Shown piece by piece: positions 1 through 64,000 of a stretch of DNA of 64,000 bases. A program made the translations under genes and the position numbers. Positions within the stretch are counted from its first letter, which is position 1; the number at the start of each line of letters is the position of its first letter. The stretch lies in sequence record NC_019505.1. One strand, given 5' to 3'. The notes beneath the pieces were generated by a model, which was not told the DNA's origin, ran no database searches, and saw only the letters and a list, made by a program, of their open reading frames with translations. Origin of the DNA: Escherichia phage wV7.

Positions 1-399
1 CACATATTGCCACTGAGTACGAGGAATAAGAGCAAAAGCATCCATCTCTGGAATCATAACGCCATCTTTATTTTCAAAATAAGACTCGCAATGGCAATTT
101 CTGAACATCTCATGCTCTACTGGAATCGTATAATAAAATAACTGTAAGTCTTTATTACTAGAATATTTAAATATACCTAGGTCTTCTAGAAGGTCTGGAT
201 TATAATTGCTAAAACCGGTCTCTTCTAAGCATTCTCTTTTTGCAGCTTCCAGTGCATTCAAATCAGAACTTTCTACACGCCCCTTTGGAATATCCCAGCG
301 ATGTGCCATCATTCCAGGCTTACGAGAACCAGTAACCCGACCCATAAATAAATCTTTATCTTCTGTCATAAAGATAATACCAGCTGATAGTGTTTTCAT
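1..399 (-). CDS. nudE: Nudix hydrolase NudE (e.1), partial; C-terminal end lies beyond window start
   Basis: Reverse translation from ATG at 397-399 gives MKTLSAGIIF... with a Nudix-box-like segment (RECLEETGF); ATGA start/stop overlap with upstream gene; position matches T4 e.1. Confidence 0.8.
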   Translation of the reverse strand, partial: MKTLSAGIIFMTEDKDLFMGRVTGSRKPGMMAHRWDIPKGRVESSDLNALEAAKRECLEETGFSNYNPDLLEDLGIFKYSSNKDLQLFYYTIPVEHEMFRNCHCESYFENKDGVMIPEMDAFALIPRTQWQYV

Positions 400-884
400 T
401 TTAATTTCCTGCATTCAGTGATAAAGTTATTTAAATTTTGAGTATATTTCTTTTCATCAAAAATCTTTTGTTGTCTGCGTAGCCGCCATGGCATTTCAAT
501 GAACGTGTACCATATCCCAGATAATATTGCTGCAGTAAAAATATTAACAAGTATGGTTAAAAGAATCCAATCTCCTATTCTGTCCATTGGATTTTTTATA
601 AAAAAGTAAAATACGAATGATGTCACAGGAAGACTAATAATATACCACAGAATCATAATTTTATCTGTGAACCAATCAGCGTTCGTTAACTTAGCGCGAC
701 CATTATGAATACACACGAATTTATCATCTGTTATAATAGATGGCTTAGCTGCTTGATATCCCATTCTAAACTCCCTAATCAACAAATTTTTCATATCTTC
801 GGAACAACCATTCCAGTCAACTCTATCAACTGAAATGCCATCATCCCCATCATCTAAATCATACCAGCGAGTTTTTAAAATCAT
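396..884 (-). CDS. hypothetical small membrane protein (two C-terminal hydrophobic helices)
   Basis: ATG-start 162 aa ORF, TGA overlaps nudE ATG; hydrophobic segments IMILWYIISLPVTSFVFYFFI and ILLTILVNIFTAAILSGIWYTFI. Confidence 0.55.
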   Translation of the reverse strand: MILKTRWYDLDDGDDGISVDRVDWNGCSEDMKNLLIREFRMGYQAAKPSIITDDKFVCIHNGRAKLTNADWFTDKIMILWYIISLPVTSFVFYFFIKNPMDRIGDWILLTILVNIFTAAILSGIWYTFIEMPWRLRRQQKIFDEKKYTQNLNNFITECRKLK

Positions 885-1255
885 TTAATTTTCCTACAAT
901 CACTCACAAACTCTTCCATTGATTCTTTTTCAATATAAGACATGTAGCTATTATATTCCTTTAATTGTATTTTGTAATCCTTTTTTCTTTGCCAATTTAT
1001 TTTAAAATTATCATAATGAAAATATAACATTGTACCAAAGAATGAAAATAATGAAATCGCTATAGTATAATGAAGTTCACTCCAAACTTCTATTATATCT
1101 ATTATACCGCTGACGTTACTACGGATGTTTAAAATAAGACAGTCAATTAACAATCCAAAAAGACTACCCGCAAGAGCTGTAGCCAACGCTACAGCAAAAA
1201 TTAAAAATGACTCAGGAAGAGAATATTTGACTTTATTTAGTTTTGGCTTTTGCAT
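881..1255 (-). CDS. hypothetical small membrane protein
   Basis: 124 aa ORF with ATG start; hydrophobic helices; stop overlaps start of downstream gene. Confidence 0.55.
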   Translation of the reverse strand: MQKPKLNKVKYSLPESFLIFAVALATALAGSLFGLLIDCLILNIRSNVSGIIDIIEVWSELHYTIAISLFSFFGTMLYFHYDNFKINWQRKKDYKIQLKEYNSYMSYIEKESMEEFVSDCRKIK

Positions 1256-1629
1256 CGTGATTCCTTAACAAATTTCATAATTTCATCAAATTCATGCGCA
1301 GCAAGTTTAAGCTGATGTTCCTTTTTAATCTTTTTACACTGAGCTTTCCAATCACGTACACGTTTACGATAGTGTCTTCCTTGATACCAATATCCTATCC
1401 AATTTATAGGTACTAATAAAAGCGGAACTACCAACGGAAGAATTAGTGTTGCTCCAAATATTGCACCAGATTCAATATCAGTCATAACGTCTATAACCAT
1501 TCCAGCAATCACCAGAATCACAAATGATACAACTACCACAGGACCTATTAACACATCAGTAGAAATTATCTGACGCTTTAATTCATACTTCAACGGTTTA
1601 CTTGGAAGGTATAGTGATGGTTTTGACAT
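1237..1629 (-). CDS. hypothetical small membrane protein
   Basis: Track ORF starts at TTG (1650); first ATG at 1627-1629 (MSKPSLY...) is preceded by AAGGAA; two hydrophobic helices. Confidence 0.5.
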   Translation of the reverse strand: MSKPSLYLPSKPLKYELKRQIISTDVLIGPVVVVSFVILVIAGMVIDVMTDIESGAIFGATLILPLVVPLLLVPINWIGYWYQGRHYRKRVRDWKAQCKKIKKEHQLKLAAHEFDEIMKFVKESRCKSQN

Positions 1630-2206
1630 ATTCTCTACATTCCTTAACAAATTTTTCTAATAATAAATCGCTTTCAAAATTGGGATTTTCTACGAATTTA
1701 TCAAAAAGATCATCGACAATAGTTAAGATATTCTTTTTACTAAGAATACGTTTATTTTCATATTTTGTTTCAGAGTCAACTATAAGAGTAAAGAAATATT
1801 TCTTGCCCTGAAATTTTACAGTAGTATCAATATAGAATAAATTTGACTTTTGTAAATTACGTTTAAACCATGCATCACTTAAACTATAAACGCCAAGATA
1901 ATCATAATCGTCGTTTAAATAACAGACCGTCCATTCAGGAGAAACAAAATCAGTAAATTCAACGTCAAAATCGCATGTTAATAAATGAATTGATTCAATA
2001 CTGTTAATAAGTATTCCAGGACGTATTAAAGACTTTTTACCTCTAGAAAATCTTCCAGAAAGATTTTCAACAGTTTCATATGAAGAACCCCAATAATAAT
2101 TACGTCCTTCTGCCATACGTTTAAGAGCATTTAATAATTGGTCTGGAACATCAACCTGTCTTTGGAACTCTTCAAACATTGAATTGAAATCACTTTGCAT
2201 TTTCAT
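1598..2206 (-). CDS. hypothetical protein
   Basis: 202 aa ORF with ATG start preceded by GGAGTAAGTAGGA; no recognisable motif. Confidence 0.55.
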   Translation of the reverse strand: MKMQSDFNSMFEEFQRQVDVPDQLLNALKRMAEGRNYYWGSSYETVENLSGRFSRGKKSLIRPGILINSIESIHLLTCDFDVEFTDFVSPEWTVCYLNDDYDYLGVYSLSDAWFKRNLQKSNLFYIDTTVKFQGKKYFFTLIVDSETKYENKRILSKKNILTIVDDLFDKFVENPNFESDLLLEKFVKECREYVKTITIPSK

Positions 2207-2226
2207 TCCTACTTACTCCAAGTAAT

Positions 2227-2241
2227 AGGGGCCGAAGCCCC
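2227..2241 (-). other. intercistronic GGGGC-UUCG-GCCCC tetraloop hairpin (minus-strand RNA)
   Basis: Perfect 5 bp GC stem with UUCG loop when read on the coding (minus) strand; no U-run follows. Confidence 0.5.
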
Positions 2242-2247
2242 TTATCA

Positions 2248-2841
2248 TTATTTCAGAGAATTAATATATTCCTGAACATCGGCAGAGGTAGTTTCAACCC
2301 CAGAAATATTACCATTAAAGGTTTCAACTCGAGCAAGAGTATCTTCAATATCAACCTTAGTCAGTGCTGCAATTTCAACTACATCATCAGCAGTACTAAT
2401 TCCAAGGGCATTCGCGGCGCGAGTTTCACGGATATATTCCAATTTAACTGCAAGTTCTTGGCGAGCATCATCTAACTCAACTACTTTCTTGGCAATTTCA
2501 ATTCGCATTTCAGCATAACCATCAGCTTTAGTAGTCAACTGCTCAGCTGTTCGACGATATAGTAAACCGAGTTTAGCATGCATTGTTACATCTTGACCTT
2601 CAGAAAGGAGCTTGCGAATTTCACGCTCTTTTGATTCGGCCTGCTTATTCTTTTCGACAATAAGTTCACGAATACGCTTTTCTTCATTAATAGATTTAAC
2701 AGAAGCAGTTTTTAGATCTTTAATTTTATCAAGCAATTTTGCTGCTGCGGCAGTATACTGCTCTTCAACAGATAGATTTTTAGCCATAGCAGAACCAAGT
2801 TTAGTGCGAATAAACTCAACAATTTTTTTCAGTGTGTTCAT
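2248..2841 (-). CDS. hypothetical coiled-coil protein
   Basis: 197 aa, ATG start; heptad-like charged/hydrophobic periodicity throughout; no catalytic motif. Confidence 0.6.
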
Positions 2842-2884
2842 AGTATTTCCTTAGGTTGATTAGAAATTAAAATCTGCAGAAGAA

Positions 2885-3403
2885 TTATATCATGCTACTT
2901 AAGAGATGTAAACTATTTTTAATTTTACAAATTCGTTCAGCTTCTTCAACAGCGGCAGTGATAATGCTTTTAGCTATAGGAGTACTAATATTAGTAGCTT
3001 TTACACTTAACACGATTTCTTTATCTTTACCAGGCCAACCCCACGATTTTTCACCATGAGTGCCTTTAATTACAGCAGACACCTCAAGTGAGCATCCATT
3101 ATCGCATGTTTTTACATTAACAACCCAAGTGTCACTTTTCTCAACCGGTTTATCCCAGTAAATATTAAGAATACGTGGGACATCAAATTTAGCAGGGCAA
3201 ATCTTAACCGTAAGACCTTCGCTTTCTAGCCAATTAATAAGAGGGCGTTCATACATGCGGCGATGTGGGCTTTGAACTCGACAAGCTTTGTACCCATTGC
3301 TTGCGGCTTCACTAAGCTCTTCTAATACATGCTTTTGCATTATTGATAAGATACCATCAAAAGATTTTTCGGAAGTTTCATTCAGTTCGGTATAAAGAGA
3401 CAT
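2885..3403 (-). CDS. hypothetical protein
   Basis: Track start at 3418 is TTG; ATG at 3401-3403 (MSLYTEL...) preceded by GAGGAAA. Confidence 0.55.
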   Translation of the reverse strand: MSLYTELNETSEKSFDGILSIMQKHVLEELSEAASNGYKACRVQSPHRRMYERPLINWLESEGLTVKICPAKFDVPRILNIYWDKPVEKSDTWVVNVKTCDNGCSLEVSAVIKGTHGEKSWGWPGKDKEIVLSVKATNISTPIAKSIITAAVEEAERICKIKNSLHLLSSMI

Positions 3404-3459
3404 AACAGTTTTCCTCAAATTATAGGCTCATAATATCTCAATCATGAGCCTATGTAAAC

Positions 3460-3723
3460 TTATTTCATATTATTGAAATATTCTTCTGCGATTTCGTCGT
3501 TATCATGGTAAACTTTAGAAGACAGTTTAACATAACCTTCAGCAGTGAACATGTTAATCACAACCTTTACAGTATACCACTGACCATCTTCATTACCCAT
3601 TACTGCGTAAGTTTCAAACATCGGATGATCAGGACCGATAACTTTAATATCATTCACTGTACGACCAAAATCTTCTGAAACACATTTCATAAAGAAGTTG
3701 AACAGTTCACCGTAATTATCCAT
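3460..3723 (-). CDS. hypothetical protein
   Basis: Track start is TTG; ATG at 3721-3723 preceded by GGAGA; early-type promoter upstream. Confidence 0.5.
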   Translation of the reverse strand: MDNYGELFNFFMKCVSEDFGRTVNDIKVIGPDHPMFETYAVMGNEDGQWYTVKVVINMFTAEGYVKLSSKVYHDNDEIAEEYFNNMK

Positions 3724-3764
3724 TTCATTCTCCAAGTTGTTTTCTGTATCAGTAGTTGATAGTT

Positions 3765-3825
3765 GTATAGTACCATAGAAGAACAGGGATGTAAACAGTT
3801 TTGTGAAAAAATTTTTAAAAAGTTT
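3765..3825 (-). promoter_or_regulatory. T4 early-type promoter (A/T-rich UP region, -35 GTTTAC, -10 TACTAT)
   Basis: Minus-strand reading: AAAATTTTTTCACAAAACTGTTTAC-N18-TACTAT upstream of the 3460..3723 gene; same architecture repeated at 7195-7252 and 7530-7590. Confidence 0.5.
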
Positions 3826-3928
3826 TGGGGAATTCTAGGGCAGGGAGGGGAAATCAAAGGATAGGATAATATATTATAAAGGGTAGAAACTAAATGATGT
3901 CTAGAGAGGCCTGGAAAGGCCTAGATAC

Positions 3929-3958
3929 CAAAAAGCCCCAACCTTTCGGCTAGGGCTA
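3929..3958 (-). terminator. rho-independent terminator-like hairpin with U-run (minus strand)
   Basis: GC-rich imperfect stem (GCCCCAACC/GGCTAGGGC) followed on minus strand by UUUUU. Confidence 0.45.
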
Positions 3959-3964
3959 AGAATG

Positions 3965-4438
3965 TTATTTGATTTGTTTAGCAGACCAAATGCGGTCTTT
4001 AATAATTTTTTGGATGTCTTCAACATACTCAAGAGAGTGAGCATGTGGATTATCTTTGAAACTATAAGCACGAGCTAGTTTTTGGCCTTCAGTTTTGATT
4101 ACTAAAAGCTCTTTAAGGATAGCTTCATATTTGGAGATAATTCCTTTAACAATATTTTTCTCTTGTGCGACTTTAGGATCTGCTTTAGGAGCAGGTTTAC
4201 CCGAAGCCTTTGCAAAAGCAGCGCCAGTAGCAACTAAACTTTTCCAGGCCATACTAACTGCATTTCCCGTAAATCCTTCCGCTTTCATGTCGCGTGCGAA
4301 CTGGAATCGCGATTCATCAGAAGCATCTTTATAAGAATATTTACCCGCTGCAATGGCTGCTTTTGCGACAGCTTGAATTTCGGTGCTAGATGCTTCATTT
4401 AACACCGCTTCATTTAAAAATTGAGTATATGATTTCAT
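3965..4438 (-). CDS. internal-protein-like head protein with capsid-targeting N-terminus
   Basis: N-terminus MKSYTQFLNEA resembles the T4 IPI/IPII/IPIII/Alt capsid targeting sequence, with L-x-E motifs typical of gp21 protease sites; preceded by a late promoter and flanked by hairpin terminators. Confidence 0.55.
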   Translation of the reverse strand: MKSYTQFLNEAVLNEASSTEIQAVAKAAIAAGKYSYKDASDESRFQFARDMKAEGFTGNAVSMAWKSLVATGAAFAKASGKPAPKADPKVAQEKNIVKGIISKYEAILKELLVIKTEGQKLARAYSFKDNPHAHSLEYVEDIQKIIKDRIWSAKQIK

Positions 4439-4478
4439 CTTATTTCCTGTTTTAATTCGTGGATTTAATATACTACTA

Positions 4479-4486
4479 TATTTATA
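4479..4486 (-). promoter_or_regulatory. T4 late promoter -10 element TATAAATA (minus strand)
   Basis: Exact TATAAATA about 40 nt upstream of ATG at 4438. Confidence 0.5.
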
Positions 4487-4520
4487 CCAAAAAGCCCCAA
4501 CCTTTCGGTCGGGGCTAAGC
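4487..4520 (-). terminator. rho-independent terminator (minus strand)
   Basis: Stem GCCCCGACC/GGTTGGGGC followed by UUUUU on minus-strand RNA. Confidence 0.5.
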
Positions 4521-4825
4521 CTTGCGGCAACCTTGTCGGGGTTCCACCTGCTAAGGCAAGTGTTTGTACGAAACGCCGGGATTCGAACCCGGTTATTAAG
4601 CAGTTGACGCTACTCAATATTTTTAAAAGGCCATATCTCGACCATATCCGAACGTTCCGTCAAAAACGCTACTCGGCTTACGGCAAAGATATTTCCTCGA
4701 ATCGATAATTCGGTGCGCCGTTTCTACTGTGATGTAAGAGGGCATCAATAAACGCAAAGATTATTAACGCAATTCCTTACTCAGGGAACATCAGTCCGAC
4801 GACTTACCGGTAGCGACCCGGTTTC
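4521..4825 (-). ncRNA. candidate small stable RNA locus (ORF-free, GC-richer, tRNA-like T-arm)
   Basis: No ORF of 60 aa or more on either strand; minus-strand CCGGG-TTCGAAT-CCCGG T-arm-like stem-loop at about 4575-4591; lies between tRNA-proximal ORF and a terminator. Confidence 0.3.
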
Positions 4826-5176
4826 TTAATATTCTTTTAAAGCATCAATCTGTTTACGGCGTTCACGCCATAAATCAATTGCTTCATACGCGGATTCAAC
4901 ATTTCGAATTGGACGGCATTTATATAAAGATTTGTGATTTTGATATTGCGTAGATAACGGAATTTTATCTAAAAGGTCTTTACGTTCAAAGTATTCGTAA
5001 CCATCTAAGCCAAATGAACGATTTTTGAGAAATTGCCAATGACCAAATTCGTTTTGAATATAAATATAATCCGCATGTTGATAAAGTAAATTAATTTCAC
5101 GAAATGAGATATGTTTTTCATATTCATTGAAGTAAAATGTTAAATCATGAACTACTAAATAAACATTACCTTTCAT
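4826..5176 (-). CDS. hypothetical protein
   Basis: 116 aa ATG-start ORF immediately downstream (in transcription sense) of tRNA-Arg. Confidence 0.5.
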   Translation of the reverse strand: MKGNVYLVVHDLTFYFNEYEKHISFREINLLYQHADYIYIQNEFGHWQFLKNRSFGLDGYEYFERKDLLDKIPLSTQYQNHKSLYKCRPIRNVESAYEAIDLWRERRKQIDALKEY

Positions 5177-5194
5177 ATTTTCCTCACTTATAAT

Positions 5195-5270
5195 TGGTCG
5201 AGGCAGTAGGGATCGAACCTACGACCTAGGACTTAGAAGGTCCTTGCTCTTCCTTCTGAGCTATGCCCCG
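5195..5270 (-). tRNA. tRNA-Arg (anticodon UCU)
   Basis: Hand-folded cloverleaf: acceptor CGGGGCA/TGCCTCG, anticodon loop CUUCUAA, T-loop TTCGATC, CCA encoded. Confidence 0.85.
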
Positions 5271-5274
5271 TAAT

Positions 5275-5350
5275 TGGGGTGACCGATGGGAGTCGAACCC
5301 ATGACTACGAGAATCACAATCTCGAGTTCTACCAACTGAACTACGGTCAC
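5275..5350 (-). tRNA. tRNA-His (anticodon GUG)
   Basis: Cloverleaf: acceptor GTGACCG/CGGTCAC, discriminator C, anticodon loop TTGTGAT, T-loop TTCGACT, CCA encoded; no G-1 encoded. Confidence 0.75.
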
Positions 5351-5464
5351 ATTAATACCTACTCCAACAATCAAGATGTCTTCACACGAAATTAAGAGAA
5401 GAGTGATCAGTTCAACCCCTATAATCGCGTCAAGTAGATATTAATGTGACAGTTGTCACAAATT

Positions 5465-5539
5465 TGGCGGACGTGATAGGATTCGAACCTATAACCAATC
5501 GCTTAACAGGCGATCGCTCTGCCATTGAGCTACACATCC
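5465..5539 (-). tRNA. tRNA-Asn (anticodon GUU)
   Basis: Cloverleaf: acceptor GGATGTG/CACGTCC, D-stem GCTC/GAGC, anticodon stem ATCGC/GCGAT with loop CTGTTAA, T-loop TTCGAAT, CCA encoded. Confidence 0.8.
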
Positions 5540-5543
5540 AAAT

Positions 5544-5630
5544 TGGTGGGGAGTGGTGGAGTCGAACCACCCGAGTCGCAATGACAATGAATTTACAGTC
5601 CACACCGCTACCTCTACGGGATAACTCCCC
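5544..5630 (-). tRNA. tRNA-Tyr (anticodon GUA), class II long variable arm
   Basis: 87 nt; acceptor GGGGAGT/ACTCCCC; anticodon loop CUGUAAA as in bacterial tRNA-Tyr; variable-arm hairpin; D-arm could not be resolved cleanly by hand. Confidence 0.6.
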
Positions 5631-5642
5631 TAATTCATAATT

Positions 5643-5717
5643 TGGTGGCCCTGGGTGGAATTGAACCACCATCTGGCGATTATGAGTCGCTTGCTTGAAC
5701 CTTCCAGCTACAGGGCC
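5643..5717 (-). tRNA. tRNA with CAU anticodon (Met, or Ile if lysidine-modified)
   Basis: Cloverleaf: acceptor GGCCCTG/CAGGGCC, anticodon loop CTCATAA, T-loop TTCAATT, CCA encoded; occupies the position of the T4 tRNA-Ile gene. Confidence 0.75.
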
Positions 5718-5718
5718 T

Positions 5719-5794
5719 TGGTGCTGATTGACGGAATCGAACCGCCGACCTTCTCATTACAAGTGAGTTGCTCTACCTACTGAGCTAAATCAGC
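5719..5794 (-). tRNA. tRNA-Thr (anticodon UGU)
   Basis: Cloverleaf: acceptor GCTGATT/AATCAGC, anticodon loop CTTGTAA, T-loop TTCGATT, CCA encoded. Confidence 0.8.
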
Positions 5795-5799
5795 AAAAC

Positions 5800-5889
5800 T
5801 GGCGGAGGTGATAGGATTCGAACCTATGAATCGCCGGAGCGACTGCCGGTTTTCAAGACCGGTGCATTCAACCACTCTGCCACACCTCC
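5800..5889 (-). tRNA. tRNA-Ser (anticodon UGA), class II
   Basis: 90 nt; acceptor GGAGGTG/CACCTCC, anticodon stem CCGGT/ACCGG with loop CTTGAAA, long variable arm, T-loop TTCGAAT. Confidence 0.8.
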
Positions 5890-5891
5890 AG

Positions 5892-5965
5892 TCTCCATAC
5901 AAGGATTTGAACCTTGGACCTCCTGATCCCAAATCAGGCGCTCTACCAAACTGAGCTACACGGAG
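5892..5965 (-). tRNA. tRNA-Pro (anticodon UGG), 3' CCA not encoded
   Basis: Acceptor CTCCGTG/TATGGAG, anticodon stem CCTGA/TCAGG with loop TTTGGGA, T-loop TTCAAAT; 3' end abuts tRNA-Ser 5' end with CU instead of CCA. Confidence 0.8.
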
Positions 5966-5975
5966 TAAATTAAAT

Positions 5976-6049
<74 letters not shown>

Positions 6050-6054
6050 AAATT

Positions 6055-6141
6055 TGGTGCGAGAAGTGGGACTCGAACCCACAAGGAAATCATTCCGCAG
6101 CATTTTAAGTGCTGTGCCTTTACCAATTTGACCATTCTCGC
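6055..6141 (-). tRNA. tRNA-Leu (anticodon UAA), class II
   Basis: 87 nt; acceptor GCGAGAA/TTCTCGC, anticodon stem CAGCA/TGCTG with loop CTTAAAA, long variable arm, T-loop TTCGAGT. Confidence 0.8.
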
Positions 6142-6142
6142 G

Positions 6143-6215
6143 CTGGGAATAAAGGACTCGAACCTTTGCATCTAGCAGTCAAAGTGCTATGCCTTACCAA
6201 CTTGGCTAATTCCCA
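6143..6215 (-). tRNA. tRNA-Gln (anticodon UUG), 3' CCA not encoded
   Basis: Acceptor TGGGAAT/ATTCCCA, anticodon stem TAGCA/TGCTA with loop CTTTGAC, T-loop TTCGAGT; one nucleotide separates it from tRNA-Leu (dimeric precursor arrangement). Confidence 0.8.
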
Positions 6216-6312
6216 ATTATTAACAAAGGCTCTCAAGCAAGAACCCTTGATGATAGAGGGTATTAATCAGTGCGGTATGAGTTAATAATAACAAATAATT
6301 CTTAAAGCATAT

Positions 6313-6600
6313 TTACCATTTATGATAATACATATTTACGATGCACTCAAGACCCAAAGGATTCTTGAAAATATCATATTCAAGAGGACCTTTTTCTGTT
6401 TCAATAAAGAAATCAAAATTTACTGTATTAAATTTACGGTCTTCCTTCACTAATTTAACCTGAGAAGATGAACGGTCAATGTAAACCTTTTCAACTTCAA
6501 AACATGTTAAAATGCCATAATCATCAATCAAGGCTTTAGCTGCTTCTTGATCATATTTATATCCATTTTCAATGGACGATACTTTAGCATAAAGAATCAT
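6313..6600 (-). CDS. hypothetical protein
   Basis: 95 aa ATG-start ORF, stop adjacent to upstream gene. Confidence 0.5.
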   Translation of the reverse strand: MILYAKVSSIENGYKYDQEAAKALIDDYGILTCFEVEKVYIDRSSSQVKLVKEDRKFNTVNFDFFIETEKGPLEYDIFKNPLGLECIVNMYYHKW

Positions 6601-6602
6601 TA

Positions 6603-6983
6603 TTACCCTTCATCAACAATAGTATGAGTGTGGGCATTTACAATTTGCCACCAATCAAAGCGATTAGAACCATACATTGGTTTGTTCTCATTTTCTTTGA
6701 TAATGTCACGGAGTTCATCTTCGGTAGCAGCTTTCGCGATTAAATCAGCATATCCACCGCGAGGATAATAATTATCACCTGCAAAAAGTAAAAAGTTTGG
6801 TTTAATGTTATTGAACTCTTCAAGAGTAATAACTGTTCCACCAGGTTGAACAATATCTACATAACTATATCCTAATTTTTGAGCAGCATCTACTGCTTCA
6901 AGCAGGGTATCATGAGCCCATCCAATTTGGCAATCTGGCTTTTCAGATGGATTAGCCTGATAATCTGCATATACTTTATACAT
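6603..6983 (-). CDS. hypothetical protein
   Basis: Track start is TTG; ATG at 6981-6983 (MYKVYADY...) preceded by AAGGTGA. Confidence 0.5.
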   Translation of the reverse strand: MYKVYADYQANPSEKPDCQIGWAHDTLLEAVDAAQKLGYSYVDIVQPGGTVITLEEFNNIKPNFLLFAGDNYYPRGGYADLIAKAATEDELRDIIKENENKPMYGSNRFDWWQIVNAHTHTIVDEG

Positions 6984-6984
6984 T

Positions 6985-7170
6985 TTACTCACCTTTAGAA
7001 ATTTTATCCATAACGATAGCAATTAAACCAATTAAAAATGCTACTACAAGTGAAAATACATTTTCTGCTGTAGTTAATAATCCGCATATAAATCCAACAA
7101 ACATTGAAAAACTAAAAGCGGAAGCAGAAATTGCAATAGCAACATTTCGAATTAATTCACAGCGTTTCAT
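6985..7170 (-). CDS. hypothetical small membrane protein (61 aa, two hydrophobic helices)
   Basis: Track start is TTG inside the promoter; ATG at 7168-7170 (MKRCELIRN...) preceded by GAGGAG; early promoter immediately upstream. Confidence 0.45.
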   Translation of the reverse strand: MKRCELIRNVAIAISASAFSFSMFVGFICGLLTTAENVFSLVVAFLIGLIAIVMDKISKGE

Positions 7171-7194
7171 TTTATTCTCCTCAGTAGTTGATAG

Positions 7195-7252
7195 GGTAAT
7201 AGTATCACTACTAAAACCCCGTGTAAACAACTTTGTGAAATTATTTTAAATC
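7195..7252 (-). promoter_or_regulatory. T4 early-type promoter (-35 GTTTAC, -10 TACTAT)
   Basis: Minus-strand GATTTAAAATAATTTCACAAAGTTGTTTAC-N18-TACTAT; 32 nt core identical to the copy at 7553-7584. Confidence 0.5.
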
Positions 7253-7498
7253 TTCTAATCGTTTCTTCATCTTAGAACCATTTTTAGCGATTTCTCCTGC
7301 GTCAGAGCATAATGCTAAAAGTGCTTTAACTTTAGTTTGGTCTCCTTTAAAAGACGAAGGATCGACTGCAGCAGCAAGTTCTTTAATACGAGAGAAAAGA
7401 CGCTCAGCTTCAGCTAAAGCCATTCCAAGCTTTACTTCCATACCATGAGAAGATTCAGTGATAATAGTTTCTGTAGCAAACTCTTTATAAGTTTTCAT
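7241..7498 (-). CDS. internal protein I-like head protein (capsid-targeting N-terminus)
   Basis: N-terminus MKTYKEFATETIITE resembles the T4 internal-protein CTS (MKTYQEF...), with I-x-E motif; 85 aa; positioned where ipI lies in T4 (downstream of 57B). Confidence 0.6.
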   Translation of the reverse strand: MKTYKEFATETIITESSHGMEVKLGMALAEAERLFSRIKELAAAVDPSSFKGDQTKVKALLALCSDAGEIAKNGSKMKKRLEDLK

Positions 7499-7529
7499 TT
7501 TATTTTCCTAAATTAATAAATGTGTTGAT

Positions 7530-8272
<743 letters not shown>

Positions 8273-8273
<1 letters not shown>

Positions 8274-8998
8274 TATAGTACCTTTAGTGTATTTTTAATT
8301 TTAGAAAAAAGTTCTTCAAGAGAACCATCGTTTGTAATTACTAAATCACCATCACGAATTGGCAATCCAGCTTCTGTAATATGTGTATCATTGGATTTTT
8401 GACCAGGACGAACTACATGAATTACTGTAGCACCCATCGCCCTAGCCGCATCCATTTCATGATCTTGACGAGTATCAGGAACGATATAATAATCATAACC
8501 TGAGTTAAATTTATCAAGATAATCTAAAGCAAATAATTTTACCCAGTACATGCGGTCGAAGTTATTAACAATCAAATCCGTACCTAGGGCTTGCATCAGA
8601 CGACGGACTGACCATTGATCTTCAATATTATTTATAACGTCAATAATCTTGTTAAATGCTACGGAATTAACTGATTCTTTTCCTTCGTCATCAAAAACAA
8701 ACACACCTTTAATTGGGCTTTTACCATTAAGATAGCAAAATGCTTGTTCCATAATTGTGATTACTTCTAATTTAGTCAGATTTAAATTAGTCTCACGATC
8801 ATAGTCAATTCCTTCAAACTCTTTACGAGTTAAGCAAGGATAGTCAGTGTTTGCTGCAAATACTCCCCATGCATAAGCCAATGCATCCTTAATAGGACCA
8901 GCAAGTTGGTATTTAACTGCAGAATAATTGCTCATGATAAAATCAGCAGTAGTATCTTTTCCACTACGCTTTACACCGCTTAAAAAGATTAGTTTCAT
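8273..8998 (-). CDS. 1: deoxynucleoside monophosphate kinase (gp1)
   Basis: ATG at 8996-8998 gives 241 aa MKLIFLSGVKRSGKDT... with Walker-A-like GVKRSGKDT; track start upstream is TTG. Confidence 0.9.
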
Positions 8999-9047
8999 GT
9001 GTTTCTCCTCAAATTTAATTAAGATTATAACACACAAAACTGAAGCA

Positions 9048-9578
9048 TTAAACTTCTGCTATAATTTTTCCATCTTTTTCTACTTGAAAATAGGTGTAAG
9101 GAATCGTTGCAGTACATACTAACGCCGGGTCTGAATCTTCTGTGTAGCTAAATTCTACTTCAGATAGGTCAGAAACCCAAGGCTTATAAAAATTTATTGA
9201 CATCACGATTTCAGTTTTGCTATTATCTAAGATGTAAAGCGTAATGTACTCAGGACCTGTTTTTTGGGCAGTATTTTCACCTGTAAGATAGTTGCTAGTT
9301 CCTAGCATCCATTCATACATTCCTATCCACGACTTAAGTTCTTCATCAACTATAAATCTCACAATGAGTGGATCATACTCAAATGTAACACCTGGACGTT
9401 GTGCTCGGCCCAGTCCAAACGGCCCAGTCACGGTATCAGTAACAGGTATTCTAATTCCTGGAATAGGAACTGACTGAGCATTTAAAGTAAAAGCAGATGT
9501 AGTATTACTATGTGGTATTGATACTACAAAGTTAGTTGTATTTGCTTGGTTAAAAATTTGTTGCAGAGCTTGCGACAT
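9048..9578 (-). CDS. 3: gp3 tail completion / sheath stabiliser protein
   Basis: ATG at 9576-9578 gives 176 aa (T4 gp3 length); track start is TTG; position between genes 1 and 2. Confidence 0.8.
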   Translation of the reverse strand: MSQALQQIFNQANTTNFVVSIPHSNTTSAFTLNAQSVPIPGIRIPVTDTVTGPFGLGRAQRPGVTFEYDPLIVRFIVDEELKSWIGMYEWMLGTSNYLTGENTAQKTGPEYITLYILDNSKTEIVMSINFYKPWVSDLSEVEFSYTEDSDPALVCTATIPYTYFQVEKDGKIIAEV

Positions 9579-9684
9579 ATATTCCTCATAATGCTTTATA
9601 ACTGTTGGTGGTATAATGGGTCTAAGTCCCTTCCATTCAATTCCATTTAGAACAAACAATAGAAAAGAATGGAAGATAATAGAA

Positions 9685-10509
9685 TTAGATATTTGACCAG
9701 ACTTTGTTTGCAGAGAAACGTTTTCCTTTTGAAACGAACTGCTGAAGTGGCATCAACACAACGTTCGCCCAGTCTTTCGGGGCGATTTCAACAAGGCTAC
9801 CCATAATATTACCGGGTATATATGCCTTAATCATTTGGTCTGCACCCCTAAATCCTTTCACTTGACTCCAATCAATTTTTAATTTCGTTTTATTAGTAAT
9901 AGTAGGTGTATTTGAGTATTGCTTTAAAAGCTCTTCTAGAAATTGCTGACGAGCTTTAGGTGGAATATAGTGCAAGTTCAATCCGTACATTAAATTATGC
10001 TTACCTAAACCAAGGTAAATTATTAAAGGAAATTTATCCCAGTAAGGAAGAGTTTCCTTGTGTTTAGCATCATAAGCAAAAGCATATATTCGTCCCGGCT
10101 GCGGGCGAACAACTTTATGTCCTTTTACTTGCTTAATAGTTTCGGCAAACCATTTTCTGGTTTTATTATTAATTGCTGCACCTTCATTACGAATTTTATC
10201 GCGCAATGTTTGTCTGAATGAATTTATCATAAGCAGTTGTCTTTCTTGCTTATTGAGCTTATTCATTGGTTTTGATTCAAGCTTTTGAATCTTTTCAGCC
10301 GTTTTAATTCCCGAAGCATATTTTGACATTGCCGAAGTAAACGTAGAGTATTTGATTCCTCTTTCTTCAGCAAATTGCTTTCCTGTCATTCCTTTTGCTT
10401 TGGCCTTTTTATATTCAAGACCTATTTGAATCCATTTCTTTTCGTTTAATGATTGCTTAACCTTTGGAACTTGGGGAGTGCTTTCATTAATTATTTGAAA
10501 AATAGCCAT
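9685..10509 (-). CDS. 2: gp2 DNA end protector protein
   Basis: 274 aa, ATG start, position between genes 3 and 4. Confidence 0.85.
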
Positions 10510-10961
10510 TATGCCCCCTTAAAGCCAAGAGCTCGTAATCCATCTTCTGTTAGAATTCTAAATTTTATTCCACGCTTTTCAGCTAAAGACTGTGCTGCTT
10601 TCCATTTATCAGTGTTCACAGACCAGGTATAAATTTCATTCATAAATCTTTTCTTCGCTGCGGTTGTTAGATGTGCTGGTTTAACTGGTGGTTGTGTTTC
10701 TTTTTTAGGCTTTATTTCAATAAAAAATTCTTGTCCAGAAGAATCTTTCATCCAAATATCCATGAAGTATCTACGTTTTTTCCCTTCGGCATTACAAAAA
10801 TAAGGAATTACTGCTGTTTCACTACCCCATGCAATAATTTCTGGATTTTTATCTAACCATTCAAAAAAGAATTTTTCCCAATTTGATCTATACGTAATTT
10901 TTTTAGGGTCACCTCTATATTTTGATATATTTTTAGGAACCCATTTTCCAGAATATGCCAT
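10509..10961 (-). CDS. 4: gp4 head completion protein
   Basis: 150 aa, ATG start overlapping the gene 2 start region; divergent from gene 53. Confidence 0.85.
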
Positions 10962-10972
10962 TGGATTCTCCT

Positions 10973-10995
10973 TATAAATAGATAATATATTTATA
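10973..10995. promoter_or_regulatory. divergent late promoters (TATAAATA on plus at 10973-10980 for gene 53; on minus at 10988-10995 for gene 4)
   Basis: Exact TATAAATA on each strand within the 47 bp divergent intergenic region. Confidence 0.5.
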
Positions 10996-11008
10996 AACAG
11001 GAGGGCCC

Positions 11009-11599
11009 ATGCTCTTTACATTTTTTGATCCGATTGAATATGCGGCCAAAACGGTGAATAAAAACGCGCCGACTATTCCTATGACAGATATTTTTAGAAA
11101 CTATAAAGACTATTTTAAACGCGCTCTTGCGGGATACCGCTTACGTACTTATTATATCAAAGGTTCACCCCGCCCAGAAGAATTAGCAAATACTATATAT
11201 GGAAATCCGCAGTTGTATTGGGTTTTATTGATGTGTAATGATAACTATGATCCGTATTATGGATGGATTACTTCACAAGAAGCTGCTTATCAAGCATCTA
11301 TACAAAAATACAAAAACGTAGGTGGAGACCAAATAGTATATCATGTGAATGAGAACGGTGAAAAATTTTACAATTTAATATCATACGATGATAATCCATA
11401 TGTTTGGTATGATAAAGGCGATAAAGCTAAAAAATATCCTCAATATGAAGGAGCGCTTGCTGCTGTTAATACGTATGAAGCTGCTGTTCTTGAAAATGAA
11501 AAACTTCGTCAAATAAAAATAATAGCAAAATCAGACATCAATTCATTTATGAACGACCTTATACGTATAATGGAGAAATCTTATGGAAATGATAAGTAA
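11009..11599 (+). CDS. 53: gp53 baseplate wedge protein
   Basis: 196 aa, ATG with GGAGGG upstream, immediately before gene 5. Confidence 0.9.
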   Translation: MLFTFFDPIEYAAKTVNKNAPTIPMTDIFRNYKDYFKRALAGYRLRTYYIKGSPRPEELANTIYGNPQLYWVLLMCNDNYDPYYGWITSQEAAYQASIQKYKNVGGDQIVYHVNENGEKFYNLISYDDNPYVWYDKGDKAKKYPQYEGALAAVNTYEAAVLENEKLRQIKIIAKSDINSFMNDLIRIMEKSYGNDK

Positions 11600-13310
11600 T
11601 AACCTCAATTGGTTTGTTGGTGTTGTTGAAGATAGAATGGACCCATTGAAATTAGGTCGTGTTCGTGTTCGTGTTGTTGGTCTGCATCCACCTCAAAGAG
11701 CACAAGGTGATGTAATGGGTATTCCAACTGAAAAATTACCATGGATGTCAGTTATTCAACCTATAACTTCTGCAGCAATGTCTGGAATTGGAGGCTCCGT
11801 TACTGGACCGGTAGAAGGAACTAGAGTTTATGGTCATTTTTTAGACAAATGGAAAACCAACGGAATTGTTCTTGGCACATATGGTGGAATAGTTCGCGAA
11901 AAACCTAATAGACTTGAAGGATTTTCTGACCCAACTGGGCAATATCCTAGACGTTTAGGAAATGATACTAACGTACTAAACCAAGGCGGAGAAGTAGGAT
12001 ATGATTCGTCTTCTAACGTTATTCAAGATAGTAACTTAGACACTGCAATAAATCCTGATGATAGACCACTATCAGAGATTCCAACCGATGATAATCCAAA
12101 TATGTCAATGGCTGAAATGCTTCGCCGTGATGAAGGATTAAGACTAAAAGTTTATTGGGATACCGAAGGATATCCGACAATTGGTATTGGTCATCTTATC
12201 ATGAAGCAGCCAGTTCGTGATATGGCTCAAATTAATAAAGTTTTATCAAAACAAGTTGGTCGTGAAATTACTGGAAACCCAGGTTCTATTACAATGGAAG
12301 AGGCGACAGCTTTATTTGAGCGTGATTTGGCTGATATGCAACGTGACATTAAATCACATTCTAAAGTAGGACCAGTCTGGCAAGCTGTCAACCGTTCTCG
12401 TCAAATGGCGTTAGAAAATATGGCATTTCAGATGGGTGTTGGCGGTGTAGCTAAATTTAACACAATGTTAACTGCTATGTTAGCAGGAGATTGGGAAAAA
12501 GCATATAAAGCTGGTCGTGATTCGTTGTGGTATCAACAAACAAAAGGCCGTGCATCCCGTGTTACCATGATTATTCTTACCGGAAATTTGGAATCATATG
12601 GTATTGAAGTTAAAACACCAGCTAGGTCTTTGTCGGCAATGGCTGCTACTGTGGCGAAGTCTTCTGATCCAGCTGACCCTCCTATTCCAAATGACTCAAG
12701 AATTTTATTCAAAGAACCAGTTTCTTCATATAAAGGCGAATATCCGTATGTTCACACAATGGAAACTGAAAGCGGTCATATTCAGGAATTTGATGATACC
12801 CCTGGGCAAGAACGATATAGATTAGTTCATCCAACTGGAACTTATGAAGAAGTATCACCGTCAGGAAGAAGAACAAGAAAAACTGTCGATAATTTGTATG
12901 ATATAACCAACGCTGATGGTAATTTTTTGGTAGCCGGCGATAAAAAGACTAACGTCGGTGGATCAGAAATTTATTACAACATGGATAATCGTCTTCACCA
13001 AATAGATGGAAGCAATACAATATTTGTACGTGGCGATGAAACTAAGACGGTTGAAGGTAATGGAACTATCCTAGTTAAAGGTAATGTTACTATTGTAGTT
13101 GAAGGTAATGCTGACATTACAGTTAAAGGAGATGCTACCACTTTAGTTGAAGGAAATCAGACTAATACAGTAAATGGAAATCTTTCTTGGAAAGTTGCTG
13201 GGACAGTTGATTGGGACGTTGGTGGTGATTGGACAGAAAAAATGGCATCTATGAGTTCTATTTCATCTGGTCAATACACAATTGATGGATCGAGGATTGA
13301 CATTGGCTAA
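11583..13310 (+). CDS. 5: gp5 baseplate hub / cell-puncturing spike with tail lysozyme domain
   Basis: 575 aa; N-terminal OB-fold region, central T4-lysozyme-like domain, C-terminal VxGxxxxx beta-helix repeats (VEGNGTILVKGNVTIVVEGNADITVKGD). Confidence 0.95.
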   Translation: MEMISNNLNWFVGVVEDRMDPLKLGRVRVRVVGLHPPQRAQGDVMGIPTEKLPWMSVIQPITSAAMSGIGGSVTGPVEGTRVYGHFLDKWKTNGIVLGTYGGIVREKPNRLEGFSDPTGQYPRRLGNDTNVLNQGGEVGYDSSSNVIQDSNLDTAINPDDRPLSEIPTDDNPNMSMAEMLRRDEGLRLKVYWDTEGYPTIGIGHLIMKQPVRDMAQINKVLSKQVGREITGNPGSITMEEATALFERDLADMQRDIKSHSKVGPVWQAVNRSRQMALENMAFQMGVGGVAKFNTMLTAMLAGDWEKAYKAGRDSLWYQQTKGRASRVTMIILTGNLESYGIEVKTPARSLSAMAATVAKSSDPADPPIPNDSRILFKEPVSSYKGEYPYVHTMETESGHIQEFDDTPGQERYRLVHPTGTYEEVSPSGRRTRKTVDNLYDITNADGNFLVAGDKKTNVGGSEIYYNMDNRLHQIDGSNTIFVRGDETKTVEGNGTILVKGNVTIVVEGNADITVKGDATTLVEGNQTNTVNGNLSWKVAGTVDWDVGGDWTEKMASMSSISSGQYTIDGSRIDIG

Positions 13311-13344
13311 TATACTTCCAATGAGCGCTGATTTAGGAGAATCC

Positions 13345-13839
13345 ATGGAAGGTTCTTCTATCGACGTCACCTTTACCGCTCAATTAGAAACAGGTGAAAC
13401 GTTAGTATCTATAAATATAACTAGTTACGAAGAAACTCCTGGGGTTTTAGTAGAAGAAAATCGCTTATACGGAACATATGAATCTGTATTTGGTTTTGGA
13501 AATGACGCGTTGAAATATCGTTTAGGCGATGAATTTAAAACTGCTGCTTCATGGGAAGAACTTCCAACTGATTCTAATACTCAGTTGTATTTGTGGAAAG
13601 CTCCCCAAAACCTCCAGAAGACATTCACTTACGAAGTAACATTAATATATGACTATCAAGAACAAAGTGAATCTGGAGGTTCTGGCAGTAATTCTAGGTC
13701 ATCTTCTGATACTACTGAACCGACAGATCCTCCTGCTCCAGTAAGAAAAACTCTCGTTAAAAATTATACTAAAACTATAGTTGGAAATTGGAGTCGTTGG
13801 GCTAATAAATTGAGAAGCTATGTGTATGAGAGGCCATAA
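13345..13839 (+). CDS. 5.1: gp5.1-like hypothetical protein
   Basis: ORF between genes 5 and 5.4; track start is TTG; ATG at 13345 has AGGAG 5 nt upstream, but in-frame ATGs at 13285 and 13321 are possible. Confidence 0.5.
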
Positions 13840-14133
13840 ATGTCAGGATTAAGTTATGATAAGTGTGTTACTGCTGGCCATGAAGCGTGGCCTCCAACAG
13901 TTGTGAATGCTACACAAAGCAAAGTATTCACTGGAGGAATTGCTGTTCTAGTAGCAGGCGATCCAATTACAGAACATACAGAAATTAAAAAGCCATATGA
14001 AACACATGGCGGAGTGACACAACCTAGAACTTCTAAGGTATATGTCACTGGAAAGAAAGCTGTTCAAATGGCTGATCCAATATCATGCGGTGATACTGTG
14101 GCTCAGGCATCATCTAAAGTATTCATTAAATAG
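13840..14133 (+). CDS. 5.4: gp5.4 PAAR-repeat spike-tip protein
   Basis: 97 aa; sits directly after gene 5; sequence features ([24 protein letters not shown]) typical of PAAR proteins. Confidence 0.85.
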
Positions 14134-14141
14134 GATTTAAA

Positions 14142-16124
14142 ATGGCAAATACCCCTGTAAATTATCAATTAACAAGAACAGCAAATGCTATTCCCGAGAT
14201 ATTCGTCGGGGGTACGTTTGCTGAAATAAAACAAAACCTCATTGAATGGCTTAATGGCCAAAATGAATTTTTGGATTATGATTTTGAAGGCTCAAGATTA
14301 AACGTTCTGTGTGACCTTTTGGCTTATAATACGCTGTACATTCAGCAGTTTGGTAATGCTGCTGTGTATGAAAGCTTTATGCGTACTGCTAACTTACGAA
14401 GTTCAGTTGTTCAAGCTGCACAAGATAACGGATATTTACCTACTTCAAAATCCGCTGCGCAGACCGAAATTATGTTAACATGCACTGACGCATTGAATAG
14501 GAATTACATCACAATTCCTCGCGGAACTCGCTTTTTAGCATATGCAAAAGATACTTCTGTTAATCCATATAACTTCGTTTCTACCGAAGACGTTATTGCT
14601 ATTCGTGATAAAAATAACCAATATTTTCCACGTTTAAAATTGGCCCAGGGACGTATAGTAAGAACTGAAATCATTTATGATAAATTAACACCTATTATCA
14701 TTTATGATAAAAATATTGATAGAAACCAAGTTAAGCTGTATGTTGATGGAGCAGAATGGATTAACTGGACAAGAAAGTCAATGGTCCATGCTGGTTCTAC
14801 ATCAACAATTTACTACATGCGTGAAACTATTGATGGAAATACTGAATTTTATTTTGGTGAAGGTGAGATTTCCGTTAATGCGGCAGAAGGAGCATTGACC
14901 GCTAATTATATTGGAGGTCTTAAACCTACCCAGAACTCTACAATTGTTATTGAGTACATCAGTACTAACGGTGCAGATGCGAACGGCGCAGTCGGATTTT
15001 CGTATGCAGATACATTAACAAATATAACTGTCATCAATATTAATGAAAATCCAAACGACGACCCAGATTTTGTCGGAGCAGATGGCGGCGGTGATCCAGA
15101 AGATATTGAGCGTATTCGCGAATTAGGTACTATTAAACGCGAAACCCAGCAACGCTGCGTAACCGCAACTGATTATGATACATTTGTCTCAGAAAGATTT
15201 GGTTCTATTATTCAAGCTGTTCAGACTTTCACTGATTCTACTAAACCTGGGTATGCATTTATTGCTGCTAAACCTAAATCAGGATTGTATTTAACTACTG
15301 TACAGCGTGAAGATATTAAAAATTATCTCAAAGATTATAATTTAGCGCCTATTACACCGTCAATTATTTCTCCTAATTATCTTTTTATTAAGACTAATTT
15401 AAAAGTCACATATGCTTTAAATAAACTACAAGAATCCGAACAGTGGCTTGAAGGTCAAATAATTGATAAAATTGATCGTTATTATACAGAAGATGTAGAA
15501 ATTTTTAACTCATCTTTTGCCAAGTCTAAGATGTTAACTTACGTAGATGATGCAGATCATTCTATCATTGGTTCATCAGCGACAATTCAAATTGTTCGTG
15601 AAGTACAAAACTTCTATAAAACGCCTGAAGCAGGTATTAAATACAATAATCAAATAAAAGATCGTTCTATGGAATCTAATACGTTTTCATTTAATTCTGG
15701 ACGAAAGGTTGTAAATCCTGATACTGGTTTAGAAGAAGATGTATTATATGACGTTCGTATAGTATCAACAGACCGAGATTCTAAAGGAATTGGTAAAGTT
15801 ATTATTGGTCCATTTGCTTCTGGCGATGTTACAGAAAATGAAAACATTCAGCCGTATACAGGCAACGATTTTAACAAATTAGCAAATTCTGATGGACGCG
15901 ACAAATACTATGTTATCGGTGAAATAAACTATCCAGCCGATACAATTTATTGGAATATCGCTAAAATTAATTTAACATCTGAAAAATTTGAAGTCCAGAC
16001 TATTGAATTATATTCTGACCCGACCGATGATGTTATCTTTACTCGCGATGGTTCACTGATTGTATTTGAAAATGACTTACGTCCACAATACTTAACTATC
16101 GATTTGGAGCCTATATCACAATGA
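14142..16124 (+). CDS. 6: gp6 baseplate wedge protein
   Basis: 660 aa, same length and position as T4 gp6. Confidence 0.9.
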   Translation: MANTPVNYQLTRTANAIPEIFVGGTFAEIKQNLIEWLNGQNEFLDYDFEGSRLNVLCDLLAYNTLYIQQFGNAAVYESFMRTANLRSSVVQAAQDNGYLPTSKSAAQTEIMLTCTDALNRNYITIPRGTRFLAYAKDTSVNPYNFVSTEDVIAIRDKNNQYFPRLKLAQGRIVRTEIIYDKLTPIIIYDKNIDRNQVKLYVDGAEWINWTRKSMVHAGSTSTIYYMRETIDGNTEFYFGEGEISVNAAEGALTANYIGGLKPTQNSTIVIEYISTNGADANGAVGFSYADTLTNITVININENPNDDPDFVGADGGGDPEDIERIRELGTIKRETQQRCVTATDYDTFVSERFGSIIQAVQTFTDSTKPGYAFIAAKPKSGLYLTTVQREDIKNYLKDYNLAPITPSIISPNYLFIKTNLKVTYALNKLQESEQWLEGQIIDKIDRYYTEDVEIFNSSFAKSKMLTYVDDADHSIIGSSATIQIVREVQNFYKTPEAGIKYNNQIKDRSMESNTFSFNSGRKVVNPDTGLEEDVLYDVRIVSTDRDSKGIGKVIIGPFASGDVTENENIQPYTGNDFNKLANSDGRDKYYVIGEINYPADTIYWNIAKINLTSEKFEVQTIELYSDPTDDVIFTRDGSLIVFENDLRPQYLTIDLEPISQ

Positions 16125-19100
16125 CAGTAAAAGCACCTTCAGTCACTAGTCTCAGAATTTCCAAGTTATCCGCAAATCAGGTGCAAGTACGCTGGGATGA
16201 CGTTGGTGCTAATTTCTACTACTTTGTAGAAATCGCTGAGACAAAATCAAACTCGGGAGATTTTCTCCCGAGTAATCAATATCGTTGGATTAATTTAGGA
16301 TATACAGCAAATAATAGTTTCTTTTTTGATGATGCTGATCCATTGACATCATACATTATCAGAGTAGCTACAGCTGCGCAAGATTTTGAGCAGTCTGATT
16401 GGATTTATACAGAAGAGTTTGAAACTTTTGCTACGAATGCTTACACATTTCAAAATATGATTGAAATGCAATTAGCTAATAAATTCATTCAGGAAAAGTT
16501 CACTCTTAATAATTCTAATTATGTCAATTTCAATAATGACACAATAATGGCTGCGTTAATGAATGAATCATTTCAGTTCAGCCCATCGTATGCTGATGTC
16601 TCATCAATCAGTAATTTTATTATTGGTGAAAACGAGTATCATGAAATACAAGGTTCTATTCAGCAAGTATGTAAGGATATTAACCGAGTTTATTTGATGG
16701 AATCAGAAGGGATTCTATATCTTTTTGAGCGCTATCAACCCGTAGTTAAAGTATCAAATGATAAAGGACAAACTTGGAAAGCTGTAAAGCTCTTCAATGA
16801 CCGTGTAGGATATCCTTTATCTAAGACTGTATATTACCAATCTGCAAACACAACATACGTTCTAGGATACGATAAGATTTTCTATGGCCGTAAATCGACT
16901 GACGTTAGATGGTCAGCAGATGATGTCAGATTCAGTTCACAGGATATAACATTTGCTAAATTAGGAGACCGGTTACATTTAGGATTTGATGTAGAAATTT
17001 TTGCCACTTACGCGACTTTGCCAGCGAATGTATACCGCATTGCAGAAGCTATTACTTGCACCGATGATTACATTTACGTTGTCGCCAGAGACAAAGTTAG
17101 ATACATAAAAACGAGTAATGCACCTATAGATTCTGATCCATTATCTCCAACATATTCGGAAAGACTTTTTGAACCTGATACTATGACTATAACCGGAAAT
17201 CCTAAAGCAGTATGCTATAAAATGGATTCTGTTGGTGATAAAGTTTTTGCTCTTATTATTGGTGAAGTTGAAACATTAAATGCTAATCCTAGAACTTCAA
17301 AAATAATTGATTCTGCTGATAAAGGAATATATGTTTTAAACCATGCCACGAAAACATGGAAAAGAGTTTTCGGTAATACCGAAGAAGAAAGAAGACGTAT
17401 TCAACCTGGATACGCAAACATGTCAACTGATGGTAAATTAGTTTCTCTGTCTTCGAGTAATTTTAAATTTTTAAGTGATAACGTTGTTAATGACCCTGAA
17501 ACTGCAGCAAAATATCAGTTAATTGGCGCTGTTAAATATGAATTTCCTCGCGAATGGTTAGCTGATAAACATTATCATATGATGGCGTTTATAGCGGATG
17601 AAAAATCTGATTGGGAGACTTTTACTCCTCAACCGATGAAATACTACGCAGAACCGTTCTTTAATTGGTCTAAAAAATCTAACACTCGTTGTTGGATAAA
17701 CAACTCTGATAAAGCTGTTGTAGTTTATGCAGATTTGAAATACACCAAAGTTATTGAAAATATTCCAGAAACGTCACCAGATAGATTAGTGCATGAATAC
17801 TGGGATGATGGCGATTGCACTATAGTAATGCCAAATGTTAAATTCACCGGATTTAAAAAATACGCATCAGGAATGCTTTTCTACAAATCTTCTGGCGAAA
17901 TAATTTCTTATTATGATTTTAACTATCGTGTGAGAGATACAGTAGAAATTATTTGGAAGCCAACTGAAGTATTTTTAAAAGCATTTTTACAAAACCAAGA
18001 GCGCGAAACTCCTTGGTCACCAGAAGAAGAACGTGGATTAGCTGACCCTGATTTAAGACCATTAATTGGCACAATGATGCCTGATTCTTACTTGTTACAA
18101 GATTCTAATTTTGAGGCATTTTGTGAAGCATATATTCAATATCTTTCTGACGGATATGGAACTCAGTATAACAATTTACGAAATTTAATTCGTAACCAAT
18201 ATCCGCGAGAAGAGCATGCGTGGGAATATTTATGGTCAGAAATATATAAAAGAAACATTTATTTAAATGCTGACAAACGCGATGCTGTTGCAAGATTTTT
18301 TGAATCACGTAGCTATGATTTTTATTCTACTAAAGGAATCGAAGCATCATATAAATTTCTTTTTAAAGTTCTTTATAATGAAGAAGTCGAAATTGAAATT
18401 GAATCGGGAGCAGGTACTGAATATGATGTAATCATTCAATCTGATTCTCTTACAGAAGATTTAGTAGGACAAACGATTTATACAGCTACAGGAAGATGTA
18501 ATGTTACTTATATAGAAAGAAGCTATTCTAATGGTAAATTGCAATGGACCGTGACTATACATAATCTTTTGGGGCGTTTAATAGCAGGGCAAGAAGTTAA
18601 AGCAGAAAGACTTCCAGGTTTTGAAGGCGAAATTATTCGTGGGGTTAAAGGAAAGGATTTGCTTCAAAATAATATAGACTATATTAATAGAAGTCGATCA
18701 TATTATGTAATGAAAATTAAATCCAATTTACCTTCTTCTCGTTGGAAATCTGACGTTATTCGTTTTGTTCATCCAGTAGGATTTGGATTTATAGCAATTA
18801 CACTTTTAACGATGTTTATTAATGTTGGTTTAACTCTTAAACACACAGAGACTATAATTAATAAATACAAAAACTATAAATGGGATTCTGGATTGCCTAC
18901 TGAATATGCTGATAGAGTAGCTAAATTGACTCCAACTGGTGAAATTGAGCATGATTCGGTAACAGGCGAAGCAATTTATGAGCCTGGCCCAATGGCTGGT
19001 GTAGAATATCCTCTTCCTGATGACTATAATGCTGAAAATAACAATTCAATATTTCAAGGTCAATTGCCGTCTGAACGACGTAAATTAATGAGTCCTTTAT

Positions 19101-19219
19101 TTGATGCATCTGGAACAACATTTGCGCAATTTAGAGATTTAGTTAATAAACGTCTAAAAGACAATATAGGAAATCCAAGAGACCCTGAAAATCCAACACA
19201 GGTTAAAATAGATGAATGA
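16121..19219 (+). CDS. 7: gp7 baseplate wedge protein
   Basis: 1032 aa, ATGA overlap with gene 6, T4 order. Confidence 0.9.
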   Translation: MTVKAPSVTSLRISKLSANQVQVRWDDVGANFYYFVEIAETKSNSGDFLPSNQYRWINLGYTANNSFFFDDADPLTSYIIRVATAAQDFEQSDWIYTEEFETFATNAYTFQNMIEMQLANKFIQEKFTLNNSNYVNFNNDTIMAALMNESFQFSPSYADVSSISNFIIGENEYHEIQGSIQQVCKDINRVYLMESEGILYLFERYQPVVKVSNDKGQTWKAVKLFNDRVGYPLSKTVYYQSANTTYVLGYDKIFYGRKSTDVRWSADDVRFSSQDITFAKLGDRLHLGFDVEIFATYATLPANVYRIAEAITCTDDYIYVVARDKVRYIKTSNAPIDSDPLSPTYSERLFEPDTMTITGNPKAVCYKMDSVGDKVFALIIGEVETLNANPRTSKIIDSADKGIYVLNHATKTWKRVFGNTEEERRRIQPGYANMSTDGKLVSLSSSNFKFLSDNVVNDPETAAKYQLIGAVKYEFPREWLADKHYHMMAFIADEKSDWETFTPQPMKYYAEPFFNWSKKSNTRCWINNSDKAVVVYADLKYTKVIENIPETSPDRLVHEYWDDGDCTIVMPNVKFTGFKKYASGMLFYKSSGEIISYYDFNYRVRDTVEIIWKPTEVFLKAFLQNQERETPWSPEEERGLADPDLRPLIGTMMPDSYLLQDSNFEAFCEAYIQYLSDGYGTQYNNLRNLIRNQYPREEHAWEYLWSEIYKRNIYLNADKRDAVARFFESRSYDFYSTKGIEASYKFLFKVLYNEEVEIEIESGAGTEYDVIIQSDSLTEDLVGQTIYTATGRCNVTYIERSYSNGKLQWTVTIHNLLGRLIAGQEVKAERLPGFEGEIIRGVKGKDLLQNNIDYINRSRSYYVMKIKSNLPSSRWKSDVIRFVHPVGFGFIAITLLTMFINVGLTLKHTETIINKYKNYKWDSGLPTEYADRVAKLTPTGEIEHDSVTGEAIYEPGPMAGVEYPLPDDYNAENNNSIFQGQLPSERRKLMSPLFDASGTTFAQFRDLVNKRLKDNIGNPRDPENPTQVKIDE

Positions 19220-20216
19220 TTCAAGTGTTATCTATCGTGCGATAGTTACTTCAAAATTTAGAACAGAAAAAATGTTGAATTTTTATAATTCAATTGGAAG
19301 TGGTCCGGATAAAAACACTATCTTTATCACATTTGGAAGATCAGAACCGTGGTCATCAAATGAAAATGAGGTGGGCTTTGCCCCACCTTATCCTACCGAT
19401 TCTGTATTAGGCGTAACTGACATGTGGACGCATATGATGGGAACAGTAAAAGTTCTTCCATCAATGCTTGATGCAGTTATTCCTCGTCGAGATTGGGGAG
19501 ATACTAGATATCCGGATCCATACACATTTAGAATTAACGATATTGTAGTGTGTAACTCAGCTCCTTACAACGCTACTGAATCAGGCGCAGGCTGGTTAGT
19601 ATATCGTTGTTTAGATGTTCCTGATACCGGAATGTGTTCAATCGCATCTTTAACTGATAAGGATGAATGCCTTAAGTTAGGTGGAAAATGGACTCCTTCT
19701 GCTAGGTCAATGACTCCTCCTGAAGGTCGAGGAGATGCTGAAGGAACAATTGAACCCGGAGACGGATATGTTTGGGAATATCTATTTGAGATTCCGCCTG
19801 ATGTATCTATAAATAGATGCACGAATGAATATATCGTGGTTCCTTGGCCTGAGGAATTAAAAGAAGACCCGACTAGATGGGGATATGAAGATAATCTCAC
19901 TTGGCAACAAGATGATTTTGGATTAATTTACCGTGTTAAGGCAAATACTATCCGTTTTAAAGCATATTTAGATTCAGTTTATTTTCCTGAAGCTGCATTG
20001 CCGGGAAATAAAGGATTTAGACAAATATCAATAATCACGAATCCTCTTGAAGCTAAAGTTCATCCAAATGATCCAAACGTTAAAGCTGAAAAGGATTATT
20101 ATGATCCTGAAGATTTAATGAGGCATTCGGGTGAAATGATTTATATGGAAAATAGGCCACCTATTATTATGGCAATGGATCAGACAGAAGAAATCAATAT
20201 TCTGTTTACATTTTAA
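19212..20216 (+). CDS. 8: gp8 baseplate wedge protein
   Basis: 334 aa, begins MNDSSVIYRAIVTSKF..., overlaps end of gene 7. Confidence 0.9.
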   Translation: MNDSSVIYRAIVTSKFRTEKMLNFYNSIGSGPDKNTIFITFGRSEPWSSNENEVGFAPPYPTDSVLGVTDMWTHMMGTVKVLPSMLDAVIPRRDWGDTRYPDPYTFRINDIVVCNSAPYNATESGAGWLVYRCLDVPDTGMCSIASLTDKDECLKLGGKWTPSARSMTPPEGRGDAEGTIEPGDGYVWEYLFEIPPDVSINRCTNEYIVVPWPEELKEDPTRWGYEDNLTWQQDDFGLIYRVKANTIRFKAYLDSVYFPEAALPGNKGFRQISIITNPLEAKVHPNDPNVKAEKDYYDPEDLMRHSGEMIYMENRPPIIMAMDQTEEINILFTF

Positions 20217-20221
20217 ATTAA

Positions 20222-20246
20222 GGGAGCCCATGGGCTCCCTTTTTCT
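20222..20246 (+). terminator. rho-independent terminator
   Basis: GGGAGCCCA/TGGGCTCCC stem followed by TTTTT directly after gene 8 stop. Confidence 0.6.
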
Positions 20247-20247
20247 T

Positions 20248-20255
20248 TATAAATA
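20248..20255 (+). promoter_or_regulatory. late promoter TATAAATA
   Basis: Exact TATAAATA 25 nt upstream of gene 9 ATG. Confidence 0.5.
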
Positions 20256-20279
20256 CTATAAACTCATAAGGAAACCGCT

Positions 20280-21146
20280 ATGTTCATTCAAGAACCAAAG
20301 AAATTGATTGATACCGGCGAAATTGGTAACGCTTCTACTGGTGATATCTTATTCGACGGTGGTAATAAAATTAATAGTGATTTTAACGCAATTTATAACG
20401 CGTTTGGCGATCAACGTAAAATGGCAGTAGCAAATGGCACTGGAGCAGATGGTCAAATTATCCATGCTACTGGATATTATCAAAAACACTCTATCGCGGA
20501 GTACGCAACTCCAGTAAAAGTTGGCACTAGACATGATATTGATACCTCTACTGTAGGTGTTAAAGTTATCATTGAAAGAGGCGAACTCGGCGATTGTGTT
20601 GAATTCATTAACTCTAATGGATCAATATCAGTTACTAATCCTTTAACGATTCAAGCTATTGATTCAATTAAAGGCGTTTCAGGTAATTTAGTAGTAACTA
20701 GTCCATATAGTAAAGTTACTTTACGTTGTATTTCATCTGATAATTCTACGTCGGTTTGGAATTATTCTATTGAAAGTATGTTTGGGCAAAAGGAATCACC
20801 AGCTGAAGGTACATGGAATATTTCTACATCTGGATCAGTTGACATTCCACTATTTCATCGCACTGAATACAATATGGCTAAATTGCTAGTTACGTGCCAA
20901 TCAGTAGATGGAAGAAAAATTAAAACAGCAGAAATAAATATTCTTGTGGATACTGTTAATTCAGAGGTCATTTCTTCTGAATATGCTGTCATGCGAATTG
21001 GGAATGAAACCGAAGAAGACGAAATCGCTAATATTGCATTTAGTATTAAAGAAAATTACGTAACGGCGACTATAAGTTCTTCAACTGTCGGTATGAGAGC
21101 AGCAGTTAAAGTTATCGCTACGCAGAAAATCGGGGTGGCTCAATAA
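20280..21146 (+). CDS. 9: gp9 baseplate protein (long tail fibre socket)
   Basis: 288 aa, SD AGGAAA, T4 order. Confidence 0.9.
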   Translation: MFIQEPKKLIDTGEIGNASTGDILFDGGNKINSDFNAIYNAFGDQRKMAVANGTGADGQIIHATGYYQKHSIAEYATPVKVGTRHDIDTSTVGVKVIIERGELGDCVEFINSNGSISVTNPLTIQAIDSIKGVSGNLVVTSPYSKVTLRCISSDNSTSVWNYSIESMFGQKESPAEGTWNISTSGSVDIPLFHRTEYNMAKLLVTCQSVDGRKIKTAEINILVDTVNSEVISSEYAVMRIGNETEEDEIANIAFSIKENYVTATISSSTVGMRAAVKVIATQKIGVAQ

Positions 21147-22951
21147 TGAAACAAAATATTAATATCGGTAATGTTGTAGATGATGGTACCGGTGACTACC
21201 TGCGTAAAGGTGGTATAAAAATAAATGAAAACTTTGATGAGCTTTATTATGAACTCGGTGATGGTAATGTTCCATATTCAGCCGGTGCTTGGAAAACTTA
21301 TAATGCTTCATCTGGGCAAACATTAAAAGCTGAATGGGGAAAATCATACGCTATTAATACTTCGTCTGGAAGAGTAACACTGCAACTTCCTAAAGGAACT
21401 GTTAATGATTATAATAAAGTAATTAGAGCTAGGGATGTATTTGCAACATGGAATGTTAATCCAGTTACTTTAGTAGCCGCTTCTGGTGATACTATCAAAG
21501 GATCATCGTCATCGGTTGAAATTAACGTTCAATTTAGTGATTTAGAGCTAGTTTATTGCGCTCCGGGCCGTTGGGAATATGTCAAAAATAAACAAATTGA
21601 CAAAATTATTAGTTCAGACATTAGCAATGTAGCTCGTAAAGAATTTTTAGTCGAAGTTCAAGGACAAACAGACTTTTTAGATATTTTCCGTGGAACTAGT
21701 TATAATGTTAATAACATCAGAGTAAAACACCGCGGTAATGAATTGTATTACGGCGATGTTTTTAGCGAAAATAGCGACTTTGGTTCTCCTGGAGAAAATG
21801 AAGGCGAATTAGTTCCTCTTGATGGATTTAATATTCGATTAAGACAGCCTTGTAATATTGGTGACACTGTTCAAATTGAAACATTTATGGATGGTGTATC
21901 ACAATGGAGAAGTTCATATACAAGACGCCAAATAAAAGTATTAGATTCAAAATTAACGTCAAAAACTTCTTTAGAAGGAAGTATTTACGTTACTGATTTA
22001 TCAACAATGAAATCAATTCCATTCTCTGCATTTGGATTAATTCCTGGAGAACCTATTAATCCTAATTCTCTTGAAGTTCGTTTTAATGGAATTTTACAAC
22101 AACAAGCTGGAACAGCTGGATATCCTCTGTTTTTGTGTGAAGGCGCTAGTTCAGATACGCAAGAAGGATGTATATCTCTTGGTGGTGAATGGAAAGAATC
22201 AAACACAGATTATTCTATAGAATATGAAGATGGAAAACCTACCAGTCTTTTATTTGATAGAAAATTTGAATCAGGCGATATAATCGTTATAACGTGGTTC
22301 AATAATGATTTAGGAACTCTTTTAGAAAAAGATGACATCATTGAATTGACTGATGACCGTTATGTTAGCAAAGGATCATCTACCGAAGTTACTGGTGATG
22401 TAGCCTTAACAGATTTTGATAAAATCGGTTGGCCAAATGTTGAAAAAGTTGATTCTTATACTAGAACGTATAATTCAATATCATCTATTTTCGATAGCAT
22501 TTATCCTGTAGGTTCAATTTATGAAAATGCTATAAATCCAAATAATCCGGTGACTTATATGGGATTTGGTTCATGGAAATTATTTGGTAAAGGACAAGTT
22601 TTAGTAGGATGGAATGATGATGTTACGGATCCAAACTTTGCTTTAAACAATAATGATTTAGATTCTAGCGGAAATCCTTCACATACTGCCGGTGGAACAG
22701 TTGGAACAACATCAGTAACGCTTGAAAACGCAAATCTTCCTGCAACTAAAACTGATGAAAAAGTTTTAATTGAAGATGAAAACGGATCAGTTATTATTGG
22801 AGGTTGTCAATATGACCCAGACGAAACTGGTCCTATATATACAAAATATCGTGAAGACTACGCAACAACAAACTCTTCACATACTCCTCCTGCTAATATT
22901 AGTAATATTCAACCGTCTATTACTGTATACCGTTGGATAAGGATTGCATAA
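21146..22951 (+). CDS. 10: gp10 baseplate wedge / short tail fibre attachment protein
   Basis: 601 aa, ATG overlapping gene 9 stop. Confidence 0.9.
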
Positions 22952-23610
22952 TGAGTTTACTTAATAATAAAGCGGGAGTTATTTCCCGCTTAGCAGATTT
23001 TCTTGGTTTTAGAACTAAGAAAAATGATATTTCGGTTATGAATAATCAGCCAGTAGGTGCTGTAACAATTTCACAAATAGCAAAAGGTTTTTATGACCCA
23101 AATGTAGAATCTGCTATTAATGATGTTAGAAATATGGCAGAGCAACAGGTTGGAGCTGTATTAGTTAATATAAGCGGCGTATCTCCTACTGGAGTGCAAC
23201 AAACAGACTACTGGTCATTTGAAGGAACTGTCAATGATACTTCAGCCAAACCGGGTGACACAGTTATTGTTAACATGTTTGGTATTCCAGTTAAAGCTAC
23301 TAATGGAATGACTTCAATCGAATTTACCAGTGCCGTTAGAACAGCTCTACAGGAAATGGTTGCAAAATTTATTGCAATTGATTCATTTGAAGACCATCCT
23401 ACCATAGGAAATAAAATACAAGTTAAGTATTTAGATAACCAAGAACATATCTTAGAACAATACTCTGATAAAGGAATTACTTTCAAACAAGAAATAATTT
23501 CTCCTTCTAAACCTGGATACGGAACTTGGCAATTATTAGGTGCGCAAACTGTCACGCTAGATAGTCACACACAACCTACGGTATTTTATTATTTTGAGAG
23601 AATAGCATGA
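22951..23610 (+). CDS. 11: gp11 baseplate wedge protein (short tail fibre connector)
   Basis: ATG at 22951 (TAATG overlap with gene 10 stop) gives 219 aa [19 protein letters not shown]...; track start upstream is TTG. Confidence 0.85.
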
Positions 23611-25157
23611 GTAACAATACATATCAGCACGTATCAAATGAATCAAAATACGTTAAATTCGATCCTGCAGGATCGAATTTTCCTGACACTGTCACGACAG
23701 TGCAGTCTGCATTATCAAAAATAAGTAATATCGGCGTAAATGGTATTCCTGATGCAACTATGGAAGTTAAAGGAATAGCAATGATTGCGTCAGAGCAAGA
23801 GGTTTTAGATGGAACTAATAATTCTAAAATCGTTACACCAGCTACATTAGCAACAAGATTATTGTATCCAAATGCTACTGAAACTAAGTATGGTTTAACG
23901 CGCTATTCAACAAATGAAGAAACATTAGAAGGCTCAGATAATAATTCATCAATAACGCCGCAAAAACTGAAATACCATACTGACGATGTGTTCCAAAATA
24001 GATATTCGTCTGAGTCATCAAACGGGGTTATTAAAATATCATCTACACCTGCAGCTTTAGCTGGAGTAGATGATACTACGGCAATGACTCCGCTAAAAAC
24101 ACAAAAACTTGCAATAAAATTAATTTCGCAAATAGCTCCTTCAGAAGACACAGCATCAGAATCTGTTAGAGGCGTAGTTCAGTTATCAACTGTCGCTCAA
24201 ACTCGTCAAGGAACTCTTCGCGAAGGATATGCAATTTCCCCGTATACCTTTATGAATTCTGTTGCAACACAAGAATATAAGGGTGTTATACGTTTAGGAA
24301 CGCAATCGGAAATTAACAGTAATTTGGGAGATGTTGCTGTAACAGGTGAAACATTAAATGGTCGAGGAGCTACCGGTTCTATGCGTGGGGTAGTAAAATT
24401 AACGACGCAAGCCGGTATTGCCCCTGAAGGTGATAGCTCTGGAGCATTAGCATGGAACGCAGATGTAATTAATACTCGCGGTGGACAAACTATTAATGGT
24501 TCTTTAAATTTAGATCATTTAACAGCAAATGGAATTTGGTCACGCGGCGGAATGTGGAAAAATGGCGATCAACCTGTTGCCACTGAAAGATATGCGTCCG
24601 AAAGGGTTCCAGTTGGAACTATTATGATGTTTGCTGGAGATTCAGCTCCTCCTGGTTGGATTATGTGCCATGGTGGAACTGTGTCAGGAGATCAATATCC
24701 TGATTATAGAAACACAGTTGGAACGAGATTTGGTGGCGATTGGAATAATCCTGGCATTCCTGATATGCGAGGTCTTTTCGTCAGAGGAGCTGGTACTGGT
24801 GGTCATATTTTAAATCAACGAGGGCAAGATGGTTACGGGAAGGATAGACTTGGTGTAGGATGTGACGGAATGCATGTTGGCGGTGTTCAAGCACAACAGA
24901 TGTCATACCATAAACATGCTGGCGGTTGGGGAGAATACCAAAGACATGAAGCTCCATTTGGCGCGTCCGTTTATCAAGGATATCTTGGAACTAGAAAATA
25001 TGCCGACTGGGATAATGCTTCATACTTCACTAATGATGGATTTGAATTAGGTGGACCGAGAGATGCCCTTGGTACACTTAATCGTGAAGGATTAATTGGT
25101 TATGAAACTAGACCATGGAATATATCATTAAACTATATTATTAAAATTCATTACTAA
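23607..25157 (+). CDS. 12: gp12 short tail fibre
   Basis: 516 aa, ATGA overlap with gene 11, repetitive fibre-like N-terminal region and C-terminal receptor-binding region. Confidence 0.9.
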
Positions 25158-25166
25158 GGATTACAA

Positions 25167-26624
25167 ATGATTGAATTAAAAGATTTACCTTTTGTTGATA
25201 GCGTTCCTGGCGAAGGTCAGGAACGTATTTCATGGATTAAAAATGGTGAAGAAATACTAGGAGCTAGTACTAAGTATGGAAACGATGGATCAATGAATAG
25301 ACCAACTGTGTCCGTATTTAAAAATGTTGAGGTTCTTGATGAAAATATAGGAATTCTTAAAACTGCCGTTGAAACATCACAGGAAGATATTAAAACAATT
25401 CAAGGCATTTTGGATGTATCTGGAGATATCGAAGCACTATCACAGATTAGCGTTAATAAAAATGACATATCAAATTTAAAGACGCTTACGAATGAACACA
25501 CTGATATATTAAATGGTACAAATACTACGGTTGATAATATTCTTTCTGATATTGGTCCATTTAATTCGCAAGCAAATTCAGTTTATAGAACGATTAGAAA
25601 TGATTTGTTATGGATTAAAAGGGAATTAGGACAATATGCTGGGCAAGATATTAATGGTCTTCCTGTTGTAGGAAATAGCAGCACGGGGATGAAGCACCGT
25701 ATCATTAATAATACAGATGCTATAACTTCCCAAGGAATACGTCTAAGTGATTTGGAAGAAAAATTTATTGAATCTGATGTAGGTTCACTGACAATTGAAG
25801 TCGGAAATCTTAGACAAGAACTTGGACAAAGACCATCTTCATTTAGTGAAAGCATATATTCACGTGTGCATAATTTAGATCAATCACAGATTAATCTTAG
25901 TTCCGAAATTAAATCTATCAAAACTTCTATTGGATATCCAGGAAATACTTCAATAATCACAGATGTCAATGTCAACAGTCAAGAAATTTCAGCTTTAAAT
26001 GATGAACTAAATAAAAGTGGCGGCGTTAAACAGCGATTAACTGTTATTGAAACATCGATTGGTTCAGATGATATTCCTTCTAGTATTAAAGGTCAAATTA
26101 AAGATAATACCACTTCTATTGAATCTTTAAATGGAATTGTAGGTGAAAACACCTCGTCCGGTTTAAGAGCTAACGTTTCATGGCTAAATCAGATAGTTGG
26201 AACTGATTCTAGCGGAGGTCAACCTTCTCCTCCGGGGTCTCTTTTAAATAGAGTTTCAACTGTTGAAACCTCTGTTAATAGACTTAACAATGATGTTCAA
26301 AACTTACAGGTTGAAATTGGTAATAACAATTCCGGAATTAAAGGGCAAGTTGTAACACTAAATAAATTAGTAAATGGAACAAATCCGAATGGTTCAACTG
26401 TCGAAGAACGCGGATTGACTAATTCAATAAAAGCTAATGAGACTAACATTTCTTCAATTAATCAAGAGATTCGTAGTATTAAAGGTAATGTGTCCTCATT
26501 GCAGAGGGATGTCCAGACTTTACAAGAAGCTGGTTATATTCCTGAAGCTCCAAAAGATGGTCAAGCTTACGTTCGTAAAGACGGCGAATGGGTATTGCTT
26601 TCTACCTTTTTATCACCAGCATAA
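25167..26624 (+). CDS. wac: fibritin (whisker antigen control, Wac)
   Basis: 485 aa coiled-coil with heptad segments and C-terminal foldon-like [27 protein letters not shown]. Confidence 0.9.
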
Positions 26625-26627
26625 CAT

Positions 26628-26641
26628 GGGCCGCAAGGCCC
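26628..26641 (+). other. GGGCC-GCAA-GGCCC GNRA tetraloop hairpin
   Basis: Perfect stem-loop between wac and gene 13; no U-run. Confidence 0.4.
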
Positions 26642-26654
26642 TAAAGGATTTTAA

Positions 26655-28356
<1,702 letters not shown>

Positions 28357-28397
28357 TAAATATTATAAACTAATTAAAGCCCAGATTAGGAGAAATC

Positions 28398-31538
<3,141 letters not shown>

Positions 31539-31566
31539 TATTAAAGCATATTAAAGAGGATTAAAA

Positions 31567-33546
31567 ATGACTTTATTATCTCCGGGCATTGAGCTCAAAG
31601 AAACTACGGTTCAAAGCACCGTGGTTAATAACTCTACTGGTACAGCAGCTTTGGCCGGTAAATTCCAGTGGGGTCCTGCTTTTCAGATTAAACAGGTTAC
31701 AAATGAAGTAGATTTAGTTAATACTTTTGGTCAACCAACCGCTGAAACTGCTGACTATTTTATGTCTGCGATGAATTTCTTGCAGTACGGAAATGACTTA
31801 CGAGTAGTTCGTGCTGTTGATAGAGATACCGCTAAAAACTCATCGCCAATTGCTGGTAATATTGAATACACAATTTCTACCCCGGGTAGTAACTATGCAG
31901 TTGGAGATAAAATCACGGTCAAATATGTTTCAGATGATATTGAAACTGAAGGTAAAATTACCGAAGTAGACGCAGATGGAAAAATTAAGAAAATTAATAT
32001 TCCTACTGCAAAAATTATTGCTAAAGCTAAAGAAGTTGGCGAATACCCAACATTAGGTTCTAACTGGACTGCAGAAATTTCTTCATCTTCTTCCGGTTTA
32101 GCTGCAGTAATAACTCTTGGAAAAATTATTACTGATTCCGGTATTTTATTAGCTGAAATCGAGAGCGCTGAAACTGCTATGACAGCAGTTGATTTTCAGG
32201 CAAATCTTGAAAAATATGGAATTCCAGGAGTAGTAGCTCTCTATCCAGGCGAATTAGGCGATAAAATTGAAATTGAAATCGTATCTAAAGCTGACTATGC
32301 GAAAGGCGCTTCTGCATTACTGCCAATTTATCCAGGTGGTGGTACTCGTGCATCTACTGCCAAGGCAGTATTTGGATATGGGCCGCAGACTGACTCACAG
32401 TACGCTATTATAGTTCGTCGAAATGATGCTATTGTTCAAAGCGTTGTTCTTTCAACTAAGCGTGGTGAAAAAGATATTTACGATAGTAACATCTATATCG
32501 ATGACTTTTTCGCAAAAGGTGGTTCAGAATATATTTTTGCAACTGCACAAAACTGGCCAGAAGGATTCTCTGGAATTTTAACTCTTTCTGGTGGATTATC
32601 ATCAAATGCTGAAGTAACAGCAGGAGATTTGATGGAAGCTTGGGACTTCTTTGCTGACCGTGAATCCGTTGATGTTCAACTGTTTATTGCGGGTTCTTGT
32701 GCCGGTGAATCTTTGGAAACAGCATCTACTGTCCAAAAACACGTCGTTTCAATTGGTGATGCTCGCCAGGATTGCTTAGTATTGTGCTCACCACCGCGTG
32801 AAACTGTAGTTGGAATTCCTGTAACCCGTGCTGTTGACAACTTAGTCAATTGGAGAACTGCCGCAGGTTCATATACTGATAATAACTTTAATATTAGTTC
32901 AACCTACGCAGCAATTGATGGTAACTACAAATATCAGTATGACAAATATAATGATGTGAATCGTTGGGTTCCATTAGCAGCTGATATTGCTGGTTTATGC
33001 GCAAGAACTGATAACGTATCTCAGACTTGGATGTCACCAGCTGGTTATAATCGTGGCCAGATTCTTAACGTTATTAAACTTGCTATTGAAACTCGCCAGG
33101 CACAACGTGACCGCTTATATCAAGAAGCTATCAACCCAGTAACTGGTACAGGTGGTGATGGTTACGTATTGTATGGTGATAAAACAGCTACTTCTGTTCC
33201 TTCTCCATTTGATCGTATTAACGTTCGTCGTCTGTTTAATATGTTGAAAACGAATATCGGACGTAGTTCAAAATATCGTTTGTTCGAATTAAACAACGCG
33301 TTTACTCGTTCTTCATTCCGTACAGAAACTGCTCAGTACTTGCAAGGAATTAAAGCTCTTGGCGGAATTTATGAATATCGTGTAGTTTGCGATACAACAA
33401 ATAACACTCCGTCAGTAATTGATAGAAATGAATTTGTTGCAACATTCTACATCCAACCGGCGCGCAGTATAAATTATATCCAGCTTAACTTCGTTGCGAC
33501 TGCTACTGGTGCAGATTTCGATGAGTTAACTGGTCTTGCTGGTTAA
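31567..33546 (+). CDS. 18: gp18 contractile tail sheath protein
   Basis: 659 aa, T4 length and order. Confidence 0.95.
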   Translation: MTLLSPGIELKETTVQSTVVNNSTGTAALAGKFQWGPAFQIKQVTNEVDLVNTFGQPTAETADYFMSAMNFLQYGNDLRVVRAVDRDTAKNSSPIAGNIEYTISTPGSNYAVGDKITVKYVSDDIETEGKITEVDADGKIKKINIPTAKIIAKAKEVGEYPTLGSNWTAEISSSSSGLAAVITLGKIITDSGILLAEIESAETAMTAVDFQANLEKYGIPGVVALYPGELGDKIEIEIVSKADYAKGASALLPIYPGGGTRASTAKAVFGYGPQTDSQYAIIVRRNDAIVQSVVLSTKRGEKDIYDSNIYIDDFFAKGGSEYIFATAQNWPEGFSGILTLSGGLSSNAEVTAGDLMEAWDFFADRESVDVQLFIAGSCAGESLETASTVQKHVVSIGDARQDCLVLCSPPRETVVGIPVTRAVDNLVNWRTAAGSYTDNNFNISSTYAAIDGNYKYQYDKYNDVNRWVPLAADIAGLCARTDNVSQTWMSPAGYNRGQILNVIKLAIETRQAQRDRLYQEAINPVTGTGGDGYVLYGDKTATSVPSPFDRINVRRLFNMLKTNIGRSSKYRLFELNNAFTRSSFRTETAQYLQGIKALGGIYEYRVVCDTTNNTPSVIDRNEFVATFYIQPARSINYIQLNFVATATGADFDELTGLAG

Positions 33547-33562
33547 TACGGTGCATTCTAAA

Positions 33563-33580
33563 GGCCTGTTTCGACAGGCC
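33563..33580 (+). terminator. GGCCTGT-UUCG-ACAGGCC hairpin after gene 18 (weak terminator / RNA stability element)
   Basis: 7 bp stem with UUCG tetraloop 17 nt after stop; downstream tract A/T-rich but not a clean U-run. Confidence 0.4.
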
Positions 33581-33581
33581 A

Positions 33582-33648
33582 TATAAATACACTATATCCT
33601 TAATTCTTTAATTCTATATGCCCTAGGTTAAACATAGGGATATAAATA
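33582..33648 (+). promoter_or_regulatory. two late promoters (TATAAATA at 33582-33589 and 33641-33648)
   Basis: Two exact TATAAATA elements upstream of gene 19. Confidence 0.5.
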
Positions 33649-33662
33649 CTACAGAGGCTAAT

Positions 33663-34154
33663 ATGTTTGTAGATGATGTAACACGAGCGTTTGAATCTGG
33701 TGATTTTGCGCGACCTAACTTATTCCAAGTAGAGATTTCTTATCTTGGCCAAAATTTTACGTTCCAATGTAAAGCTACTGCTTTACCAGCTGGTATTGTA
33801 GAAAAAATTCCAGTCGGATTTATGAACCGTAAAATTAATGTAGCAGGAGACCGTACATTCGATGATTGGACTGTTACAGTGATGAATGATGAAGCTCATG
33901 ATGCTCGTCAGAAGTTTGTTGATTGGCAAAGCATTGCTGCTGGTCAAGGAAACGAAATTACTGGTGGAAAACCTGCAGAGTATAAAAAGAGCGCTATTGT
34001 TCGTCAATATGCTCGTGATGCTAAAACAGTAACAAAAGAAATTGAAATTAAAGGTCTATGGCCTACTAACGTGGGTGAACTTCAATTAGATTGGGATTCA
34101 AACAATGAAATCCAAACATTTGAAGTAACTCTTGCTCTCGATTATTGGGAATAA
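33663..34154 (+). CDS. 19: gp19 tail tube protein
   Basis: 163 aa, T4 length and order. Confidence 0.95.
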   Translation: MFVDDVTRAFESGDFARPNLFQVEISYLGQNFTFQCKATALPAGIVEKIPVGFMNRKINVAGDRTFDDWTVTVMNDEAHDARQKFVDWQSIAAGQGNEITGGKPAEYKKSAIVRQYARDAKTVTKEIEIKGLWPTNVGELQLDWDSNNEIQTFEVTLALDYWE

Positions 34155-34186
34155 AATGAATGGGGAGAAATCCCCATCCTGCTTAA

Positions 34187-35811
<1,625 letters not shown>

Positions 35812-35812
<1 letters not shown>

Positions 35813-36048
35813 TGGAAGGTTTAATTGAAGCTATTAAATCAAACGACCTCGTAGCCGCTCGTAAATTATTTGCTGAAGCCATGGCTGCAAGAACGACTGA
35901 TTTAATCAAAGAAGAAAAAATCACTATCGCTCGTAATTTCTTAATCGAGGGTGAAGAACCTGATGACGAGGATGACGACGAAGATAGCGATGATGATAAA
36001 GACGACAAAAAAGACAAAGACTCTGATGAAGACGAGGATGATGAATAA
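35812..36048 (+). CDS. 67: gp67 prohead core protein
   Basis: 78 aa with highly acidic C-terminus ([15 protein letters not shown]...), TAATG overlap with gene 20. Confidence 0.85.
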
Positions 36049-36473
36049 TGATTCTAATCCCTGAAACTCATGAATTAGTTCTCGAGAATGTCGAAGCACT
36101 TATTCCTGAAGCACAGGGTCGCTTTGACGAGTTGTCTTCTGCTTTAAATAAAGACGATATAAATAAAATTATCGAGAATATGCTTGATGATGAAACTGAT
36201 TTAGCGGTTGCATTAGCTTCTATTAATGAAAATATGCCGTTAAATGAATTTATCGTTAAACATGTTTCTGCCCGTGGTGAAATTACTCGCACTAAAGATC
36301 GCAAAACCCGCGAACGTAATGCATTTCAAACTACCGGGTTGTCTAAAGCAAAACGTAGACAAATTGCTCGTAAAGCTACCAAAACGAAGATTGCCAATCC
36401 AGCAGGTCAATCTCGTGCTCAGCGTAAGCGTAAAAAAGCTCTTAAACGCCGTAAAGCATTAGGATTAAGCTAA
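36048..36473 (+). CDS. 68: gp68 prohead core protein
   Basis: 141 aa with basic C-terminus, T4 order. Confidence 0.85.
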
Positions 36474-37111
36474 TGAATGAACCCCAATTGCTAATTGAAA
36501 CTTGGGGTCAACCTGGCGAAATTATTGATGGTGTGCCAATGCTTGAATCCCATGATGGGAAAGACTTAGGTTTAAAACCTGGTTTATACATCGAAGGAAT
36601 ATTCATGCAAGCAGAAGTCGTCAATAGAAATAAACGTCTTTATCCAAAACGTATATTAGAAAAAGCGGTAAAAGACTATATTAATGAGCAAGTTTTAACT
36701 AAACAAGCTCTCGGAGAATTAAATCATCCTCCACGCGCTAATGTTGACCCGATGCAAGCCGCTATCATTATAGAAGATATGTGGTGGAAAGGAAATGACG
36801 TATACGGACGAGCTCGTGTTATTGAAGGTGACCATGGTCCTGGAGATAAATTAGCAGCTAATATTCGTGCCGGATGGATTCCAGGAGTTTCTTCTCGTGG
36901 ATTAGGTTCATTGACTGACACAAATAAAGGTTATCGTATCGTAAACGAAGGATTCAAATTAACTGTAGGTGTTGATGCAGTATGGGGTCCAAGTGCTCCA
37001 GATGCATGGGTAACTCCTAAGGAAATTACAGAATCACAGACGGCGGAAGCCGATACAAGTGCCGATGACGCCTATATGGCTCTCGCAGAGGCCATGAAAA
37101 AAGCGTTATAA
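36473..37111 (+). CDS. 21: gp21 prohead core scaffold protein and maturation protease
   Basis: 212 aa, T4 length and order. Confidence 0.9.
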   Translation: MNEPQLLIETWGQPGEIIDGVPMLESHDGKDLGLKPGLYIEGIFMQAEVVNRNKRLYPKRILEKAVKDYINEQVLTKQALGELNHPPRANVDPMQAAIIIEDMWWKGNDVYGRARVIEGDHGPGDKLAANIRAGWIPGVSSRGLGSLTDTNKGYRIVNEGFKLTVGVDAVWGPSAPDAWVTPKEITESQTAEADTSADDAYMALAEAMKKAL

Positions 37112-37113
37112 AT
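37106..37113 (+). promoter_or_regulatory. late promoter TATAAATA
   Basis: Exact match 28 nt upstream of gene 22 ATG. Confidence 0.5.
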
Positions 37114-37141
37114 ATTATTATCTAAACAACAGGACTACAAA

Positions 37142-37951
37142 ATGCTTAAAGAACAACTGATTGCCGAAGCGCAGAAAATTGATGCTTCCGTTGCTCTTGA
37201 TAGTATTTTCGAATCAGTTAATATTTCTCCGGAAGCAAAAGAAACTTTCGGCACTGTATTCGAAGCTACCGTCAAGCAGCACGCCGTTAAATTAGCTGAA
37301 TCTCATATCGCTAAAATTGCTGAAAAAGCAGAAGAAGAAGTAGAAAAAAATAAAGAAGAAGCAGAAGAAAAAGCTGAGAAGAAAATCGCTGAGCAAGCTT
37401 CTAAATTCCTTGACCATCTTGCAAAAGAATGGCTCACTGAAAATAAATTAGCAGTAGATAAAGGTATCAAAGCCGAACTGTTTGAATCCATGCTTGGTGG
37501 ATTGAAAGAGCTCTTCGTTGAACACAACGTTGTTGTTCCAGAAGAATCAGTTGATGTTGTAGCTGAAATGGAAGAAGAACTGCAAGAACATAAAGAAGAA
37601 TCAGCTCGTCTGTTCGAAGAACTCAATAAGCGTGACGCATATATCAATTATGTGCAGCGTGAAGTGGCATTGAGCGAAAGTACTAAAGATCTGACTGAGT
37701 CTCAAAAAGAAAAAGTCTCTGCTCTGGTCGAAGGTATTGATTATTCAGATGCATTCTCAAGCAAATTGAGTGCCATCGTAGAAATGGTGAAGAAATCTAA
37801 TAAAGATGAAAGCACTATTACTGAGAGTATAAATACTCCTGATACTGAAGCAGCCGGACTGAATTTCGTCACTGAAGCTGTAGAAGATAAATCTGCACAA
37901 GGTGCAGAAGATATTGTAAGTGTATATGCGAAAGTCGCATCTCGTTTCTAA
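37142..37951 (+). CDS. 22: gp22 prohead core scaffold protein
   Basis: 269 aa, acidic coiled-coil, T4 order. Confidence 0.9.
   Translation: MLKEQLIAEAQKIDASVALDSIFESVNISPEAKETFGTVFEATVKQHAVKLAESHIAKIAEKAEEEVEKNKEEAEEKAEKKIAEQASKFLDHLAKEWLTENKLAVDKGIKAELFESMLGGLKELFVEHNVVVPEESVDVVAEMEEELQEHKEESARLFEELNKRDAYINYVQREVALSESTKDLTESQKEKVSALVEGIDYSDAFSSKLSAIVEMVKKSNKDESTITESINTPDTEAAGLNFVTEAVEDKSAQGAEDIVSVYAKVASRF
37828..37835 (+). promoter_or_regulatory. late promoter TATAAATA inside 3' end of gene 22 (candidate P23)
   Basis: Exact TATAAATA about 135 nt upstream of gene 23 ATG, within gene 22 coding sequence. Confidence 0.4.
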
Positions 37952-37969
37952 TTTTAAAGGTTAACACAA

Positions 37970-39535
37970 ATGACTATCAAAACTAAAGCTGAACTTTTGA
38001 ACAAATGGAAGCCATTACTGGAAGGTGAAGGTTTACCGGAAATTGCTAATAGCAAACAAGCGATTATCGCTAAAATCTTTGAAAACCAGGAAAAAGATTT
38101 CCAGACAGCTCCGGAATATAAAGACGAAAAAATTGCTCAGGCATTCGGTTCTTTCTTAACAGAAGCTGAAATCGGTGGTGACCACGGTTACAATGCTACC
38201 AACATCGCTGCAGGTCAGACTTCTGGCGCAGTAACTCAGATTGGCCCAGCTGTTATGGGTATGGTACGTCGTGCCATTCCTAACCTGATTGCTTTCGATA
38301 TTTGCGGTGTTCAGCCAATGAACAGCCCGACTGGCCAGGTATTCGCGCTGCGCGCAGTATATGGTAAAGATCCAATCGCTTCCGGCGCTAAAGAAGCATT
38401 CCACCCAATGTATGGTCCAGATGCAATGTTCTCTGGTCAGGGTGCTGCTAAGAAATTCGCTGCTTTGAAAGCAAGTGATACTCTTGAAGTCGGAACTATT
38501 TACACTCACTTCTTCCAGGACACTGGTACTGTGTATCTGCAAGCTACAGAAGTTAAGCAAATTGATACTAGTGCAAATGATGCAGCTAAATTAGATGCTG
38601 AAATCAAGAAACAAATGGAAGCTGGTGTACTGGTAGAAATCGCTGAAGGTATGGCTACTTCTATCGCTGAACTTCAGGAAGGTTTCAATGGTTCTACCGA
38701 TAACCCATGGAATGAAATGGGCTTCCGTATCGATAAACAAGTTATCGAAGCTAAATCTCGCCAGCTGAAAGCTGCTTACTCTATCGAATTAGCACAAGAC
38801 CTCCGCGCTGTTCATGGTATGGATGCTGATGCTGAACTGTCTGGTATTCTGGCTACCGAAATTATGCTGGAAATCAACCGTGAAGTTGTTGATTGGATTA
38901 ACTACTCAGCACAGGTTGGTAAATCTGGTATGACCCTGACTCCGGGTTCTAAAGCTGGTGTATTTGACTTCCAGGACCCAATCGATATTCGTGGTGCTCG
39001 CTGGGCTGGTGAATCCTTTAAAGCTCTGTTGTTCCAGATTGATAAAGAAGCAGTTGAAATCGCTCGTCAGACCGGTCGTGGTGAAGGTAACTTCATTATC
39101 GCTTCCCGTAACGTAGTTAACGTTCTGGCTTCAGTTGATACCGGCATTTCTTATGCTGCACAGGGTCTGGCAACTGGCTTTAACACTGATACTACCAAGT
39201 CAGTATTTGCTGGTGTTCTGGGTGGTAAATACCGTGTATATATCGACCAGTATGCTAAACAGGATTATTTCACTGTAGGTTATAAAGGTCCGAACGAAAT
39301 GGATGCTGGTATTTACTACGCTCCATATGTAGCTCTGACTCCACTGCGTGGTTCTGATCCGAAGAACTTCCAACCAGTAATGGGATTCAAAACTCGTTAC
39401 GGTATCGGTATCAACCCATTTGCAGAATCCGCTGCTCAGGCTCCGGCTTCTCGCATTCAGAGCGGTATGCCTTCTATCCTGAACAGCCTTGGTAAGAACG
39501 CTTACTTCCGCCGTGTATATGTTAAAGGTATCTAA
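37970..39535 (+). CDS. 23: gp23 major capsid protein
   Basis: 521 aa MTIKTKAELLNKWKPLLEGEGLPEIANSKQAII..., high-expression codon usage (richer in C/G third positions than neighbours). Confidence 0.95.
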   Translation: MTIKTKAELLNKWKPLLEGEGLPEIANSKQAIIAKIFENQEKDFQTAPEYKDEKIAQAFGSFLTEAEIGGDHGYNATNIAAGQTSGAVTQIGPAVMGMVRRAIPNLIAFDICGVQPMNSPTGQVFALRAVYGKDPIASGAKEAFHPMYGPDAMFSGQGAAKKFAALKASDTLEVGTIYTHFFQDTGTVYLQATEVKQIDTSANDAAKLDAEIKKQMEAGVLVEIAEGMATSIAELQEGFNGSTDNPWNEMGFRIDKQVIEAKSRQLKAAYSIELAQDLRAVHGMDADAELSGILATEIMLEINREVVDWINYSAQVGKSGMTLTPGSKAGVFDFQDPIDIRGARWAGESFKALLFQIDKEAVEIARQTGRGEGNFIIASRNVVNVLASVDTGISYAAQGLATGFNTDTTKSVFAGVLGGKYRVYIDQYAKQDYFTVGYKGPNEMDAGIYYAPYVALTPLRGSDPKNFQPVMGFKTRYGIGINPFAESAAQAPASRIQSGMPSILNSLGKNAYFRRVYVKGI

Positions 39536-39548
39536 TCTTTGACGATTT

Positions 39549-39580
39549 AAGGGACCTTCGGGTCCCTTTAGTTGTTTTTA
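39549..39580 (+). terminator. rho-independent terminator after gene 23
   Basis: GGGACC-UUCG-GGUCCC hairpin followed by a T-rich tract. Confidence 0.6.
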
Positions 39581-39583
39581 TGG

Positions 39584-39591
39584 TATAAATA
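39584..39591 (+). promoter_or_regulatory. late promoter TATAAATA
   Basis: Exact match 27 nt upstream of gene 24 ATG. Confidence 0.5.
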
Positions 39592-39618
39592 AATCATATA
39601 AACTGAAAGGAAAGCGCA

Positions 39619-40902
39619 ATGGCTAAAATCAACGAACTTCTGCGCGAATCAACCACAACGAATAGCAACTCAATCGGTCGCCCAAATCTCGTTGCTTTGA
39701 CTCGCGCTACCACTAAATTAATATATTCTGACATTGTAGCAACGCAAAGAACTAATCAACCTGTTGCTGCTTTTTATGGTATCAAATACCTTAACCCAGA
39801 CAATGAATTTACATTTAAAACTGGTGCTACTTACGCTGGCGAAGCTGGATATGTAGACCGAGAACAAATCACAGAATTAACAGAAGAGTCTAAATTAACT
39901 CTCAATAAAGGCGATTTATTCAAATATAATAATATCGTTTATAAAGTATTAGAAGATACACCATTTGCTGATATTGAAGAAAGTGATTTAGAATTAGCTC
40001 TTCAGATTGCAATTGTTCTTTTAAAGGTTCGTCTATTTTCTGACGCAGCGTCAACAAGCAAATTTGAAAGCTCTGATAGTGAAATTGCGGATGCTAGATT
40101 CCAGATTAATAAATGGCAAACCGCAGTTAAATCTCGTAAACTTAAAACCGGTATCACAGTTGAATTAGCACAAGATTTAGAAGCAAATGGATTCGATGCT
40201 CCTAATTTCTTGGAAGATTTGCTTGCAACTGAAATGGCAGATGAAATCAATAAAGATATTCTGCAGTCTTTGATTACAGTATCAAAACGTTATAAAGTTA
40301 CAGGAATTACTGATACTGGATTCATTGATTTGAGTTATGCATCTGCACCTGAAGCTGGTCGTTCATTATACCGAATGGTATGTGAAATGGTTTCGCATAT
40401 CCAAAAAGAATCAACTTATACAGCAACGTTTTGTGTTGCTTCAGCTCGTGCCGCTGCGATTCTTGCTGCATCTGGTTGGTTAAAACATAAACCAGAAGAT
40501 GATAAATATCTTTCACAAAATGCCTACGGGTTCTTAGCTAATGGTTTACCGCTTTATTGCGATACTAACAGCCCATTAGATTATGTAATCGTTGGCGTAG
40601 TAGAAAATATCGGTGAAAAAGAAATTGTTGGATCAATTTTCTATGCTCCGTATACAGAAGGTCTCGACTTAGATGACCCTGAACATGTAGGTGCATTTAA
40701 AGTTGTTGTTGATCCAGAAAGCTTACAACCGTCTATCGGTTTATTAGTTAGATATGCTTTATCTGCAAATCCTTATACCGTAGCAAAAGATGAAAAAGAA
40801 GCAAGAGTAATTGATGGTGGAGACATGGATAAAATGGCGGGTCGTTCAGATTTGTCTGTTTTATTAGGTGTTAAATTACCAAAAATTATTATCGATGAAT
40901 AA
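39619..40902 (+). CDS. 24: gp24 capsid vertex protein
   Basis: 427 aa, paralogous to gp23 (shared segments such as IELAQDL), T4 order. Confidence 0.9.
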   Translation: MAKINELLRESTTTNSNSIGRPNLVALTRATTKLIYSDIVATQRTNQPVAAFYGIKYLNPDNEFTFKTGATYAGEAGYVDREQITELTEESKLTLNKGDLFKYNNIVYKVLEDTPFADIEESDLELALQIAIVLLKVRLFSDAASTSKFESSDSEIADARFQINKWQTAVKSRKLKTGITVELAQDLEANGFDAPNFLEDLLATEMADEINKDILQSLITVSKRYKVTGITDTGFIDLSYASAPEAGRSLYRMVCEMVSHIQKESTYTATFCVASARAAAILAASGWLKHKPEDDKYLSQNAYGFLANGLPLYCDTNSPLDYVIVGVVENIGEKEIVGSIFYAPYTEGLDLDDPEHVGAFKVVVDPESLQPSIGLLVRYALSANPYTVAKDEKEARVIDGGDMDKMAGRSDLSVLLGVKLPKIIIDE

Positions 40903-40905
40903 AAC

Positions 40906-40929
40906 AAAGGGACCTTTCGGTCCCTTTTT
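40906..40929. terminator. bidirectional terminator between gene 24 (+) and rnlB (-)
   Basis: AAAGGGACC-UUUC-GGUCCCUUUUU; A-run and U-run flank the stem so it can terminate in both directions. Confidence 0.6.
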
Positions 40930-40931
40930 AT

Positions 40932-41936
40932 TTAGCTCACCAACTCAATCCAAGCTGGACGAAGTACATCTTGCACCATTTTAACTAATTCCTTTTTAAT
41001 CAAAGAAGGATTATCTGCTTGAGTTAGAGTAATACCTTCACGAGAAGTTTCTTCCAAAATATCTTGGACAGTTAGCCCCATCACCTTTCCAAAATCCTTT
41101 GGACCAATTTCGCCAATTTTAGAAATAACGTTATTTACTCGGTTCAGTGTAACGTAACAAGCTAAAATTCCCACCAATTTGTTATCAGCTTCTGACAATT
41201 CAACTTTAGCTTTAATAGGCTTATCAGACTTTTTCTTTTCACTAAATTTAGAATTCTTGCATTTGATGGCTACACGATTGCGATTAGGCAGCCAAGAAGG
41301 ATAACAAGGTTTCAATACATATCCTTCAGCGGTAAATACTTCGCCTTTGGCTTCGGCATTCCAAACGCATTTATTTGCATCAACTAATCCAGCATGGTCT
41401 ACTGTAAAATTATAATCTTGGACGACAGAATCTAAATCATTTGGCAATTTAATAAGCTCTTCAAATTTACCGCGACCTAAAAGTGGAGCCATTTTAAATT
41501 TAAATGTATTGCAGAATGATTCCATCATATAATCATCGACATAAGTCATGTCACCACTTTCTGTAGTGACAATAATGTCAAATACATAGAAATCTTTATC
41601 ACCATAATCAACATTCTTCTGAATGCCAGGTCCAGCGAATTCGCCAAAAACTTGATAAGATACAACCGCTGAAGTTTCCATAATATCTTGTACTGCTTTA
41701 ATGGAATCAGCGTAATTCTTTAGAATAATTTCATACCCAAAGAAATCTTCAGCAGGAAGAATCGGTCCAGTACGTTTAGCGCAAGTTACTTTATCACGCT
41801 CAATAATCAATGAGAAATTTGTGCCGTGAATCTTTTCACGAGCTACCCATTCGCCGCCAGTCAATCCCAAGCTATAAAGTTTTTCAATAAATTTAGAGTT
41901 GTAATGATTTTCAAGACTGCTATACTTTTTAAACAT
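40932..41936 (-). CDS. rnlB: RNA ligase 2 (Rnl2)
   Basis: 334 aa beginning [19 protein letters not shown]... with nucleotidyltransferase motif I KIHGTN. Confidence 0.9.
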
Positions 41937-41945
41937 AATTAATCC

Positions 41946-42224
41946 TCAAAATGTAATTTCTAACCAATCACCATCACGCTGATCACTATTGACTTTAAAA
42001 TTAAATCCTTCTTTTCTCAGCCAATCACCAATTTCTTCAGTAATCAATTTATCACGAGCAGTACAATAATAACTAAAATATGTTTTACCTTGTTCAGCTG
42101 CTTTATTAGCAAGTTCTGAAAAATCTTTAATAAAACACTCTAGCTTAAACTGTTTACTTTTTAATGCTTTTTCACGTAATTGATTAGCAAAAGATTCATT
42201 TTCATAAAGATCATACTGTTCCAT
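41946..42224 (-). CDS. hypothetical protein (24.2-like)
   Basis: 92 aa ATG-start ORF downstream of 24.3-like gene. Confidence 0.5.
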   Translation of the reverse strand: MEQYDLYENESFANQLREKALKSKQFKLECFIKDFSELANKAAEQGKTYFSYYCTARDKLITEEIGDWLRKEGFNFKVNSDQRDGDWLEITF

Positions 42225-42426
42225 TTTTCACCTTTTTATTAATGTGTCTTTTTCTATAGACAACTTTTTCTCGAGTCTCAAATTTATTCTTTGCAGTCAT
42301 AGCTCGAGCCCATAATACAGCCACTTCTTTCGCCTGTAAGTTTAATTCACGAGCAATTTCAATGAATGACTTTCCAGACTCATGAAGTGTAAACACCACA
42401 ACTTCAGTTCTCATAATCAATCTCAT
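42211..42426 (-). CDS. hypothetical small protein with helix-turn-helix-like segment (24.3-like)
   Basis: 71 aa; segment SGKSFIEIARELNLQAKEVAVLW resembles an HTH; basic C-terminus. Confidence 0.45.
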   Translation of the reverse strand: MRLIMRTEVVVFTLHESGKSFIEIARELNLQAKEVAVLWARAMTAKNKFETREKVVYRKRHINKKVKNGTV

Positions 42427-42477
42427 GTTATCGAGTTGGTGCCATTATATACATCATTTTCTGATTGTGTTTTGTGT

Positions 42478-42512
42478 GCTTTCAAAATGAAGAAAGGGGC
42501 CGAAGCCCCTTT
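42478..42512 (-). terminator. terminator-like hairpin after hoc (minus strand)
   Basis: AAAGGGGC-UUCG-GCCCCUUU followed by UUUCUUCAUUUUG on minus-strand RNA. Confidence 0.5.
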
Positions 42513-42515
42513 CGA

Positions 42516-43940
42516 TTATGGATAAGTATAGATGATACCAGTTTCTAAAGCAGTTTTATGGATGATGTATCCATTACGTGATTCTTGAACATCAACTTCT
42601 GAATAATCTTTCATCATCTTCTGAAGCGTATAACGATGCAAGTAGTACTTACTATCTGGATCTTCAGTTTTCCAATCTTTACCTTCTTCAGTCATTTTTT
42701 GGATTTCATCCATAACCCACCAACCGCACCAGATATAAGCTGAAGTACGATGTGGAAGAGGATGAACATAAGGCAATTCACCTTCTGGTTCCGGAGCAAC
42801 TTTATCAGTTACCTGAACTTGACCTGTTGTTTTAACTGTTTTACTATCATAGTCGGTTGCTGTAACGACAGCAGTAACTTCAATAGTTTGACTTCCAATA
42901 GATGAGGTGTCAACGGTGTATACGTTAGTTGACCCTTCTACAGGAGAAGAATCTTTCTTCCATGAATAAGTAATTTGTGCTGCTTCAGGTGCTCCAGTAA
43001 CATTAGCCGTAAATGTAGCCGAAGCATCTTGCTGAACGTTAATAGAAGGAGGAGTCAATGTAACCTGTGGATTCATTGTCTTCTTATTAACTGTCAATGA
43101 TACTTCATTAGAAGTAACTTCCTTTTCATTGTAATTTTCTGCAGTTACTTGCGCTACACATTTAATTCTTTTTACTCCACTTGTAGTTGGAGTATAGTTA
43201 AATGTAGAGTTAGTTTCTCCACCAATTTGAGAATCATCTACATACCACTTATATGTAGCAGACGCTCCATCAGGTTGAGAAGCTAAGGCAGCAGTAAATT
43301 GAACTGGAGTTCCAATTACTCCAGCTGAAGGACTATTAGGAGTTACAACTAAAGTAGTCGCTTGGGTTTTCTTGTTAACAGTCAGCGACACTTCGTCAGA
43401 AGTAACGGTCTTTGTATCATAATCTGTCGCAGTTACTTGAGCTACACACTTAATTTTTTTAACTCCGCTTGTGGCAGGAGTATAGTTAAATGTAGCGTCA
43501 GTTGCTTCTCCCACAGGAGAACCGTCGACGTGCCATTGATACGTAGCAGATGCACCTGGCGGCTGTGAATCTAAGGCAGCGGTAAATTGAACAGCTGTTC
43601 CGATTACTCCTTCCGAAGGACTATCAGGAGTTACTGTTATTGTAGTAGTCTGTGTCTTATTTTGAACTGTGATAGTTGTCGTAGCTTCTGCTGTTTCAGG
43701 TTCAGATTCAGATTCTGGAACTGTATTTGTTGCAACGACTTTAATAGTCTTTTGACCGGCAGGTCCTTTTAGTACATAACTAAAAGTTGCTTCAGCTCCA
43801 TCCTGTGGAACATTATCTACACTCCAAGCATAGGTAATAGTTCCACCTTCAGTTTGACCACTGGGTGCAGCAGTAAACTGCTTGGTTTCATCAATAACTC
43901 CTGTTGGGGTTTTAGGAGTTATATCAACTGTAAAAGTCAT
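42516..43940 (-). CDS. hoc: Hoc outer capsid decoration protein with an extra Ig-like domain
   Basis: 474 aa of tandem Ig-like beta-rich domains plus C-terminal capsid-binding region; two adjacent domains are near-identical. Confidence 0.85.
   Translation of the reverse strand: MTFTVDITPKTPTGVIDETKQFTAAPSGQTEGGTITYAWSVDNVPQDGAEATFSYVLKGPAGQKTIKVVATNTVPESESEPETAEATTTITVQNKTQTTTITVTPDSPSEGVIGTAVQFTAALDSQPPGASATYQWHVDGSPVGEATDATFNYTPATSGVKKIKCVAQVTATDYDTKTVTSDEVSLTVNKKTQATTLVVTPNSPSAGVIGTPVQFTAALASQPDGASATYKWYVDDSQIGGETNSTFNYTPTTSGVKRIKCVAQVTAENYNEKEVTSNEVSLTVNKKTMNPQVTLTPPSINVQQDASATFTANVTGAPEAAQITYSWKKDSSPVEGSTNVYTVDTSSIGSQTIEVTAVVTATDYDSKTVKTTGQVQVTDKVAPEPEGELPYVHPLPHRTSAYIWCGWWVMDEIQKMTEEGKDWKTEDPDSKYYLHRYTLQKMMKDYSEVDVQESRNGYIIHKTALETGIIYTYP
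43077..43649 (-). repeat. tandem direct duplication (2 x ~285 bp) encoding two Ig-like domains of Hoc
   Basis: Protein residues 98-193 and 194-288 are about 80% identical (VTPDSPSEGVIGTAVQFTAAL... versus VTPNSPSAGVIGTPVQFTAAL...). Confidence 0.8.
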
Positions 43941-43949
43941 AAGTTATCC

Positions 43950-44630
43950 TTATTTTAATGTTACGAAAGAAGAATTGCGTGTTTCACGAATTAGAACTGA
44001 TCCGTCACGATTAATGTAGTAAATTAAGCTAAACAAAGTTTGATGCGCAGACGCATGTTCAAAACTGGTTGGGCGAGATTTCCAATCTGGAGTTTCAGCA
44101 ATCCATTGGTAAATCCACCAAGGAACAGTGCAGAATCCTGGATTTTTTCCAATCAGCTGAAGATTCGGGCTAAAGTTTTCCGGAAGAGTAAATACAGACG
44201 GCTTTTCAGATTCAATAATCTTATCTACAGCTTGTTCAAACTTTTCTTCAACAAAAGGAGTGTCTTCAATCAAAACATCAGTATTTTCAGGAATTTTATC
44301 CGTTTCTACCACTTCAATTTTAATATCAGATTTAACTGGAGAATCAATCAGAAGTGCTGCTTCTGGATTAACTTCTTCATCGTCATATTTTAATCCCTCT
44401 GCAGCATCAGCAGCATCAATTAAGTCTTTAATAGATAACCCATCAGTCTCTGGCATAGGTTCACTAGCGAGCTTCTGGAGGGCTTCTTCAATATCAACAA
44501 CGATATTATCAAAAGATTTATTCTTTTTGACCTTTATACCAAATTGCTCAGCATATTCAGCTAATTTAGCTTTAGCTTCTTTATTATCATCAAGAGCCTT
44601 TAACTCTGCAATATAATCTTTATCTATCAT
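43950..44630 (-). CDS. inh: Inh-like protein (inhibitor of prohead protease)
   Basis: 226 aa acidic protein located between hoc and uvsW as in T4; assignment by position and size. Confidence 0.6.
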   Translation of the reverse strand: MIDKDYIAELKALDDNKEAKAKLAEYAEQFGIKVKKNKSFDNIVVDIEEALQKLASEPMPETDGLSIKDLIDAADAAEGLKYDDEEVNPEAALLIDSPVKSDIKIEVVETDKIPENTDVLIEDTPFVEEKFEQAVDKIIESEKPSVFTLPENFSPNLQLIGKNPGFCTVPWWIYQWIAETPDWKSRPTSFEHASAHQTLFSLIYYINRDGSVLIRETRNSSFVTLK

Positions 44631-44643
44631 AATATTTCCTCAG

Positions 44644-44651
44644 TATAAATA
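44644..44651 (+). promoter_or_regulatory. late promoter TATAAATA
   Basis: Exact match 30 nt upstream of uvsW ATG. Confidence 0.45.
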
Positions 44652-44680
44652 TAGATATATTTATTACATGGTATTTAGAC

Positions 44681-46192
44681 ATGACTGACATTAAAGTACA
44701 TTTTTATGATTTTAGTCACGTGAGAATTGATTGTGAAGAAAGTACATTTCATGAACTCCGTGATTTCTTTAGCTTCGAAGCTGATGGGTATCGTTTTAAT
44801 CCGAAATACAAATATGGCCACTGGGATGGACGAATCCGTCTTTTAGATTATAATCGTCTTCTTCCATTCGGCTTAGTCGGGCAAATTAAAAAGTTCTGTG
44901 ATAACTTTGGCTATAAAGCCTGGATTGACCCACAAATTAACGAAAAAGAAGAATTATCAAGAAAAGATTTTGATGAATGGCTTTCTAAATTAGAAATCTA
45001 TTCAGGAAATAAAAGAATTGAACCACACTGGTATCAAAAAGATGCAGTGTTCGAAGGATTAGTTAATCGTCGTAGAATTCTTAATCTTCCAACATCCGCT
45101 GGTAAATCTTTAATTCAGGCTCTGCTCGCTCGGTATTATTTGGAAAATTACGAAGGTAAAATTCTTATCATTGTTCCAACAACTGCTCTAACAACTCAGA
45201 TGGCTGATGACTTCGTTGACTATCGTTTATTCAGTCATGCAATGATAAAGAAAATTGGTGGCGGAGCATCAAAAGATGATAAATATAAAAATGATGCACC
45301 AGTCGTTGTTGGTACATGGCAAACTGTAGTTAAACAACCAAAAGAATGGTTCTCACAGTTTGGAATGATGATGAATGATGAATGTCATCTTGCTACAGGA
45401 AAAAGTATTTCATCTATCATATCAGGTTTAAATAACTGCATGTTCAAATTTGGTCTATCTGGTTCATTACGTGATGGCAAAGCCAATATCATGCAGTATG
45501 TTGGAATGTTTGGTGAAATATTTAAGCCAGTAACGACTTCTAAGTTAATGGAAGATGGACAAGTAACTGAGCTAAAAATTAATAGTATTTTTCTTCGCTA
45601 TCCCGATGAGTTCACTACTAAATTAAAGGGAAAAACTTATCAAGAAGAAATAAAAATTATTACGGGGCTTAGTAAAAGAAATAAATGGATCGCTAAATTA
45701 GCTATTAAGCTTGCGCAAAAAGATGAAAACGCTTTTGTCATGTTTAAACATGTATCACATGGTAAAGCTATTTTCGATTTAATTAAAAATGAATACGATA
45801 AAGTTTATTACGTATCAGGGGAAGTTGATACCGAAACCCGCAATATAATGAAAACCTTAGCTGAAAATGGTAAAGGAATAATTATAGTAGCTAGTTATGG
45901 TGTATTTTCTACTGGTATTTCAGTTAAAAATCTGCATCACGTTGTTTTAGCGCACGGTGTTAAATCAAAAATCATTGTATTACAAACAATCGGTCGTGTA
46001 TTACGTAAGCATGGTTCTAAGACAATAGCAACAGTCTGGGACCTCATAGATGATTGTGGTGTTAAGCCAAAATCTGCTAATACGAAAAAGAAATATGTTC
46101 ATTTGAACTATCTTTTAAAACACGGCATTGATCGTATTCAGCGCTACGCAGATGAAAAATTTAATTACGTAATGAAAACAGTTAATTTATAA
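44681..46192 (+). CDS. uvsW: UvsW DNA/RNA helicase
   Basis: 503 aa; Walker A PTSAGKS, DECH box (MMNDECHLATG), SF2 helicase C-terminal motifs. Confidence 0.9.
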   Translation: MTDIKVHFYDFSHVRIDCEESTFHELRDFFSFEADGYRFNPKYKYGHWDGRIRLLDYNRLLPFGLVGQIKKFCDNFGYKAWIDPQINEKEELSRKDFDEWLSKLEIYSGNKRIEPHWYQKDAVFEGLVNRRRILNLPTSAGKSLIQALLARYYLENYEGKILIIVPTTALTTQMADDFVDYRLFSHAMIKKIGGGASKDDKYKNDAPVVVGTWQTVVKQPKEWFSQFGMMMNDECHLATGKSISSIISGLNNCMFKFGLSGSLRDGKANIMQYVGMFGEIFKPVTTSKLMEDGQVTELKINSIFLRYPDEFTTKLKGKTYQEEIKIITGLSKRNKWIAKLAIKLAQKDENAFVMFKHVSHGKAIFDLIKNEYDKVYYVSGEVDTETRNIMKTLAENGKGIIIVASYGVFSTGISVKNLHHVVLAHGVKSKIIVLQTIGRVLRKHGSKTIATVWDLIDDCGVKPKSANTKKKYVHLNYLLKHGIDRIQRYADEKFNYVMKTVNL

Positions 46193-46217
46193 GGGCTTCG
46201 GCCCTTTGGAGAAAAAG

Positions 46218-46451
46218 ATGTTACTAGAATTTAAACAATTTCTTTATGAAGCTTCTATTGATGAATTTATGGGTAAAATTGCCTCTTGCCAAACGATAGA
46301 AGGTTTAGAAGAACTTGAAGCTTATTATAAGAAAAGAGTTAAAGAAACTGAATTAAAAGATACTGATGACATCTCTGTGAGAGATGCTTTGGCAGGAAAA
46401 AGAGCTGAATTAGAAGATTCAGACGATGATGAAGTAGAAGAAAGCTTTTAA
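46218..46451 (+). CDS. uvsW.1: UvsW.1-like small acidic protein
   Basis: ATG at 46218 preceded by GGAGAAAAAG gives 77 aa; track start is TTG. Confidence 0.6.
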   Translation: MLLEFKQFLYEASIDEFMGKIASCQTIEGLEELEAYYKKRVKETELKDTDDISVRDALAGKRAELEDSDDDEVEESF

Positions 46452-46506
46452 ATTAAAAAAGGCCCAACCAAAAAGGAAGGGCCAAAACTATAGACTAAAG
46501 GTCACA

Positions 46507-46674
46507 CTATAGCAAAAGTTGTGTTTCATTTAATTGTTCTTCCGAACTTTCTGAAACTGGTAGTTCTTTAATGTAATTATAGCAAGGCCCAGGATGTACA
46601 GGACCTTTGTCTGTTTCAACAACCAATGCAGAATCGATTGGAGTTTTACAGACAACACAAATCTTATCTGACAT
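46507..46674 (-). CDS. small hypothetical protein (55 aa), below track length cutoff
   Basis: ATG-start ORF MSDKICVVCKTPIDS... with CxxC; late promoter TATAAATA (minus, 46700-46707) 26 nt upstream. Confidence 0.3.
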   Translation of the reverse strand: MSDKICVVCKTPIDSALVVETDKGPVHPGPCYNYIKELPVSESSEEQLNETQLLL

Positions 46675-46797
46675 GATTGTCTCCTCTGAATTATATATCT
46701 ATTTATAACCCCATCTTAAAGCGCATTTCTTGTACAAGCTTTAAACATGCTTCCATTTCTGCTAAAAGTCTAAATACTTCTTTATAATTTGTCATAT

Positions 46798-47025
46798 TTA
46801 CCCCATATCTCTCATATGCATATCAATGCCCATATCTTTAGAATAAAAATATTCATCAAGATATCCGGCAAATTTTCCTTTAATATAAAGGACATCTTCA
46901 CCACACGGGTGGTCGGCCAGGATACGAATATCCTGACGCTTAAGATTATGCTTTTTCATTAAGAATTGAATTTCCGTTTCAAATTCTTCTTCATAATTAA
47001 AAGCGTCATCAATGTTATATCTCAT
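46798..47025 (-). CDS. hypothetical protein (uvsY.-1-like)
   Basis: 75 aa ORF whose ATG overlaps uvsY stop. Confidence 0.5.
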   Translation of the reverse strand: MRYNIDDAFNYEEEFETEIQFLMKKHNLKRQDIRILADHPCGEDVLYIKGKFAGYLDEYFYSKDMGIDMHMRDMG

Positions 47026-47438
47026 TATTTTCCAGCCTCAAATGCCCGCATGTCTTGAATATGCTTAATAGCAAATCCTCGTGATTTGATAGCATCAAGA
47101 GCTCCGCTACAGAAATCTAATAAAATTCCCCAATATTGTAATGAAGTATCAACCTTTAAAACATCCTTATCAGCTGATAGAACTGTTTTCATTTCTGATT
47201 TCTCGTAACGATCCATACTAAATTCATCACCATCTCCTCGTCCCGAGTAGTAGTCTAATTTAGCTTTAAGAGCAACTTTTTTCTGTGCTTCAATTCTAAG
47301 CATTTCCTTTTTAATACTTGAATGCTTATTAAGCCATTTACTATATAACATCACATTATTAGCTGCTTCATACTGTAATTTAGTCGAATCTATAAACACA
47401 TCTTTCTTCAATTCTTCTTGAAGATCTTCTAATCTCAT
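47025..47438 (-). CDS. uvsY: UvsY recombination mediator protein
   Basis: 137 aa MRLEDLQEELKKDVFIDSTKLQYEAANN..., T4 length and position. Confidence 0.9.
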   Translation of the reverse strand: MRLEDLQEELKKDVFIDSTKLQYEAANNVMLYSKWLNKHSSIKKEMLRIEAQKKVALKAKLDYYSGRGDGDEFSMDRYEKSEMKTVLSADKDVLKVDTSLQYWGILLDFCSGALDAIKSRGFAIKHIQDMRAFEAGK

Positions 47439-47504
47439 ATTGTTCTCTATTCAATTGTTATTGGATGGACTTAGATTCATTATACCACGTTTATACGTGA
47501 AGCA

Positions 47505-47903
47505 TTATACTCTATTACTGGAAGCCAGTTGTAGTTTTATCTGCTCAATATCATCAGGGTTATCGATGACTGAAAAGCGTATTTCTACTATCAAAGTATA
47601 ATCATCATAAACCGGTATTACATTAACTGCTAATTTATCAATACGTGGCTCATAGTTTCTTACTGCGCTTTCGATATTACGCTCAACCGTGTCAGCAGTA
47701 AGAGGAGTCATATTCTCAAAAAGTTGGTCAGATAAATCGCATCCAAATTCAGGGTCAAACGGTCTTGAACCTTTTCTTGTTGTAATAATTCCTAAAAGAC
47801 TATTTTTAATTGACCTTAATCCAAGTGATCTTGAAACGTCTTTGTTCCAATCCATTTTCATCTCTGGGTCAATATCAGAATAAAGCTTATTAATATTTGC
47901 CAT
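47505..47903 (-). CDS. 25: gp25 baseplate wedge protein
   Basis: 132 aa, T4 length and order. Confidence 0.9.
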   Translation of the reverse strand: MANINKLYSDIDPEMKMDWNKDVSRSLGLRSIKNSLLGIITTRKGSRPFDPEFGCDLSDQLFENMTPLTADTVERNIESAVRNYEPRIDKLAVNVIPVYDDYTLIVEIRFSVIDNPDDIEQIKLQLASSNRV

Positions 47904-48529
47904 TACAATAGCTCAAAGAATTCTTTGAGTCCTCTTATTACATGAGCGTGGGTTTTTCCACACTCTGGGCACTTAATTGGAACAGCCAAATAAACAGTAG
48001 GCTTTAAAAGCATATCTTTTATAGCTACAATATCTGACTCTGTGATGATAGAATATAAATCTTCCAATTCTTTTTCATTTAAGTCTTCAACTGGAATGCT
48101 TTCACCGTTAGCATGAATCGTTTCTATACATGATACTATCATGTGGGCTATATTTTTATCATCAAAAATTTTAGGGTAATGGAATTTAATTTTAATGTCA
48201 CCCAGTGTATACCAGAGGTCTTCTGGTGCATCTATTTGTGTATGTAATAGATTTATATGGGTTGGTATTTCAGTTCCACAGGTGCACTTCCAGGAGTTTT
48301 CGTGATTAACTTCTCCAAGAGAATGCGCCCATAAATGAATCAGTAATAGTTCTGATTCTTGGCGGTTTAAATCTTTTGCATTTGTGCAGTCTTTGATTAG
48401 CTTTTTAACAATTACTTCTACGGAACCATTATTTTTGGCAGTAATAAGTTCTAGATATTCTTTAAGAGTAAATGCGCGACAGTTGATTATTTTAGAACCA
48501 ACTCTCACGTCAAATTTGTATTCATACAT
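47903..48529 (-). CDS. 26: gp26 baseplate hub protein
   Basis: 208 aa, stop overlaps gene 25 start; divergent from gene 51. Confidence 0.85.
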
Positions 48530-48550
48530 ATTTAGCTCCTTTATTTATCA

Positions 48551-48562
48551 TATTTATAAATA
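48551..48562. promoter_or_regulatory. palindromic bidirectional late promoter TATTTATAAATA (genes 26 and 51)
   Basis: 12 bp perfect palindrome containing TATAAATA on both strands in the 50 bp divergent intergenic region. Confidence 0.5.
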
Positions 48563-48579
48563 GAATAAAAGGAGCATCT

Positions 48580-49332
48580 ATGGCAAACATTATTCGTTGT
48601 AAATTACCTGATGGTGTTCATCGTTTTAAACCATTTACGGTAGAAGATTATCGAGATTTTTTGTTAGTTCGAAACGATATAGAACATCGGTCACCACAAG
48701 AACAAAAAGAAGTAATTGCTGATTTAATTGCTGATTATTTTGGAGACTATCCAAAGACTTGGCAACCATTTATATTTTTGCAGGTATTTGTAGGGTCAAT
48801 AGGTAAAACTAAAGTACCAGTCACATTTGTATGTCCAAAATGTAAAAAAGAAAAGACAGTTCCATTTGAAATATATCAAAAAGAATTAAAGGAACCTATT
48901 TTTGATGTAGCTAATGTTAAAATTAAATTAAATTTTCCTTCTGAGTTTTATGAAAATAAAGCAAAGATGATTACTGAAAATATTCATTCTGTTCAAGTCG
49001 ATGAAATGTGGTATGATTGGAAGGAAATTAGTGAATCAAGTCAAATAGAACTTGTTGACGCCATCGAGATAGAAACATTAGAAAAAATTCTCGATGCAAT
49101 GAATCCTATTAATTTAACATTGCACATGTCGTGTTGTGATAAGTACATTAAAAAATACACTGATATAGTAGATGTGTTTAAGCTATTAGTTAATCCAGAT
49201 GAGATATTTACTTTTTATCAAATTAATCACACGCTTGTAAAAAGTAATTATAGCTTAAATTCAATAATGAAAATGATTCCTGCCGAGCGCGGATTCGTAT
49301 TAAAACTGATTGAGAAGGATAAACATCAATGA
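48580..49332 (+). CDS. 51: gp51 baseplate hub assembly protein
   Basis: 250 aa, SD GGAG, T4 order. Confidence 0.85.
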
Positions 49333-50501
49333 GTATGTTACAACGTCCTGGATATCCAAATCTCAGCGTTAAATTATTTGAGAGTTATGACGCTTGGAGT
49401 AATAATAGATTTGTTGAATTAGCTGCTACTATTACCACATTAACTATGCGTGACTCTCTTTATGGTCGAAATGAAGGAATGCTACAATTTTATGATTCTA
49501 AAAACATTCATACAAAAATGGATGGAAATGAAATAATTCAGATTTCTGTAGCTAATGCAAACGATATTAATAATGTTAAAACCCGAATTTATGGATGCAA
49601 GCATTTTTCCGTGTCAGTAGATTCAAAAGGCGATAACATCATTGCTATTGAATTAGGAACTATTCATTCTATAGAAAATCTTAAATTTGGTAGACCATTT
49701 TTCCCTGATGCCGGTGAATCTATAAAGGAAATGCTTGGCGTAATTTATCAAGATCGTACATTATTAACTCCAGCGATAAATGCTATTAATGCTTATGTTC
49801 CTGATATTCCATGGACTAGCACATTTGAAAACTATTTGTCATATGTAAGAGAAGTTGCTCTAGCGGTAGGAAGCGATAAGTTCGTATTTGTATGGCAAGA
49901 CATCATGGGAGTTAACATGATGGACTATGATATGATGATAAATCAAGAACCATATCCAATGATTGTAGGTGAGCCAACTTTAATAGGTCAATTCGTCCAA
50001 GAATTGAAATATCCATTAGCATATGATTTTGTTTGGTTGACTAAATCAAACCCGCATAAACGCGATCCAATGAAAAATGCTACTATCTATGCTCATTCAT
50101 TTTTAGATTCTTCATTACCAATGATTACTACAGGAAAGGGTGAAAACTCTATTGTAGTGTCAAGGTCAGGTGCTTATTCTGAAATGACTTATAGAAATGG
50201 ATATGAAGAAGCTATTCGTCTTCAGACTATGGCGCAGTATGATGGTTACGCTAAATGTTCTACTGTCGGTAATTTTAACTTGACTCCTGGCGTTAAAATT
50301 ATTTTTAATGATAGTAAAAACCAATTTAAAACAGAATTTTACGTTGATGAAGTTATTCACGAATTATCAAATAATAATTCCGTAACTCATCTTTATATGT
50401 TCACTAATGCAACGAAACTGGAAACAATCGACCCAGTTAAGGTTAAAAATGAATTTAAAACTGATACTACCACTGAAGAAAGTAGTTCTTCCGATAAGTA
50501 A
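49329..50501 (+). CDS. 27: gp27 baseplate hub protein
   Basis: 390 aa [28 protein letters not shown]..., ATGA overlap with gene 51. Confidence 0.9.
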
Positions 50502-50982
50502 TAAAGAGGTTTCTATTCCTAAGATGGGTCTTAAACATTATAACATTTTAAAAGATGTTAAAGGTCCTGATGAAAATTTAAAGCTTCTTATTGATTCTAT
50601 TTGTCCAAATTTATCACCGGCAGAAGTTGATTTCGTTTCTATTCATTTGCTAGAATTTAATGGAAAGATTAAATCTCGTAAAGAAATAGATGGTTATACT
50701 TATGATATTAATGACGTTTATGTATGCCAAAGATTGGAATTTCAATACCAAGGAAATACATTTTATTTTAGACCTCCTGGAAAATTTGAACAATTTTTAA
50801 CTGTAAGCGATATGTTATCCAAATGCTTGCTTAAGGTCAATGATGAAGTTAAAGAAATTAATTTTCTTGAGATGCCAGCATTTGTTTTAAAATGGGCAAA
50901 TGATATTTCTACAACTTTAGCAATTCCTGGCCCTAATGGTCCAATAACCGGAATTGGCAATATTATTGGATTATTTGAATGA
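50449..50982 (+). CDS. 28: gp28 baseplate hub distal subunit
   Basis: ATG at 50449 with AAGG upstream gives 177 aa; overlaps 3' end of gene 27 out of frame; an in-frame ATG at 50407 is also possible. Confidence 0.75.
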
Positions 50983-52751
50983 AAAAGCCACAAGAAATGC
51001 AAACGATGCGTAGAAAAGTTATTTCAGATAATAAACCAACACAGGAAGCGGCTAAATCCGCTTCTAATACTTTATCTGGTCTTAATGACATTTCTACAAA
51101 ATTAGATGATGCTCAAGCTGCTTCTGAATTAATAGCTCAGACTGTTGAAGAAAAATCAAATGAAATAGTTGGAGCAATTGATAACGTTGAAAGCGCAGTA
51201 AGTGATACTACTGCCGGTTCTGAGTTAATTGCTGAAACTGTTGAAATTGGAAACAATATTAATAAAGAAATCGGTGAATCGCTCGGAAGCAAATTAGATA
51301 AATTAACAAGTTTACTGGAACAAAAAATTCAGACAGCTGGAATTCAGCAAACTGGAACGAGTTTAGCAGTAGTCGAAAATGCTATTCCTGTTAAAGTCGT
51401 CGAGGATGATACAGCTGAATCTGTGGGTCCTTTATTACCGGCTCCTGAAGCAGTTAATAATGATCCTGATGCTGATTTTTTCCCTACTCCTCAGCCAATT
51501 GAACCAAAACAAGAGTCTCCAGAAGAGAAGCAAAAAAGAGACGCATTTAACTTAAAATTATCTCAAGCTTTAGATAAATTAACAAAGACAGTTGATTTCG
51601 GATTTAAGAAATCTATTTCAATTACTGATAAAATATCTAGTATGCTATTTAAGTATACCGTCAGTGCTGCTATTGAAGCTGCTAAAATGGTTGCATTGAT
51701 AATGGCTGTTGTTATTGGAATAGACCTGCTGATGGTTCATTTTAAATACTGGTCAGATAAATTTTCAAAAGCCTGGGATTTATTTAGCACTGATTTTACT
51801 AAATTCTCTAGCGAAACCGGAACATGGGGTCCTTTATTACAGAGCATCTTTGATTCTATTGATGAAATTAAAAAGTTCTGGGAAGCTGGAGATTGGGGCG
51901 GATTAACAGTAGCTATTATTGAAGGGCTTGGAAGTGTTCTTTATAATTTAGGAGAGCTTATTCAATTAGGTATGGCTAAATTATCTGCAGCAATTCTTCG
52001 AGTCATTCCTGGCATGAAGGATACTGCTGATGAAGTAGAAGGAAGAGCATTAGAAAATTTCCAAAATTCTACTGGAGCATCTCTTAATAAAGAAGACCAA
52101 GAAAAAGTAGCAAATTATCAAGATAAACGAATGAATGATGATCTTGGCCCAATAGCAAAAGGATTAGACAAAATTGCGAACTGGAAAACTCGTGCATCTA
52201 ACTGGATTCGTGGTGTAGATAATAAAGAAGCATTGACTACTGACGAAGAACGTGCAGCAGAAGAAGAAAAATTAAAACAACTTTCACCGGAAGAAAGAAA
52301 AAATGCTTTAATGAAAGCTAATGAAGCTCGTGCTGCGATGATTCGTTTTGAAAAATACGCTGATTCAGCTGATATGAGCAAAGACTCGACAGTTAAATCA
52401 ATTGAAGCTGCTCATGAAGACCTTAAAAAACGAATGAATGATCCGGATTTAAATAATTCACCAGCAGTTAAAAAAGAACTTGCTTCTAGATTTGCTAAAA
52501 TTGATGCCACTTATCAAGAGCTCAAGAAAAATCAACCTGAAGCAAAACCTGAAACTTCTGCTAAATCACCAGAAGCAAAACAGGTCCAGGTGATTGAAAA
52601 GAACAAAGCACAACAAGCTCCTGTTCAACAAGCATCTCCTTCAATCAATAATACTAATAATGTTATTAAGAAAAATACTGTCGTTCATAATATGACACCT
52701 GTCACAAGCACAACTGCTCCTGGTGTATTTGGTGCGACGGGAGTTAATTAA
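50979..52751 (+). CDS. 29: gp29 tail tape-measure / baseplate hub protein
   Basis: 590 aa, ATGA overlap with gene 28, extended helical low-complexity regions. Confidence 0.9.
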   Translation: MKKPQEMQTMRRKVISDNKPTQEAAKSASNTLSGLNDISTKLDDAQAASELIAQTVEEKSNEIVGAIDNVESAVSDTTAGSELIAETVEIGNNINKEIGESLGSKLDKLTSLLEQKIQTAGIQQTGTSLAVVENAIPVKVVEDDTAESVGPLLPAPEAVNNDPDADFFPTPQPIEPKQESPEEKQKRDAFNLKLSQALDKLTKTVDFGFKKSISITDKISSMLFKYTVSAAIEAAKMVALIMAVVIGIDLLMVHFKYWSDKFSKAWDLFSTDFTKFSSETGTWGPLLQSIFDSIDEIKKFWEAGDWGGLTVAIIEGLGSVLYNLGELIQLGMAKLSAAILRVIPGMKDTADEVEGRALENFQNSTGASLNKEDQEKVANYQDKRMNDDLGPIAKGLDKIANWKTRASNWIRGVDNKEALTTDEERAAEEEKLKQLSPEERKNALMKANEARAAMIRFEKYADSADMSKDSTVKSIEAAHEDLKKRMNDPDLNNSPAVKKELASRFAKIDATYQELKKNQPEAKPETSAKSPEAKQVQVIEKNKAQQAPVQQASPSINNTNNVIKKNTVVHNMTPVTSTTAPGVFGATGVN

Positions 52752-52759
52752 GGAATAAT

Positions 52760-53854
52760 ATGGCAATTGTTAAAGAAATAACTGCTGATTTAATTAAAAA
52801 GTCCGGTGAAACAATTTCAGCCGGACAGAGTACTAAATCAGAAGTAGGAACTAAAACATACACAGCCCAGTTTCCAACTGGGCGTGCTAGTGGTAATGAC
52901 ACTACAGGGGACTTCCAGGTAACAGATCTATATAAGAATGGATTATTATTTACTGCATACAATATGTCATCTAGGGATTCTGGAAGTCTTAGAACGATGA
53001 GATCTAACTACTCTTCTTCATCTTCGAGTATTTTACGTACAGCCAGAAACACTATCAGTAATACAGTATCAAAACTATCAAATGGACTAATATCAGATAA
53101 TAATTCAGGAACAATAAGTAAAGTTCCTGTTGCAAATATTCTTTTACCTAGATCTAAATCTGACGTCGATACGTCATCACATAGATTTAATGATGTTCAA
53201 GATAGTCTTATTACAAAAGGCGGAGGTACTGCTACTGGTGTGCTAAGTAATATGGCTTCAACTGCAGTATTTGGTGCGCTTGAAAGTATAACACAAGGAA
53301 TAATGGCTGATAATAATGAACAGATCTATACAACAGCTAGAAGTATGTATGGCGGTGCTGAAAATAGAACAAAAGTGTTCACCTGGGATTTGACTCCGCG
53401 CTCAACAGAAGATTTAATGGCTATTATTAATATCTATCAGTATTTTAACTATTTTTCTTACGGTGAAACTGGTAAATCTCAATATGCTGCTGAAATAAAA
53501 GGATATTTAGATGAGTGGTATCGTTCTACATTTATTGAACCATTAACGCCAGAAGACGCGATTAAAAACAAGACGTTATTTGAAAAAATGACATCGAGTT
53601 TAACGAACGTTCTTGTAGTTTCAAACCCGACAATTTGGATGGTGAAAAACTTTGGTGCAACTTCTAAATTTGATGGAAAGACTGAAGTATTCGGTCCATG
53701 CCAAATACAGAGTATTAGATTTGATAAAACACCAAATGGTAACTTTAATGGATTAGCTATTGCTCCTAACCTTCCAAGTTCTTTTACACTCGAGATTACT
53801 ATGAGAGAGATTATTACGTTAAACCGTGCTTCTTTATATACGGGGACTTTCTAA
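52760..53854 (+). CDS. 48: gp48 baseplate tail tube cap
   Basis: 364 aa, T4 length and order. Confidence 0.9.
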   Translation: MAIVKEITADLIKKSGETISAGQSTKSEVGTKTYTAQFPTGRASGNDTTGDFQVTDLYKNGLLFTAYNMSSRDSGSLRTMRSNYSSSSSSILRTARNTISNTVSKLSNGLISDNNSGTISKVPVANILLPRSKSDVDTSSHRFNDVQDSLITKGGGTATGVLSNMASTAVFGALESITQGIMADNNEQIYTTARSMYGGAENRTKVFTWDLTPRSTEDLMAIINIYQYFNYFSYGETGKSQYAAEIKGYLDEWYRSTFIEPLTPEDAIKNKTLFEKMTSSLTNVLVVSNPTIWMVKNFGATSKFDGKTEVFGPCQIQSIRFDKTPNGNFNGLAIAPNLPSSFTLEITMREIITLNRASLYTGTF

Positions 53855-54819
53855 TGTATTCTTTAGAGGAATTTAATAATCAAGCAATAAACGCAGACTT
53901 CCAACGTAATAATATGTTCAGCTGTGTTTTTGCTACAACTCCATCAACTAAAAGCTCATCGTTAATAAGCTCAATTAGTAACTTTGCTTATAATAACTTG
54001 GGTCTAAATTCAGATTGGTTGGGATTAACTCAAGGTGATATTAATCAGGGAATTACTACGCTAATTACCGCTGGCACACAAAAACTGATAAGAAAATCAG
54101 GGGTTAGTAAATATCTTATTGGTGCCATGAGTCAACGTACAGTTCAAAGTTTATTAGGCTCATTTACAGTTGGTACATATTTAATTGACTTCTTTAACAT
54201 GGCATATAACTCATCTGGATTGATGATATATTCTGTAAAAATGCCAGAGAATAGATTATCCTATGAAACTGACTGGAACTATAATTCTCCTAATATTCGT
54301 ATAACTGGAAGAGAATTAGACCCTTTGGTTATTTCATTTAGAATGGATTCAGAAGCTTGTAACTATCGTGCAATGCAAGACTGGGTTAACGCTGTTCAAG
54401 ACCCAGTAACTGGATTGCGTGCTTTACCGCAAGATGTCGAGGCAGATATTCAGGTCAATCTTCATTCTCGCAATGGATTACCACATACTGCGGTGATGTT
54501 CACTGGCTGTATTCCAATATCTGTGAGTGCTCCTGAGTTATCATATGATGGAGATAACCAAATAACTACATTTGATGTTACTTTCGCTTATAGAGTCATG
54601 CAGGCTGGAGCAGTTGATAGACAAGCTGCCCTTGAATGGCTTGAATCTGCTACTATAAATGGTATTCAAAGCGTTCTCGGAAATAGTGGAGGTGTTACTG
54701 GACTATCTAATTCGCTTTCACGACTTAGTAGATTAGGGGGAACTGCAGGAAGCATTTCAAATATTAATACTATGACAGGAATTGTCAATTCGCAAAGTAA
54801 AATATTAGGAGCAATATAA
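53854..54819 (+). CDS. 54: gp54 baseplate tail tube initiator
   Basis: 321 aa, TAATG overlap with gene 48. Confidence 0.9.
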   Translation: MYSLEEFNNQAINADFQRNNMFSCVFATTPSTKSSSLISSISNFAYNNLGLNSDWLGLTQGDINQGITTLITAGTQKLIRKSGVSKYLIGAMSQRTVQSLLGSFTVGTYLIDFFNMAYNSSGLMIYSVKMPENRLSYETDWNYNSPNIRITGRELDPLVISFRMDSEACNYRAMQDWVNAVQDPVTGLRALPQDVEADIQVNLHSRNGLPHTAVMFTGCIPISVSAPELSYDGDNQITTFDVTFAYRVMQAGAVDRQAALEWLESATINGIQSVLGNSGGVTGLSNSLSRLSRLGGTAGSISNINTMTGIVNSQSKILGAI

Positions 54820-54822
54820 CAA

Positions 54823-54852
54823 TGGGGACCGAAAGGTCCCCATATTTTTATT
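54823..54852 (+). terminator. rho-independent terminator after gene 54 (also closes the convergent minus-strand operon)
   Basis: UGGGGACC-GAAA-GGUCCCCA hairpin followed by UAUUUUUAUUU. Confidence 0.6.
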
Positions 54853-55138
54853 TACGGAATGAAATAAAAGCAGCAACTGAAGCAACAGAGGTTTCTTCAA
54901 TATAAACCTCAATTTTTACCGGAGCTTCTGACTCAAATTTACCTGTTACTACACCTTGGAAAATACTTTCAGTCTGTTCTGGCTTTGAAAAATTTTCAGA
55001 AGGAAAAATTCCGAACTTTTTATCTGTTCCAAAAATTTTGATAAATTCATCGTAAACTGCTTCATTGAAAGCGTTATCAGCGGGAATAACGCCTTCAACG
55101 ACGAGTTCTTGACCTAAAAAGCGCAAAGAAGATTTCAT
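54848..55138 (-). CDS. hypothetical protein (alt.-3-like)
   Basis: 96 aa ATG-start ORF downstream of the Alt-like genes. Confidence 0.5.
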   Translation of the reverse strand: MKSSLRFLGQELVVEGVIPADNAFNEAVYDEFIKIFGTDKKFGIFPSENFSKPEQTESIFQGVVTGKFESEAPVKIEVYIEETSVASVAAFISFRK

Positions 55139-55198
55139 TTTGTGTTCCTCATGTTATGTCAGTAAGACTACTATAACACAACATGAGGGACTTGTAAA

Positions 55199-57256
55199 CT
55201 ACATTTTGAACTTTTTAGACATTCCGTTGATGTTAACCAAAGAAGCTAAGATTTGAGAAACTTCGTTTTCCTCTTCTTTTGATTCTTCTACAAGGAATTG
55301 ATTAAATCCAGCCATTGGACGAACTTCACCAGTTTCCATTAGATGGTCGCCATCATATACTGATTCTTCTAATTGTTCAGAAGGAGGAACGATTGTACCT
55401 TCGATTAGATACTTGTTATAAGCAGTTTCTTTCATAAAGTAAGTACTTACTTTATTAATCTTCAGTAAAATTCCACGTGGTAGAATAACTTCAGCTTCTG
55501 ATGGAAATCCTGACAAATGACCTGGAACGATAACTTTAACTCGTTCAGCTCCTTTAATTACCATACCCACGCTAGTTTCAGCATCTTCATTAGCATATGT
55601 AGAATGACTACCCATATGCATCAAATCTTCTGCATCAACGGAACCTTCTCCTTCACCAGAAAATACTGCTCCGGAATTATCTAAGGCCATATAATTTTTA
55701 CCATACTCACCAAAGATATTTGGTTTAAGTGATGTCGATACGAAGTTCTTGAAATAGAACATTTTATTTTCAATGTTATGACGCAAAGTTTTAAAAGTAA
55801 CTTCTTGTCCACGGTAAAGTGTAGTTCCTGGAGGAAGAACTGAACCTTTAGCGAATGCAGAATCCAGCGTCTCAATATGTTTAATAGCTCGTTCCATATA
55901 TTCTTCACGTGTAGAATCAGGTTTACCTAAAAGGAATGAGTTCATTTCAACATACGAATCTGCGCAATAATCTTCAATTACATCAGACTCAGCCTGAGTC
56001 AATCCTTTTGGAGTTACTTCAGTGCTTGCATATTCATACGCCTGAGCAGCGGATTCATCAATTAATTTATAAATGCCATTCATGACAAATTGAATAATAG
56101 CTGTCTTTTCATCTGGCGTAGCTTTAGAACCTTTAACTAAATCATTGACAATTTTCTTAATAACATCAAAGCTATTAGAAATATTAATGTCAGCAAGATC
56201 GCTTAAAATTTTATCAGTTTTATAATCAAAAAATTCTTTATTCTTTAAATATTCTTGAGAACTTTGATATGTTATATCGCTCTGCAACTTGATAGATGGA
56301 TCACGTAAACGTGCATGGGCTAATGCAATATGATTTCGGAAGCTTTCTAGTTCATAATCGTTAGATTTAAAACGAGAAGCACTTCTCATACCACCGATAG
56401 CTCCTTTGCTGAAGTTTGAACCAATCTGAATAACGCCAGAGTTCATTGGTCCTTCTGCTTTATATACCGGAACTTTAGATTCAAACTCTTGATATTTCTT
56501 AGCAGCGAAGCTATCACCCTGAAGTGAAGCATCAACAGTAGAATATTGAGCTTGTGCTGCTAATCGACGGCTAATTTTAGTTTTCTGAATAACAGCTTGA
56601 TCCGTACGCTTATCATTTTCTAAAGCAATAGAAGCAGCAACTGCGACAGCTTTAGGAACAGCATTACCTGTTTTAACGTCTACATAAACATCACCAACCT
56701 TTGATTCAACTTTTGTGAATAACTCAGTTGAAATAGGAGGTACACCTGGAATGTCTTCTAAATTGGCATTTTTACGGTAAACCATAATATATGCATATTT
56801 CTTATCATAGTCCCAGATTTCCTTTAAAAGAACATATCGACCTGCTCCTTTAGTACGTACTAAACGGTCAGCAATAACTTGCATTTGACGAGCAGCGCCG
56901 TTTGTTTTACTTTTTAGTACGCGGAATAGGCATGCATCAATTTTATACTGTTTCATTGTTTGAAGAGCAGTATCAAAAACCGCATTAATGACGCCAATTG
57001 GATTTCCACCCAAGTTTTTAAGCTTAACTAACGATAATTTCTCGTTGACGCCTATCATTACGATATGCATCATTTTGTCGCCTGGCTTAACGTTTTTATT
57101 CGTATCACCGCCAGAGGTGTATGTACAAAATCTAAATCCAGGAAGCACGCTTTCTTCACCGGCTTGAATAGCAAAAATTTGTGGTATTTTATGCTTAGGA
57201 TTTAAGTTAACAACCGGCGCCGAAGCGCCGTCAAATAATTCTGTAATAAGTTCCAT
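55199..57256 (-). CDS. Alt-like ADP-ribosyltransferase paralog
   Basis: 685 aa; N-terminus MELITELFD... and C-terminal region with Arg / S-T-S / E-x-E triad (YRGQ, FVSTSL, SEAEVILPRG); about half the residues are shared with the adjacent 697 aa gene. Confidence 0.8.
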   Translation of the reverse strand: MELITELFDGASAPVVNLNPKHKIPQIFAIQAGEESVLPGFRFCTYTSGGDTNKNVKPGDKMMHIVMIGVNEKLSLVKLKNLGGNPIGVINAVFDTALQTMKQYKIDACLFRVLKSKTNGAARQMQVIADRLVRTKGAGRYVLLKEIWDYDKKYAYIMVYRKNANLEDIPGVPPISTELFTKVESKVGDVYVDVKTGNAVPKAVAVAASIALENDKRTDQAVIQKTKISRRLAAQAQYSTVDASLQGDSFAAKKYQEFESKVPVYKAEGPMNSGVIQIGSNFSKGAIGGMRSASRFKSNDYELESFRNHIALAHARLRDPSIKLQSDITYQSSQEYLKNKEFFDYKTDKILSDLADINISNSFDVIKKIVNDLVKGSKATPDEKTAIIQFVMNGIYKLIDESAAQAYEYASTEVTPKGLTQAESDVIEDYCADSYVEMNSFLLGKPDSTREEYMERAIKHIETLDSAFAKGSVLPPGTTLYRGQEVTFKTLRHNIENKMFYFKNFVSTSLKPNIFGEYGKNYMALDNSGAVFSGEGEGSVDAEDLMHMGSHSTYANEDAETSVGMVIKGAERVKVIVPGHLSGFPSEAEVILPRGILLKINKVSTYFMKETAYNKYLIEGTIVPPSEQLEESVYDGDHLMETGEVRPMAGFNQFLVEESKEEENEVSQILASLVNINGMSKKFKM

Positions 57257-57259
57257 GAT

Positions 57260-59353
57260 TTATCCTTGAACGAACTTGTAAGGCATGTTTGTAATATCTA
57301 TGCAAGACGCAATAATTCCAAGAGATGATTCTACTTTCTGTTTAACATTTGATGAAACAAATGATGCAAAGTCAACTCTGTCTTCTATTTCAATATCACC
57401 TGTCATTGCAACCAATTCACCAGTTTCCATTAAATGGTCTCCGTCATAGATTACCGATTCGGTGAGCTCTTCCGTGGTCATAACTTCAGCTTGAATGAGT
57501 TTTGTATTATTAGATGTTGTTCCGTCATTATTAGAAGCATCAGTTATTTTATTAACTTTGACCATCAATCCACGCGGTAGAATAACTTCAGCTTCTGTTG
57601 CTATTCCGAGACTTCCTGGATATACAACATTAACTTTATGAGCTCCATCAATTGCCCATCCTATTTGAACTTTAACGTATTCAGGATTTTCTTTATACGC
57701 TCTTATTTCGTTTGGATTAATAGTTATTCCTTCTTCATTTTTATCAACTGTTAATTCATTGCGAGCTTCTGGTTCTAAAAGACCAATACCAGCATGTGTG
57801 ATTCCAAAACGTCCAAAAATGATAGGAGTTAAAGAAGTAGATACAAAATTTCTGAAGTAGAACACTTTATTTTTAACTAACGCTTCATATATAGGAGCAG
57901 TCATACTTTGAGCACGATAAACTGTGATGCCTTCCGGTATGCGGTCACCATTTTCAAAAGCTGAATCTAAGTTATTTATAGCAGATTCAATTTCTTTTTC
58001 ACTCATTACATCATATCGTTCTGGATTGTAACGACCTAAAAGAAGATTATTGATGTCAGTATATCCTGAACCGCAATATTCTCTAATGCCACGCTTTTGT
58101 GATGGAGTATATTTAGAACCATCGCGGGCAATAGTAATATCAATCATTGGACCAGCACCAATTCCAGAAAAACTGTAAATCATTCGTTTGAGGAATTTAG
58201 TTTTTGCTGCGTTCCAGGAATTTTTAGTTATTTCTTCCCAGACTTCATCTGGTTGTCCTTTACGATTTTTATTATGATTAGCAAGCCATTTATCTTTATA
58301 ATCTTCAAAGAATTGATTTACAGCTGCTGCGTATTTCTCTAAACATTTTATTGAAGTAGTTGGTTCATTTTTAATTGCATTAAAAATTACTTCTTTAATT
58401 TTTTCTGAAACTTCACCGACTTGACTCATTGGAAAGAATTTATAATCATAGTGAAGTTCATCTGCCGTTCCTTCAGCAATAATTTTTGCTGCCTTTGTTT
58501 TAGAAGCTAATGAATTAATTCCAATTTTCATTTCTTCTGCTTCGGGAATTAAAGGTGCAGTAGCTGGTTTATTAAAATTAGCTGCTGTAGATTCATACTT
58601 CTGGAATAATTCACTTTCAAATCTAGAAGATTCCAATGACTGACTTTGTGCAATTGCTCTACGGGAAATTTTAACTTTAACGATTACGGCTTGGTCAGAA
58701 CGTTTATCATTTTCTTGTGCAATAGATGCAGCAATTGCCTCATTTTTGGTTACTTGAGCTCCAGTATCTTTATTGATATAAACATCACCGACCTTCGATT
58801 CAACTTTAGTAAAGAGCTCGGTGCTAATTTCTGGAACTCCTGGAATGTCTTCTAGTGATACATTTTTACGATGTATAAGAATATATGCATACTTTTTATC
58901 GTAATCCCAGAGTTCCTTAAGAAGGACGTATCTGCCACCTGAACGACTACGGATAAGTCTATCAGCAATAACTTGAATTTGTCGAGCTTGGCCAGCAGTT
59001 TTAGACTTAAGAATACGAAGCATACAAGCATCAATTTTATATTGACGCATTGTTTGCATTGCAACAGTAAAAACTGAATTGATATAATTAATTGGGCTTG
59101 GACCAAGACCTTTTAATTTAGCAATTGAACCTTTAGCAGTTAATGTAAAAGGAACAATGTGCATCATTTTGTCGCCCATTTTTAAATCGCGATTAGTATC
59201 ACCTCCAGATGTATATGTACATAAACGAAAGCCTGGTTGTTCAATTGCATCATCAACATGAACTGAAAAAATTTGTGGTATTTTCTTCTTTGGATTTAAG
59301 TTTGTAATCGGAAGAGTAGTATCTTCGTCAAATAATTCTGTAATAAGTTCCAT
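57260..59353 (-). CDS. alt: Alt ADP-ribosyltransferase (head-packaged, injected)
   Basis: 697 aa from ATG at 59353 (SD GAGAGG 5 nt upstream; an in-frame ATG at 59356 is also possible); Arg / S-T-S / E-x-E motifs (YRAQ, FVSTSL, TEAEVILPRG); late promoter upstream. Confidence 0.8.
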   Translation of the reverse strand: MELITELFDEDTTLPITNLNPKKKIPQIFSVHVDDAIEQPGFRLCTYTSGGDTNRDLKMGDKMMHIVPFTLTAKGSIAKLKGLGPSPINYINSVFTVAMQTMRQYKIDACMLRILKSKTAGQARQIQVIADRLIRSRSGGRYVLLKELWDYDKKYAYILIHRKNVSLEDIPGVPEISTELFTKVESKVGDVYINKDTGAQVTKNEAIAASIAQENDKRSDQAVIVKVKISRRAIAQSQSLESSRFESELFQKYESTAANFNKPATAPLIPEAEEMKIGINSLASKTKAAKIIAEGTADELHYDYKFFPMSQVGEVSEKIKEVIFNAIKNEPTTSIKCLEKYAAAVNQFFEDYKDKWLANHNKNRKGQPDEVWEEITKNSWNAAKTKFLKRMIYSFSGIGAGPMIDITIARDGSKYTPSQKRGIREYCGSGYTDINNLLLGRYNPERYDVMSEKEIESAINNLDSAFENGDRIPEGITVYRAQSMTAPIYEALVKNKVFYFRNFVSTSLTPIIFGRFGITHAGIGLLEPEARNELTVDKNEEGITINPNEIRAYKENPEYVKVQIGWAIDGAHKVNVVYPGSLGIATEAEVILPRGLMVKVNKITDASNNDGTTSNNTKLIQAEVMTTEELTESVIYDGDHLMETGELVAMTGDIEIEDRVDFASFVSSNVKQKVESSLGIIASCIDITNMPYKFVQG

Positions 59354-59376
59354 CATAGCCTCTCTAGTGTTTATTC

Positions 59377-59384
59377 TATTTATA
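59377..59384 (-). promoter_or_regulatory. late promoter TATAAATA (minus strand) for alt
   Basis: Exact TATAAATA on minus strand about 21-24 nt upstream of the alt ATG, preceded by a UUCG hairpin. Confidence 0.5.
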
Positions 59385-59405
59385 AAATTAAAGGCCCGAA
59401 GGCCT

Positions 59406-59594
59406 TTAGTAATCTAGTGGTAAGAGAGTACGATATATTTCAAACTTTGGTCCTTTTTCATAGGCATCAAATGTTTCTGTAAATTTATTGTAAGCATATG
59501 CATCTACAAATTCGAGAATGACTTGTGATACAGAAGTAGAAACATCTCCACCTTCTTTTTGAGCAATGACAATTGTTTCTAAGTAAGCTTTCAT
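59406..59594 (-). CDS. hypothetical protein (alt.1-like)
   Basis: 62 aa ORF whose ATG overlaps the ligase stop. Confidence 0.45.
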   Translation of the reverse strand: MKAYLETIVIAQKEGGDVSTSVSQVILEFVDAYAYNKFTETFDAYEKGPKFEIYRTLLPLDY

Positions 59595-61054
59595 AAACCA
59601 GTTACCTCATGAAAATCGCCAAATACATCCTCGAATGTATTAGCTTTAGTTTTATCTTCACGTAAACGAATCGCAATCGGAAGAAATAATTTAACGTAAT
59701 CAGTGCGGCCATCAGATTTTAACCAACCGTTGCATTCGCACTCTAGAATTTTTCCAATATAATAATTTTGGTTTTCCATAATGCGAGTACGGTCAAGTTC
59801 ATGCGATTTTACACCAGCTTTATCTTTTAAGCCTGAACCAGCATTTACTTTAATTTTTCCACACTCTGACTCAAGAATAAATCCACCCGCTTTAGTAGGG
59901 TCTTTACGGTGAGGATAAATTCCTACAATTTTTAAATCAACATCAATTACTTCTTTAAATTTATAAAGATTTTTTGAACGAGCATTTTCCCATAATCCAT
60001 CGATATTTTTGAGAATAATACCTTCAAGACCTTGGTCAATATACTTTTTATAAATTACCTTAGCTTCATCTAGGTTATTTACTACCTGGTTTTCAATTAA
60101 AATTACTTTATCATAACCTGATGTCATTTGTTCTAGTTTAGAAAAACGTACATCATATTTCAAACGAAATGCAGGAAGACCGTATATTTCTACCAACGGG
60201 ACATAATCCCAGACCTGAAACTTCATGCATTGAGCTTCTTTTTCAGAAATGGTTCCCTTTAAAGATTTATTAGCGATTCCATTAGAAGTAGTACGTGATT
60301 CAGCTACTTCGGCGAATTCTTTAGCTTTACTAATTTCAGGATAAGCATCAAAAAGAAAATCTAGGCCTTCTGGTTCCTTTTCAACTTGCTCATGGTATAC
60401 CAATTCGCCATCAATTAACACACCTTCTGGATGAATCTGGCGAGCTTCTGCAGTCATTTTGATTAACTCTTCCTTGAGAAGATCTAATCCTAGATATTCA
60501 TTACCAGCTCGTGATAAAAGACGAACATCATCTAATTCATCACCTCTGACTTCAGCAAAGCACCGAGCTCCATCAGCTTTTAACTGCGCAAAAGCTGGAA
60601 ACTTGATATTCTTACTAATGCCTTTTTCATCATAAGAACTTGCCAGCATTTGAGGTTGTTCAGGAATTAAACCTGGCCAAACTTTGTTTGCAATAGATAC
60701 TGAAGCACCGCATTCAAGGTCTCGCATCATCACCCGACGCAAAACTTCAACATCATCTTTTTTACCGTCAGCAATATATCCAGTTAATTCCTCAATTGCC
60801 GCATTTCCGGTCAATTTCCGAGTAGCTAACGTGAATTCAATGAAGTCAAGCATATCGGTAAGAGTCAACATTCCAAAACTCTGGGTAGCAATACCAGGTT
60901 TAGGCCATTTCTTGATATAATACTGTAACCCACGAGAATAAGTCAGACGATATACTCGTTTAAGCAATTCATTATCTTTATTCTTTTCAAGAATTGCTTG
61001 CTTCTGCTTAGTTGAACCAATAGATGCTATTTCGTTCAGAATTTTAAGAATCAT
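59591..61054 (-). CDS. 30: ATP-dependent DNA ligase (gp30)
   Basis: 487 aa with adenylation motif KADGAR and further nucleotidyltransferase motifs. Confidence 0.95.
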   Translation of the reverse strand: MILKILNEIASIGSTKQKQAILEKNKDNELLKRVYRLTYSRGLQYYIKKWPKPGIATQSFGMLTLTDMLDFIEFTLATRKLTGNAAIEELTGYIADGKKDDVEVLRRVMMRDLECGASVSIANKVWPGLIPEQPQMLASSYDEKGISKNIKFPAFAQLKADGARCFAEVRGDELDDVRLLSRAGNEYLGLDLLKEELIKMTAEARQIHPEGVLIDGELVYHEQVEKEPEGLDFLFDAYPEISKAKEFAEVAESRTTSNGIANKSLKGTISEKEAQCMKFQVWDYVPLVEIYGLPAFRLKYDVRFSKLEQMTSGYDKVILIENQVVNNLDEAKVIYKKYIDQGLEGIILKNIDGLWENARSKNLYKFKEVIDVDLKIVGIYPHRKDPTKAGGFILESECGKIKVNAGSGLKDKAGVKSHELDRTRIMENQNYYIGKILECECNGWLKSDGRTDYVKLFLPIAIRLREDKTKANTFEDVFGDFHEVTGL

Positions 61055-61320
61055 TGTTCATCCTTTAGAGTTTGGTTTACAGCTCTATTATAAATCAATT
61101 CATCATTAAGCTCAGTCAAAGACTTGTGGTACGTGGTTCTAACTTTATTTCCTTGCATCCAGTGCTTGACGTAAATGAAACCTTGCTCTACACATTTTTT
61201 AAAAATTCGTTCGTCTTTTTGAGCTCGGAATTCTGGATTGCATCTAAAAAATTGATTTACGTGACCGTAATCACGTGTAGTATTACCTTCATTTTCATAA
61301 ATAGTATGAACAACAAACAT
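61051..61320 (-). CDS. hypothetical protein (30.1-like)
   Basis: 89 aa ORF, ATGA overlap with ligase start. Confidence 0.5.
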   Translation of the reverse strand: MFVVHTIYENEGNTTRDYGHVNQFFRCNPEFRAQKDERIFKKCVEQGFIYVKHWMQGNKVRTTYHKSLTELNDELIYNRAVNQTLKDEQ

Positions 61321-62156
61321 TAGAATGCTCCTTGGAAAATATTATCACCACTAGTAGGTCTATTATACAAATACTCTATGCCACCGGGTTTAATATAGTT
61401 CCATGTCTGAAACGGATGCGTCTGATATGGATGATATAGATTATAAGGATTAAATCCAGGAGTTCTCCAGGTAGTGTTCCAAGGAAAAGAATCGTTTTTA
61501 ATCATCTTTTCAATTACATCTTTTATAGCTTTTTCACTATCAAAACTTTCTTTATTTTCCTTCGATGGAAAAAGCTTATTCTCTACATCATTCCATGTAT
61601 AAACTCGCTGCGCAGTTTTTGGAATACTGTCACGCTCCCCTCGAGCCATCCAATAAACAGGAACATTTAATATTTCACTCGCGTGATCGCAGTGGTGAGC
61701 GAGATCGTCAATATAACAAATTACGTTATATTTCTCTTTTGCCTTTTTGAACAACTCTTCTTTTGAAGAATCATGACCACACATCAATACTTCTGAGAAG
61801 GCACCAGGAAAAAGAGCATTCAAATTAAATTGACGATTTAGCAGAGCGTCAATAGAATCACCCAATGCTGTAACAGCTACAAAATTATAATCTTCTTTTA
61901 ATTTGTTAATTACACACAGGGCATCTTTATACGGAGACAAGTAACGAATAAAATCTGAACGATTATACTTTTCGATTAATTTAACACCAAGTTCTTCATC
62001 GCAATTAAAGAGCTTACCAGGAGAAATAAATTTTTCGTCCTGAATCATTTTTAAAATATGTTCCAACGGAAGATTATATTTTTGGGCAAAATAAGGAAGG
62101 CCCGATTGCCAGCTTAAACACACCCCGTCAATATCAGTCAAAATAGTAGGCTTCAT
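61320..62156 (-). CDS. HAD-superfamily phosphatase-like protein (30.2-like)
   Basis: 278 aa; N-terminal ILTDIDGV matches HAD motif I (DxDx[T/V]). Confidence 0.6.
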   Translation of the reverse strand: MKPTILTDIDGVCLSWQSGLPYFAQKYNLPLEHILKMIQDEKFISPGKLFNCDEELGVKLIEKYNRSDFIRYLSPYKDALCVINKLKEDYNFVAVTALGDSIDALLNRQFNLNALFPGAFSEVLMCGHDSSKEELFKKAKEKYNVICYIDDLAHHCDHASEILNVPVYWMARGERDSIPKTAQRVYTWNDVENKLFPSKENKESFDSEKAIKDVIEKMIKNDSFPWNTTWRTPGFNPYNLYHPYQTHPFQTWNYIKPGGIEYLYNRPTSGDNIFQGAF

Positions 62157-62611
62157 AGAGAGTCTCTTAATAGGTTTAACACATCAATAAATTCAGCTTC
62201 GGTTAGTATTGTATCATCTTTTGTTAGACCACTAGCCATGCTATGCTTCAAAACTTTTCCTTTCGAGGCTAGTAATGCATCACGAAAGCCCTTGTTTTGA
62301 ATCGCTGCTTCAAAATATGCATTTGTGTACAACTCTTTCCACGCTGGTGAGTATCTTGAAAACGGAACTCCAAGCCAGAAGAGGGTCCCACGGTCCTGAG
62401 CTCTTGCATAAGACCTTCCAGCTTGTTGGGCGGCAAGTCCGGATAACCCAAATATACGTCTTTGCTGCTCAACATTTTTCACCTTGCACCCTTGGAGAAA
62501 TCCTTCAAGACCTCCAAATTGGATACCATCCATAACAAAAGGCCATTGAGCGAAATTACTTAATGCACACGATGGCCATCTAAAATTGCTTCTAATCTCT
62601 AACTCAGGCAT
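62153..62611 (-). CDS. YbiA-like (DUF1768) protein (30.3-like)
   Basis: About 152 aa; ALSNFAQWPF...DGIQFGGLEGFLQGCK resembles YbiA/DUF1768 core; track start is TTG, first ATG at 62611. Confidence 0.55.
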   Translation of the reverse strand: MPELEIRSNFRWPSCALSNFAQWPFVMDGIQFGGLEGFLQGCKVKNVEQQRRIFGLSGLAAQQAGRSYARAQDRGTLFWLGVPFSRYSPAWKELYTNAYFEAAIQNKGFRDALLASKGKVLKHSMASGLTKDDTILTEAEFIDVLNLLRDSL

Positions 62612-62810
62612 TTTCAATGCTTATAATTTCAACATCAGCCCAATGACCATAGCAAGGAAGACGAAATTCAACTGGCCAGTTAGGGTCCTTTTCTAATATA
62701 ATAGACTTAACTTGTGGTTCTTCATGTTCATCAGTATATGGATTTTTATCTGTTACTTTATATGTGACCTTAATGTACTGAATTCCAAAAATCTTATTAA
62801 TTATATTCAT
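62604..62810 (-). CDS. hypothetical protein
   Basis: 68 aa ATG-start ORF in tightly packed early operon. Confidence 0.45.
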   Translation of the reverse strand: MNIINKIFGIQYIKVTYKVTDKNPYTDEHEEPQVKSIILEKDPNWPVEFRLPCYGHWADVEIISIENA

Positions 62811-63004
62811 ACTAATTCCTTTAATCCGTAAATAGGAGATAATTCATCACCCATACGAAGGTCTTCATTTCCATCTACCCAGGAAACAATATAAGCCTCT
62901 TTTATTTGAACACCACTCCATTTAAATGGAGGTAGAACCTTAGAAATTAATCCAGGTATACCAACTCCCTTTAATTCAACAGTTTGACCTAAAAAGAATT
63001 TCAT
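62807..63004 (-). CDS. hypothetical protein
   Basis: 65 aa ATG-start ORF, overlapping stops/starts with neighbours. Confidence 0.45.
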   Translation of the reverse strand: MKFFLGQTVELKGVGIPGLISKVLPPFKWSGVQIKEAYIVSWVDGNEDLRMGDELSPIYGLKELV

Positions 63005-63291
63005 CAGAACCTCATCTGAAAGCCATGTGATTTAACATTACCGCCGCCAATATCAGAAATATTAATTTCACGCGCAATTGAAGGGTCAATGTCAATTTCA
63101 CGATTAAGTTTAGCGATAGCTAAAGTATCACGCCCATTTACTGTACGGAATTCTAAAGGACAAACCACATCAACATAATTTTTAATCGATTCACTGGTAG
63201 GTTGCAAATGAGCAGGAAGGTCTTTAGGCGCCTTAGAGAAAACAACTTCACAGAAATTTTTGCGGGTATCAAAATAAGTAGTCATAAACAT
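63004..63291 (-). CDS. hypothetical protein
   Basis: ATG at 63289-63291 preceded by GAGG; the longer track ORF would run through the UUCG hairpin at 63308-63323. Confidence 0.45.
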   Translation of the reverse strand: MFMTTYFDTRKNFCEVVFSKAPKDLPAHLQPTSESIKNYVDVVCPLEFRTVNGRDTLAIAKLNREIDIDPSIAREINISDIGGGNVKSHGFQMRF

Positions 63292-63307
63292 AGTATTTTC
63301 CTCAGTA

Positions 63308-63323
63308 AGGGGCCGAAGCCCCT
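63308..63323 (-). other. intercistronic GGGGC-UUCG-GCCCC hairpin (minus-strand RNA)
   Basis: Perfect GC stem with UUCG tetraloop between two minus-strand ORFs. Confidence 0.45.
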
Positions 63324-63331
63324 GTTTTATT

Positions 63332-63697
63332 TTAAATATCAAATTCGTTAAGAACTACATCAAAGATTGCTTCAAGATGCTCAGGTTTAGCTCTGTTACT
63401 CAGAATATGACGAATCCAAGTTTTAACCAAAAGCTTGCGATTATCACCATTCCAGCAAGGATGAGTCCCTAAATCGCGTTGACGAAAATCATCATCCAGA
63501 GCGATTTTGAAGTTTGAACCTTCCATTGTGATTGAAACCGTGATGCCATTTTCAAATCGCATATAAACGTAGTTAGGAGTCATATACTGTTCAATTTCGC
63601 ATACTGATCCATTTTGATGTTTCCAAAGGCAGATAGTATCAATAGAACCTGCAATACCATTAGAAACATATTTACGTTCAAAGTTGATGTAGTTCAT
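63332..63697 (-). CDS. hypothetical protein
   Basis: 121 aa ATG-start ORF. Confidence 0.5.
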   Translation of the reverse strand: MNYINFERKYVSNGIAGSIDTICLWKHQNGSVCEIEQYMTPNYVYMRFENGITVSITMEGSNFKIALDDDFRQRDLGTHPCWNGDNRKLLVKTWIRHILSNRAKPEHLEAIFDVVLNEFDI

Positions 63698-63765
63698 TTT
63701 TATTCTCCGAGATGTTTAATTGCGGTACAGGTATATAATATCATATCCTGTACCAAAGTAAACAA

Positions 63766-63975
63766 TTATTTTACTACTTTCCAGTGCTTCATGTCAAGTT
63801 TACCAACTTTTTTCATCTTCTCAATCAAACGTTCGGCACGTTGGCGAGCTGTAACATAATACCATTCGCCTAATTCATTTTGTTCAATTTTTCCAACGAT
63901 TACTGTATTCAATTCATAAATCCAACCAGTAAAGAAATTATGAACTTGAATTGTAAAGGTGAAATCTGTTCCCAT
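63766..63975 (-). CDS. hypothetical protein
   Basis: 69 aa ATG-start ORF near window end. Confidence 0.45.
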   Translation of the reverse strand: MGTDFTFTIQVHNFFTGWIYELNTVIVGKIEQNELGEWYYVTARQRAERLIEKMKKVGKLDMKHWKVVK

Positions 63976-64000
63976 ACCTTCTGTTGTTTCTACTTCAATA

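Follow-up and report, generated by a model that had tools for sequence, protein, structure and literature searches.

The hoc gene examined here lies in a 64,000-nt stretch of DNA from Escherichia phage wV7 (NC_019505.1; the whole stretch is referred to as the window) and encodes a highly immunogenic outer capsid protein, Hoc, of 474 residues, in place of the 376 residues of the T4 protein. An original prediction ascribed the additional length to two tandem copies of a single Ig-like domain, about 80% identical to each other, and took their high identity as the mark of a recent duplication that would lengthen the capsid surface fibre. The locus therefore raises the question of what the additional residues are, how old the tandem is, and what an added domain would do. 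The gene is, very probably, the five-domain hoc of an AR1-type Tequatrovirus, with an old tandem of two units, A and B, that is polymorphic among relatives, has repeatedly collapsed, and would lengthen the fibre by its extra unit.

Gene identity and domain layout

The hoc coding sequence is present as a single minus-strand ORF of 474 codons and a stop in the ORF list of the window. The features of the locus, in order of position, are as follows.

42492..42513, minus strand: intrinsic-terminator-like hairpin directly past the hoc stop codon (9-bp stem with 6 G-C pairs, GAAAGGGGCTTCGGCCCCTTTC, then TTCATTTTGA)
42516..43940, minus strand: hoc coding sequence, five-domain highly immunogenic outer capsid protein (ORF; PHROG 1149; 5vf3_Z; ECTP7_01335 of KP869105.1)
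42519..42800, minus strand: C-terminal capsid-binding domain, residues 381-474 (alignment to T4 283-376; conserved contact residues)
42801..43082, minus strand: domain 3 (D3), residues 287-380, Ig-like (Pfam Ig_3 and I-set at 291-358; pLDDT ~90; alignment to T4 189-286)
43083..43370, minus strand: unit B, residues 191-286, second D2-type Ig-like domain (alignment to T4 94-188; Pfam PKD at 197-269)
43371..43658, minus strand: unit A, residues 95-190, first D2-type Ig-like domain, extra relative to T4 (unit HMM, 191 bits; Pfam Ig_2 at 109-180)
43659..43940, minus strand: domain 1 (D1), residues 1-94, distal Ig-like domain and a D1-D2 linker 2 aa longer than that of T4 (alignment to T4 1-107; beta-domain pLDDT ~90)
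43950..44630, minus strand: inh (226 aa), co-oriented with and upstream of hoc (ORF; sequence; T4 gene order)

The 474-residue protein matches PHROG 1149, "Hoc-like head decoration" (E=6e-145), and T4 Hoc (PDB 5vf3_Z; E=3.5e-216). Escherichia coli O157 typing phage 7 (KP869105.1), a Tequatrovirus, is 100% identical to the window across hoc, and its counterpart of the gene, ECTP7_01335, is labelled in that record only as "PKD domain protein". The hoc gene of phage AR1 is 99.6% identical at the DNA level. As described for Hoc, the protein is acidic, with a computed pI of 4.66.

Comparison of the window ORFs with the T4 and KP869105.1 annotations shows the T4 gene order, with inh upstream of hoc, 24.3, 24.2, and rnlB downstream, and uvsW on the opposite strand; the genome position of Hoc is conserved, including the adjoining genes 24 and 23. 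The TAA stop codon of inh overlaps an AGGA ribosome-binding site located 6 nt ahead of the hoc ATG. At the other end of the gene, a terminator is annotated in phage OE5505 at the place equivalent to the hairpin at 42492..42513. No exact TATAAATA late-promoter box was found on the minus strand upstream of inh-hoc, and a one-mismatch AATAAATA upstream of inh is the sole late-promoter-box-like sequence visible there. Two plus-strand ORFs within hoc (43362-43568 and 43587-43772) are antisense to the conserved coding region and were treated as chance ORFs. The AR1 record (AP011113.1, locus 1716-1859, approximately 42382-42525 of the window) carries a 47-residue antisense ORF, ar1_183, annotated "No matched to nr", which overlaps the hoc stop codon and terminator and is most likely an annotation artefact.

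Several further observations concern the neighbourhood and the rest of the window. At the position of gene 24.3, the minus-strand ORF at 42211-42426 encodes 71 residues from the first ATG, in comparison with annotated lengths of 67 residues (204 nt) in KP869105.1 and 56 residues (171 nt) in T4, so the choice of start codon differs among annotations; the product carries Pfam DUF2774 in related contigs. Between inh and uvsW, where T4 has the homing-endonuclease gene segE, the window has only a 50-nt spacer (44631-44680), and segE is absent. The window also contains a cluster of 11 tRNA genes on the minus strand at 5195-6215 (Arg, His, Asn, Tyr, Met(CAT), Thr, Ser, Pro, Gly, Leu, and Gln). T4 has eight tRNAs; we take the His, Asn, and Tyr tRNAs to be extra relative to T4, and the tRNA with the CAT anticodon may correspond to T4 tRNA-Ile.

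A repeat search identified two adjacent direct copies of 288 nt in hoc, at 43078-43365 and 43366-43653, that are 75% identical and align without gaps. In domain register, 217 of 288 nucleotides are identical between unit A and unit B (shuffled sequences peak at 100; n=2000), as are 71 of 96 residues (74%) between residues 95-190 and 191-286. The original prediction placed the repeat at 43077-43649, exactly residues 98-288, a register in which the copies share 70 of 96 residues; the tandem itself was thus correctly recognized and the figure of about 80% was somewhat high. Comparison of the protein with itself recovers the repeat clearly, with 68 of 90 identities at an offset of 96 and at most 27 of 90 at every other offset. 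The units are adjacent, in frame, and one domain long, and their likeness to each other is far above their likeness to D1 or D3 (~27/90 or less). The 288-nt repeat was missed by Tandem Repeats Finder, whose score threshold is too high for two copies at 75% identity. A second tandem repeat in the window, at 13050-13181, has a period of 24/48 nt, 2.5-3.6 copies, and 72-83% matches; its 8-residue periodicity would, we assume, fit the beta-helix needle repeat (VxGxxxxx) of the gp5 cell-puncturing protein.

In the alignment with T4 Hoc, residues 1-109 of the window protein correspond to T4 residues 1-107, and residues 192-474 to T4 residues 94-376. The window protein is therefore T4 Hoc with one 96-residue unit added and two further residues in the D1-D2 linker, which accounts for the difference between 474 and 376 residues. 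The resulting order is D1, D2A, D2B, D3, and the capsid-binding C-terminal domain, and both tandem units are of the T4 Hoc domain-2 type. T4 D2 is 87% identical at the nucleotide level to unit B versus 78.5% to unit A, which makes unit B the nearer of the two to T4 Hoc domain 2. T4 Hoc (376 residues; PDB 5vf3 chain Z, 8t1x, and 8t9r) has four domains, to which the window protein adds unit A and the longer linker, making five; the two proteins share the position of their genes between inh and 24.3 and their acidic character.

The C-terminal domain is homologous to T4 Hoc residues ~281-376 and retains the aromatic and basic contact residues. In a 121-sequence alignment, Y391, H393, H397, R398, W404, W407, and W408 are invariant or nearly so, and they match T4 residues Y293, H295, H299, R300, W306, W309, and W310 with a shift of +98. 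The T4 residues are named as capsid contacts (PMC10385173).

An AlphaFold2 model, calculated from the same 121-sequence alignment, which is shallow and composed of very similar sequences, comprises four consecutive all-beta domains with pLDDT ~90 over residues 1-380. In the PDB, Foldseek ranks proteins with four Ig domains in a row highest (ICAM-5 D1-D4 and the first four Ig domains of Dscam1, counted from its N terminus), and NCAM Ig1-3 is also matched. Pfam signals for PKD, Ig_2, Ig_3, and I-set are spread over units A, B, and D3. Pfam, AlphaFold2, and Foldseek thus all describe an N-terminal string of Ig-like domains, and the extra 96 residues are predicted to form one more Ig-like domain, in agreement with the expectation that each copy has the size of one such domain. 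The C-terminal domain is modelled poorly (pLDDT <50 at residues 383-412 and 445-474), owing to the limited depth and low diversity of that alignment. The pTM of 0.55 leaves the inter-domain geometry uncertain and, together with the poor prediction of the C-terminal domain, makes the fibre length an estimate. Taken together, the protein has every Hoc-defining feature that is open to sequence testing.

Distribution and age of the A-B tandem

The 1425-nt hoc gene is found in one piece in KP869105.1 (100%), in AR1 (99.6%), and, at 98.6%, in Sf21, PYps32T, REP2, and EPIMAM01, among others. A false doubling of the repeat during assembly, which had been named as the finding that would overturn the prediction, is scarcely credible: at least 12 further phages, each sequenced independently, carry the full gene without interruption at 96-99.6% identity, hundreds of two-unit proteins are known from other sources, and copies that are 75% identical are not of the kind that assemblers duplicate or merge.

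A protein search combined with the unit HMM shows that Hoc length classes of 376/378, 472/474, and 568/570 residues have exactly one, two, and three D2-type units, and the Hoc of slur03 (664 residues) has four. The census across the phage collection consists of a total count, 888 unit copies in 615 records, and an evenly spaced sample of 60 records, of which 38 have one unit, 20 have two, one has three, and one has four. Two or more units, and hence a lengthened Hoc, are present in about a third of the records of related phages. Related genomes differ by whole units (1-4) with recombinant junctions, and the five-domain Hoc of the window is one state of an ordinary 1-to-4-copy polymorphism.

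Similar to the window protein, the Hoc proteins of AR1, Sf21, PP01, REP2, and PYps32T have five domains with unit A followed by unit B; AR1 and the other two-unit Tequatrovirus proteins differ from it by point changes only and belong to the same allele class. The three-unit Hoc of UGKSEcP2 (570 residues) and the four-unit Hoc of slur03 share the flanking domains and repeat the 96-residue D2-type unit in register, but they have more units, which are mosaics of A and B segment types rather than simple copies. Other T4-like groups have Hoc forms of 279-282, 367-377, and 471-472 residues. The 471-residue Hoc of Klebsiella phage Marfa (MN044033.1, locus 1501-2913) is likewise a four-Ig Hoc that arose through tandem duplication of one Ig-like domain, except that D3 is duplicated in place of D2. 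The Marfa copies are identical at 65 of 80 residues, and the Hoc proteins of its closest relatives, HMGUkp2, vB_Kpn_F48, and PWKp16, have ~377 residues. Because D3 rather than D2 is duplicated and the copies are more alike, the Marfa duplication is an independent and younger event in another T4-like group. A far larger Hoc-like fibre, of 1174 residues with 10 Ig-like domains, is described for Serratia phage Muldoon, a distant phage compared here by that description alone (PMC10385173).

The age of the tandem can be judged from the divergence of its units. A recent duplication would be expected to leave near-identical copies with low dS that belong to a single lineage. Between unit A and unit B, dS is 0.96, near saturation, with a dN/dS of 0.17 (Nei-Gojobori), and the longest identical run in register is 19 nt. 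Between the window and T4, dS is 0.20 in D1 (dN/dS 0.06), 0.44 in D3, and 0.43 in the C-terminal domain, where dN is 0.014 over residues 385-474; the synonymous divergence between A and B is therefore 2-5 times that between the window and T4 in the rest of hoc. Both units are kept under purifying selection.

At the DNA level, the units of related phages fall into two lineages, with 82-90% identity within type A, 79-94% within type B, and 74-79% between the types. Type A comprises unit 1 of the window, of slur03, and of the related locus L003, and the sole unit of L006. Type B comprises unit 2 of the window, the units of T4, L004, and L005, unit 2 of L003, and units 2-4 of slur03. In a set of 120 cluster representatives, all nine three-unit proteins and 30 of 31 two-unit proteins begin with a unit closer to A, and 29 of the 31 end with a unit closer to B. 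The A-then-B arrangement is common to many Tequatrovirus phages, recurring in independently sequenced members that include AR1, Sf21, and PP01. Units within one protein are 56-85% identical, and no multi-unit representative (~40) has units that exceed 85%.

These values make it very unlikely that domain 2 was duplicated recently and in place in this phage lineage, even though the copies lie side by side in one frame, match a single domain exactly in length, and are clearly homologous, as such an event would leave them. The divergence of the copies, the occurrence of both unit types in the same order across many phages, and the lack of closely similar units within any multi-unit representative all stand against it, and the "recent" of the original prediction is not borne out. 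Units A and B are instead old paralogues, or old alleles that were joined in tandem.

The second of these routes would involve unequal exchange between diverged A-type and B-type single-unit hoc alleles during a mixed infection. Single-unit alleles of both DNA lineages do exist (A-type in L006; B-type in T4, L004, and L005), and among the single-unit proteins (n=81), 44 are closer to A and 27 are closer to B. The visible mosaicism of the units shows frequent exchange between alleles, and dS between A and B exceeds the divergence of the flanks. However, the single-unit alleles with window flanks are all derived A-to-B chimeras, as described below, and never pure A or pure B, and the conserved A-then-B order fits a single origin by either route. 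The data are compatible with both routes. The joining of alleles is regarded as somewhat unlikely, and the reading of an old A-B tandem, maintained and polymorphic across the group, is the one carried forward here.

Collapse of the tandem to a single unit

Nine representatives with a Hoc of 378 residues all have near-window flanks, with an N-terminal flank match of up to 94/94, and the linker that is two residues longer than in T4. Their sole unit has an A-like start and a B-like end in all nine, seven being simple A-to-B chimeras and two being A-B-A-B mosaics. Crossovers were located at the DNA level in six alleles, four from metagenome contigs and two from cultured phages, Shigella phage ESh25 and E. 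coli phage vB_EcoM_OE5505. A model with a single A-to-B crossover accounts for 283-288 of the 288 nt in each allele. The six switch intervals are distinct (unit nt 24-33, 34-44, 57-62, 78-88, 163-182, and 219-231), and every one sits in a tract of 5-19 nt that is identical in A and B.

Because six single-crossover chimeras have different switch points, the window-type A-B tandem has collapsed to one unit at least six separate times, by recombination or slippage in register, each time leaving an A(5')-B(3') chimera. It is unlikely that these alleles are assembly collapses, since the shared tracts are shorter than typical assembler k-mers and two of the alleles come from isolate genomes. In OE5505 (MK373785.1, locus 201-1337), the collapsed single-unit hoc is interrupted by a stop at codon 226, and the record splits it into two ORFs; it is either a natural pseudogene, in keeping with the dispensability of Hoc, or a sequencing error.

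Gain of units presumably proceeds by reciprocal unequal exchange. None of the three-unit alleles seen is the reciprocal product with window-like flanks; they are complex mosaics built from segments that resemble A or B, with blocks at unit positions ~41-55 and 77-84. In the middle units of these alleles, which were checked for B-to-A chimeras, only four residues diagnostic of A or B are available, all at positions 48-55. A literature search found no paper describing the A and B unit lineages or their recurrent collapse, nor one describing the D2 tandem of AR1-type Tequatrovirus Hoc. The lineages and the recurrent collapse are refinements of a known picture.

Function and significance of the extra unit

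Hoc forms a linear fibre in which the Ig-like domains are directed outward from a C-terminal anchor at the centre of a capsid hexamer; in T4 it measures 180 A, and the number of Ig domains varies from 1 to 10 among phages (PMC10385173). Among T4-like phages, Hoc also varies in how many domains it has and in how they are arranged (PMC11150434). By analogy, the C-terminal domain of the window protein would anchor a Hoc monomer at the centre of each gp23 hexamer. A longer fibre can reasonably be expected because the extra 96 residues are predicted to form another Ig-like domain; scaled from the four-domain T4 fibre, each extra unit would add about one Ig domain, or ~4-4.5 nm. The D1 tip would thereby be held further from the capsid, and the fibre may gain a second, diverged D2-type surface for weak, reversible adhesion.

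The role of D2 itself is disputed. In phage PNJ-6, D1 of Hoc binds fucose on MUC2, whereas D2 and D3 do not (PMC11150434); in contrast, domains 2 and 3 are described as attaching to E. coli (PMC10385173). The extra unit might be mainly a module that binds a ligand of its own, for example a glycan on the bacterial surface, with different targets for A and B, and not mainly a spacer. The low dN/dS of both units, the clustering of A/B-diagnostic differences at unit positions 48-55, the second variable block at 77-84, and the reported attachment to E. coli are in line with such a role. On the other hand, neither the variable positions nor the A/B differences are significantly enriched in predicted loops (Fisher p=0.10, Mann-Whitney p=0.17), D2 of PNJ-6 lacks MUC2 binding, and the repeated natural loss of one unit suggests that neither is indispensable. 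A dedicated binding function is thus possible, if doubtful. Purifying selection on both units, together with the loss of either half in nature, fits a reading of the extra unit as a useful but dispensable module. A further proposal, that the D2-unit array acts as a fast-changing "rheostat" of length and adhesion, in which recurrent in-register gain and loss over one to four copies, with mosaic units, tunes reach and binding to different mucosal or bacterial-surface environments and copy number is under habitat-dependent selection rather than neutral drift, is improbable as it stands.

The internally duplicated Hoc is a real but ordinary observation: the exact sequence is already public in GenBank, variability in the number of Hoc domains is already in the literature, and the current understanding of Hoc is unchanged by these results. 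They matter chiefly in practice. Work on mucus adherence, like the phage display and vaccine platforms that employ T4 Hoc, assumes a four-domain fibre of 376 residues, and a longer one is found in approximately one third of the close relatives of T4, among them phages used in therapy and typing, such as AR1 and PP01. The repeated collapse is a warning that the repeat can vanish during propagation or engineering. Natural Hoc alleles with constant flanks, one, two, three, or four D2 units, and defined A/B chimeras form a near-isogenic series that could be used to test whether fibre length or D2 content affects mucus adherence, aggregation, immunogenicity, or display geometry.

Follow-up and report, generated by a model that had tools for sequence, protein, structure and literature searches.

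The window, which is the whole 64,000-nt stretch of Escherichia phage wV7 DNA that was analysed, carries the classical T4 baseplate-hub gene cluster in the order 26 / 51-27-28-29, as read from the ORF map, and the same order is found in Escherichia phage AR1 (Tequatrovirus). The region at about 50250-50750 matches AR1 at 100%, and identity of this same region to about 450 other records of T4-type phages is 95-99%. The genes of the cluster and the promoter motif that precedes them are the following.

47903-48529, minus strand: gene 26 (ORF map; PF12322)
48555-48562, plus strand: T4 late-promoter consensus TATAAATA upstream of gene 51, the sole plus-strand copy before 51-27-28-29
48580-49332, plus strand: gene 51 (ORF map; PF12322)
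49329-50501, plus strand: gene 27, baseplate hub protein gp27, 390 aa (ORF; PF09097, PF09096; AR1 annotation)
50449-50982, plus strand: gene 28, gp28, 177 aa, the best-supported coding region (ORF frame; PF11110; T4 reference)
50979-52751, plus strand: gene 29, tape measure (ORF map)

The domains of gp27, the family and position of gp28 and the start of gene 28 within gene 27 place the locus in the hub cluster of T4-type phages. More specifically, gp27 matches PF09097 (E=1e-139) and PF09096 (E=4e-122) (Phage-tail_1, Phage-tail_2) over residues 5-375 and is about 98% identical to the T4 gp27 chains of PDB entries 1k28 and 5iv5. gp28 matches PF11110 (Phage_hub_GP28; E=6e-107), and its gene lies directly upstream of the tape-measure gene 29. 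The stop of gene 51 and the start of gene 27 share an ATGA. The divergently encoded hub-assembly proteins gp26 and gp51 both fall into one Pfam family, PF12322 (E=4e-63 and 2e-54), and are therefore paralogues. Taken as a whole, the junction is very probably the gene 27/gene 28 junction of a T4-type phage, with gene 28 beginning at 50449 behind its own Shine-Dalgarno and with the gp28 frame alone under selection.

Geometry of the junction and its counterpart in T4

The features of the junction itself are listed below.

50407-50982, plus strand: longest ORF in the gene 28 frame, 191 aa (ORF map)
50407-50409, plus strand: upstream in-frame ATG, taken not to be the real start (no Shine-Dalgarno; TAG in relatives)
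50428-50430, plus strand: TCG codon in the gp28 frame, TAG in T4, which opens the apparently spurious 191-aa ORF
50438-50443, plus strand: gene 28 Shine-Dalgarno TAAGGT, inside gp27 Lys-Val codons, 5-6 nt before the ATG
50449-50501, plus strand: out-of-frame overlap of 53 nt (gp28 residues 1-18; gp27 residues 374-390 and the stop)
50499-50501, plus strand: gene 27 stop TAA; CAA (Gln391) in T4, whose stop comes one codon later
50524-50526, plus strand: internal Met26 of gp28, annotated as the start in SH7 and SHFML-11
50979-50982, plus strand: gene 28/29 junction ATGA, an arrangement typical of coupled genes (ORF map)

The earlier note had put the start of gene 28 at ATG 50449, within the last part of gene 27 and out of frame with it, with a product of 177 aa and an overlap of about 53 nt, and these coordinates hold. 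Reading from ATG 50449-50451 gives (50982-50449+1)/3-1 = 177 aa, and with codon starts at 50448 for gp27 and 50449 for gp28, the gp28 frame is the gp27 frame +1. The in-frame ATG at 50407, described there as lengthening the overlap, is also present and would extend it to 95 nt.

An out-of-frame overlap of genes 27 and 28 is already known in T4-type phages and is annotated in T4 (NC_000866), where gene 27 occupies 117228-118403 and gene 28 occupies 118348-118881, with an overlap of 56 nt and a gp27 of 391 aa. The window and T4 have in common the order 51-27-28-29, the Shine-Dalgarno, the ATG, the +1 frame relation and a gp28 of 177 aa, and their junction sequences are about 95% identical. They differ by a C->T change at 50499, which converts CAA to TAA in gp27 and is synonymous in gp28 (AGC->AGT, Ser); as a consequence, the overlap is shorter than in T4 (53 vs 56 nt), and so is gp27 (390 vs 391 aa). 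Residue 4 of gp28 is Lys in the window and Asn in T4.

The junction was further compared in 14 annotated phages of different genera and 46 IMG/VR contigs, which gave 45 unique junctions from at least 12 genera. The same frame relation was found in all 45, spread over Tequatrovirus, Mosigvirus, Moonvirus, Winklervirus, Dhakavirus, Jiaodavirus, Jiangsuvirus, Marfavirus, Bragavirus and others. Because the relation is kept across all of these sequences, the overlap is not a chance ORF.

Selection across the overlap and the drifting stop of gene 27

The frame under selection was read from a gap-free alignment of 30 unique sequences, covering -60 to +36 around the gene 28 ATG. Upstream of the ATG, variability is concentrated at the third positions of gp27 codons (mean entropy 1.30, vs 0.63 at position 2 and 0.86 at position 1; Mann-Whitney p=0.003), while from the ATG on it is concentrated at the third positions of gp28 codons (1.30 vs 0.26 and 0.06; p=0.0002). 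The codon periodicity thus changes frame exactly at the gene 28 ATG. Pairwise pN/pS, whose values come from mutually related sequences and are not independent samples, is 0.43 for the gp27 frame and 0.94 for the gp28 frame upstream of the ATG, and 6.7 for the gp27 frame and 0.21 for the gp28 frame in the overlap. The third positions of gp27 are near-invariant in the overlap because they are the second positions of gp28 codons.

As judged from these substitution patterns, purifying selection in the overlap is seen for the gp28 frame alone, and the gp27 tail appears as a passenger. By the same evidence, what selection maintains in this stretch is the N-terminus of gp28, the Shine-Dalgarno and the ATG. 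The claim of the earlier note that both reading frames are constrained here did not survive the comparison, given the pN/pS of the gp27 frame and a gp27 stop that drifts over 29-101 nt, even within genera, by changes that are synonymous in gp28.

This drift is directly visible in the lengths of the overlap, which are 29, 38, 44, 47, 50, 53, 56, 59, 68, 89 and 101 nt among the 45 unique sequences. Between close relatives, the gp27 stop toggles through gp28-silent changes, as in the window and T4 (53 vs 56 nt), in the junctions L029 and L004 (29 vs 50 nt) and in L033 and L034 (29 vs 47 nt). In the more distant T4-like phages that were inspected, the gp27 stop adjoins the start of gp28, with a 1-nt gap in the Acinetobacter phages Melin and Stupor, a 1-nt overlap in Krischvirus MIZ2 and an ATGA in Aeromonas phage 31.2.

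We also weighed the possibility that the overlap is truly dual-coding, the C-terminal tail of gp27 being functional and under selection, and consider it distinctly unlikely. In its favour, a tail is found throughout the T4 subfamily and is always hydrophilic and rich in Ser, Thr and acidic residues. This composition (rich in Ser, Thr, Asp and Glu) is however automatic, because it results from hydrophobic NTN codons of gp28 being read one base out of frame, and the Pfam domain of gp27 extends only to residue 375, so that it does not include the last 15 residues. In none of the 45 junctions does a stop close the gp27 frame within 10 codons of the gp28 ATG, although stops in this frame average one per 7.6 codons later in gene 28, and this could hint at a minimum length of the gp27 tail; it is equally well explained by shared ancestry of the first nine, conserved codons of gp28. 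The pN/pS of the gp27 frame speaks against function in the tail, as does the length of the tail, in which close relatives differ by 1-24 residues owing to changes that are silent in gp28. Overprinted, dual-coding regions of viruses resemble the present case in that the same nucleotides specify two proteins through different frames. The junction differs from them in that one frame only, that of gp28, shows purifying selection, and the gp27 part, a short extension at the C-terminus that varies in length, does not amount to a second functional domain.

The simplest account of the overlap is that it arose incidentally from a stop codon that drifts. The gp27 frame would simply run on beyond the start of gp28 until a stop is met, and the overlap would be the result. 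In the T4 subfamily, the gp27 stop lies 29-101 nt past the gp28 start, and the abutting layout of the distant relatives may be the ancestral one.

Start codon of gene 28

Support for the gp28 start that the earlier note had favoured, ATG 50449, comes from the conservation of the ATG with its Shine-Dalgarno, from the switch of frame at this codon and from the annotation of T4. A (T)AAGG lies 5-6 nt before the homologous ATG in all junctions of the T4-subfamily type but one (45 unique), the lone exception, L036, having a weakened CGAG at the Shine-Dalgarno position. For ATG 50449, the duplex of the Shine-Dalgarno with the 3' end of 16S RNA has a predicted energy of -3.9 kcal/mol. The AAGG is invariant among the 30 unique sequences, which were chosen by the pattern AAGGTNAAAAATGA. 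The block AAGGTNAAAAATGAANTTAAA and the N-terminus of gp28 are kept in 49 of the approximately 60 loci fetched (30 unique), while the 40 nt upstream are highly variable, and the conserved N-terminus reads MNL(K/N)LILP(L/I)KK. A note in the T4 reference record (NC_000866) states that the N-terminal sequence of the gp28 hub subunit was determined by F. Arisaka et al. N-terminal sequencing had been proposed in the earlier note as a check on the start; what that record reports of it concerns T4 gp28 and not the protein of wV7.

Public records nevertheless give three lengths for gene 28: 191 aa (AR1, AP011113), 177 aa (T4, U115) and 152 aa (SH7 KX828711, SHFML-11 NC_030953). The 191-aa and 152-aa versions look like artefacts of gene callers, arising from a preference for the longest ORF and from avoidance of overlaps, and each of them corresponds to a rival start that was examined in turn.

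In the first, which is the version of the AR1 GenBank record, gp28 would begin at ATG 50407, giving 191 aa and an overlap of 95 nt. The reading frame that begins at 50407 is indeed open in both the window and AR1, the window sequence over 50400-50451 recurs unchanged in 73 of 455 Tequatrovirus records, and an in-frame ATG with this offset, likewise open, is present in phages of the Dhakavirus type. Several observations make this start highly improbable all the same. ATG 50407 has no Shine-Dalgarno (+1.5 kcal/mol), and seven codons past it an in-frame TAG is found in T4 and in 10 of the 10 other non-AR1 Tequatrovirus loci inspected; at 50428-50430 the TAG of T4 and the TCG of the window differ by a change that is synonymous in gp27 (ATA->ATC). 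In many genera, a TGA or TAA stands two codons (-6) before the true gene 28 ATG. Upstream of 50449, the gp28 frame is without coding signal, as its pN/pS of 0.94 and the absence of third-position periodicity (p=0.69) indicate. The ATG at 50407 itself arises incidentally where gp27 has its conserved codons for Asn-Ala/Gly (AAT GNN; here AAT GCA).

The second would have gp28 begin at Met26 (ATG 50524), past the stop of gene 27 and without overlap, or would have a 152-aa form made beside the 177-aa form. An initiation of gp28 downstream of the gene 27 stop, the outcome that the earlier note had set against its own proposal, is disfavoured: positions 50452-50523 evolve as gp28 (pN/pS 0.21, p=2e-4) and Met26 is Leu in most genera. 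Since this stretch is translated as gp28, a main start at 50524 is ruled out. For the broader proposal, which we regard as very unlikely, it can be said that several public records (SH7, SHFML-11) annotate this start, that the PF11110 model begins only at residue 23 of gp28, that an internal start, 26', is annotated in gene 26 of the same cluster, and that a GAGGT (-6.5 kcal/mol) is present upstream of 50524 in the window. This GAGGT is however 12-13 nt away from 50524 and is replaced by GAAGT (-1.0 kcal/mol) in T4. It is also the protein sequence of gp28 that the 75 nt before 50524 follow in their evolution; the length difference between genera in this part is an in-frame 6-nt indel, and the T4 annotation of a 177-aa start is backed by the N-terminal sequencing mentioned in its record. 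The GAGGT at 50506-50510 is confined to the AR1 lineage, GAAGT being found in T4 and most relatives, and it could allow a little internal initiation at Met26. Met26 is thus at most a minor internal start of gp28.

One further reading concerns the conserved A5 run at 50444-50448, on which tRNA-Lys could slip by +1 into the frame of gp28. A low-level slip on this run (GTT AAA AAT G, 50441-50451) would yield a gp27-gp28 fusion of about 550 aa, and, if true, would give T4 an equivalent of the tail-assembly chaperone fusions that other tailed phages make by frameshifting from genes upstream of the tape measure. Near the A5 run, no significant downstream structure was found in the folds and no match in Rfam, and the codon that follows, AAT, is not a stop. 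The conserved block needs no explanation beyond the Shine-Dalgarno, the spacer, the start codon and the codons of gp28, and nothing positively supports a fusion, which we consider exceedingly improbable.

Translation of gene 28 on the late mRNA

The copy of TATAAATA at 48555-48562 is followed by no other T4 late-promoter consensus on the plus strand between 48562 and gene 28, and sigma-70-like matches are below the shuffled expectation. As it is the sole late promoter before gene 51, genes 51-27-28-29 are expected on one mRNA. Between genes 26 and 51, two such motifs overlap on opposite strands, at 48551-48558 (minus) and 48555-48562 (plus). The consensus occurs 23 times in the whole window, mostly on the plus strand, vs 9.2 expected (0 of 100 shuffles reach 23).

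The initiation region of gene 28 (-30 to +20) folds with a minimum free energy of -3.1 kcal/mol (z +0.56), and the Shine-Dalgarno and the ATG are unpaired in the predicted folds. Around the gene 28 start, segments of 121 nt and 50 nt were folded and no structure beyond that of shuffled controls was detected. Searches of Rfam gave no family match, with only chance-level snoRNA matches (E about 0.7-0.8).

The earlier note had proposed that translational coupling at this junction matters for the stoichiometry of the hub, and this part of it is not borne out. Reporters in E. coli, covering overlaps to d=-25, showed that re-initiation declines beyond d=-10, and overlaps of at least 25 nt were recommended to abolish coupling (PMC4538824). 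The intergenic distance of genes 27 and 28 is d = 50449-50499-3 = -53, beyond this limit of about 25 nt and outside the range of re-initiation. The ribosome binding site of gene 28 is not sequestered in the predicted folds, and with an unstructured initiation region there is nothing for upstream ribosomes to open. Whether gp28 is a stoichiometric part of the hub is itself uncertain.

An overlap acting as a coupling device that fixes the gp27:gp28 ratio is, in our view, unlikely. Such a role would fit the co-transcription of the two genes and the retention of the overlap across the subfamily; the neighbouring 51/27 and 28/29 junctions are both ATGA, which suggests that the operon uses coupling elsewhere, and ribosomes on gene 27 must traverse the ribosome binding site of gp28 and could affect it. 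Against it stand, besides a distance beyond measurable re-initiation (PMC4538824) and the lack of an inhibitory structure to unfold in the predicted folds, the variation of the overlap over 29-101 nt even among close relatives, which is unexpected for a tuned device, and the distant relatives, in which stop and start abut or overlap by 1-4 nt instead.

In T4, amber mutants of gene 27 complement those of gene 28, and vice versa. gp28 is thus made from genomes in which gene 27 translation terminates early, which argues against an obligatory coupling. The short stop/start overlaps of coupled genes (ATGA, TAATG) are like the present junction in their co-transcription and in having the downstream ribosome binding site inside the upstream gene, and the 1- and 4-nt overlaps of the distant relatives at 27/28 resemble coupled operon genes. 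The junction of the window is unlike these pairs in its overlap of 53 nt and its unstructured start region.

We infer from this analysis that coupling from gene 27 to gene 28 is weak or absent. In the mechanism that we propose, gp28 would initiate on its own accessible TAAGG Shine-Dalgarno, located in the last codons of gene 27 on a polycistronic late mRNA, and the ribosomes that translate gene 27 would end 50 nt past the gp28 start. Termination-reinitiation from 27 to 28 would be negligible, and the synthesis of gp28 would be set mainly by de novo initiation.

At the next junction, the initiation region of gene 29 (window positions 50949-50998) is predicted to form a hairpin over the start (MFE -7.9 kcal/mol, z -1.97) and has a weak Shine-Dalgarno (-3.1 kcal/mol). 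By these predicted folds, gene 29 looks dependent on the translation of gene 28, unlike gene 28 on gene 27.

gp28 in the tail and the meaning of the overlap

A review of the tail from 2010 (PMC3004832) describes the presence and the copy number of gp28 in the tail as uncertain, and its standing as a stoichiometric hub component is likewise uncertain here. In a full-text search for the start, function or proteomics of gp28, this review was the sole relevant source, the other matches to gp28 belonging to unrelated phages. A search of the PDB by sequence returned no gp28 chain, including in the T4 baseplate entries that contain gp27. In some recent records (Acinetobacter phage Stupor, L014 1150-1698; phage AM101, H86), the homologue of gp28 is entered as 'tape measure protein assembly chaperone' instead of 'baseplate hub distal subunit'. 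The chaperone name fits, because the gene sits directly upstream of the tape-measure gene and the protein is absent from the solved baseplate structures.

Two of the sampled loci carry a shortened gp28. In one of them (L021 842-896; IMGVR_UViG_2974742932_000001, 169,650 nt), gene 28 contains a 55-nt tandem duplication (GGCTATACTTATGAC...TTTCAAT repeated) that shifts the frame and leaves a gp28 of 103 aa in a genome that is otherwise T4-like, which reflects either a gene that is defective or an artefact of assembly. In the other (L048), gp28 has 142 aa.

In conclusion, the junction opens no new biology of the baseplate hub, and its value lies elsewhere. For annotation, the comparative evidence together with the N-terminal note of T4 shows that the 177-aa gp28 alone is correct and provides a rule for fixing T4-like records. 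For the evolution of overlapping genes, it may serve as a textbook-like case of how an overlap without function originates, in which a stop is lost or moved, the upstream protein gains a disordered tail from the codons of its neighbour and the frame of this neighbour alone is selected.

Follow-up and report, generated by a model that had tools for sequence, protein, structure and literature searches.

A close relative of the locus reported here is alt of bacteriophage T4, which encodes a head-packaged NAD+--arginine ADP-ribosyltransferase (UniProt P12726). Each head contains about 40 copies of this protein, reduced to 68.2 kDa by cleavage at two places that mass spectrometry has located, ITE-6 and LTE-619 (PMC5694885). 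An 'E577A' mutant of T4 Alt is catalytically dead (PMC11404850), and passages in two further papers cite the range of targets reported for the enzyme (PMC5512222, PMC10468400). The catalytic fold and motifs of its ADP-ribosyltransferase (ART) domain recur in C3 exoenzymes, Vis, VIP2 and the iota/CDTa/BECa components (PF03496), but these toxins are secreted, bacterial and fitted with other delivery modules, are 13-19% identical to the Alt-family ART, and differ from it in the long insert between STS and E-x-E that is a feature of the Alt family. ModA and ModB are early proteins, small (about 200 aa) and unpackaged, that map elsewhere in the genome and carry neither the N-terminal Tevenvirinae_ADPRT domain nor propeptides. 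Like the Alt pair, they belong to the R-S-E clade of ARTs in this phage group, and they modify host proteins of transcription and translation (PMC5512222, PMC10468400). Tandem alt paralogs have also been described in other phage genera, namely ORF187c/188c of 44RR and ORF183c of RB49, and include a full-length duplicate of about 54% similarity (Nolan 2006, PMC1524935); we liken them to the downstream copy described below by tandem position and similarity.

The window analysed here comprises 64,000 nucleotides of Escherichia phage wV7 (NC_019505.1) and matches KP869105.1, E. coli O157 typing phage 7 (Tequatrovirus), at 100% identity. As originally predicted, it contains two adjoining minus-strand ORFs of 685 and 697 aa, and the surrounding gene order (gene 30 - alt.1 - alt - alt.-3 - gene 54) is that of the T4 Alt locus. 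The pair is real, ordinary and already known: it has been deposited and annotated in hundreds of genomes, alt duplicates were already treated by Nolan et al. (2006), and it carries little weight as a discovery. Its main features are as follows.

57260-59353, minus strand: upstream alt gene, 697 aa from the second ATG (MELITE...); the ORF 57260-59356 gives 698 aa from the first ATG
59359-59364, minus strand: Shine-Dalgarno GAGAGG of the upstream gene, read directly from the sequence
59336-59344, 57914-57916, 57833-57841, 57587-57595 and 57458-57466, minus strand: ITE-6, R480, STS, EAE and LTE-632 of the upstream gene
57257-57268, minus strand: gene junction, CAAGGATAAATC followed by ATG at 57256-57254; the stop-to-start gap is 3 nt
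55199-57256, minus strand: downstream gene, 685 aa, an intact full-length second Alt paralog
57239-57247, 55811-55813, 55730-55738, 55490-55498 and 55364-55372, minus strand: ITE-6, R482, STS, EAE and LEE-631 of the downstream gene

The Shine-Dalgarno spacing of the upstream gene favours its second ATG, at 59353, where T4 and the GenBank record that matches exactly also start the gene. For the downstream gene the Shine-Dalgarno is AAGGA and sits within the 3' end of the upstream gene, the junction sequence is the same in T4, and translational coupling across the 3-nt gap is plausible.

That the two genes are tandem Alt-family paralogs is confirmed by a full-length alignment of their products (BLASTP E = 1e-165), by Pfam PF03496 in both, and by full-length matches to phrog_802, 'Alt-like RNA polymerase ADP-ribosyltransferase' (E = 1.7e-256 and 2.6e-273; residues 1-685 of the downstream and 1-696 of the upstream protein). 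The expectation that they share about half their residues was correct as to paralogy and generous as to the figure, identity being 41% and positives 58%. Near-identical N-terminal stretches do exist in several places, and the first nine residues (MELITELFD) are the same in both copies, but identity over the whole of aa 1-238 is 68%; the divergent middle was rightly anticipated (17% over residues 239-415), and the ART domain and C-terminal tail are 35% and 46% identical. Synonymous sites between the copies are saturated in every region (pS ~0.6), which is why we attribute the N-terminal similarity to selection; recent conversion was considered as its source and rejected, since pS is ~0.6 in the N-terminal region too. 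The duplication behind the pair is old.

Both proteins follow the family domain order, with a PF26846 (Tevenvirinae_ADPRT) N-terminal domain and then the C-terminal ART; PF26846 and PF03496 were precomputed on all full-length homologs and on genes in four related loci (L003-L006), and PF26846 is ascribed to the window proteins through these homologs. The PF03496 (ADPrib_exo_Tox) profile scores 129.9 bits in the upstream and 71.7 bits in the downstream copy, both above the Pfam cut-off of 23.4 bits, and the weaker downstream score counts against the main reading given below. The catalytic set is R480, S505-T-S507 and E587-A-E589 upstream and R482, S507-T-S509 and E587-A-E589 downstream. A careful alignment of 13 diverse family alleles agrees with the original prediction that both copies keep these motifs intact: Arg, E-x-E and the two serines of STS do not vary, the T between them is the sole exception, and neither copy lacks a conserved catalytic residue. 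The family profile aligns Arg and E-x-E to YR and Q/E-x-E of C3cer (4xsg) and BECa/CPILE-a. Within the R-S-E clade, Glu as the first residue of E-x-E marks the ARTs that are specific for protein arginines. In the predicted model of the downstream protein (pLDDT 74), R482, STS and E589 lie on strands 480-487, 506-509 and 589-592, and Foldseek matches the model to the solved folds of Vis, C3, VIP2, CDTa and Certhrax (E = 6e-8 to 1e-5, TMt ~0.6). The downstream copy thus has an ART fold as modelled, which supports its assignment as an ART, and the upstream copy would share that fold to judge from homology. Both copies look functional, and NAD+-dependent activity is predicted for them, the dead mutant of T4 Alt being the sole experimental anchor.

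Comparison with T4 indicates what each gene is. The upstream gene is orthologous to T4 alt, but its central cassette has diverged deeply. It occupies the position of alt, flanked by gene 30/alt.1 on one side and alt.-3/gene 54 on the other, with the same late promoter, domain order, R/S-T-S/E-x-E residues and gp21 sites. Its product is identical to T4 Alt at 99.6% of residues 1-238 and 95.5% of the tail, but at 65% of the ART domain and 32% of the middle. The difference resides in a central 1.1-kb diverged allele with dS ~1.3 as against 0.07-0.15 in the flanks. The downstream copy, by contrast only 41% identical to T4 Alt, is the intact ortholog of the T4 alt.-1/alt.-2 pseudogene, which corresponds to the 5' 348 nt of the downstream gene at ~95% DNA identity; phrog_23015 and phrog_15247 match residues 1-56 and 62-117 of its product. 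In the T4 remnant the reading frame, intact in the window, is broken by the loss of 1 nt from an A-run, and 1699 bp are missing between two 9-bp direct repeats, so that the middle region and the ART domain are gone. The repeats lie in the window as follows.

56909-56917, minus strand: first copy of CTAAAAAGT, codon 114 of the downstream gene, left end of the T4 deletion
55210-55218, minus strand: second copy of CTAAAAAGT, codon 680, right end of the 1699-bp deletion

The T4 genome annotation calls alt.-1/alt.-2 'an old duplication of the first part of gene alt'. The possible novelty of the pair relative to T4, where its presence had been uncertain, therefore falls away: because T4 carries alt and the decayed alt.-1/alt.-2 remnant, the two genes are essentially ordinary orthologs of known T4 genes, the upstream one of alt and the downstream one an intact alt.-1/alt.-2. 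It is laboratory T4 that is the exception at this locus, because most of its second copy has been lost.

Among GenBank phage records, at least 80% of the segment missing from T4 is present in 400 of the 405 matching ones, and the full second gene occurs in about 400, including T2, RB14 and RB51, usually under the label "Alt-like RNA polymerase ADP-ribosyltransferase". T2, RB14 (as 'alt.-2'), RB51, RB68, RB18, SH7 and some 400 further Tequatrovirus records have this same gene at the same position, with 90-100% DNA identity to the window across the 1.67-kb segment absent from T4. Against all of these the window is one more instance with no difference of substance; the pair is also kept in a more diverged phage (L005). 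The T4-type deletion is found in 91 records (T4 and 90 others), an 8-bp tandem duplication splits the second gene in 16 contigs, and in two assemblies it is fused into hybrids. The second copy is clearly dispensable, as these losses show, which counts against the main reading given below, and it is accessory: intact in most relatives, several times lost or broken, laboratory T4 included.

These independent disruptions (the 91-record deletion with the frameshift, the 16-contig 8-bp duplication and the hybrid single-gene loci) could mean that the downstream copy is redundant and on its way to being lost, useful for dosage only, with the T4 remnant as its direction; alt is non-essential in the laboratory, and T4 grows well without the second copy. 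We consider such a fate unlikely for a gene that is intact and full-length in ~400 records and whose cluster P0001 alone numbers 772 sequences. Purifying selection acts on both genes: ortholog dN/dS is 0.13 for the downstream gene (0.18 in its ART domain), 0.22 for the upstream gene and 0.03-0.08 for the N-terminal domain, figures that are rough because dS is saturated (>1). All catalytic and cleavage residues are invariant, the synonymous saturation between the paralogs implies that the duplicate has been maintained for long, and divergence in substrate-facing regions argues against simple redundancy.

The gp21 prohead-protease sites are likewise kept in both copies. ITE-6 is present in each, and LEE-631 of the downstream and LTE-632 of the upstream protein align with T4 LTE-619, both cleavage-site glutamates being invariant in the alignment. 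The mass that we compute for residues 7-619 of T4 Alt, 68.2 kDa, matches the published value, and the predicted mature products of the window are 69.2 kDa (downstream, 7-631) and 70.1 kDa (upstream, 7-632). The downstream tail is disordered in the predicted model, with pLDDT <50 from residue 629. The C-terminal propeptide of each copy contains a conserved motif.

55325-55357, minus strand: YDGDHLMETGE motif of the downstream copy
57416-57448, minus strand: the same motif in the upstream copy; the Y, D, G, D, E, G and E columns are invariant

Virion presence is documented in the literature for T4 Alt (PMC5694885) and for the upstream-position copy of the two-copy phage SH7 (PMC5238451). In the SH7 proteomics that copy alone of the two was detected, by 2 peptides at 3% coverage, in a shallow experiment that found 13 proteins in all (PMC5238451), and this result, too, counts against the main reading. 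The undetected downstream copy might then be an active ART that is not packaged and acts late in the producing cell, where late-promoter expression would place the protein anyway, or a structural core component whose catalysis is irrelevant, Alt having been reported as a core protein besides its enzymatic role (PMC11404850). We regard this as quite unlikely, given the shallowness of that experiment, the conservation of both gp21 sites, of MELITELFD and of the YDGDxLMETGE motif, and the strong constraint on the N-terminal domain (dN/dS 0.03). By analogy with T4 Alt, the downstream copy would be packaged and injected as well.

The layout of the locus is that of an operon with a single late promoter ahead of it.

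59377-59384, minus strand: T4-type late promoter TATAAATA, 21 nt 5' of the upstream gene ATG

This octamer occurs 23 times in the window against 9.2 expected, and it starts 29-36 nt 5' of the first alt gene start codon in five loci (the window, T4, L005, L006 and SH7). The sole other minus-strand candidate, at 57980-57973, lies inside coding sequence ~720 nt 5' of the downstream ATG and is absent from four related loci. The downstream gene thus has no conserved late promoter of its own, in keeping with the original prediction, and its co-transcription with the upstream gene, for that reason, is probable.

We propose, at a probability of about 0.72, that the pair encodes two co-expressed, head-packaged and injected arginine ADP-ribosyltransferases with different targets. 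The locus would form a single late transcription unit for two old Alt-family paralogs, each with a 6-residue N-terminal propeptide, a conserved alpha/beta domain (~aa 12-238, PF26846), a hypervariable helical middle, a C3/VIP2-type R-S-E ART domain and a C-terminal propeptide, acidic and ~55-65 residues long. If they behave as T4 Alt does, both proteins would be synthesized late, enter the prohead core, be trimmed by gp21 at two sites (ITE-6 and, at residue 631 or 632, L-x-E), and pass with the DNA into the next host, there to mono-ADP-ribosylate arginines of host proteins from NAD+. The upstream copy may act on the targets of T4 alt, RNA polymerase alpha and other proteins. Arginine specificity is predicted for the downstream copy. 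The copies diverge most in the middle region, the STS-ExE insert and the ARTT loop ahead of E-x-E, which makes it most likely that they act on different sets of host proteins.

The same strong differences in the insert and the ARTT loop could instead reflect another chemistry or substrate class than that of T4 Alt, such as RNAylation with NAD-RNA, nucleic-acid modification or the disabling of a host defence protein. NAD-RNA is a substrate of ModB, and Alt itself RNAylates slightly in vitro (PMC10468400), ARTs acting on DNA or RNA are known (PMC11618068), and mutations in the adjoining alt.-3 can block ART-based defence. This seems to us very improbable, as the E-x-E motif is of the arginine-specific protein type, the nearest solved folds are those of protein-modifying toxins, and the sequence bears no sign of nucleic-acid binding.

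Within our reading of two injected arginine-specific enzymes, a bolder version is possible, if doubtful: the second paralog could be injected as an effector in its own right, directed at a host target of its own, maybe a defence or stress-response protein rather than RNA polymerase, deployed by most natural T-even phages and little studied because the laboratory reference T4 deleted it, and the hypervariable middle and ART cassettes swapped between near-identical phages could be the record of an arms race. The reference phage is in any case atypical here: all 'alteration' biochemistry comes from one-enzyme T4, whereas ~400 relatives, T2 among them, encode a pair of Alt-family enzymes that look competent and that we predict to be packaged and injected alike. 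The second enzyme and the cassette-like allelic diversity of both matter for early host takeover, for ADP-ribosylation targets, and for ART-related defence and counter-defence in natural T-even phages.

Finally, the pair is bounded by the following elements.

59389-59408, minus strand: terminator-like hairpin TAAAGGCCTTCGGGCCTTTA just past the alt.1 stop, with an 8-bp stem, 4 GC pairs and a T-rich tail
55144-55198, minus strand: spacer 3' of the pair, with an early-type promoter (TTTACA-17-TATAGT) inside a strong hairpin
54848-55138, minus strand: alt.-3 ortholog, 96 aa, DUF5498, the last gene in the locus
54822-54843, both strands: bidirectional terminator hairpin between the converging gp54 and alt.-3, with a 9-bp stem and 6 GC pairs

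The hairpin TAAAGGCCTTCGGGCCTTTA closes the early/middle transcription unit upstream of the pair, and a conserved terminator upstream of alt is known from T4-like genomes (Nolan 2006, PMC1524935). The spacer hairpin has a folding energy of -23.4 kcal/mol (z = -4.33), and its 3' arm covers the alt.-3 Shine-Dalgarno.

Escherichia coli O157 typing phage 7 (KP869105.1, genus Tequatrovirus) matches the region 54800-59650 at 100% identity, and its record labels both Alt-like ORFs 'ADP-ribosyltransferase exoenzyme'. The gene order around the pair follows the T4 map. The ORF listing and the map comparison place genes 29, 48 and 54 on the plus strand as neighbours of the pair, while alt.-3, the two Alt-like genes, alt.1, the DNA ligase gene (gene 30) and 30.1-30.3 lie on the minus strand. 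Searches of the window against itself by tblastn and blastn for a third Alt-like gene or for ModA/ModB returned two copies only. The pair and the signals that precede it are as follows:

55199..57256, minus strand, downstream ORF, 685 aa (ORF listing)
57260..59356, minus strand, upstream ORF, 698 aa from its first ATG and 697 aa from its second ATG at 59353
59384-59377, minus strand, late promoter TATAAATA, followed by the Shine-Dalgarno sequence of the upstream gene
59408-59389, minus strand, terminator-like hairpin after alt.1, directly before the late promoter

Translation of the upstream gene from the second ATG (59353) gives the MELITE N-terminus known from T4 and has the better spacing from the GAGAGG Shine-Dalgarno sequence. 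Our analyses confirm the tandem Alt-like paralogs as an observation and support the interpretation put on them by the original prediction.

The two proteins are real, old paralogs that align over their full length (BLASTP E = 1e-165). The prediction that they share about half their residues holds as to paralogy and was somewhat generous as a figure, identity being 41% and positives 58%, and its description of near-identical N-terminal stretches and a divergent middle is accurate: identity is 68% in residues 1-238, 17% in residues 239-415, 35% in the ADP-ribosyltransferase (ART) domain (416-625) and 46% in the tail. We attribute the N-terminal similarity to purifying selection (paralog dN/dS ~0.19 in this region) and rule out recent gene conversion, because synonymous sites are saturated in all regions including the N-terminus (pS 0.59-0.66 across the regions, 0.645 N-terminal) and the longest exact DNA match between the copies, at the gene starts, is 28 nt. 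These opening 28 nt (ATGGAACTTATTACAGAATTATTTGACG; 57229-57256 and 59326-59353, minus strand) are identical despite saturation elsewhere, which suggests either a nucleotide-level constraint on the translation-initiation region or micro-conversion.

Both proteins surpass the PF03496 gathering score of 23.4 (downstream 71.7 bits, upstream 129.9 bits) and match phrog_802, 'Alt-like RNA polymerase ADP-ribosyltransferase', over its full length. Our alignment of 13 diverse alleles takes in T4 Alt and the two proteins of the window, JS10- and KM16-type proteins, and metagenomic variants with as little as 41% identity. It shows that the catalytic Arg (downstream R482, upstream R480, T4 R478), both serines of S-T-S and both E-x-E glutamates (E587 and E589 in both window proteins, E574 and E576 in T4) are invariant. 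The predicted intactness of the Arg / S-T-S / E-x-E set in both copies is thus borne out, and judged from these residues both copies look catalytically competent. Searched as a single sequence against all PDB chains, the downstream protein had no match at E <= 0.01, whereas a profile of the family alignment reaches the solved ARTs C3cer (4xsg) and BECa/CPILE-a, placing the Alt Arg on their YR and the E-x-E on their Q-x-E or E-x-E. In the AlphaFold model of the downstream copy (mean pLDDT 74), R482, STS and E589 lie on strands 480-487, 506-509 and 589-592, and the C-terminal domain resembles Vis, C3, VIP2, CDTa and Certhrax (Foldseek E = 6e-8 to 1e-5). A T4 Alt mutant named E577A by its authors has abolished ADP-ribosylation (PMC11404850). 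Counted in the 682-aa RefSeq protein (L002, the T4 locus, 7455-9503), the two glutamates of E-M-E fall at positions 574 and 576, with Val at 577; the mutated residue is therefore almost certainly the second of these glutamates, and the published numbering is apparently shifted by one residue.

Divergence between the copies is greatest in the helical middle, the STS-ExE insert and the ARTT-loop residues before ExE (PGHLSGFPSEAE vs PGSLGIATEAE). Related toxins contact their substrates through the corresponding regions, and the most economical reading, which we infer from these sequences, is therefore that the two copies have different target sets. An unlikely rival reading is a different chemistry; the divergent loop directly precedes the ExE, and the E-x-E itself, an arginine-specific signature in the R-S-E ART clade, is kept in both copies. 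T4 Alt is an NAD+--arginine ADP-ribosyltransferase.

Both copies look as if made for packaging, by analogy with T4 Alt, which is present at ~40 copies per head and from which, by mass spectrometry, six residues are removed N-terminally at ITE-6 and 63 C-terminally at LTE-619 to leave a 68.2-kDa protein (Ali et al. 2017, PMC5694885). Our computed mass for T4 residues 7-619, 68.2 kDa, agrees with the published value. The P1 glutamates of both sites of gp21, the prohead protease, are invariant in our alignment, giving predicted mature masses of 69.2 kDa for the downstream copy (ITE-6 and LEE-631) and 70.1 kDa for the upstream copy (ITE-6 and LTE-632). For the downstream protein, cleavage and packaging are likewise inferred from T4. 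The two copies open with an identical MELITELFD, and their C-terminal tails, corresponding to the one cut off by gp21 in T4 Alt, share an invariant YDGDxLMETGE (55325-55357 and 57416-57448, minus strand). The model of the downstream copy predicts a disordered tail, yet ortholog dN/dS (0.08-0.19) shows purifying selection on it although the mature protein lacks it; a constrained, removable tail fits a role in targeting or tethering, and the propeptide may serve in targeting, tethering or auto-inhibition. The calculated pI, about 6 with the propeptides, is 7.2-8.4 without them, and a second L-x-E within the C-terminal propeptide (LME-641/643) is a possible extra cleavage site. A second rival reading, also unlikely, would make the downstream protein an unpackaged late enzyme: in the virion proteome of the two-copy phage SH7 only the upstream-position gene was detected, by two peptides, among 13 proteins (PMC5238451), and on the other side stand the cleavage sites and tail shared by both copies. 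Full-text literature searches found no experimental study of the second copy.

Against predicted viral structures, the N-terminal domain strongly matches Tevenvirinae Alt proteins and also resembles large uncharacterised proteins of Erwinia, Dickeya, Vibrio, Shigella and Agrobacterium phages (E = 1e-7 to 1e-4, 12-16% identity), some of them annotated zeta-toxin, deaminase or ParB/sulfiredoxin. As a lead only, these model-based matches would fit a reusable delivery module.

The original prediction gave the downstream copy no late promoter of its own and suggested co-transcription, and both statements stand. The distance from the start of TATAAATA to the start codon of the first gene is 29-36 nt in five loci: the window, T4, SH7, a diverged phage with the tandem pair (L005) and a variant with a split gene (L006). 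The intergenic gap is 3 nt (GGA TAA ATC ATG), with an AAGGA Shine-Dalgarno sequence within the end of the first gene. With a conserved TATAAATA before the first gene only and so short a gap, co-transcription is well supported at the sequence level. The sole other minus-strand TATAAATA (57980-57973), ~720 nt 5' of the second gene and within codons for A-I-N-N, was considered as a promoter of the downstream gene and rejected as not conserved, since it is specific to this allele and missing in L005, L006, SH7 and T4. We propose that one late mRNA would encode both Alt proteins, that their shared N- and C-terminal elements would bring both into the prohead core, and that gp21 would trim both; injection with the phage DNA would follow, and the injected proteins would ADP-ribosylate arginines of host proteins.

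Whether T4 carries the same pair had been left uncertain; it has the alt ortholog, and the second gene only as a remnant. T4 has a single full alt (682 aa); after it come alt.-1 (61 aa) and alt.-2 (67 aa), which RefSeq labels as an old duplication of alt's first part. We found that this region aligns with the first 348 nt of the window's downstream gene at ~95% identity, that a 1-nt deletion in an A-run produces the alt.-1 stop and alt.-2 restart, and that the remnant is then joined directly to the final 20 nt of the downstream gene, at a junction on the 9-bp direct repeat CTAAAAAGT (T4 copy at L002 about 7105-7113). The intact downstream gene holds both copies of the repeat:

56917-56909, minus strand, first CTAAAAAGT copy, codon 114
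55218-55210, minus strand, second CTAAAAAGT copy, codon 680, 1699 bp from the first

The families of alt.-1 (phrog_23015) and alt.-2 (phrog_15247) fit downstream residues 1-56 and 62-117 better than the upstream copy. Taken together, these sequence features show that T4 alt.-1/alt.-2 is the remnant of a full-length second Alt gene, produced by a 1699-bp deletion between the CTAAAAAGT copies and the 1-nt A-run deletion.

The pair itself is not novel. The locus is matched by 540 records, of which 366 cover 80% or more of the 4.85-kb pair region. For the 1.67-kb segment absent from T4, coverage reaches at least 80%, at 90-100% identity, in 400 of 405 matching records, including T2, RB14 (where the second gene is named alt.-2), RB51, KIT03 and HP3. 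T4's exact deletion junction occurs in 91 records (T4 isolates, RB55, RB59, ACG-C40, HY03, SG1 and others). At 90% identity, the downstream copy falls in a protein cluster of 772 member sequences, the more diverged L005 keeps the tandem pair (downstream protein 76% identical), and earlier work had noted alt duplicates, among them a full-length duplicate in phage 44RR (Nolan et al. 2006, PMC1524935). The two-gene pair is therefore a common, previously annotated state. In many records, T4 included, queries from the alt locus match a second place elsewhere in the genome, and a 201-nt T4 junction query matched 1161 places in 498 records; the window's source phage shows one place only, with no second copy within the 64-kb window.

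In some genomes, T4 among them, the second copy is disrupted. Another disrupted form, seen in 16 metagenomic contigs, has an 8-bp tandem duplication (AGTTTGAA AGTTTGAA) at codon 257 that leaves two ORFs, one of 273 aa with the N-terminal domain and one of 415 aa with the ART domain (L006 3183-5248; also L007, L008). Such disruption bears on a third rival reading, likewise unlikely, of decaying redundancy of the second copy; on the other side, crude Nei-Gojobori estimates of ortholog dN/dS with saturated dS, window vs L005, are 0.13 for the downstream and 0.22 for the upstream gene (N-terminal domain 0.03-0.08, ART domains 0.16-0.18). The upstream gene is itself mosaic relative to T4 alt, with dS of 0.15 in the N-terminal third, 0.07 in the tail and ~1.3 across the middle and ART domain, and its diverged central ~1.1 kb (57600-58620, minus strand, vs L002 7760-8780; 32-65% aa identity) takes in the catalytic core. 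Both central alleles are common, with the window type in 334 phage records and the T4 type in 175, and they assort independently of the second gene's presence; G4498 and KMB26 combine a T4-type alt with a full second copy. In two loci, one hybrid alt gene takes the place of the pair between alt.1 and alt.-3; its N-terminus is of the upstream type and the rest of the downstream type (L003 5001-7055; L004 5001-7061), and the crossovers, at about nt 540 and nt 660 in the conserved N-terminal region, are independent. Such genes look like the product of unequal recombination that collapsed the pair. The two loci were assembled from short reads (Logan), and the hybrids could be an assembly artefact, a point against which is that the window copies share no exact stretch >28 nt. 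Two homologous proteins (P0003, P0004) have N-terminal patches with excess differences, which suggests partial conversion.

Directly 3' of the pair lie two further features:

55144-55198, minus strand, 60-nt spacer from the downstream alt gene to alt.-3, with a T4-early-type promoter TTTACA-17-TATAGT inside a strong hairpin
54848-55138, minus strand, alt.-3 ortholog, 96 aa, DUF5498, phrog_1739

T4 mutants escaping CmdTAC, a defence system with a host mRNA ADP-ribosyltransferase toxin, all carry Alt.-3 C-terminal extensions to 110 or 117 aa (Vassallo et al. 2024, PMC11618068). The spacer sequence is conserved in T4, and its hairpin (-23.4 kcal/mol, z = -4.33) holds the alt.-3 Shine-Dalgarno sequence in its 3' arm. 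A transcript from the spacer promoter is without the 5' arm (-2.2 kcal/mol), so that alt.-3 may be open to translation on its own early mRNA and masked on read-through late alt mRNA.

Follow-up and report, generated by a model that had tools for sequence, protein, structure and literature searches.

Two neighbouring open reading frames beside the DNA ligase gene of a T4-like phage, one with a phosphatase motif and the other resembling the YbiA (DUF1768) proteins, raise the question of whether their products work together or act independently. The frames occupy positions 61320-62156 and 62153-62611, both on the minus strand, of the window, i.e. the whole stretch of 64,000 nucleotides of Escherichia phage wV7 (NC_019505.1) analysed here. 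This stretch, from a Tequatrovirus, has 100% identity to E. coli O157 typing phage 7; the two frames are T4 genes 30.2 and 30.3. A preliminary description had treated them as a gene pair involved in nucleotide or ADP-ribose metabolism, or in the processing of nucleic-acid ends. The reading favoured here, on which we would place somewhat better than even chances, is that the region contains two adjacent, co-transcribed genes acting separately, gene 30.3 encoding AdfN and gene 30.2 a nucleoside monophosphate phosphatase.

Both genes are part of a closely packed run on the minus strand. Gene 30.4 (62604..62810; 68 aa; phrog_2042, E 7e-35) overlaps the start of gene 30.3 (62153..62611) by 8 nt. 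The stop of 30.3 and the start of 30.2 (61320..62156; 278 aa plus stop; phrog_420, E 7e-93) overlap by the 4 nt ATGA, and a TAATG joins the stop of 30.2 to the start of gene 30.1 (61051..61320; 89 aa; DUF3045, Pfam PF11243, E 1e-63); both overlaps were read directly from the sequence. Gene 30.1 lies between 30.2 and gene 30, which encodes the ATP-dependent DNA ligase (59591..61054; 487 aa; Pfam PF01068, phrog_114). Such tight overlaps are common to the whole run 30.4-30.3-30.2-30.1-30. Directly after alt.1, a terminator-like hairpin (59389..59408, minus strand; an 8-bp stem and a T-run, identified by pattern match only) is probably where the 30.x-30-alt.1 transcription unit ends. Two Alt-type ADP-ribosyltransferases are encoded on the same strand by alt (57260-59356) and by its full-length paralogue alt.-2 (55199-57256), the pair matching Pfam ADPrib_exo_Tox with E-values of 1e-37 and 7e-20. 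The ligase and the two transferases are thus nearby, as the preliminary description had pointed out, with 30.1 intervening on the ligase side, but genes 30.3 and 30.2 had been placed downstream of the transferases, whereas in the order of transcription they lie upstream of both the ligase and the alt genes. An Rfam scan of positions 59000-64000 detected no RNA family, and a promoter scan yielded no more sites than were found in shuffled sequence.

Gene 30.3 is almost certainly adfN. Its product has 152 aa counted from the ATG, which is the start in the RB51 and T4 annotations, whereas the open reading frame listing prolongs it to a TTG at 62617. It matches Pfam PF08010 (Phage_30_3) with E 3e-70 (235 bits, for a cut-off of 36), and 14 of the 36 members of its family also match the Pfam NADAR family PF08719. 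A PDB profile search with this family gave YbiA (2b3w) as the sole match, and the top three PDB fold matches of the AF2 model (pLDDT 93) were YbiA 2b3w, 8bau and 8bat, the fold matches comprising YbiA, PnNADAR and the G. lovleyi NADAR. The resemblance to YbiA/DUF1768 noticed earlier is therefore right at the level of the fold, and the profile searches and structure prediction that had been named as checks recovered both a NADAR fold for 30.3 and a HAD fold for 30.2. Under a strict definition of the YbiA family, gp30.3 lacks the glutamate of the last strand; in its place stands His123 (62245-62243), which, like E36 (62506-62504), is invariant in the 36 homologues, K43 (62485-62483) being at least 90% conserved. 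E36 and K43 are catalytic in AdfN-T4, and the last-strand histidine marks the phage branch (PMC11125620). The C-terminal helix, required for AdfN and lost in the inactive RB69 allele, is complete in the model (residues 138-151 of the full-length 152 aa).

The T4 protein strips ADP-ribose from guanine in DarT1-modified DNA (PMC11825919, PMC11125620). Both genetics and in-vitro de-ADP-ribosylation have been published for it (PMC11825919), and the anti-DarTG1 role of gene 30.3 was reported in 2024-2025. Judging from its identity to the T4 protein (149/152, i.e. 98%), the allele in the window would have the same function. It would be a NADAR-fold N-glycosidase that cleaves the linkage of ADP-ribose to guanine N2 in DNA, and would undo the action of the host toxin DarT1, allowing the phage to replicate in DarTG1 cells. 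Because the 98%-identical AdfN acts on DarT1-modified DNA, the target is a product of host defence; gp30.3 was not found, and has not been reported, to be linked to the phage Alt enzymes encoded nearby. The earlier statement that the substrates are unknown is thus out of date for 30.3. This gene adds nothing new, and the original observation is mostly already known.

Gene 30.2 encodes a protein with 271/278 identity to T4 gp30.2 that is, with high confidence, predicted to be an active HAD phosphatase. Its N-terminus is MKPTILTDIDGVCLSW, in which DIDGV, taken from the outset for HAD motif I, forms residues 8-12 (62121..62135) and is part of ILTDIDGV (residues 5-12), the motif coming directly after a hydrophobic first strand. 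The motif is real. D8 and D10 (62135-62127), the predicted nucleophile and acid/base, are invariant both in the close family (alignment A1, 42 homologues) and in a broader remote alignment (A3, 84 homologues), and G11 is invariant in A1. In the gp30.2 family, K132 of motif III (61763-61761) is invariant, and T96 of motif II (61871-61869) and D150-D151 of motif IV (61709-61704) are at least 90% conserved. A chance DxDxV pentapeptide can be ruled out, because D8 and D10 are invariant and the other three HAD motifs are conserved. The AF2 model has a Rossmann-like HAD fold, with the core and a four-helix C1 cap occupying residues 1-195 (61572..62156; pLDDT above 90). Motifs II-IV lie at or adjacent to the ends of strands 91-96, 120-125 and 145-150, and the cap helices (16-26, 32-40, 46-49 and 54-65) lie between motifs I and II. 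The protein would act as a Mg2+-dependent phosphatase in which D8 attacks the substrate to form an aspartyl-phosphate and D10 serves as acid/base, with T96 and K132 holding the phosphate, D150 and D151 holding the metal, and the cap closing over a small substrate.

The remainder of gp30.2 is a C-terminal extension (61323..61571, residues 196-278) consisting of a helix (207-220) followed by a Pro/Trp-rich tail predicted to be disordered; residues 225-278 have a pLDDT of 40-65, and the end of the tail reads GIEYLYNRPT... The extension is missing in 47 of 100 homologues, and a motif of the type G[IVL]EY...[QR]PT is present in about 20 of the 53 long forms. The tail, to speculate, probably tethers the enzyme to another protein. 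The gp30.2 domain is also found in fusion proteins (P0264, P0318, P0216, P0254, P0198 and others), the extra regions of which contain no Pfam domain and so provide no functional hint. The gene context of P0264 was uninformative.

Searches of Pfam, NCBIfam and the PDB with the single gp30.2 sequence gave nothing significant, and profiles were needed: the protein in the window does not match Pfam NT5C even at E<=1 and reaches no HAD or NT5C threshold in Pfam or NCBIfam. By an E-value cut-off, not the gathering threshold, NT5C (PF06941) is matched by 6 of the 42 close members and by 39 of the 84 remote ones (best E 4e-10), and the relative from locus L072 scores 24.0 bits against PF06941, for a cut-off of 24.8. 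In the PDB, the close-family profile has one match, the deoxyribonucleotidase cdN (2jao, E 0.023), restricted to the N-terminal 100 residues, and the remote profile matches 3bwv, a putative 5'(3')-deoxyribonucleotidase from S. epidermidis, over its full length (E 3e-6). Comparison of the close family by hhalign gave a probability of 58% with 3bwv and 99.4% with the near-NT5C protein of L072. The profile neighbours are mostly NT5C and other nucleotide phosphatases (3bwv, SSM1/SDT1, XMP phosphatase, mdN, cdN). W16 aligns with the aromatic residue of cdN eight positions past the nucleophile, a residue that presumably stacks on the base in cdN and mdN.

Since the closest characterised relatives of gp30.2 are the NT5C 5'(3')-deoxyribonucleotidases, hydrolysis of a (d)NMP is the likeliest reaction, and we put the chances that the substrate is a nucleoside monophosphate at about even. 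The enzyme would convert (d)NMP to (deoxy)nucleoside and Pi, and would thereby adjust or clean up the pool of nucleotides while phage DNA is made. T4 reuses host-derived dNMPs for its own DNA, and a general dNMP phosphatase is hardly what one would expect in such a phage. R108 and N111, invariant in the family, are not shared by 3bwv and could point to a different or additional substrate group. No enzymatic data or published substrate for gp30.2 were found in the searchable literature, in which the gene is named only in a figure legend of the AdfN paper, and in the accessible part of Iyer et al. 2022 the NADAR domain is not connected with a HAD phosphatase.

The distribution of these genes in other phages bears on whether they belong together; linkage was counted by sampling loci from both sides, and one full genome (RSP15) was examined. 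Of 69 loci with a 30.2 homologue, 68 have the ligase gene downstream of it, at a median distance of 240 bp, and no other neighbour is linked to 30.2 as consistently. Gene 30.3 directly adjoins 30.2 in 18 of these 69 loci and is within 5 kb in 32; adjacency is seen in T4, T2, RB-type phages and several Acinetobacter and Aeromonas relatives, and in many T4-like genomes the NADAR gene and 30.2 are about 60 kb apart. Viewed from the other side, a relative of 30.2 occurs no more than 6 kb away in 18 of 80 phage NADAR loci and is lacking there in 62, and the complete genome of RSP15 encodes a gp30.3-type NADAR and no gp30.2-family protein. These last counts, the 60-kb separations and RSP15 leave the idea of a functional pair unsupported, and it is quite likely that 30.2 and 30.3 do not form an obligate module. 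Phage records carrying 30.2, 30.3 and the ligase number 1451, 1509 and 1753, respectively, with parallel genus profiles, and 30.2 and 30.3 look like quasi-core T4-like genes, although 30.2 is labelled "hypothetical protein" in nearly all of the sampled records. Remote gp30.2 relatives, sampled singly, occur in heterogeneous contexts (UvsY, ribonucleotide reductase, PhoH/Acb1, bacterial chromosomes).

Among the other roles that can be proposed for gp30.2, the one that survives best, unlikely as we consider it, is that of a counter-defence nucleotidase, which would use up a nucleotide precursor or remove phosphate from a nucleotide that is toxic or acts as a signal, as in the case of T5 Dmp. This phage HAD-type dNMP phosphatase is a proven anti-Kongming factor that blocks the Kongming system by removing dAMP, and its homologues co-occur with phage dNMP kinases. 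T4 encodes a dNMP kinase, gp1, and gene 30.2 is located in an early region with many host-takeover and anti-defence genes (adfN, alt), one distant relative being found near an Acb1-family gene. However, gp1 of T4 does not, to our knowledge, phosphorylate dAMP, so the Kongming logic is not directly transferable to T4, and gp30.2 and Dmp are unrelated beyond motif I (hhalign probability 2%). A literature search revealed no genetic or biochemical link of gp30.2 to any defence system, and the Kongming preprint contained no match to the T4-related terms searched.

It is slightly less probable that gp30.2 is a polynucleotide-end phosphatase, removing 3'-phosphates from nicked or broken DNA and thereby readying the ends for the ligase. 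The position of the ligase just downstream in 68 of the 69 loci, including that of a 248-kb Schizotequatrovirus, fits this role, as does a locus (L160) in which the ligase comes first, the flanks are EndoVII, PhoH and UvsY, and the HAD gene is still no more than 700 bp from the ligase. This adjacency is weak evidence, since T4-like genomes tend to keep their gene order and the loci are related by descent; more distant gp30.2 relatives are found without a ligase, beside ribonucleotide reductase, PhoH or UvsY genes or in bacterial chromosomes. Matches to polynucleotide-kinase phosphatases are weak (phrog_415, E 0.004; HAD_PNKP in one of the 84 remote members, versus NT5C in 39). The cap speaks against such an activity: the polynucleotide and protein HAD phosphatases known to us are capless, a C1 cap is typical of small-molecule HAD enzymes, and gp30.2, rather than being capless in the manner of PNKP and PseT, has, in a model of high confidence, four helices (residues 16-65) inserted between its motifs I and II. 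Furthermore, T4 already encodes a 3'-phosphatase, PseT. The suggestion of ADP-ribose metabolism or end processing therefore stands in its first part, for 30.3, whereas end processing has become less likely for 30.2, given its C1 cap and NT5C relatives.

About equally improbable is a non-nucleotide small phosphoester, such as a sugar phosphate, phosphoglycolate or a cofactor phosphate, as the substrate. The NCBIfam matches of gp30.2 are generic HAD-IA ones only, and R108 and N111 are specific to the family, but the profile neighbours are mostly NT5C and other nucleotide phosphatases, W16 aligns with the putative base-stacking residue of cdN, and 30.2 is surrounded by genes of DNA metabolism.

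Least likely of all, and very unlikely even when its two variants are taken together, is cooperation of gp30.2 with AdfN, either as a T-even factor or by disposing of a phosphorylated compound left when ADP-ribose is removed (ADP-ribose phosphate, say, or the ribose-5-phosphate or AMP released by Nudix cleavage). The 4-nt overlap indicates translational coupling of 30.3 and 30.2, and the direct adjacency or proximity of the two genes in some of the loci, their nearly equal distribution at genome level and a distant HAD gene 700 bp from a NADAR gene (L105) are all consistent with cooperation. AdfN-T4 fully rescues RB69 but not T5, Bas25 or uninfected cells; its authors proposed that it may require another T-even protein, and gp30.2 could be such a partner, which might bind through its disordered tail or remove a phosphorylated by-product. 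Every gene in the run has the same tight overlaps, however, and 62 of the 80 NADAR loci are without a 30.2 relative within 6 kb, many T4-like genomes have the two genes about 60 kb apart, and RSP15 has the NADAR without a gp30.2-family gene. In vitro, purified AdfN-T4 needs no partner for its activity, nor do other phage NADARs require a cofactor. NADAR hydrolysis appears to yield intact guanine and free ADP-ribose (as deduced from PMC11125620 and PMC11825919), so that a phosphatase step is chemically unnecessary. By our own estimate, roughly a hundred further genes specific to T-even phages would qualify just as well. It is most improbable that gp30.2 is the T-even-specific factor behind the dependence of AdfN-T4 on T-even infection. 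Were it so, the HAD phosphatase and the NADAR of T4-type phages would form a unit of two enzymes for removing ADP-ribose from DNA.

With separate action of the two proteins as the preferred reading, the remaining value of the locus lies in 30.2, a predicted catalytically intact HAD phosphatase carried by about 1450 sequenced T4-like phages, nearly always by the ligase gene. Knowing its substrate would supply a missing piece of T4 nucleotide metabolism, which is otherwise well mapped, and could bear on the host-range-like specificity of AdfN or on counter-defence at the nucleotide level, as in T5 Dmp.

T4 AdfN and gp30.3 of the window are both 152 aa long, are both encoded between 30.4 and 30.2, and share E36, K43, H123 and an intact C-terminal helix; gp30.3 differs from the T4 protein by P2S, L114Q and M125I, none at reported catalytic positions. 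With the DarG1-type NADARs and YbiA (PF08719; 8bat, 8bau, 2b3w), gp30.3 shares the alpha+beta NADAR fold (Foldseek TM 0.56-0.67) and the ExF..K active-site motif, and the ADP-ribosyl-guanine adduct that AdfN hydrolyses is also the substrate of DarG1. The last-strand residue differs, being His in the phage gp30.3 branch, Glu in YbiA and Asp in DarT-linked NADARs (PMC11125620). YbiA itself has been described as an N-glycosidase of riboflavin intermediates. Unlike DarG1, gp30.3 is the product of an orphan gene without a DarT partner, and AdfN-T4 cannot substitute for DarG1 in uninfected cells.

Like gp30.2, T5 Dmp is an early protein encoded by a phage and has a DxDGT/V motif I; as a proven dNMP phosphatase, it provides a functional precedent. 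It has no Pfam hit and a different setting, in the first-step-transfer DNA, and was rejected as an orthologue, since the hhalign probability of 2% covers 34 columns around motif I. The phosphatase domain of T4 PseT (1ltq, 5uj0) is capless and fused to a kinase, whereas gp30.2 lacks a kinase domain and is capped by four helices, and the similarity in sequence is marginal (the phrog_415 match). The best profile and Foldseek matches of gp30.2 are to NT5C (PF06941; human and mouse cdN and mdN; 3bwv). Although it differs from these enzymes in its own invariant residues (W16, S18, Y64, S67, D78, N84, R108, N111, F116-P117 and R172), in its additional 80-aa C-terminal extension and in falling below the Pfam threshold, gp30.2 resembles them in its HAD core and C1 helical cap, in a domain size close to theirs (about 170-200 aa), and in a DxDGVL motif with an aromatic residue at +8.

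Over its last 5 kb, the window shares 100% identity with E. coli O157 typing phage 7 (Tequatrovirus) and 97–99% with many phages of the T4 type. By comparison with the annotated RB51 and T4 records, the two ORFs are genes 30.2 and 30.3; gene 30.2 (61320-62156, minus strand) encodes a 278-aa protein with the N-terminus MKPTILTDIDGVCLSW and 97% identity to T4 gp30.2, and gene 30.3 (62153-62611, minus strand) encodes 152 aa counted from the ATG, with 98% identity to T4 gp30.3. This annotation and these identities therefore confirm the two ORFs of the preliminary description. They lie in a minus-strand run, 30.9 ... 30.4-30.3-30.2-30.1-30 (ligase)-alt.1, followed by alt and alt.-2; their proximity to the ligase and alt genes was correctly reported, with the clarification that, on this strand, they are transcriptionally upstream of both. 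Whereas a partial alt duplication has left only short pieces, alt.-1 and alt.-2, in T4, alt.-2 is here a full-length second Alt paralogue (55199-57256, minus strand; 685 aa) with an ADP-ribosyltransferase domain (E 7e-20). A 68-aa ORF in another frame within gene 30.3 (62269-62475, minus strand) is the counterpart of 30.3' in the T4 annotation ("internal translation in a different frame"). Elsewhere in the window, 11 tRNA genes are clustered at 5195-6215 (minus strand: Arg, His, Asn, Tyr, Met, Thr, Ser, Pro, Gly, Leu and Gln); T4 has eight tRNA genes.

Searched as a single sequence, gp30.2 matched only phrog_420 (function unknown), with no significant Pfam or NCBIfam family. Homologues are nevertheless abundant: a first search gave 100 clusters, and an exhaustive one 1399 representatives at E<=1e-3. 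D8, D10, G11 and K132 are invariant in 42 close homologues, and conservation is 90% or higher at T96, D150 and D151. D8/D10, T96, K132 and D150/D151 constitute HAD motifs I to IV, bearing out the HAD motif I originally proposed for this ORF. D8, D10, R108 and K132 remain invariant in 84 remote members (22–40% identity). Residues 1-195 of the AlphaFold model are confident (pLDDT >90), with the HAD strand order and, following motif I, an inserted C1 cap made up of four helices (residues 16-65). Foldseek returned 113 PDB matches at E<=1e-3, the best 50 of which are all HAD-type hydrolases, and structure prediction thus agrees with a HAD fold. The best superpositions listed include the cytosolic and mitochondrial 5'(3')-deoxyribonucleotidases (cdN and mdN) and the S. 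epidermidis deoxyribonucleotidase-like protein 3bwv. Residues 196-278 (61323-61571, minus strand) form one helix followed by a Pro/Trp-rich tail predicted to be disordered. This extension is missing from 47 of 100 homologues; of the 53 long forms, roughly 20 have at their end a short conserved motif of the G[IVL]EY...[QR]PT type, which could serve in docking to a partner.

Sequence profiles do separate the HAD-type candidates. The close-family profile had a single PDB match, mouse cdN (E 0.023), and the broad profile found 3bwv first, aligned along the full length (E 3e-6), with other nucleotide phosphatases after it. Pfam NT5C (PF06941) was matched by 39 of the 84 remote members, and hhalign aligned the close-family profile with a near-NT5C relative (L072) at a probability of 99.4%. 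Judged from these profile matches, gp30.2 forms a divergent branch next to NT5C and, by the Pfam threshold, is not a member. An aromatic residue eight positions past the nucleophile in cdN aligns with W16 of gp30.2; in cdN and mdN, this residue stacks on the base. R108 is invariant and N111 nearly so in the remote members (61835-61824, minus strand), neither is found in 3bwv, and the two may bind a family-specific group of the substrate. In a standard HAD cycle, D8 would attack the phosphate and D10 would protonate the leaving group, with T96 and K132 holding the phosphate, D150/D151 holding Mg2+ and the cap enclosing a small substrate. A (deoxy)nucleoside monophosphate is the most probable substrate, at about even odds; a non-nucleotide substrate, for a protein placed beside these nucleotidases, is improbable.

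The gene 30.3 protein matches Pfam PF08010 (Phage_30_3) at E 3e-70, and E36, H123 and several other columns are invariant among 36 homologues, 14 of which also match NADAR PF08719. E. coli YbiA is the sole PDB match of its profile, and the three best PDB matches of the AlphaFold model (pLDDT 93) are YbiA (2b3w) and the Phytophthora (8bau) and Geobacter (8bat) NADAR proteins, so the earlier "YbiA/DUF1768-like" label is correct at the superfamily level. The statement that substrates are unknown fails for this gene, as the function of the T4 homologue has been published. T4 gene 30.3, renamed adfN, is required for T4 resistance to the toxin-antitoxin defence system DarTG1 and is enough to rescue RB69; purified AdfN strips ADP-ribose from DarT1-modified DNA, and rescue of RB69 is only partial with E36A, K43A or a protein lacking the C-terminal helix, which the natural RB69 allele also lacks (PMC11825919). 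An independent study found de-ADP-ribosylation to be guanine-specific, with the last-strand residue being His in the phage branch, Glu in YbiA and Asp in DarT-linked NADARs (PMC11125620). The window protein retains E36, K43, H123 and a complete C-terminal helix, and should be a functional AdfN. It would cleave the ADP-ribose-guanine N-glycosidic link in DNA, as published for the 98%-identical protein, and so neutralize DarT1.

The stop codon of 30.3 and the start codon of 30.2 overlap (ATGA), as do 30.4/30.3, 30.2/30.1 and 30.1/30; tight packing is therefore not peculiar to 30.2/30.3. A strong terminator-like hairpin (59389-59408, minus strand; 8-bp stem and T-run) lies immediately 3' of alt.1, and the layout suggests a single 30.x-ligase-alt.1 transcription unit, apart from alt, ending there. 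In 68 of the 69 sampled viral-contig loci that have a close homologue of 30.2, a same-strand ligase lies downstream (median gap 240 bp). This linkage is kept in a 248-kb Schizotequatrovirus and in a rearranged T4-like locus (L160, 3922-6591, plus strand; EndoVII-PhoH-ligase-two small ORFs-30.2 homologue-UvsY), in which the ligase comes first and the HAD gene lies less than 700 bp from it despite an order and flanks unlike those of T4; it is gone in more distant relatives. The sampled loci are phylogenetically non-independent and gene order is conservative in T4-like phages; ligase adjacency is therefore weak functional evidence, and gp30.2 is unlikely to be an end-healing partner of the DNA ligase.

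The proposed 30.2-30.3 gene pair is not supported by genome comparison. A gp30.3-type NADAR lies upstream in 32 of the 69 loci, directly adjacent in 18, and only 18 of 80 viral-contig loci with such a NADAR have a 30.2 relative within 6 kb. The two genes are about 60 kb apart in several genomes (for example, loci L016 and L104 of one contig). The Ralstonia phage RSP15 genome, complete and the one whole genome checked for joint presence or absence, carries both a gp30-type ligase and a NADAR of the gp30.3 type but no gp30.2-family gene; it has just a canonical NT5C enzyme elsewhere. At the RSP15 loci L172 (12439-12966) and L173 (37884-39233), both plus strand, that deoxyribonucleotidase adjoins DprA-like and MazG-like genes, and the ligase is labelled merely hypothetical protein (phmmer E 1.5e-29). 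On a metagenomic phage contig (L094, 5905-7753, plus strand), a gp30.3-type NADAR directly upstream overlaps a gp30-like ligase, with no HAD gene between. On a 166-kb phage contig (L105, 4736-6456, plus strand), a distant HAD protein (E 2e-19 against the gp30.2 profile; no Pfam match) precedes a gp30.3-type NADAR by about 700 bp, in the order opposite to T4 and with no ligase nearby, and may represent another, independent neighbourhood of HAD and NADAR genes. Phage records with 30.2, with 30.3 and with the ligase number 1451, 1509 and 1753, respectively, with parallel genus profiles, as is expected for quasi-core T4-like genes. Given the same non-independence and conservative order, the 30.2-30.3 adjacency is therefore read as lineage-specific synteny. 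The AdfN authors, finding AdfN-T4 fully active in T-even infections only, proposed an unknown T-even protein; the comparative data make a partnership of gp30.2 with AdfN unlikely as a general rule, and it is very doubtful that gp30.2 is this protein.

Gene 30.3 is, thus, already known and functionally characterized. Gene 30.2 is a catalogued T4 ORF, a "hypothetical protein" in nearly all sampled records and occasionally a "putative phosphatase" or "HAD-superfamily hydrolase"; the literature on this gene or its product yielded no published substrate. It is a member of a known enzyme kind, and specialists will find no surprise in either gene. As a nucleotidase, gp30.2 could balance nucleotide pools (e.g., by forming a substrate cycle with the thymidine kinase of the phage), remove unwanted nucleotides or act in counter-defence. 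A precedent for the last of these is T5 Dmp, a phage-encoded dNMP phosphatase that blocks the Kongming defence system; motif I aside, Dmp is unrelated to gp30.2.
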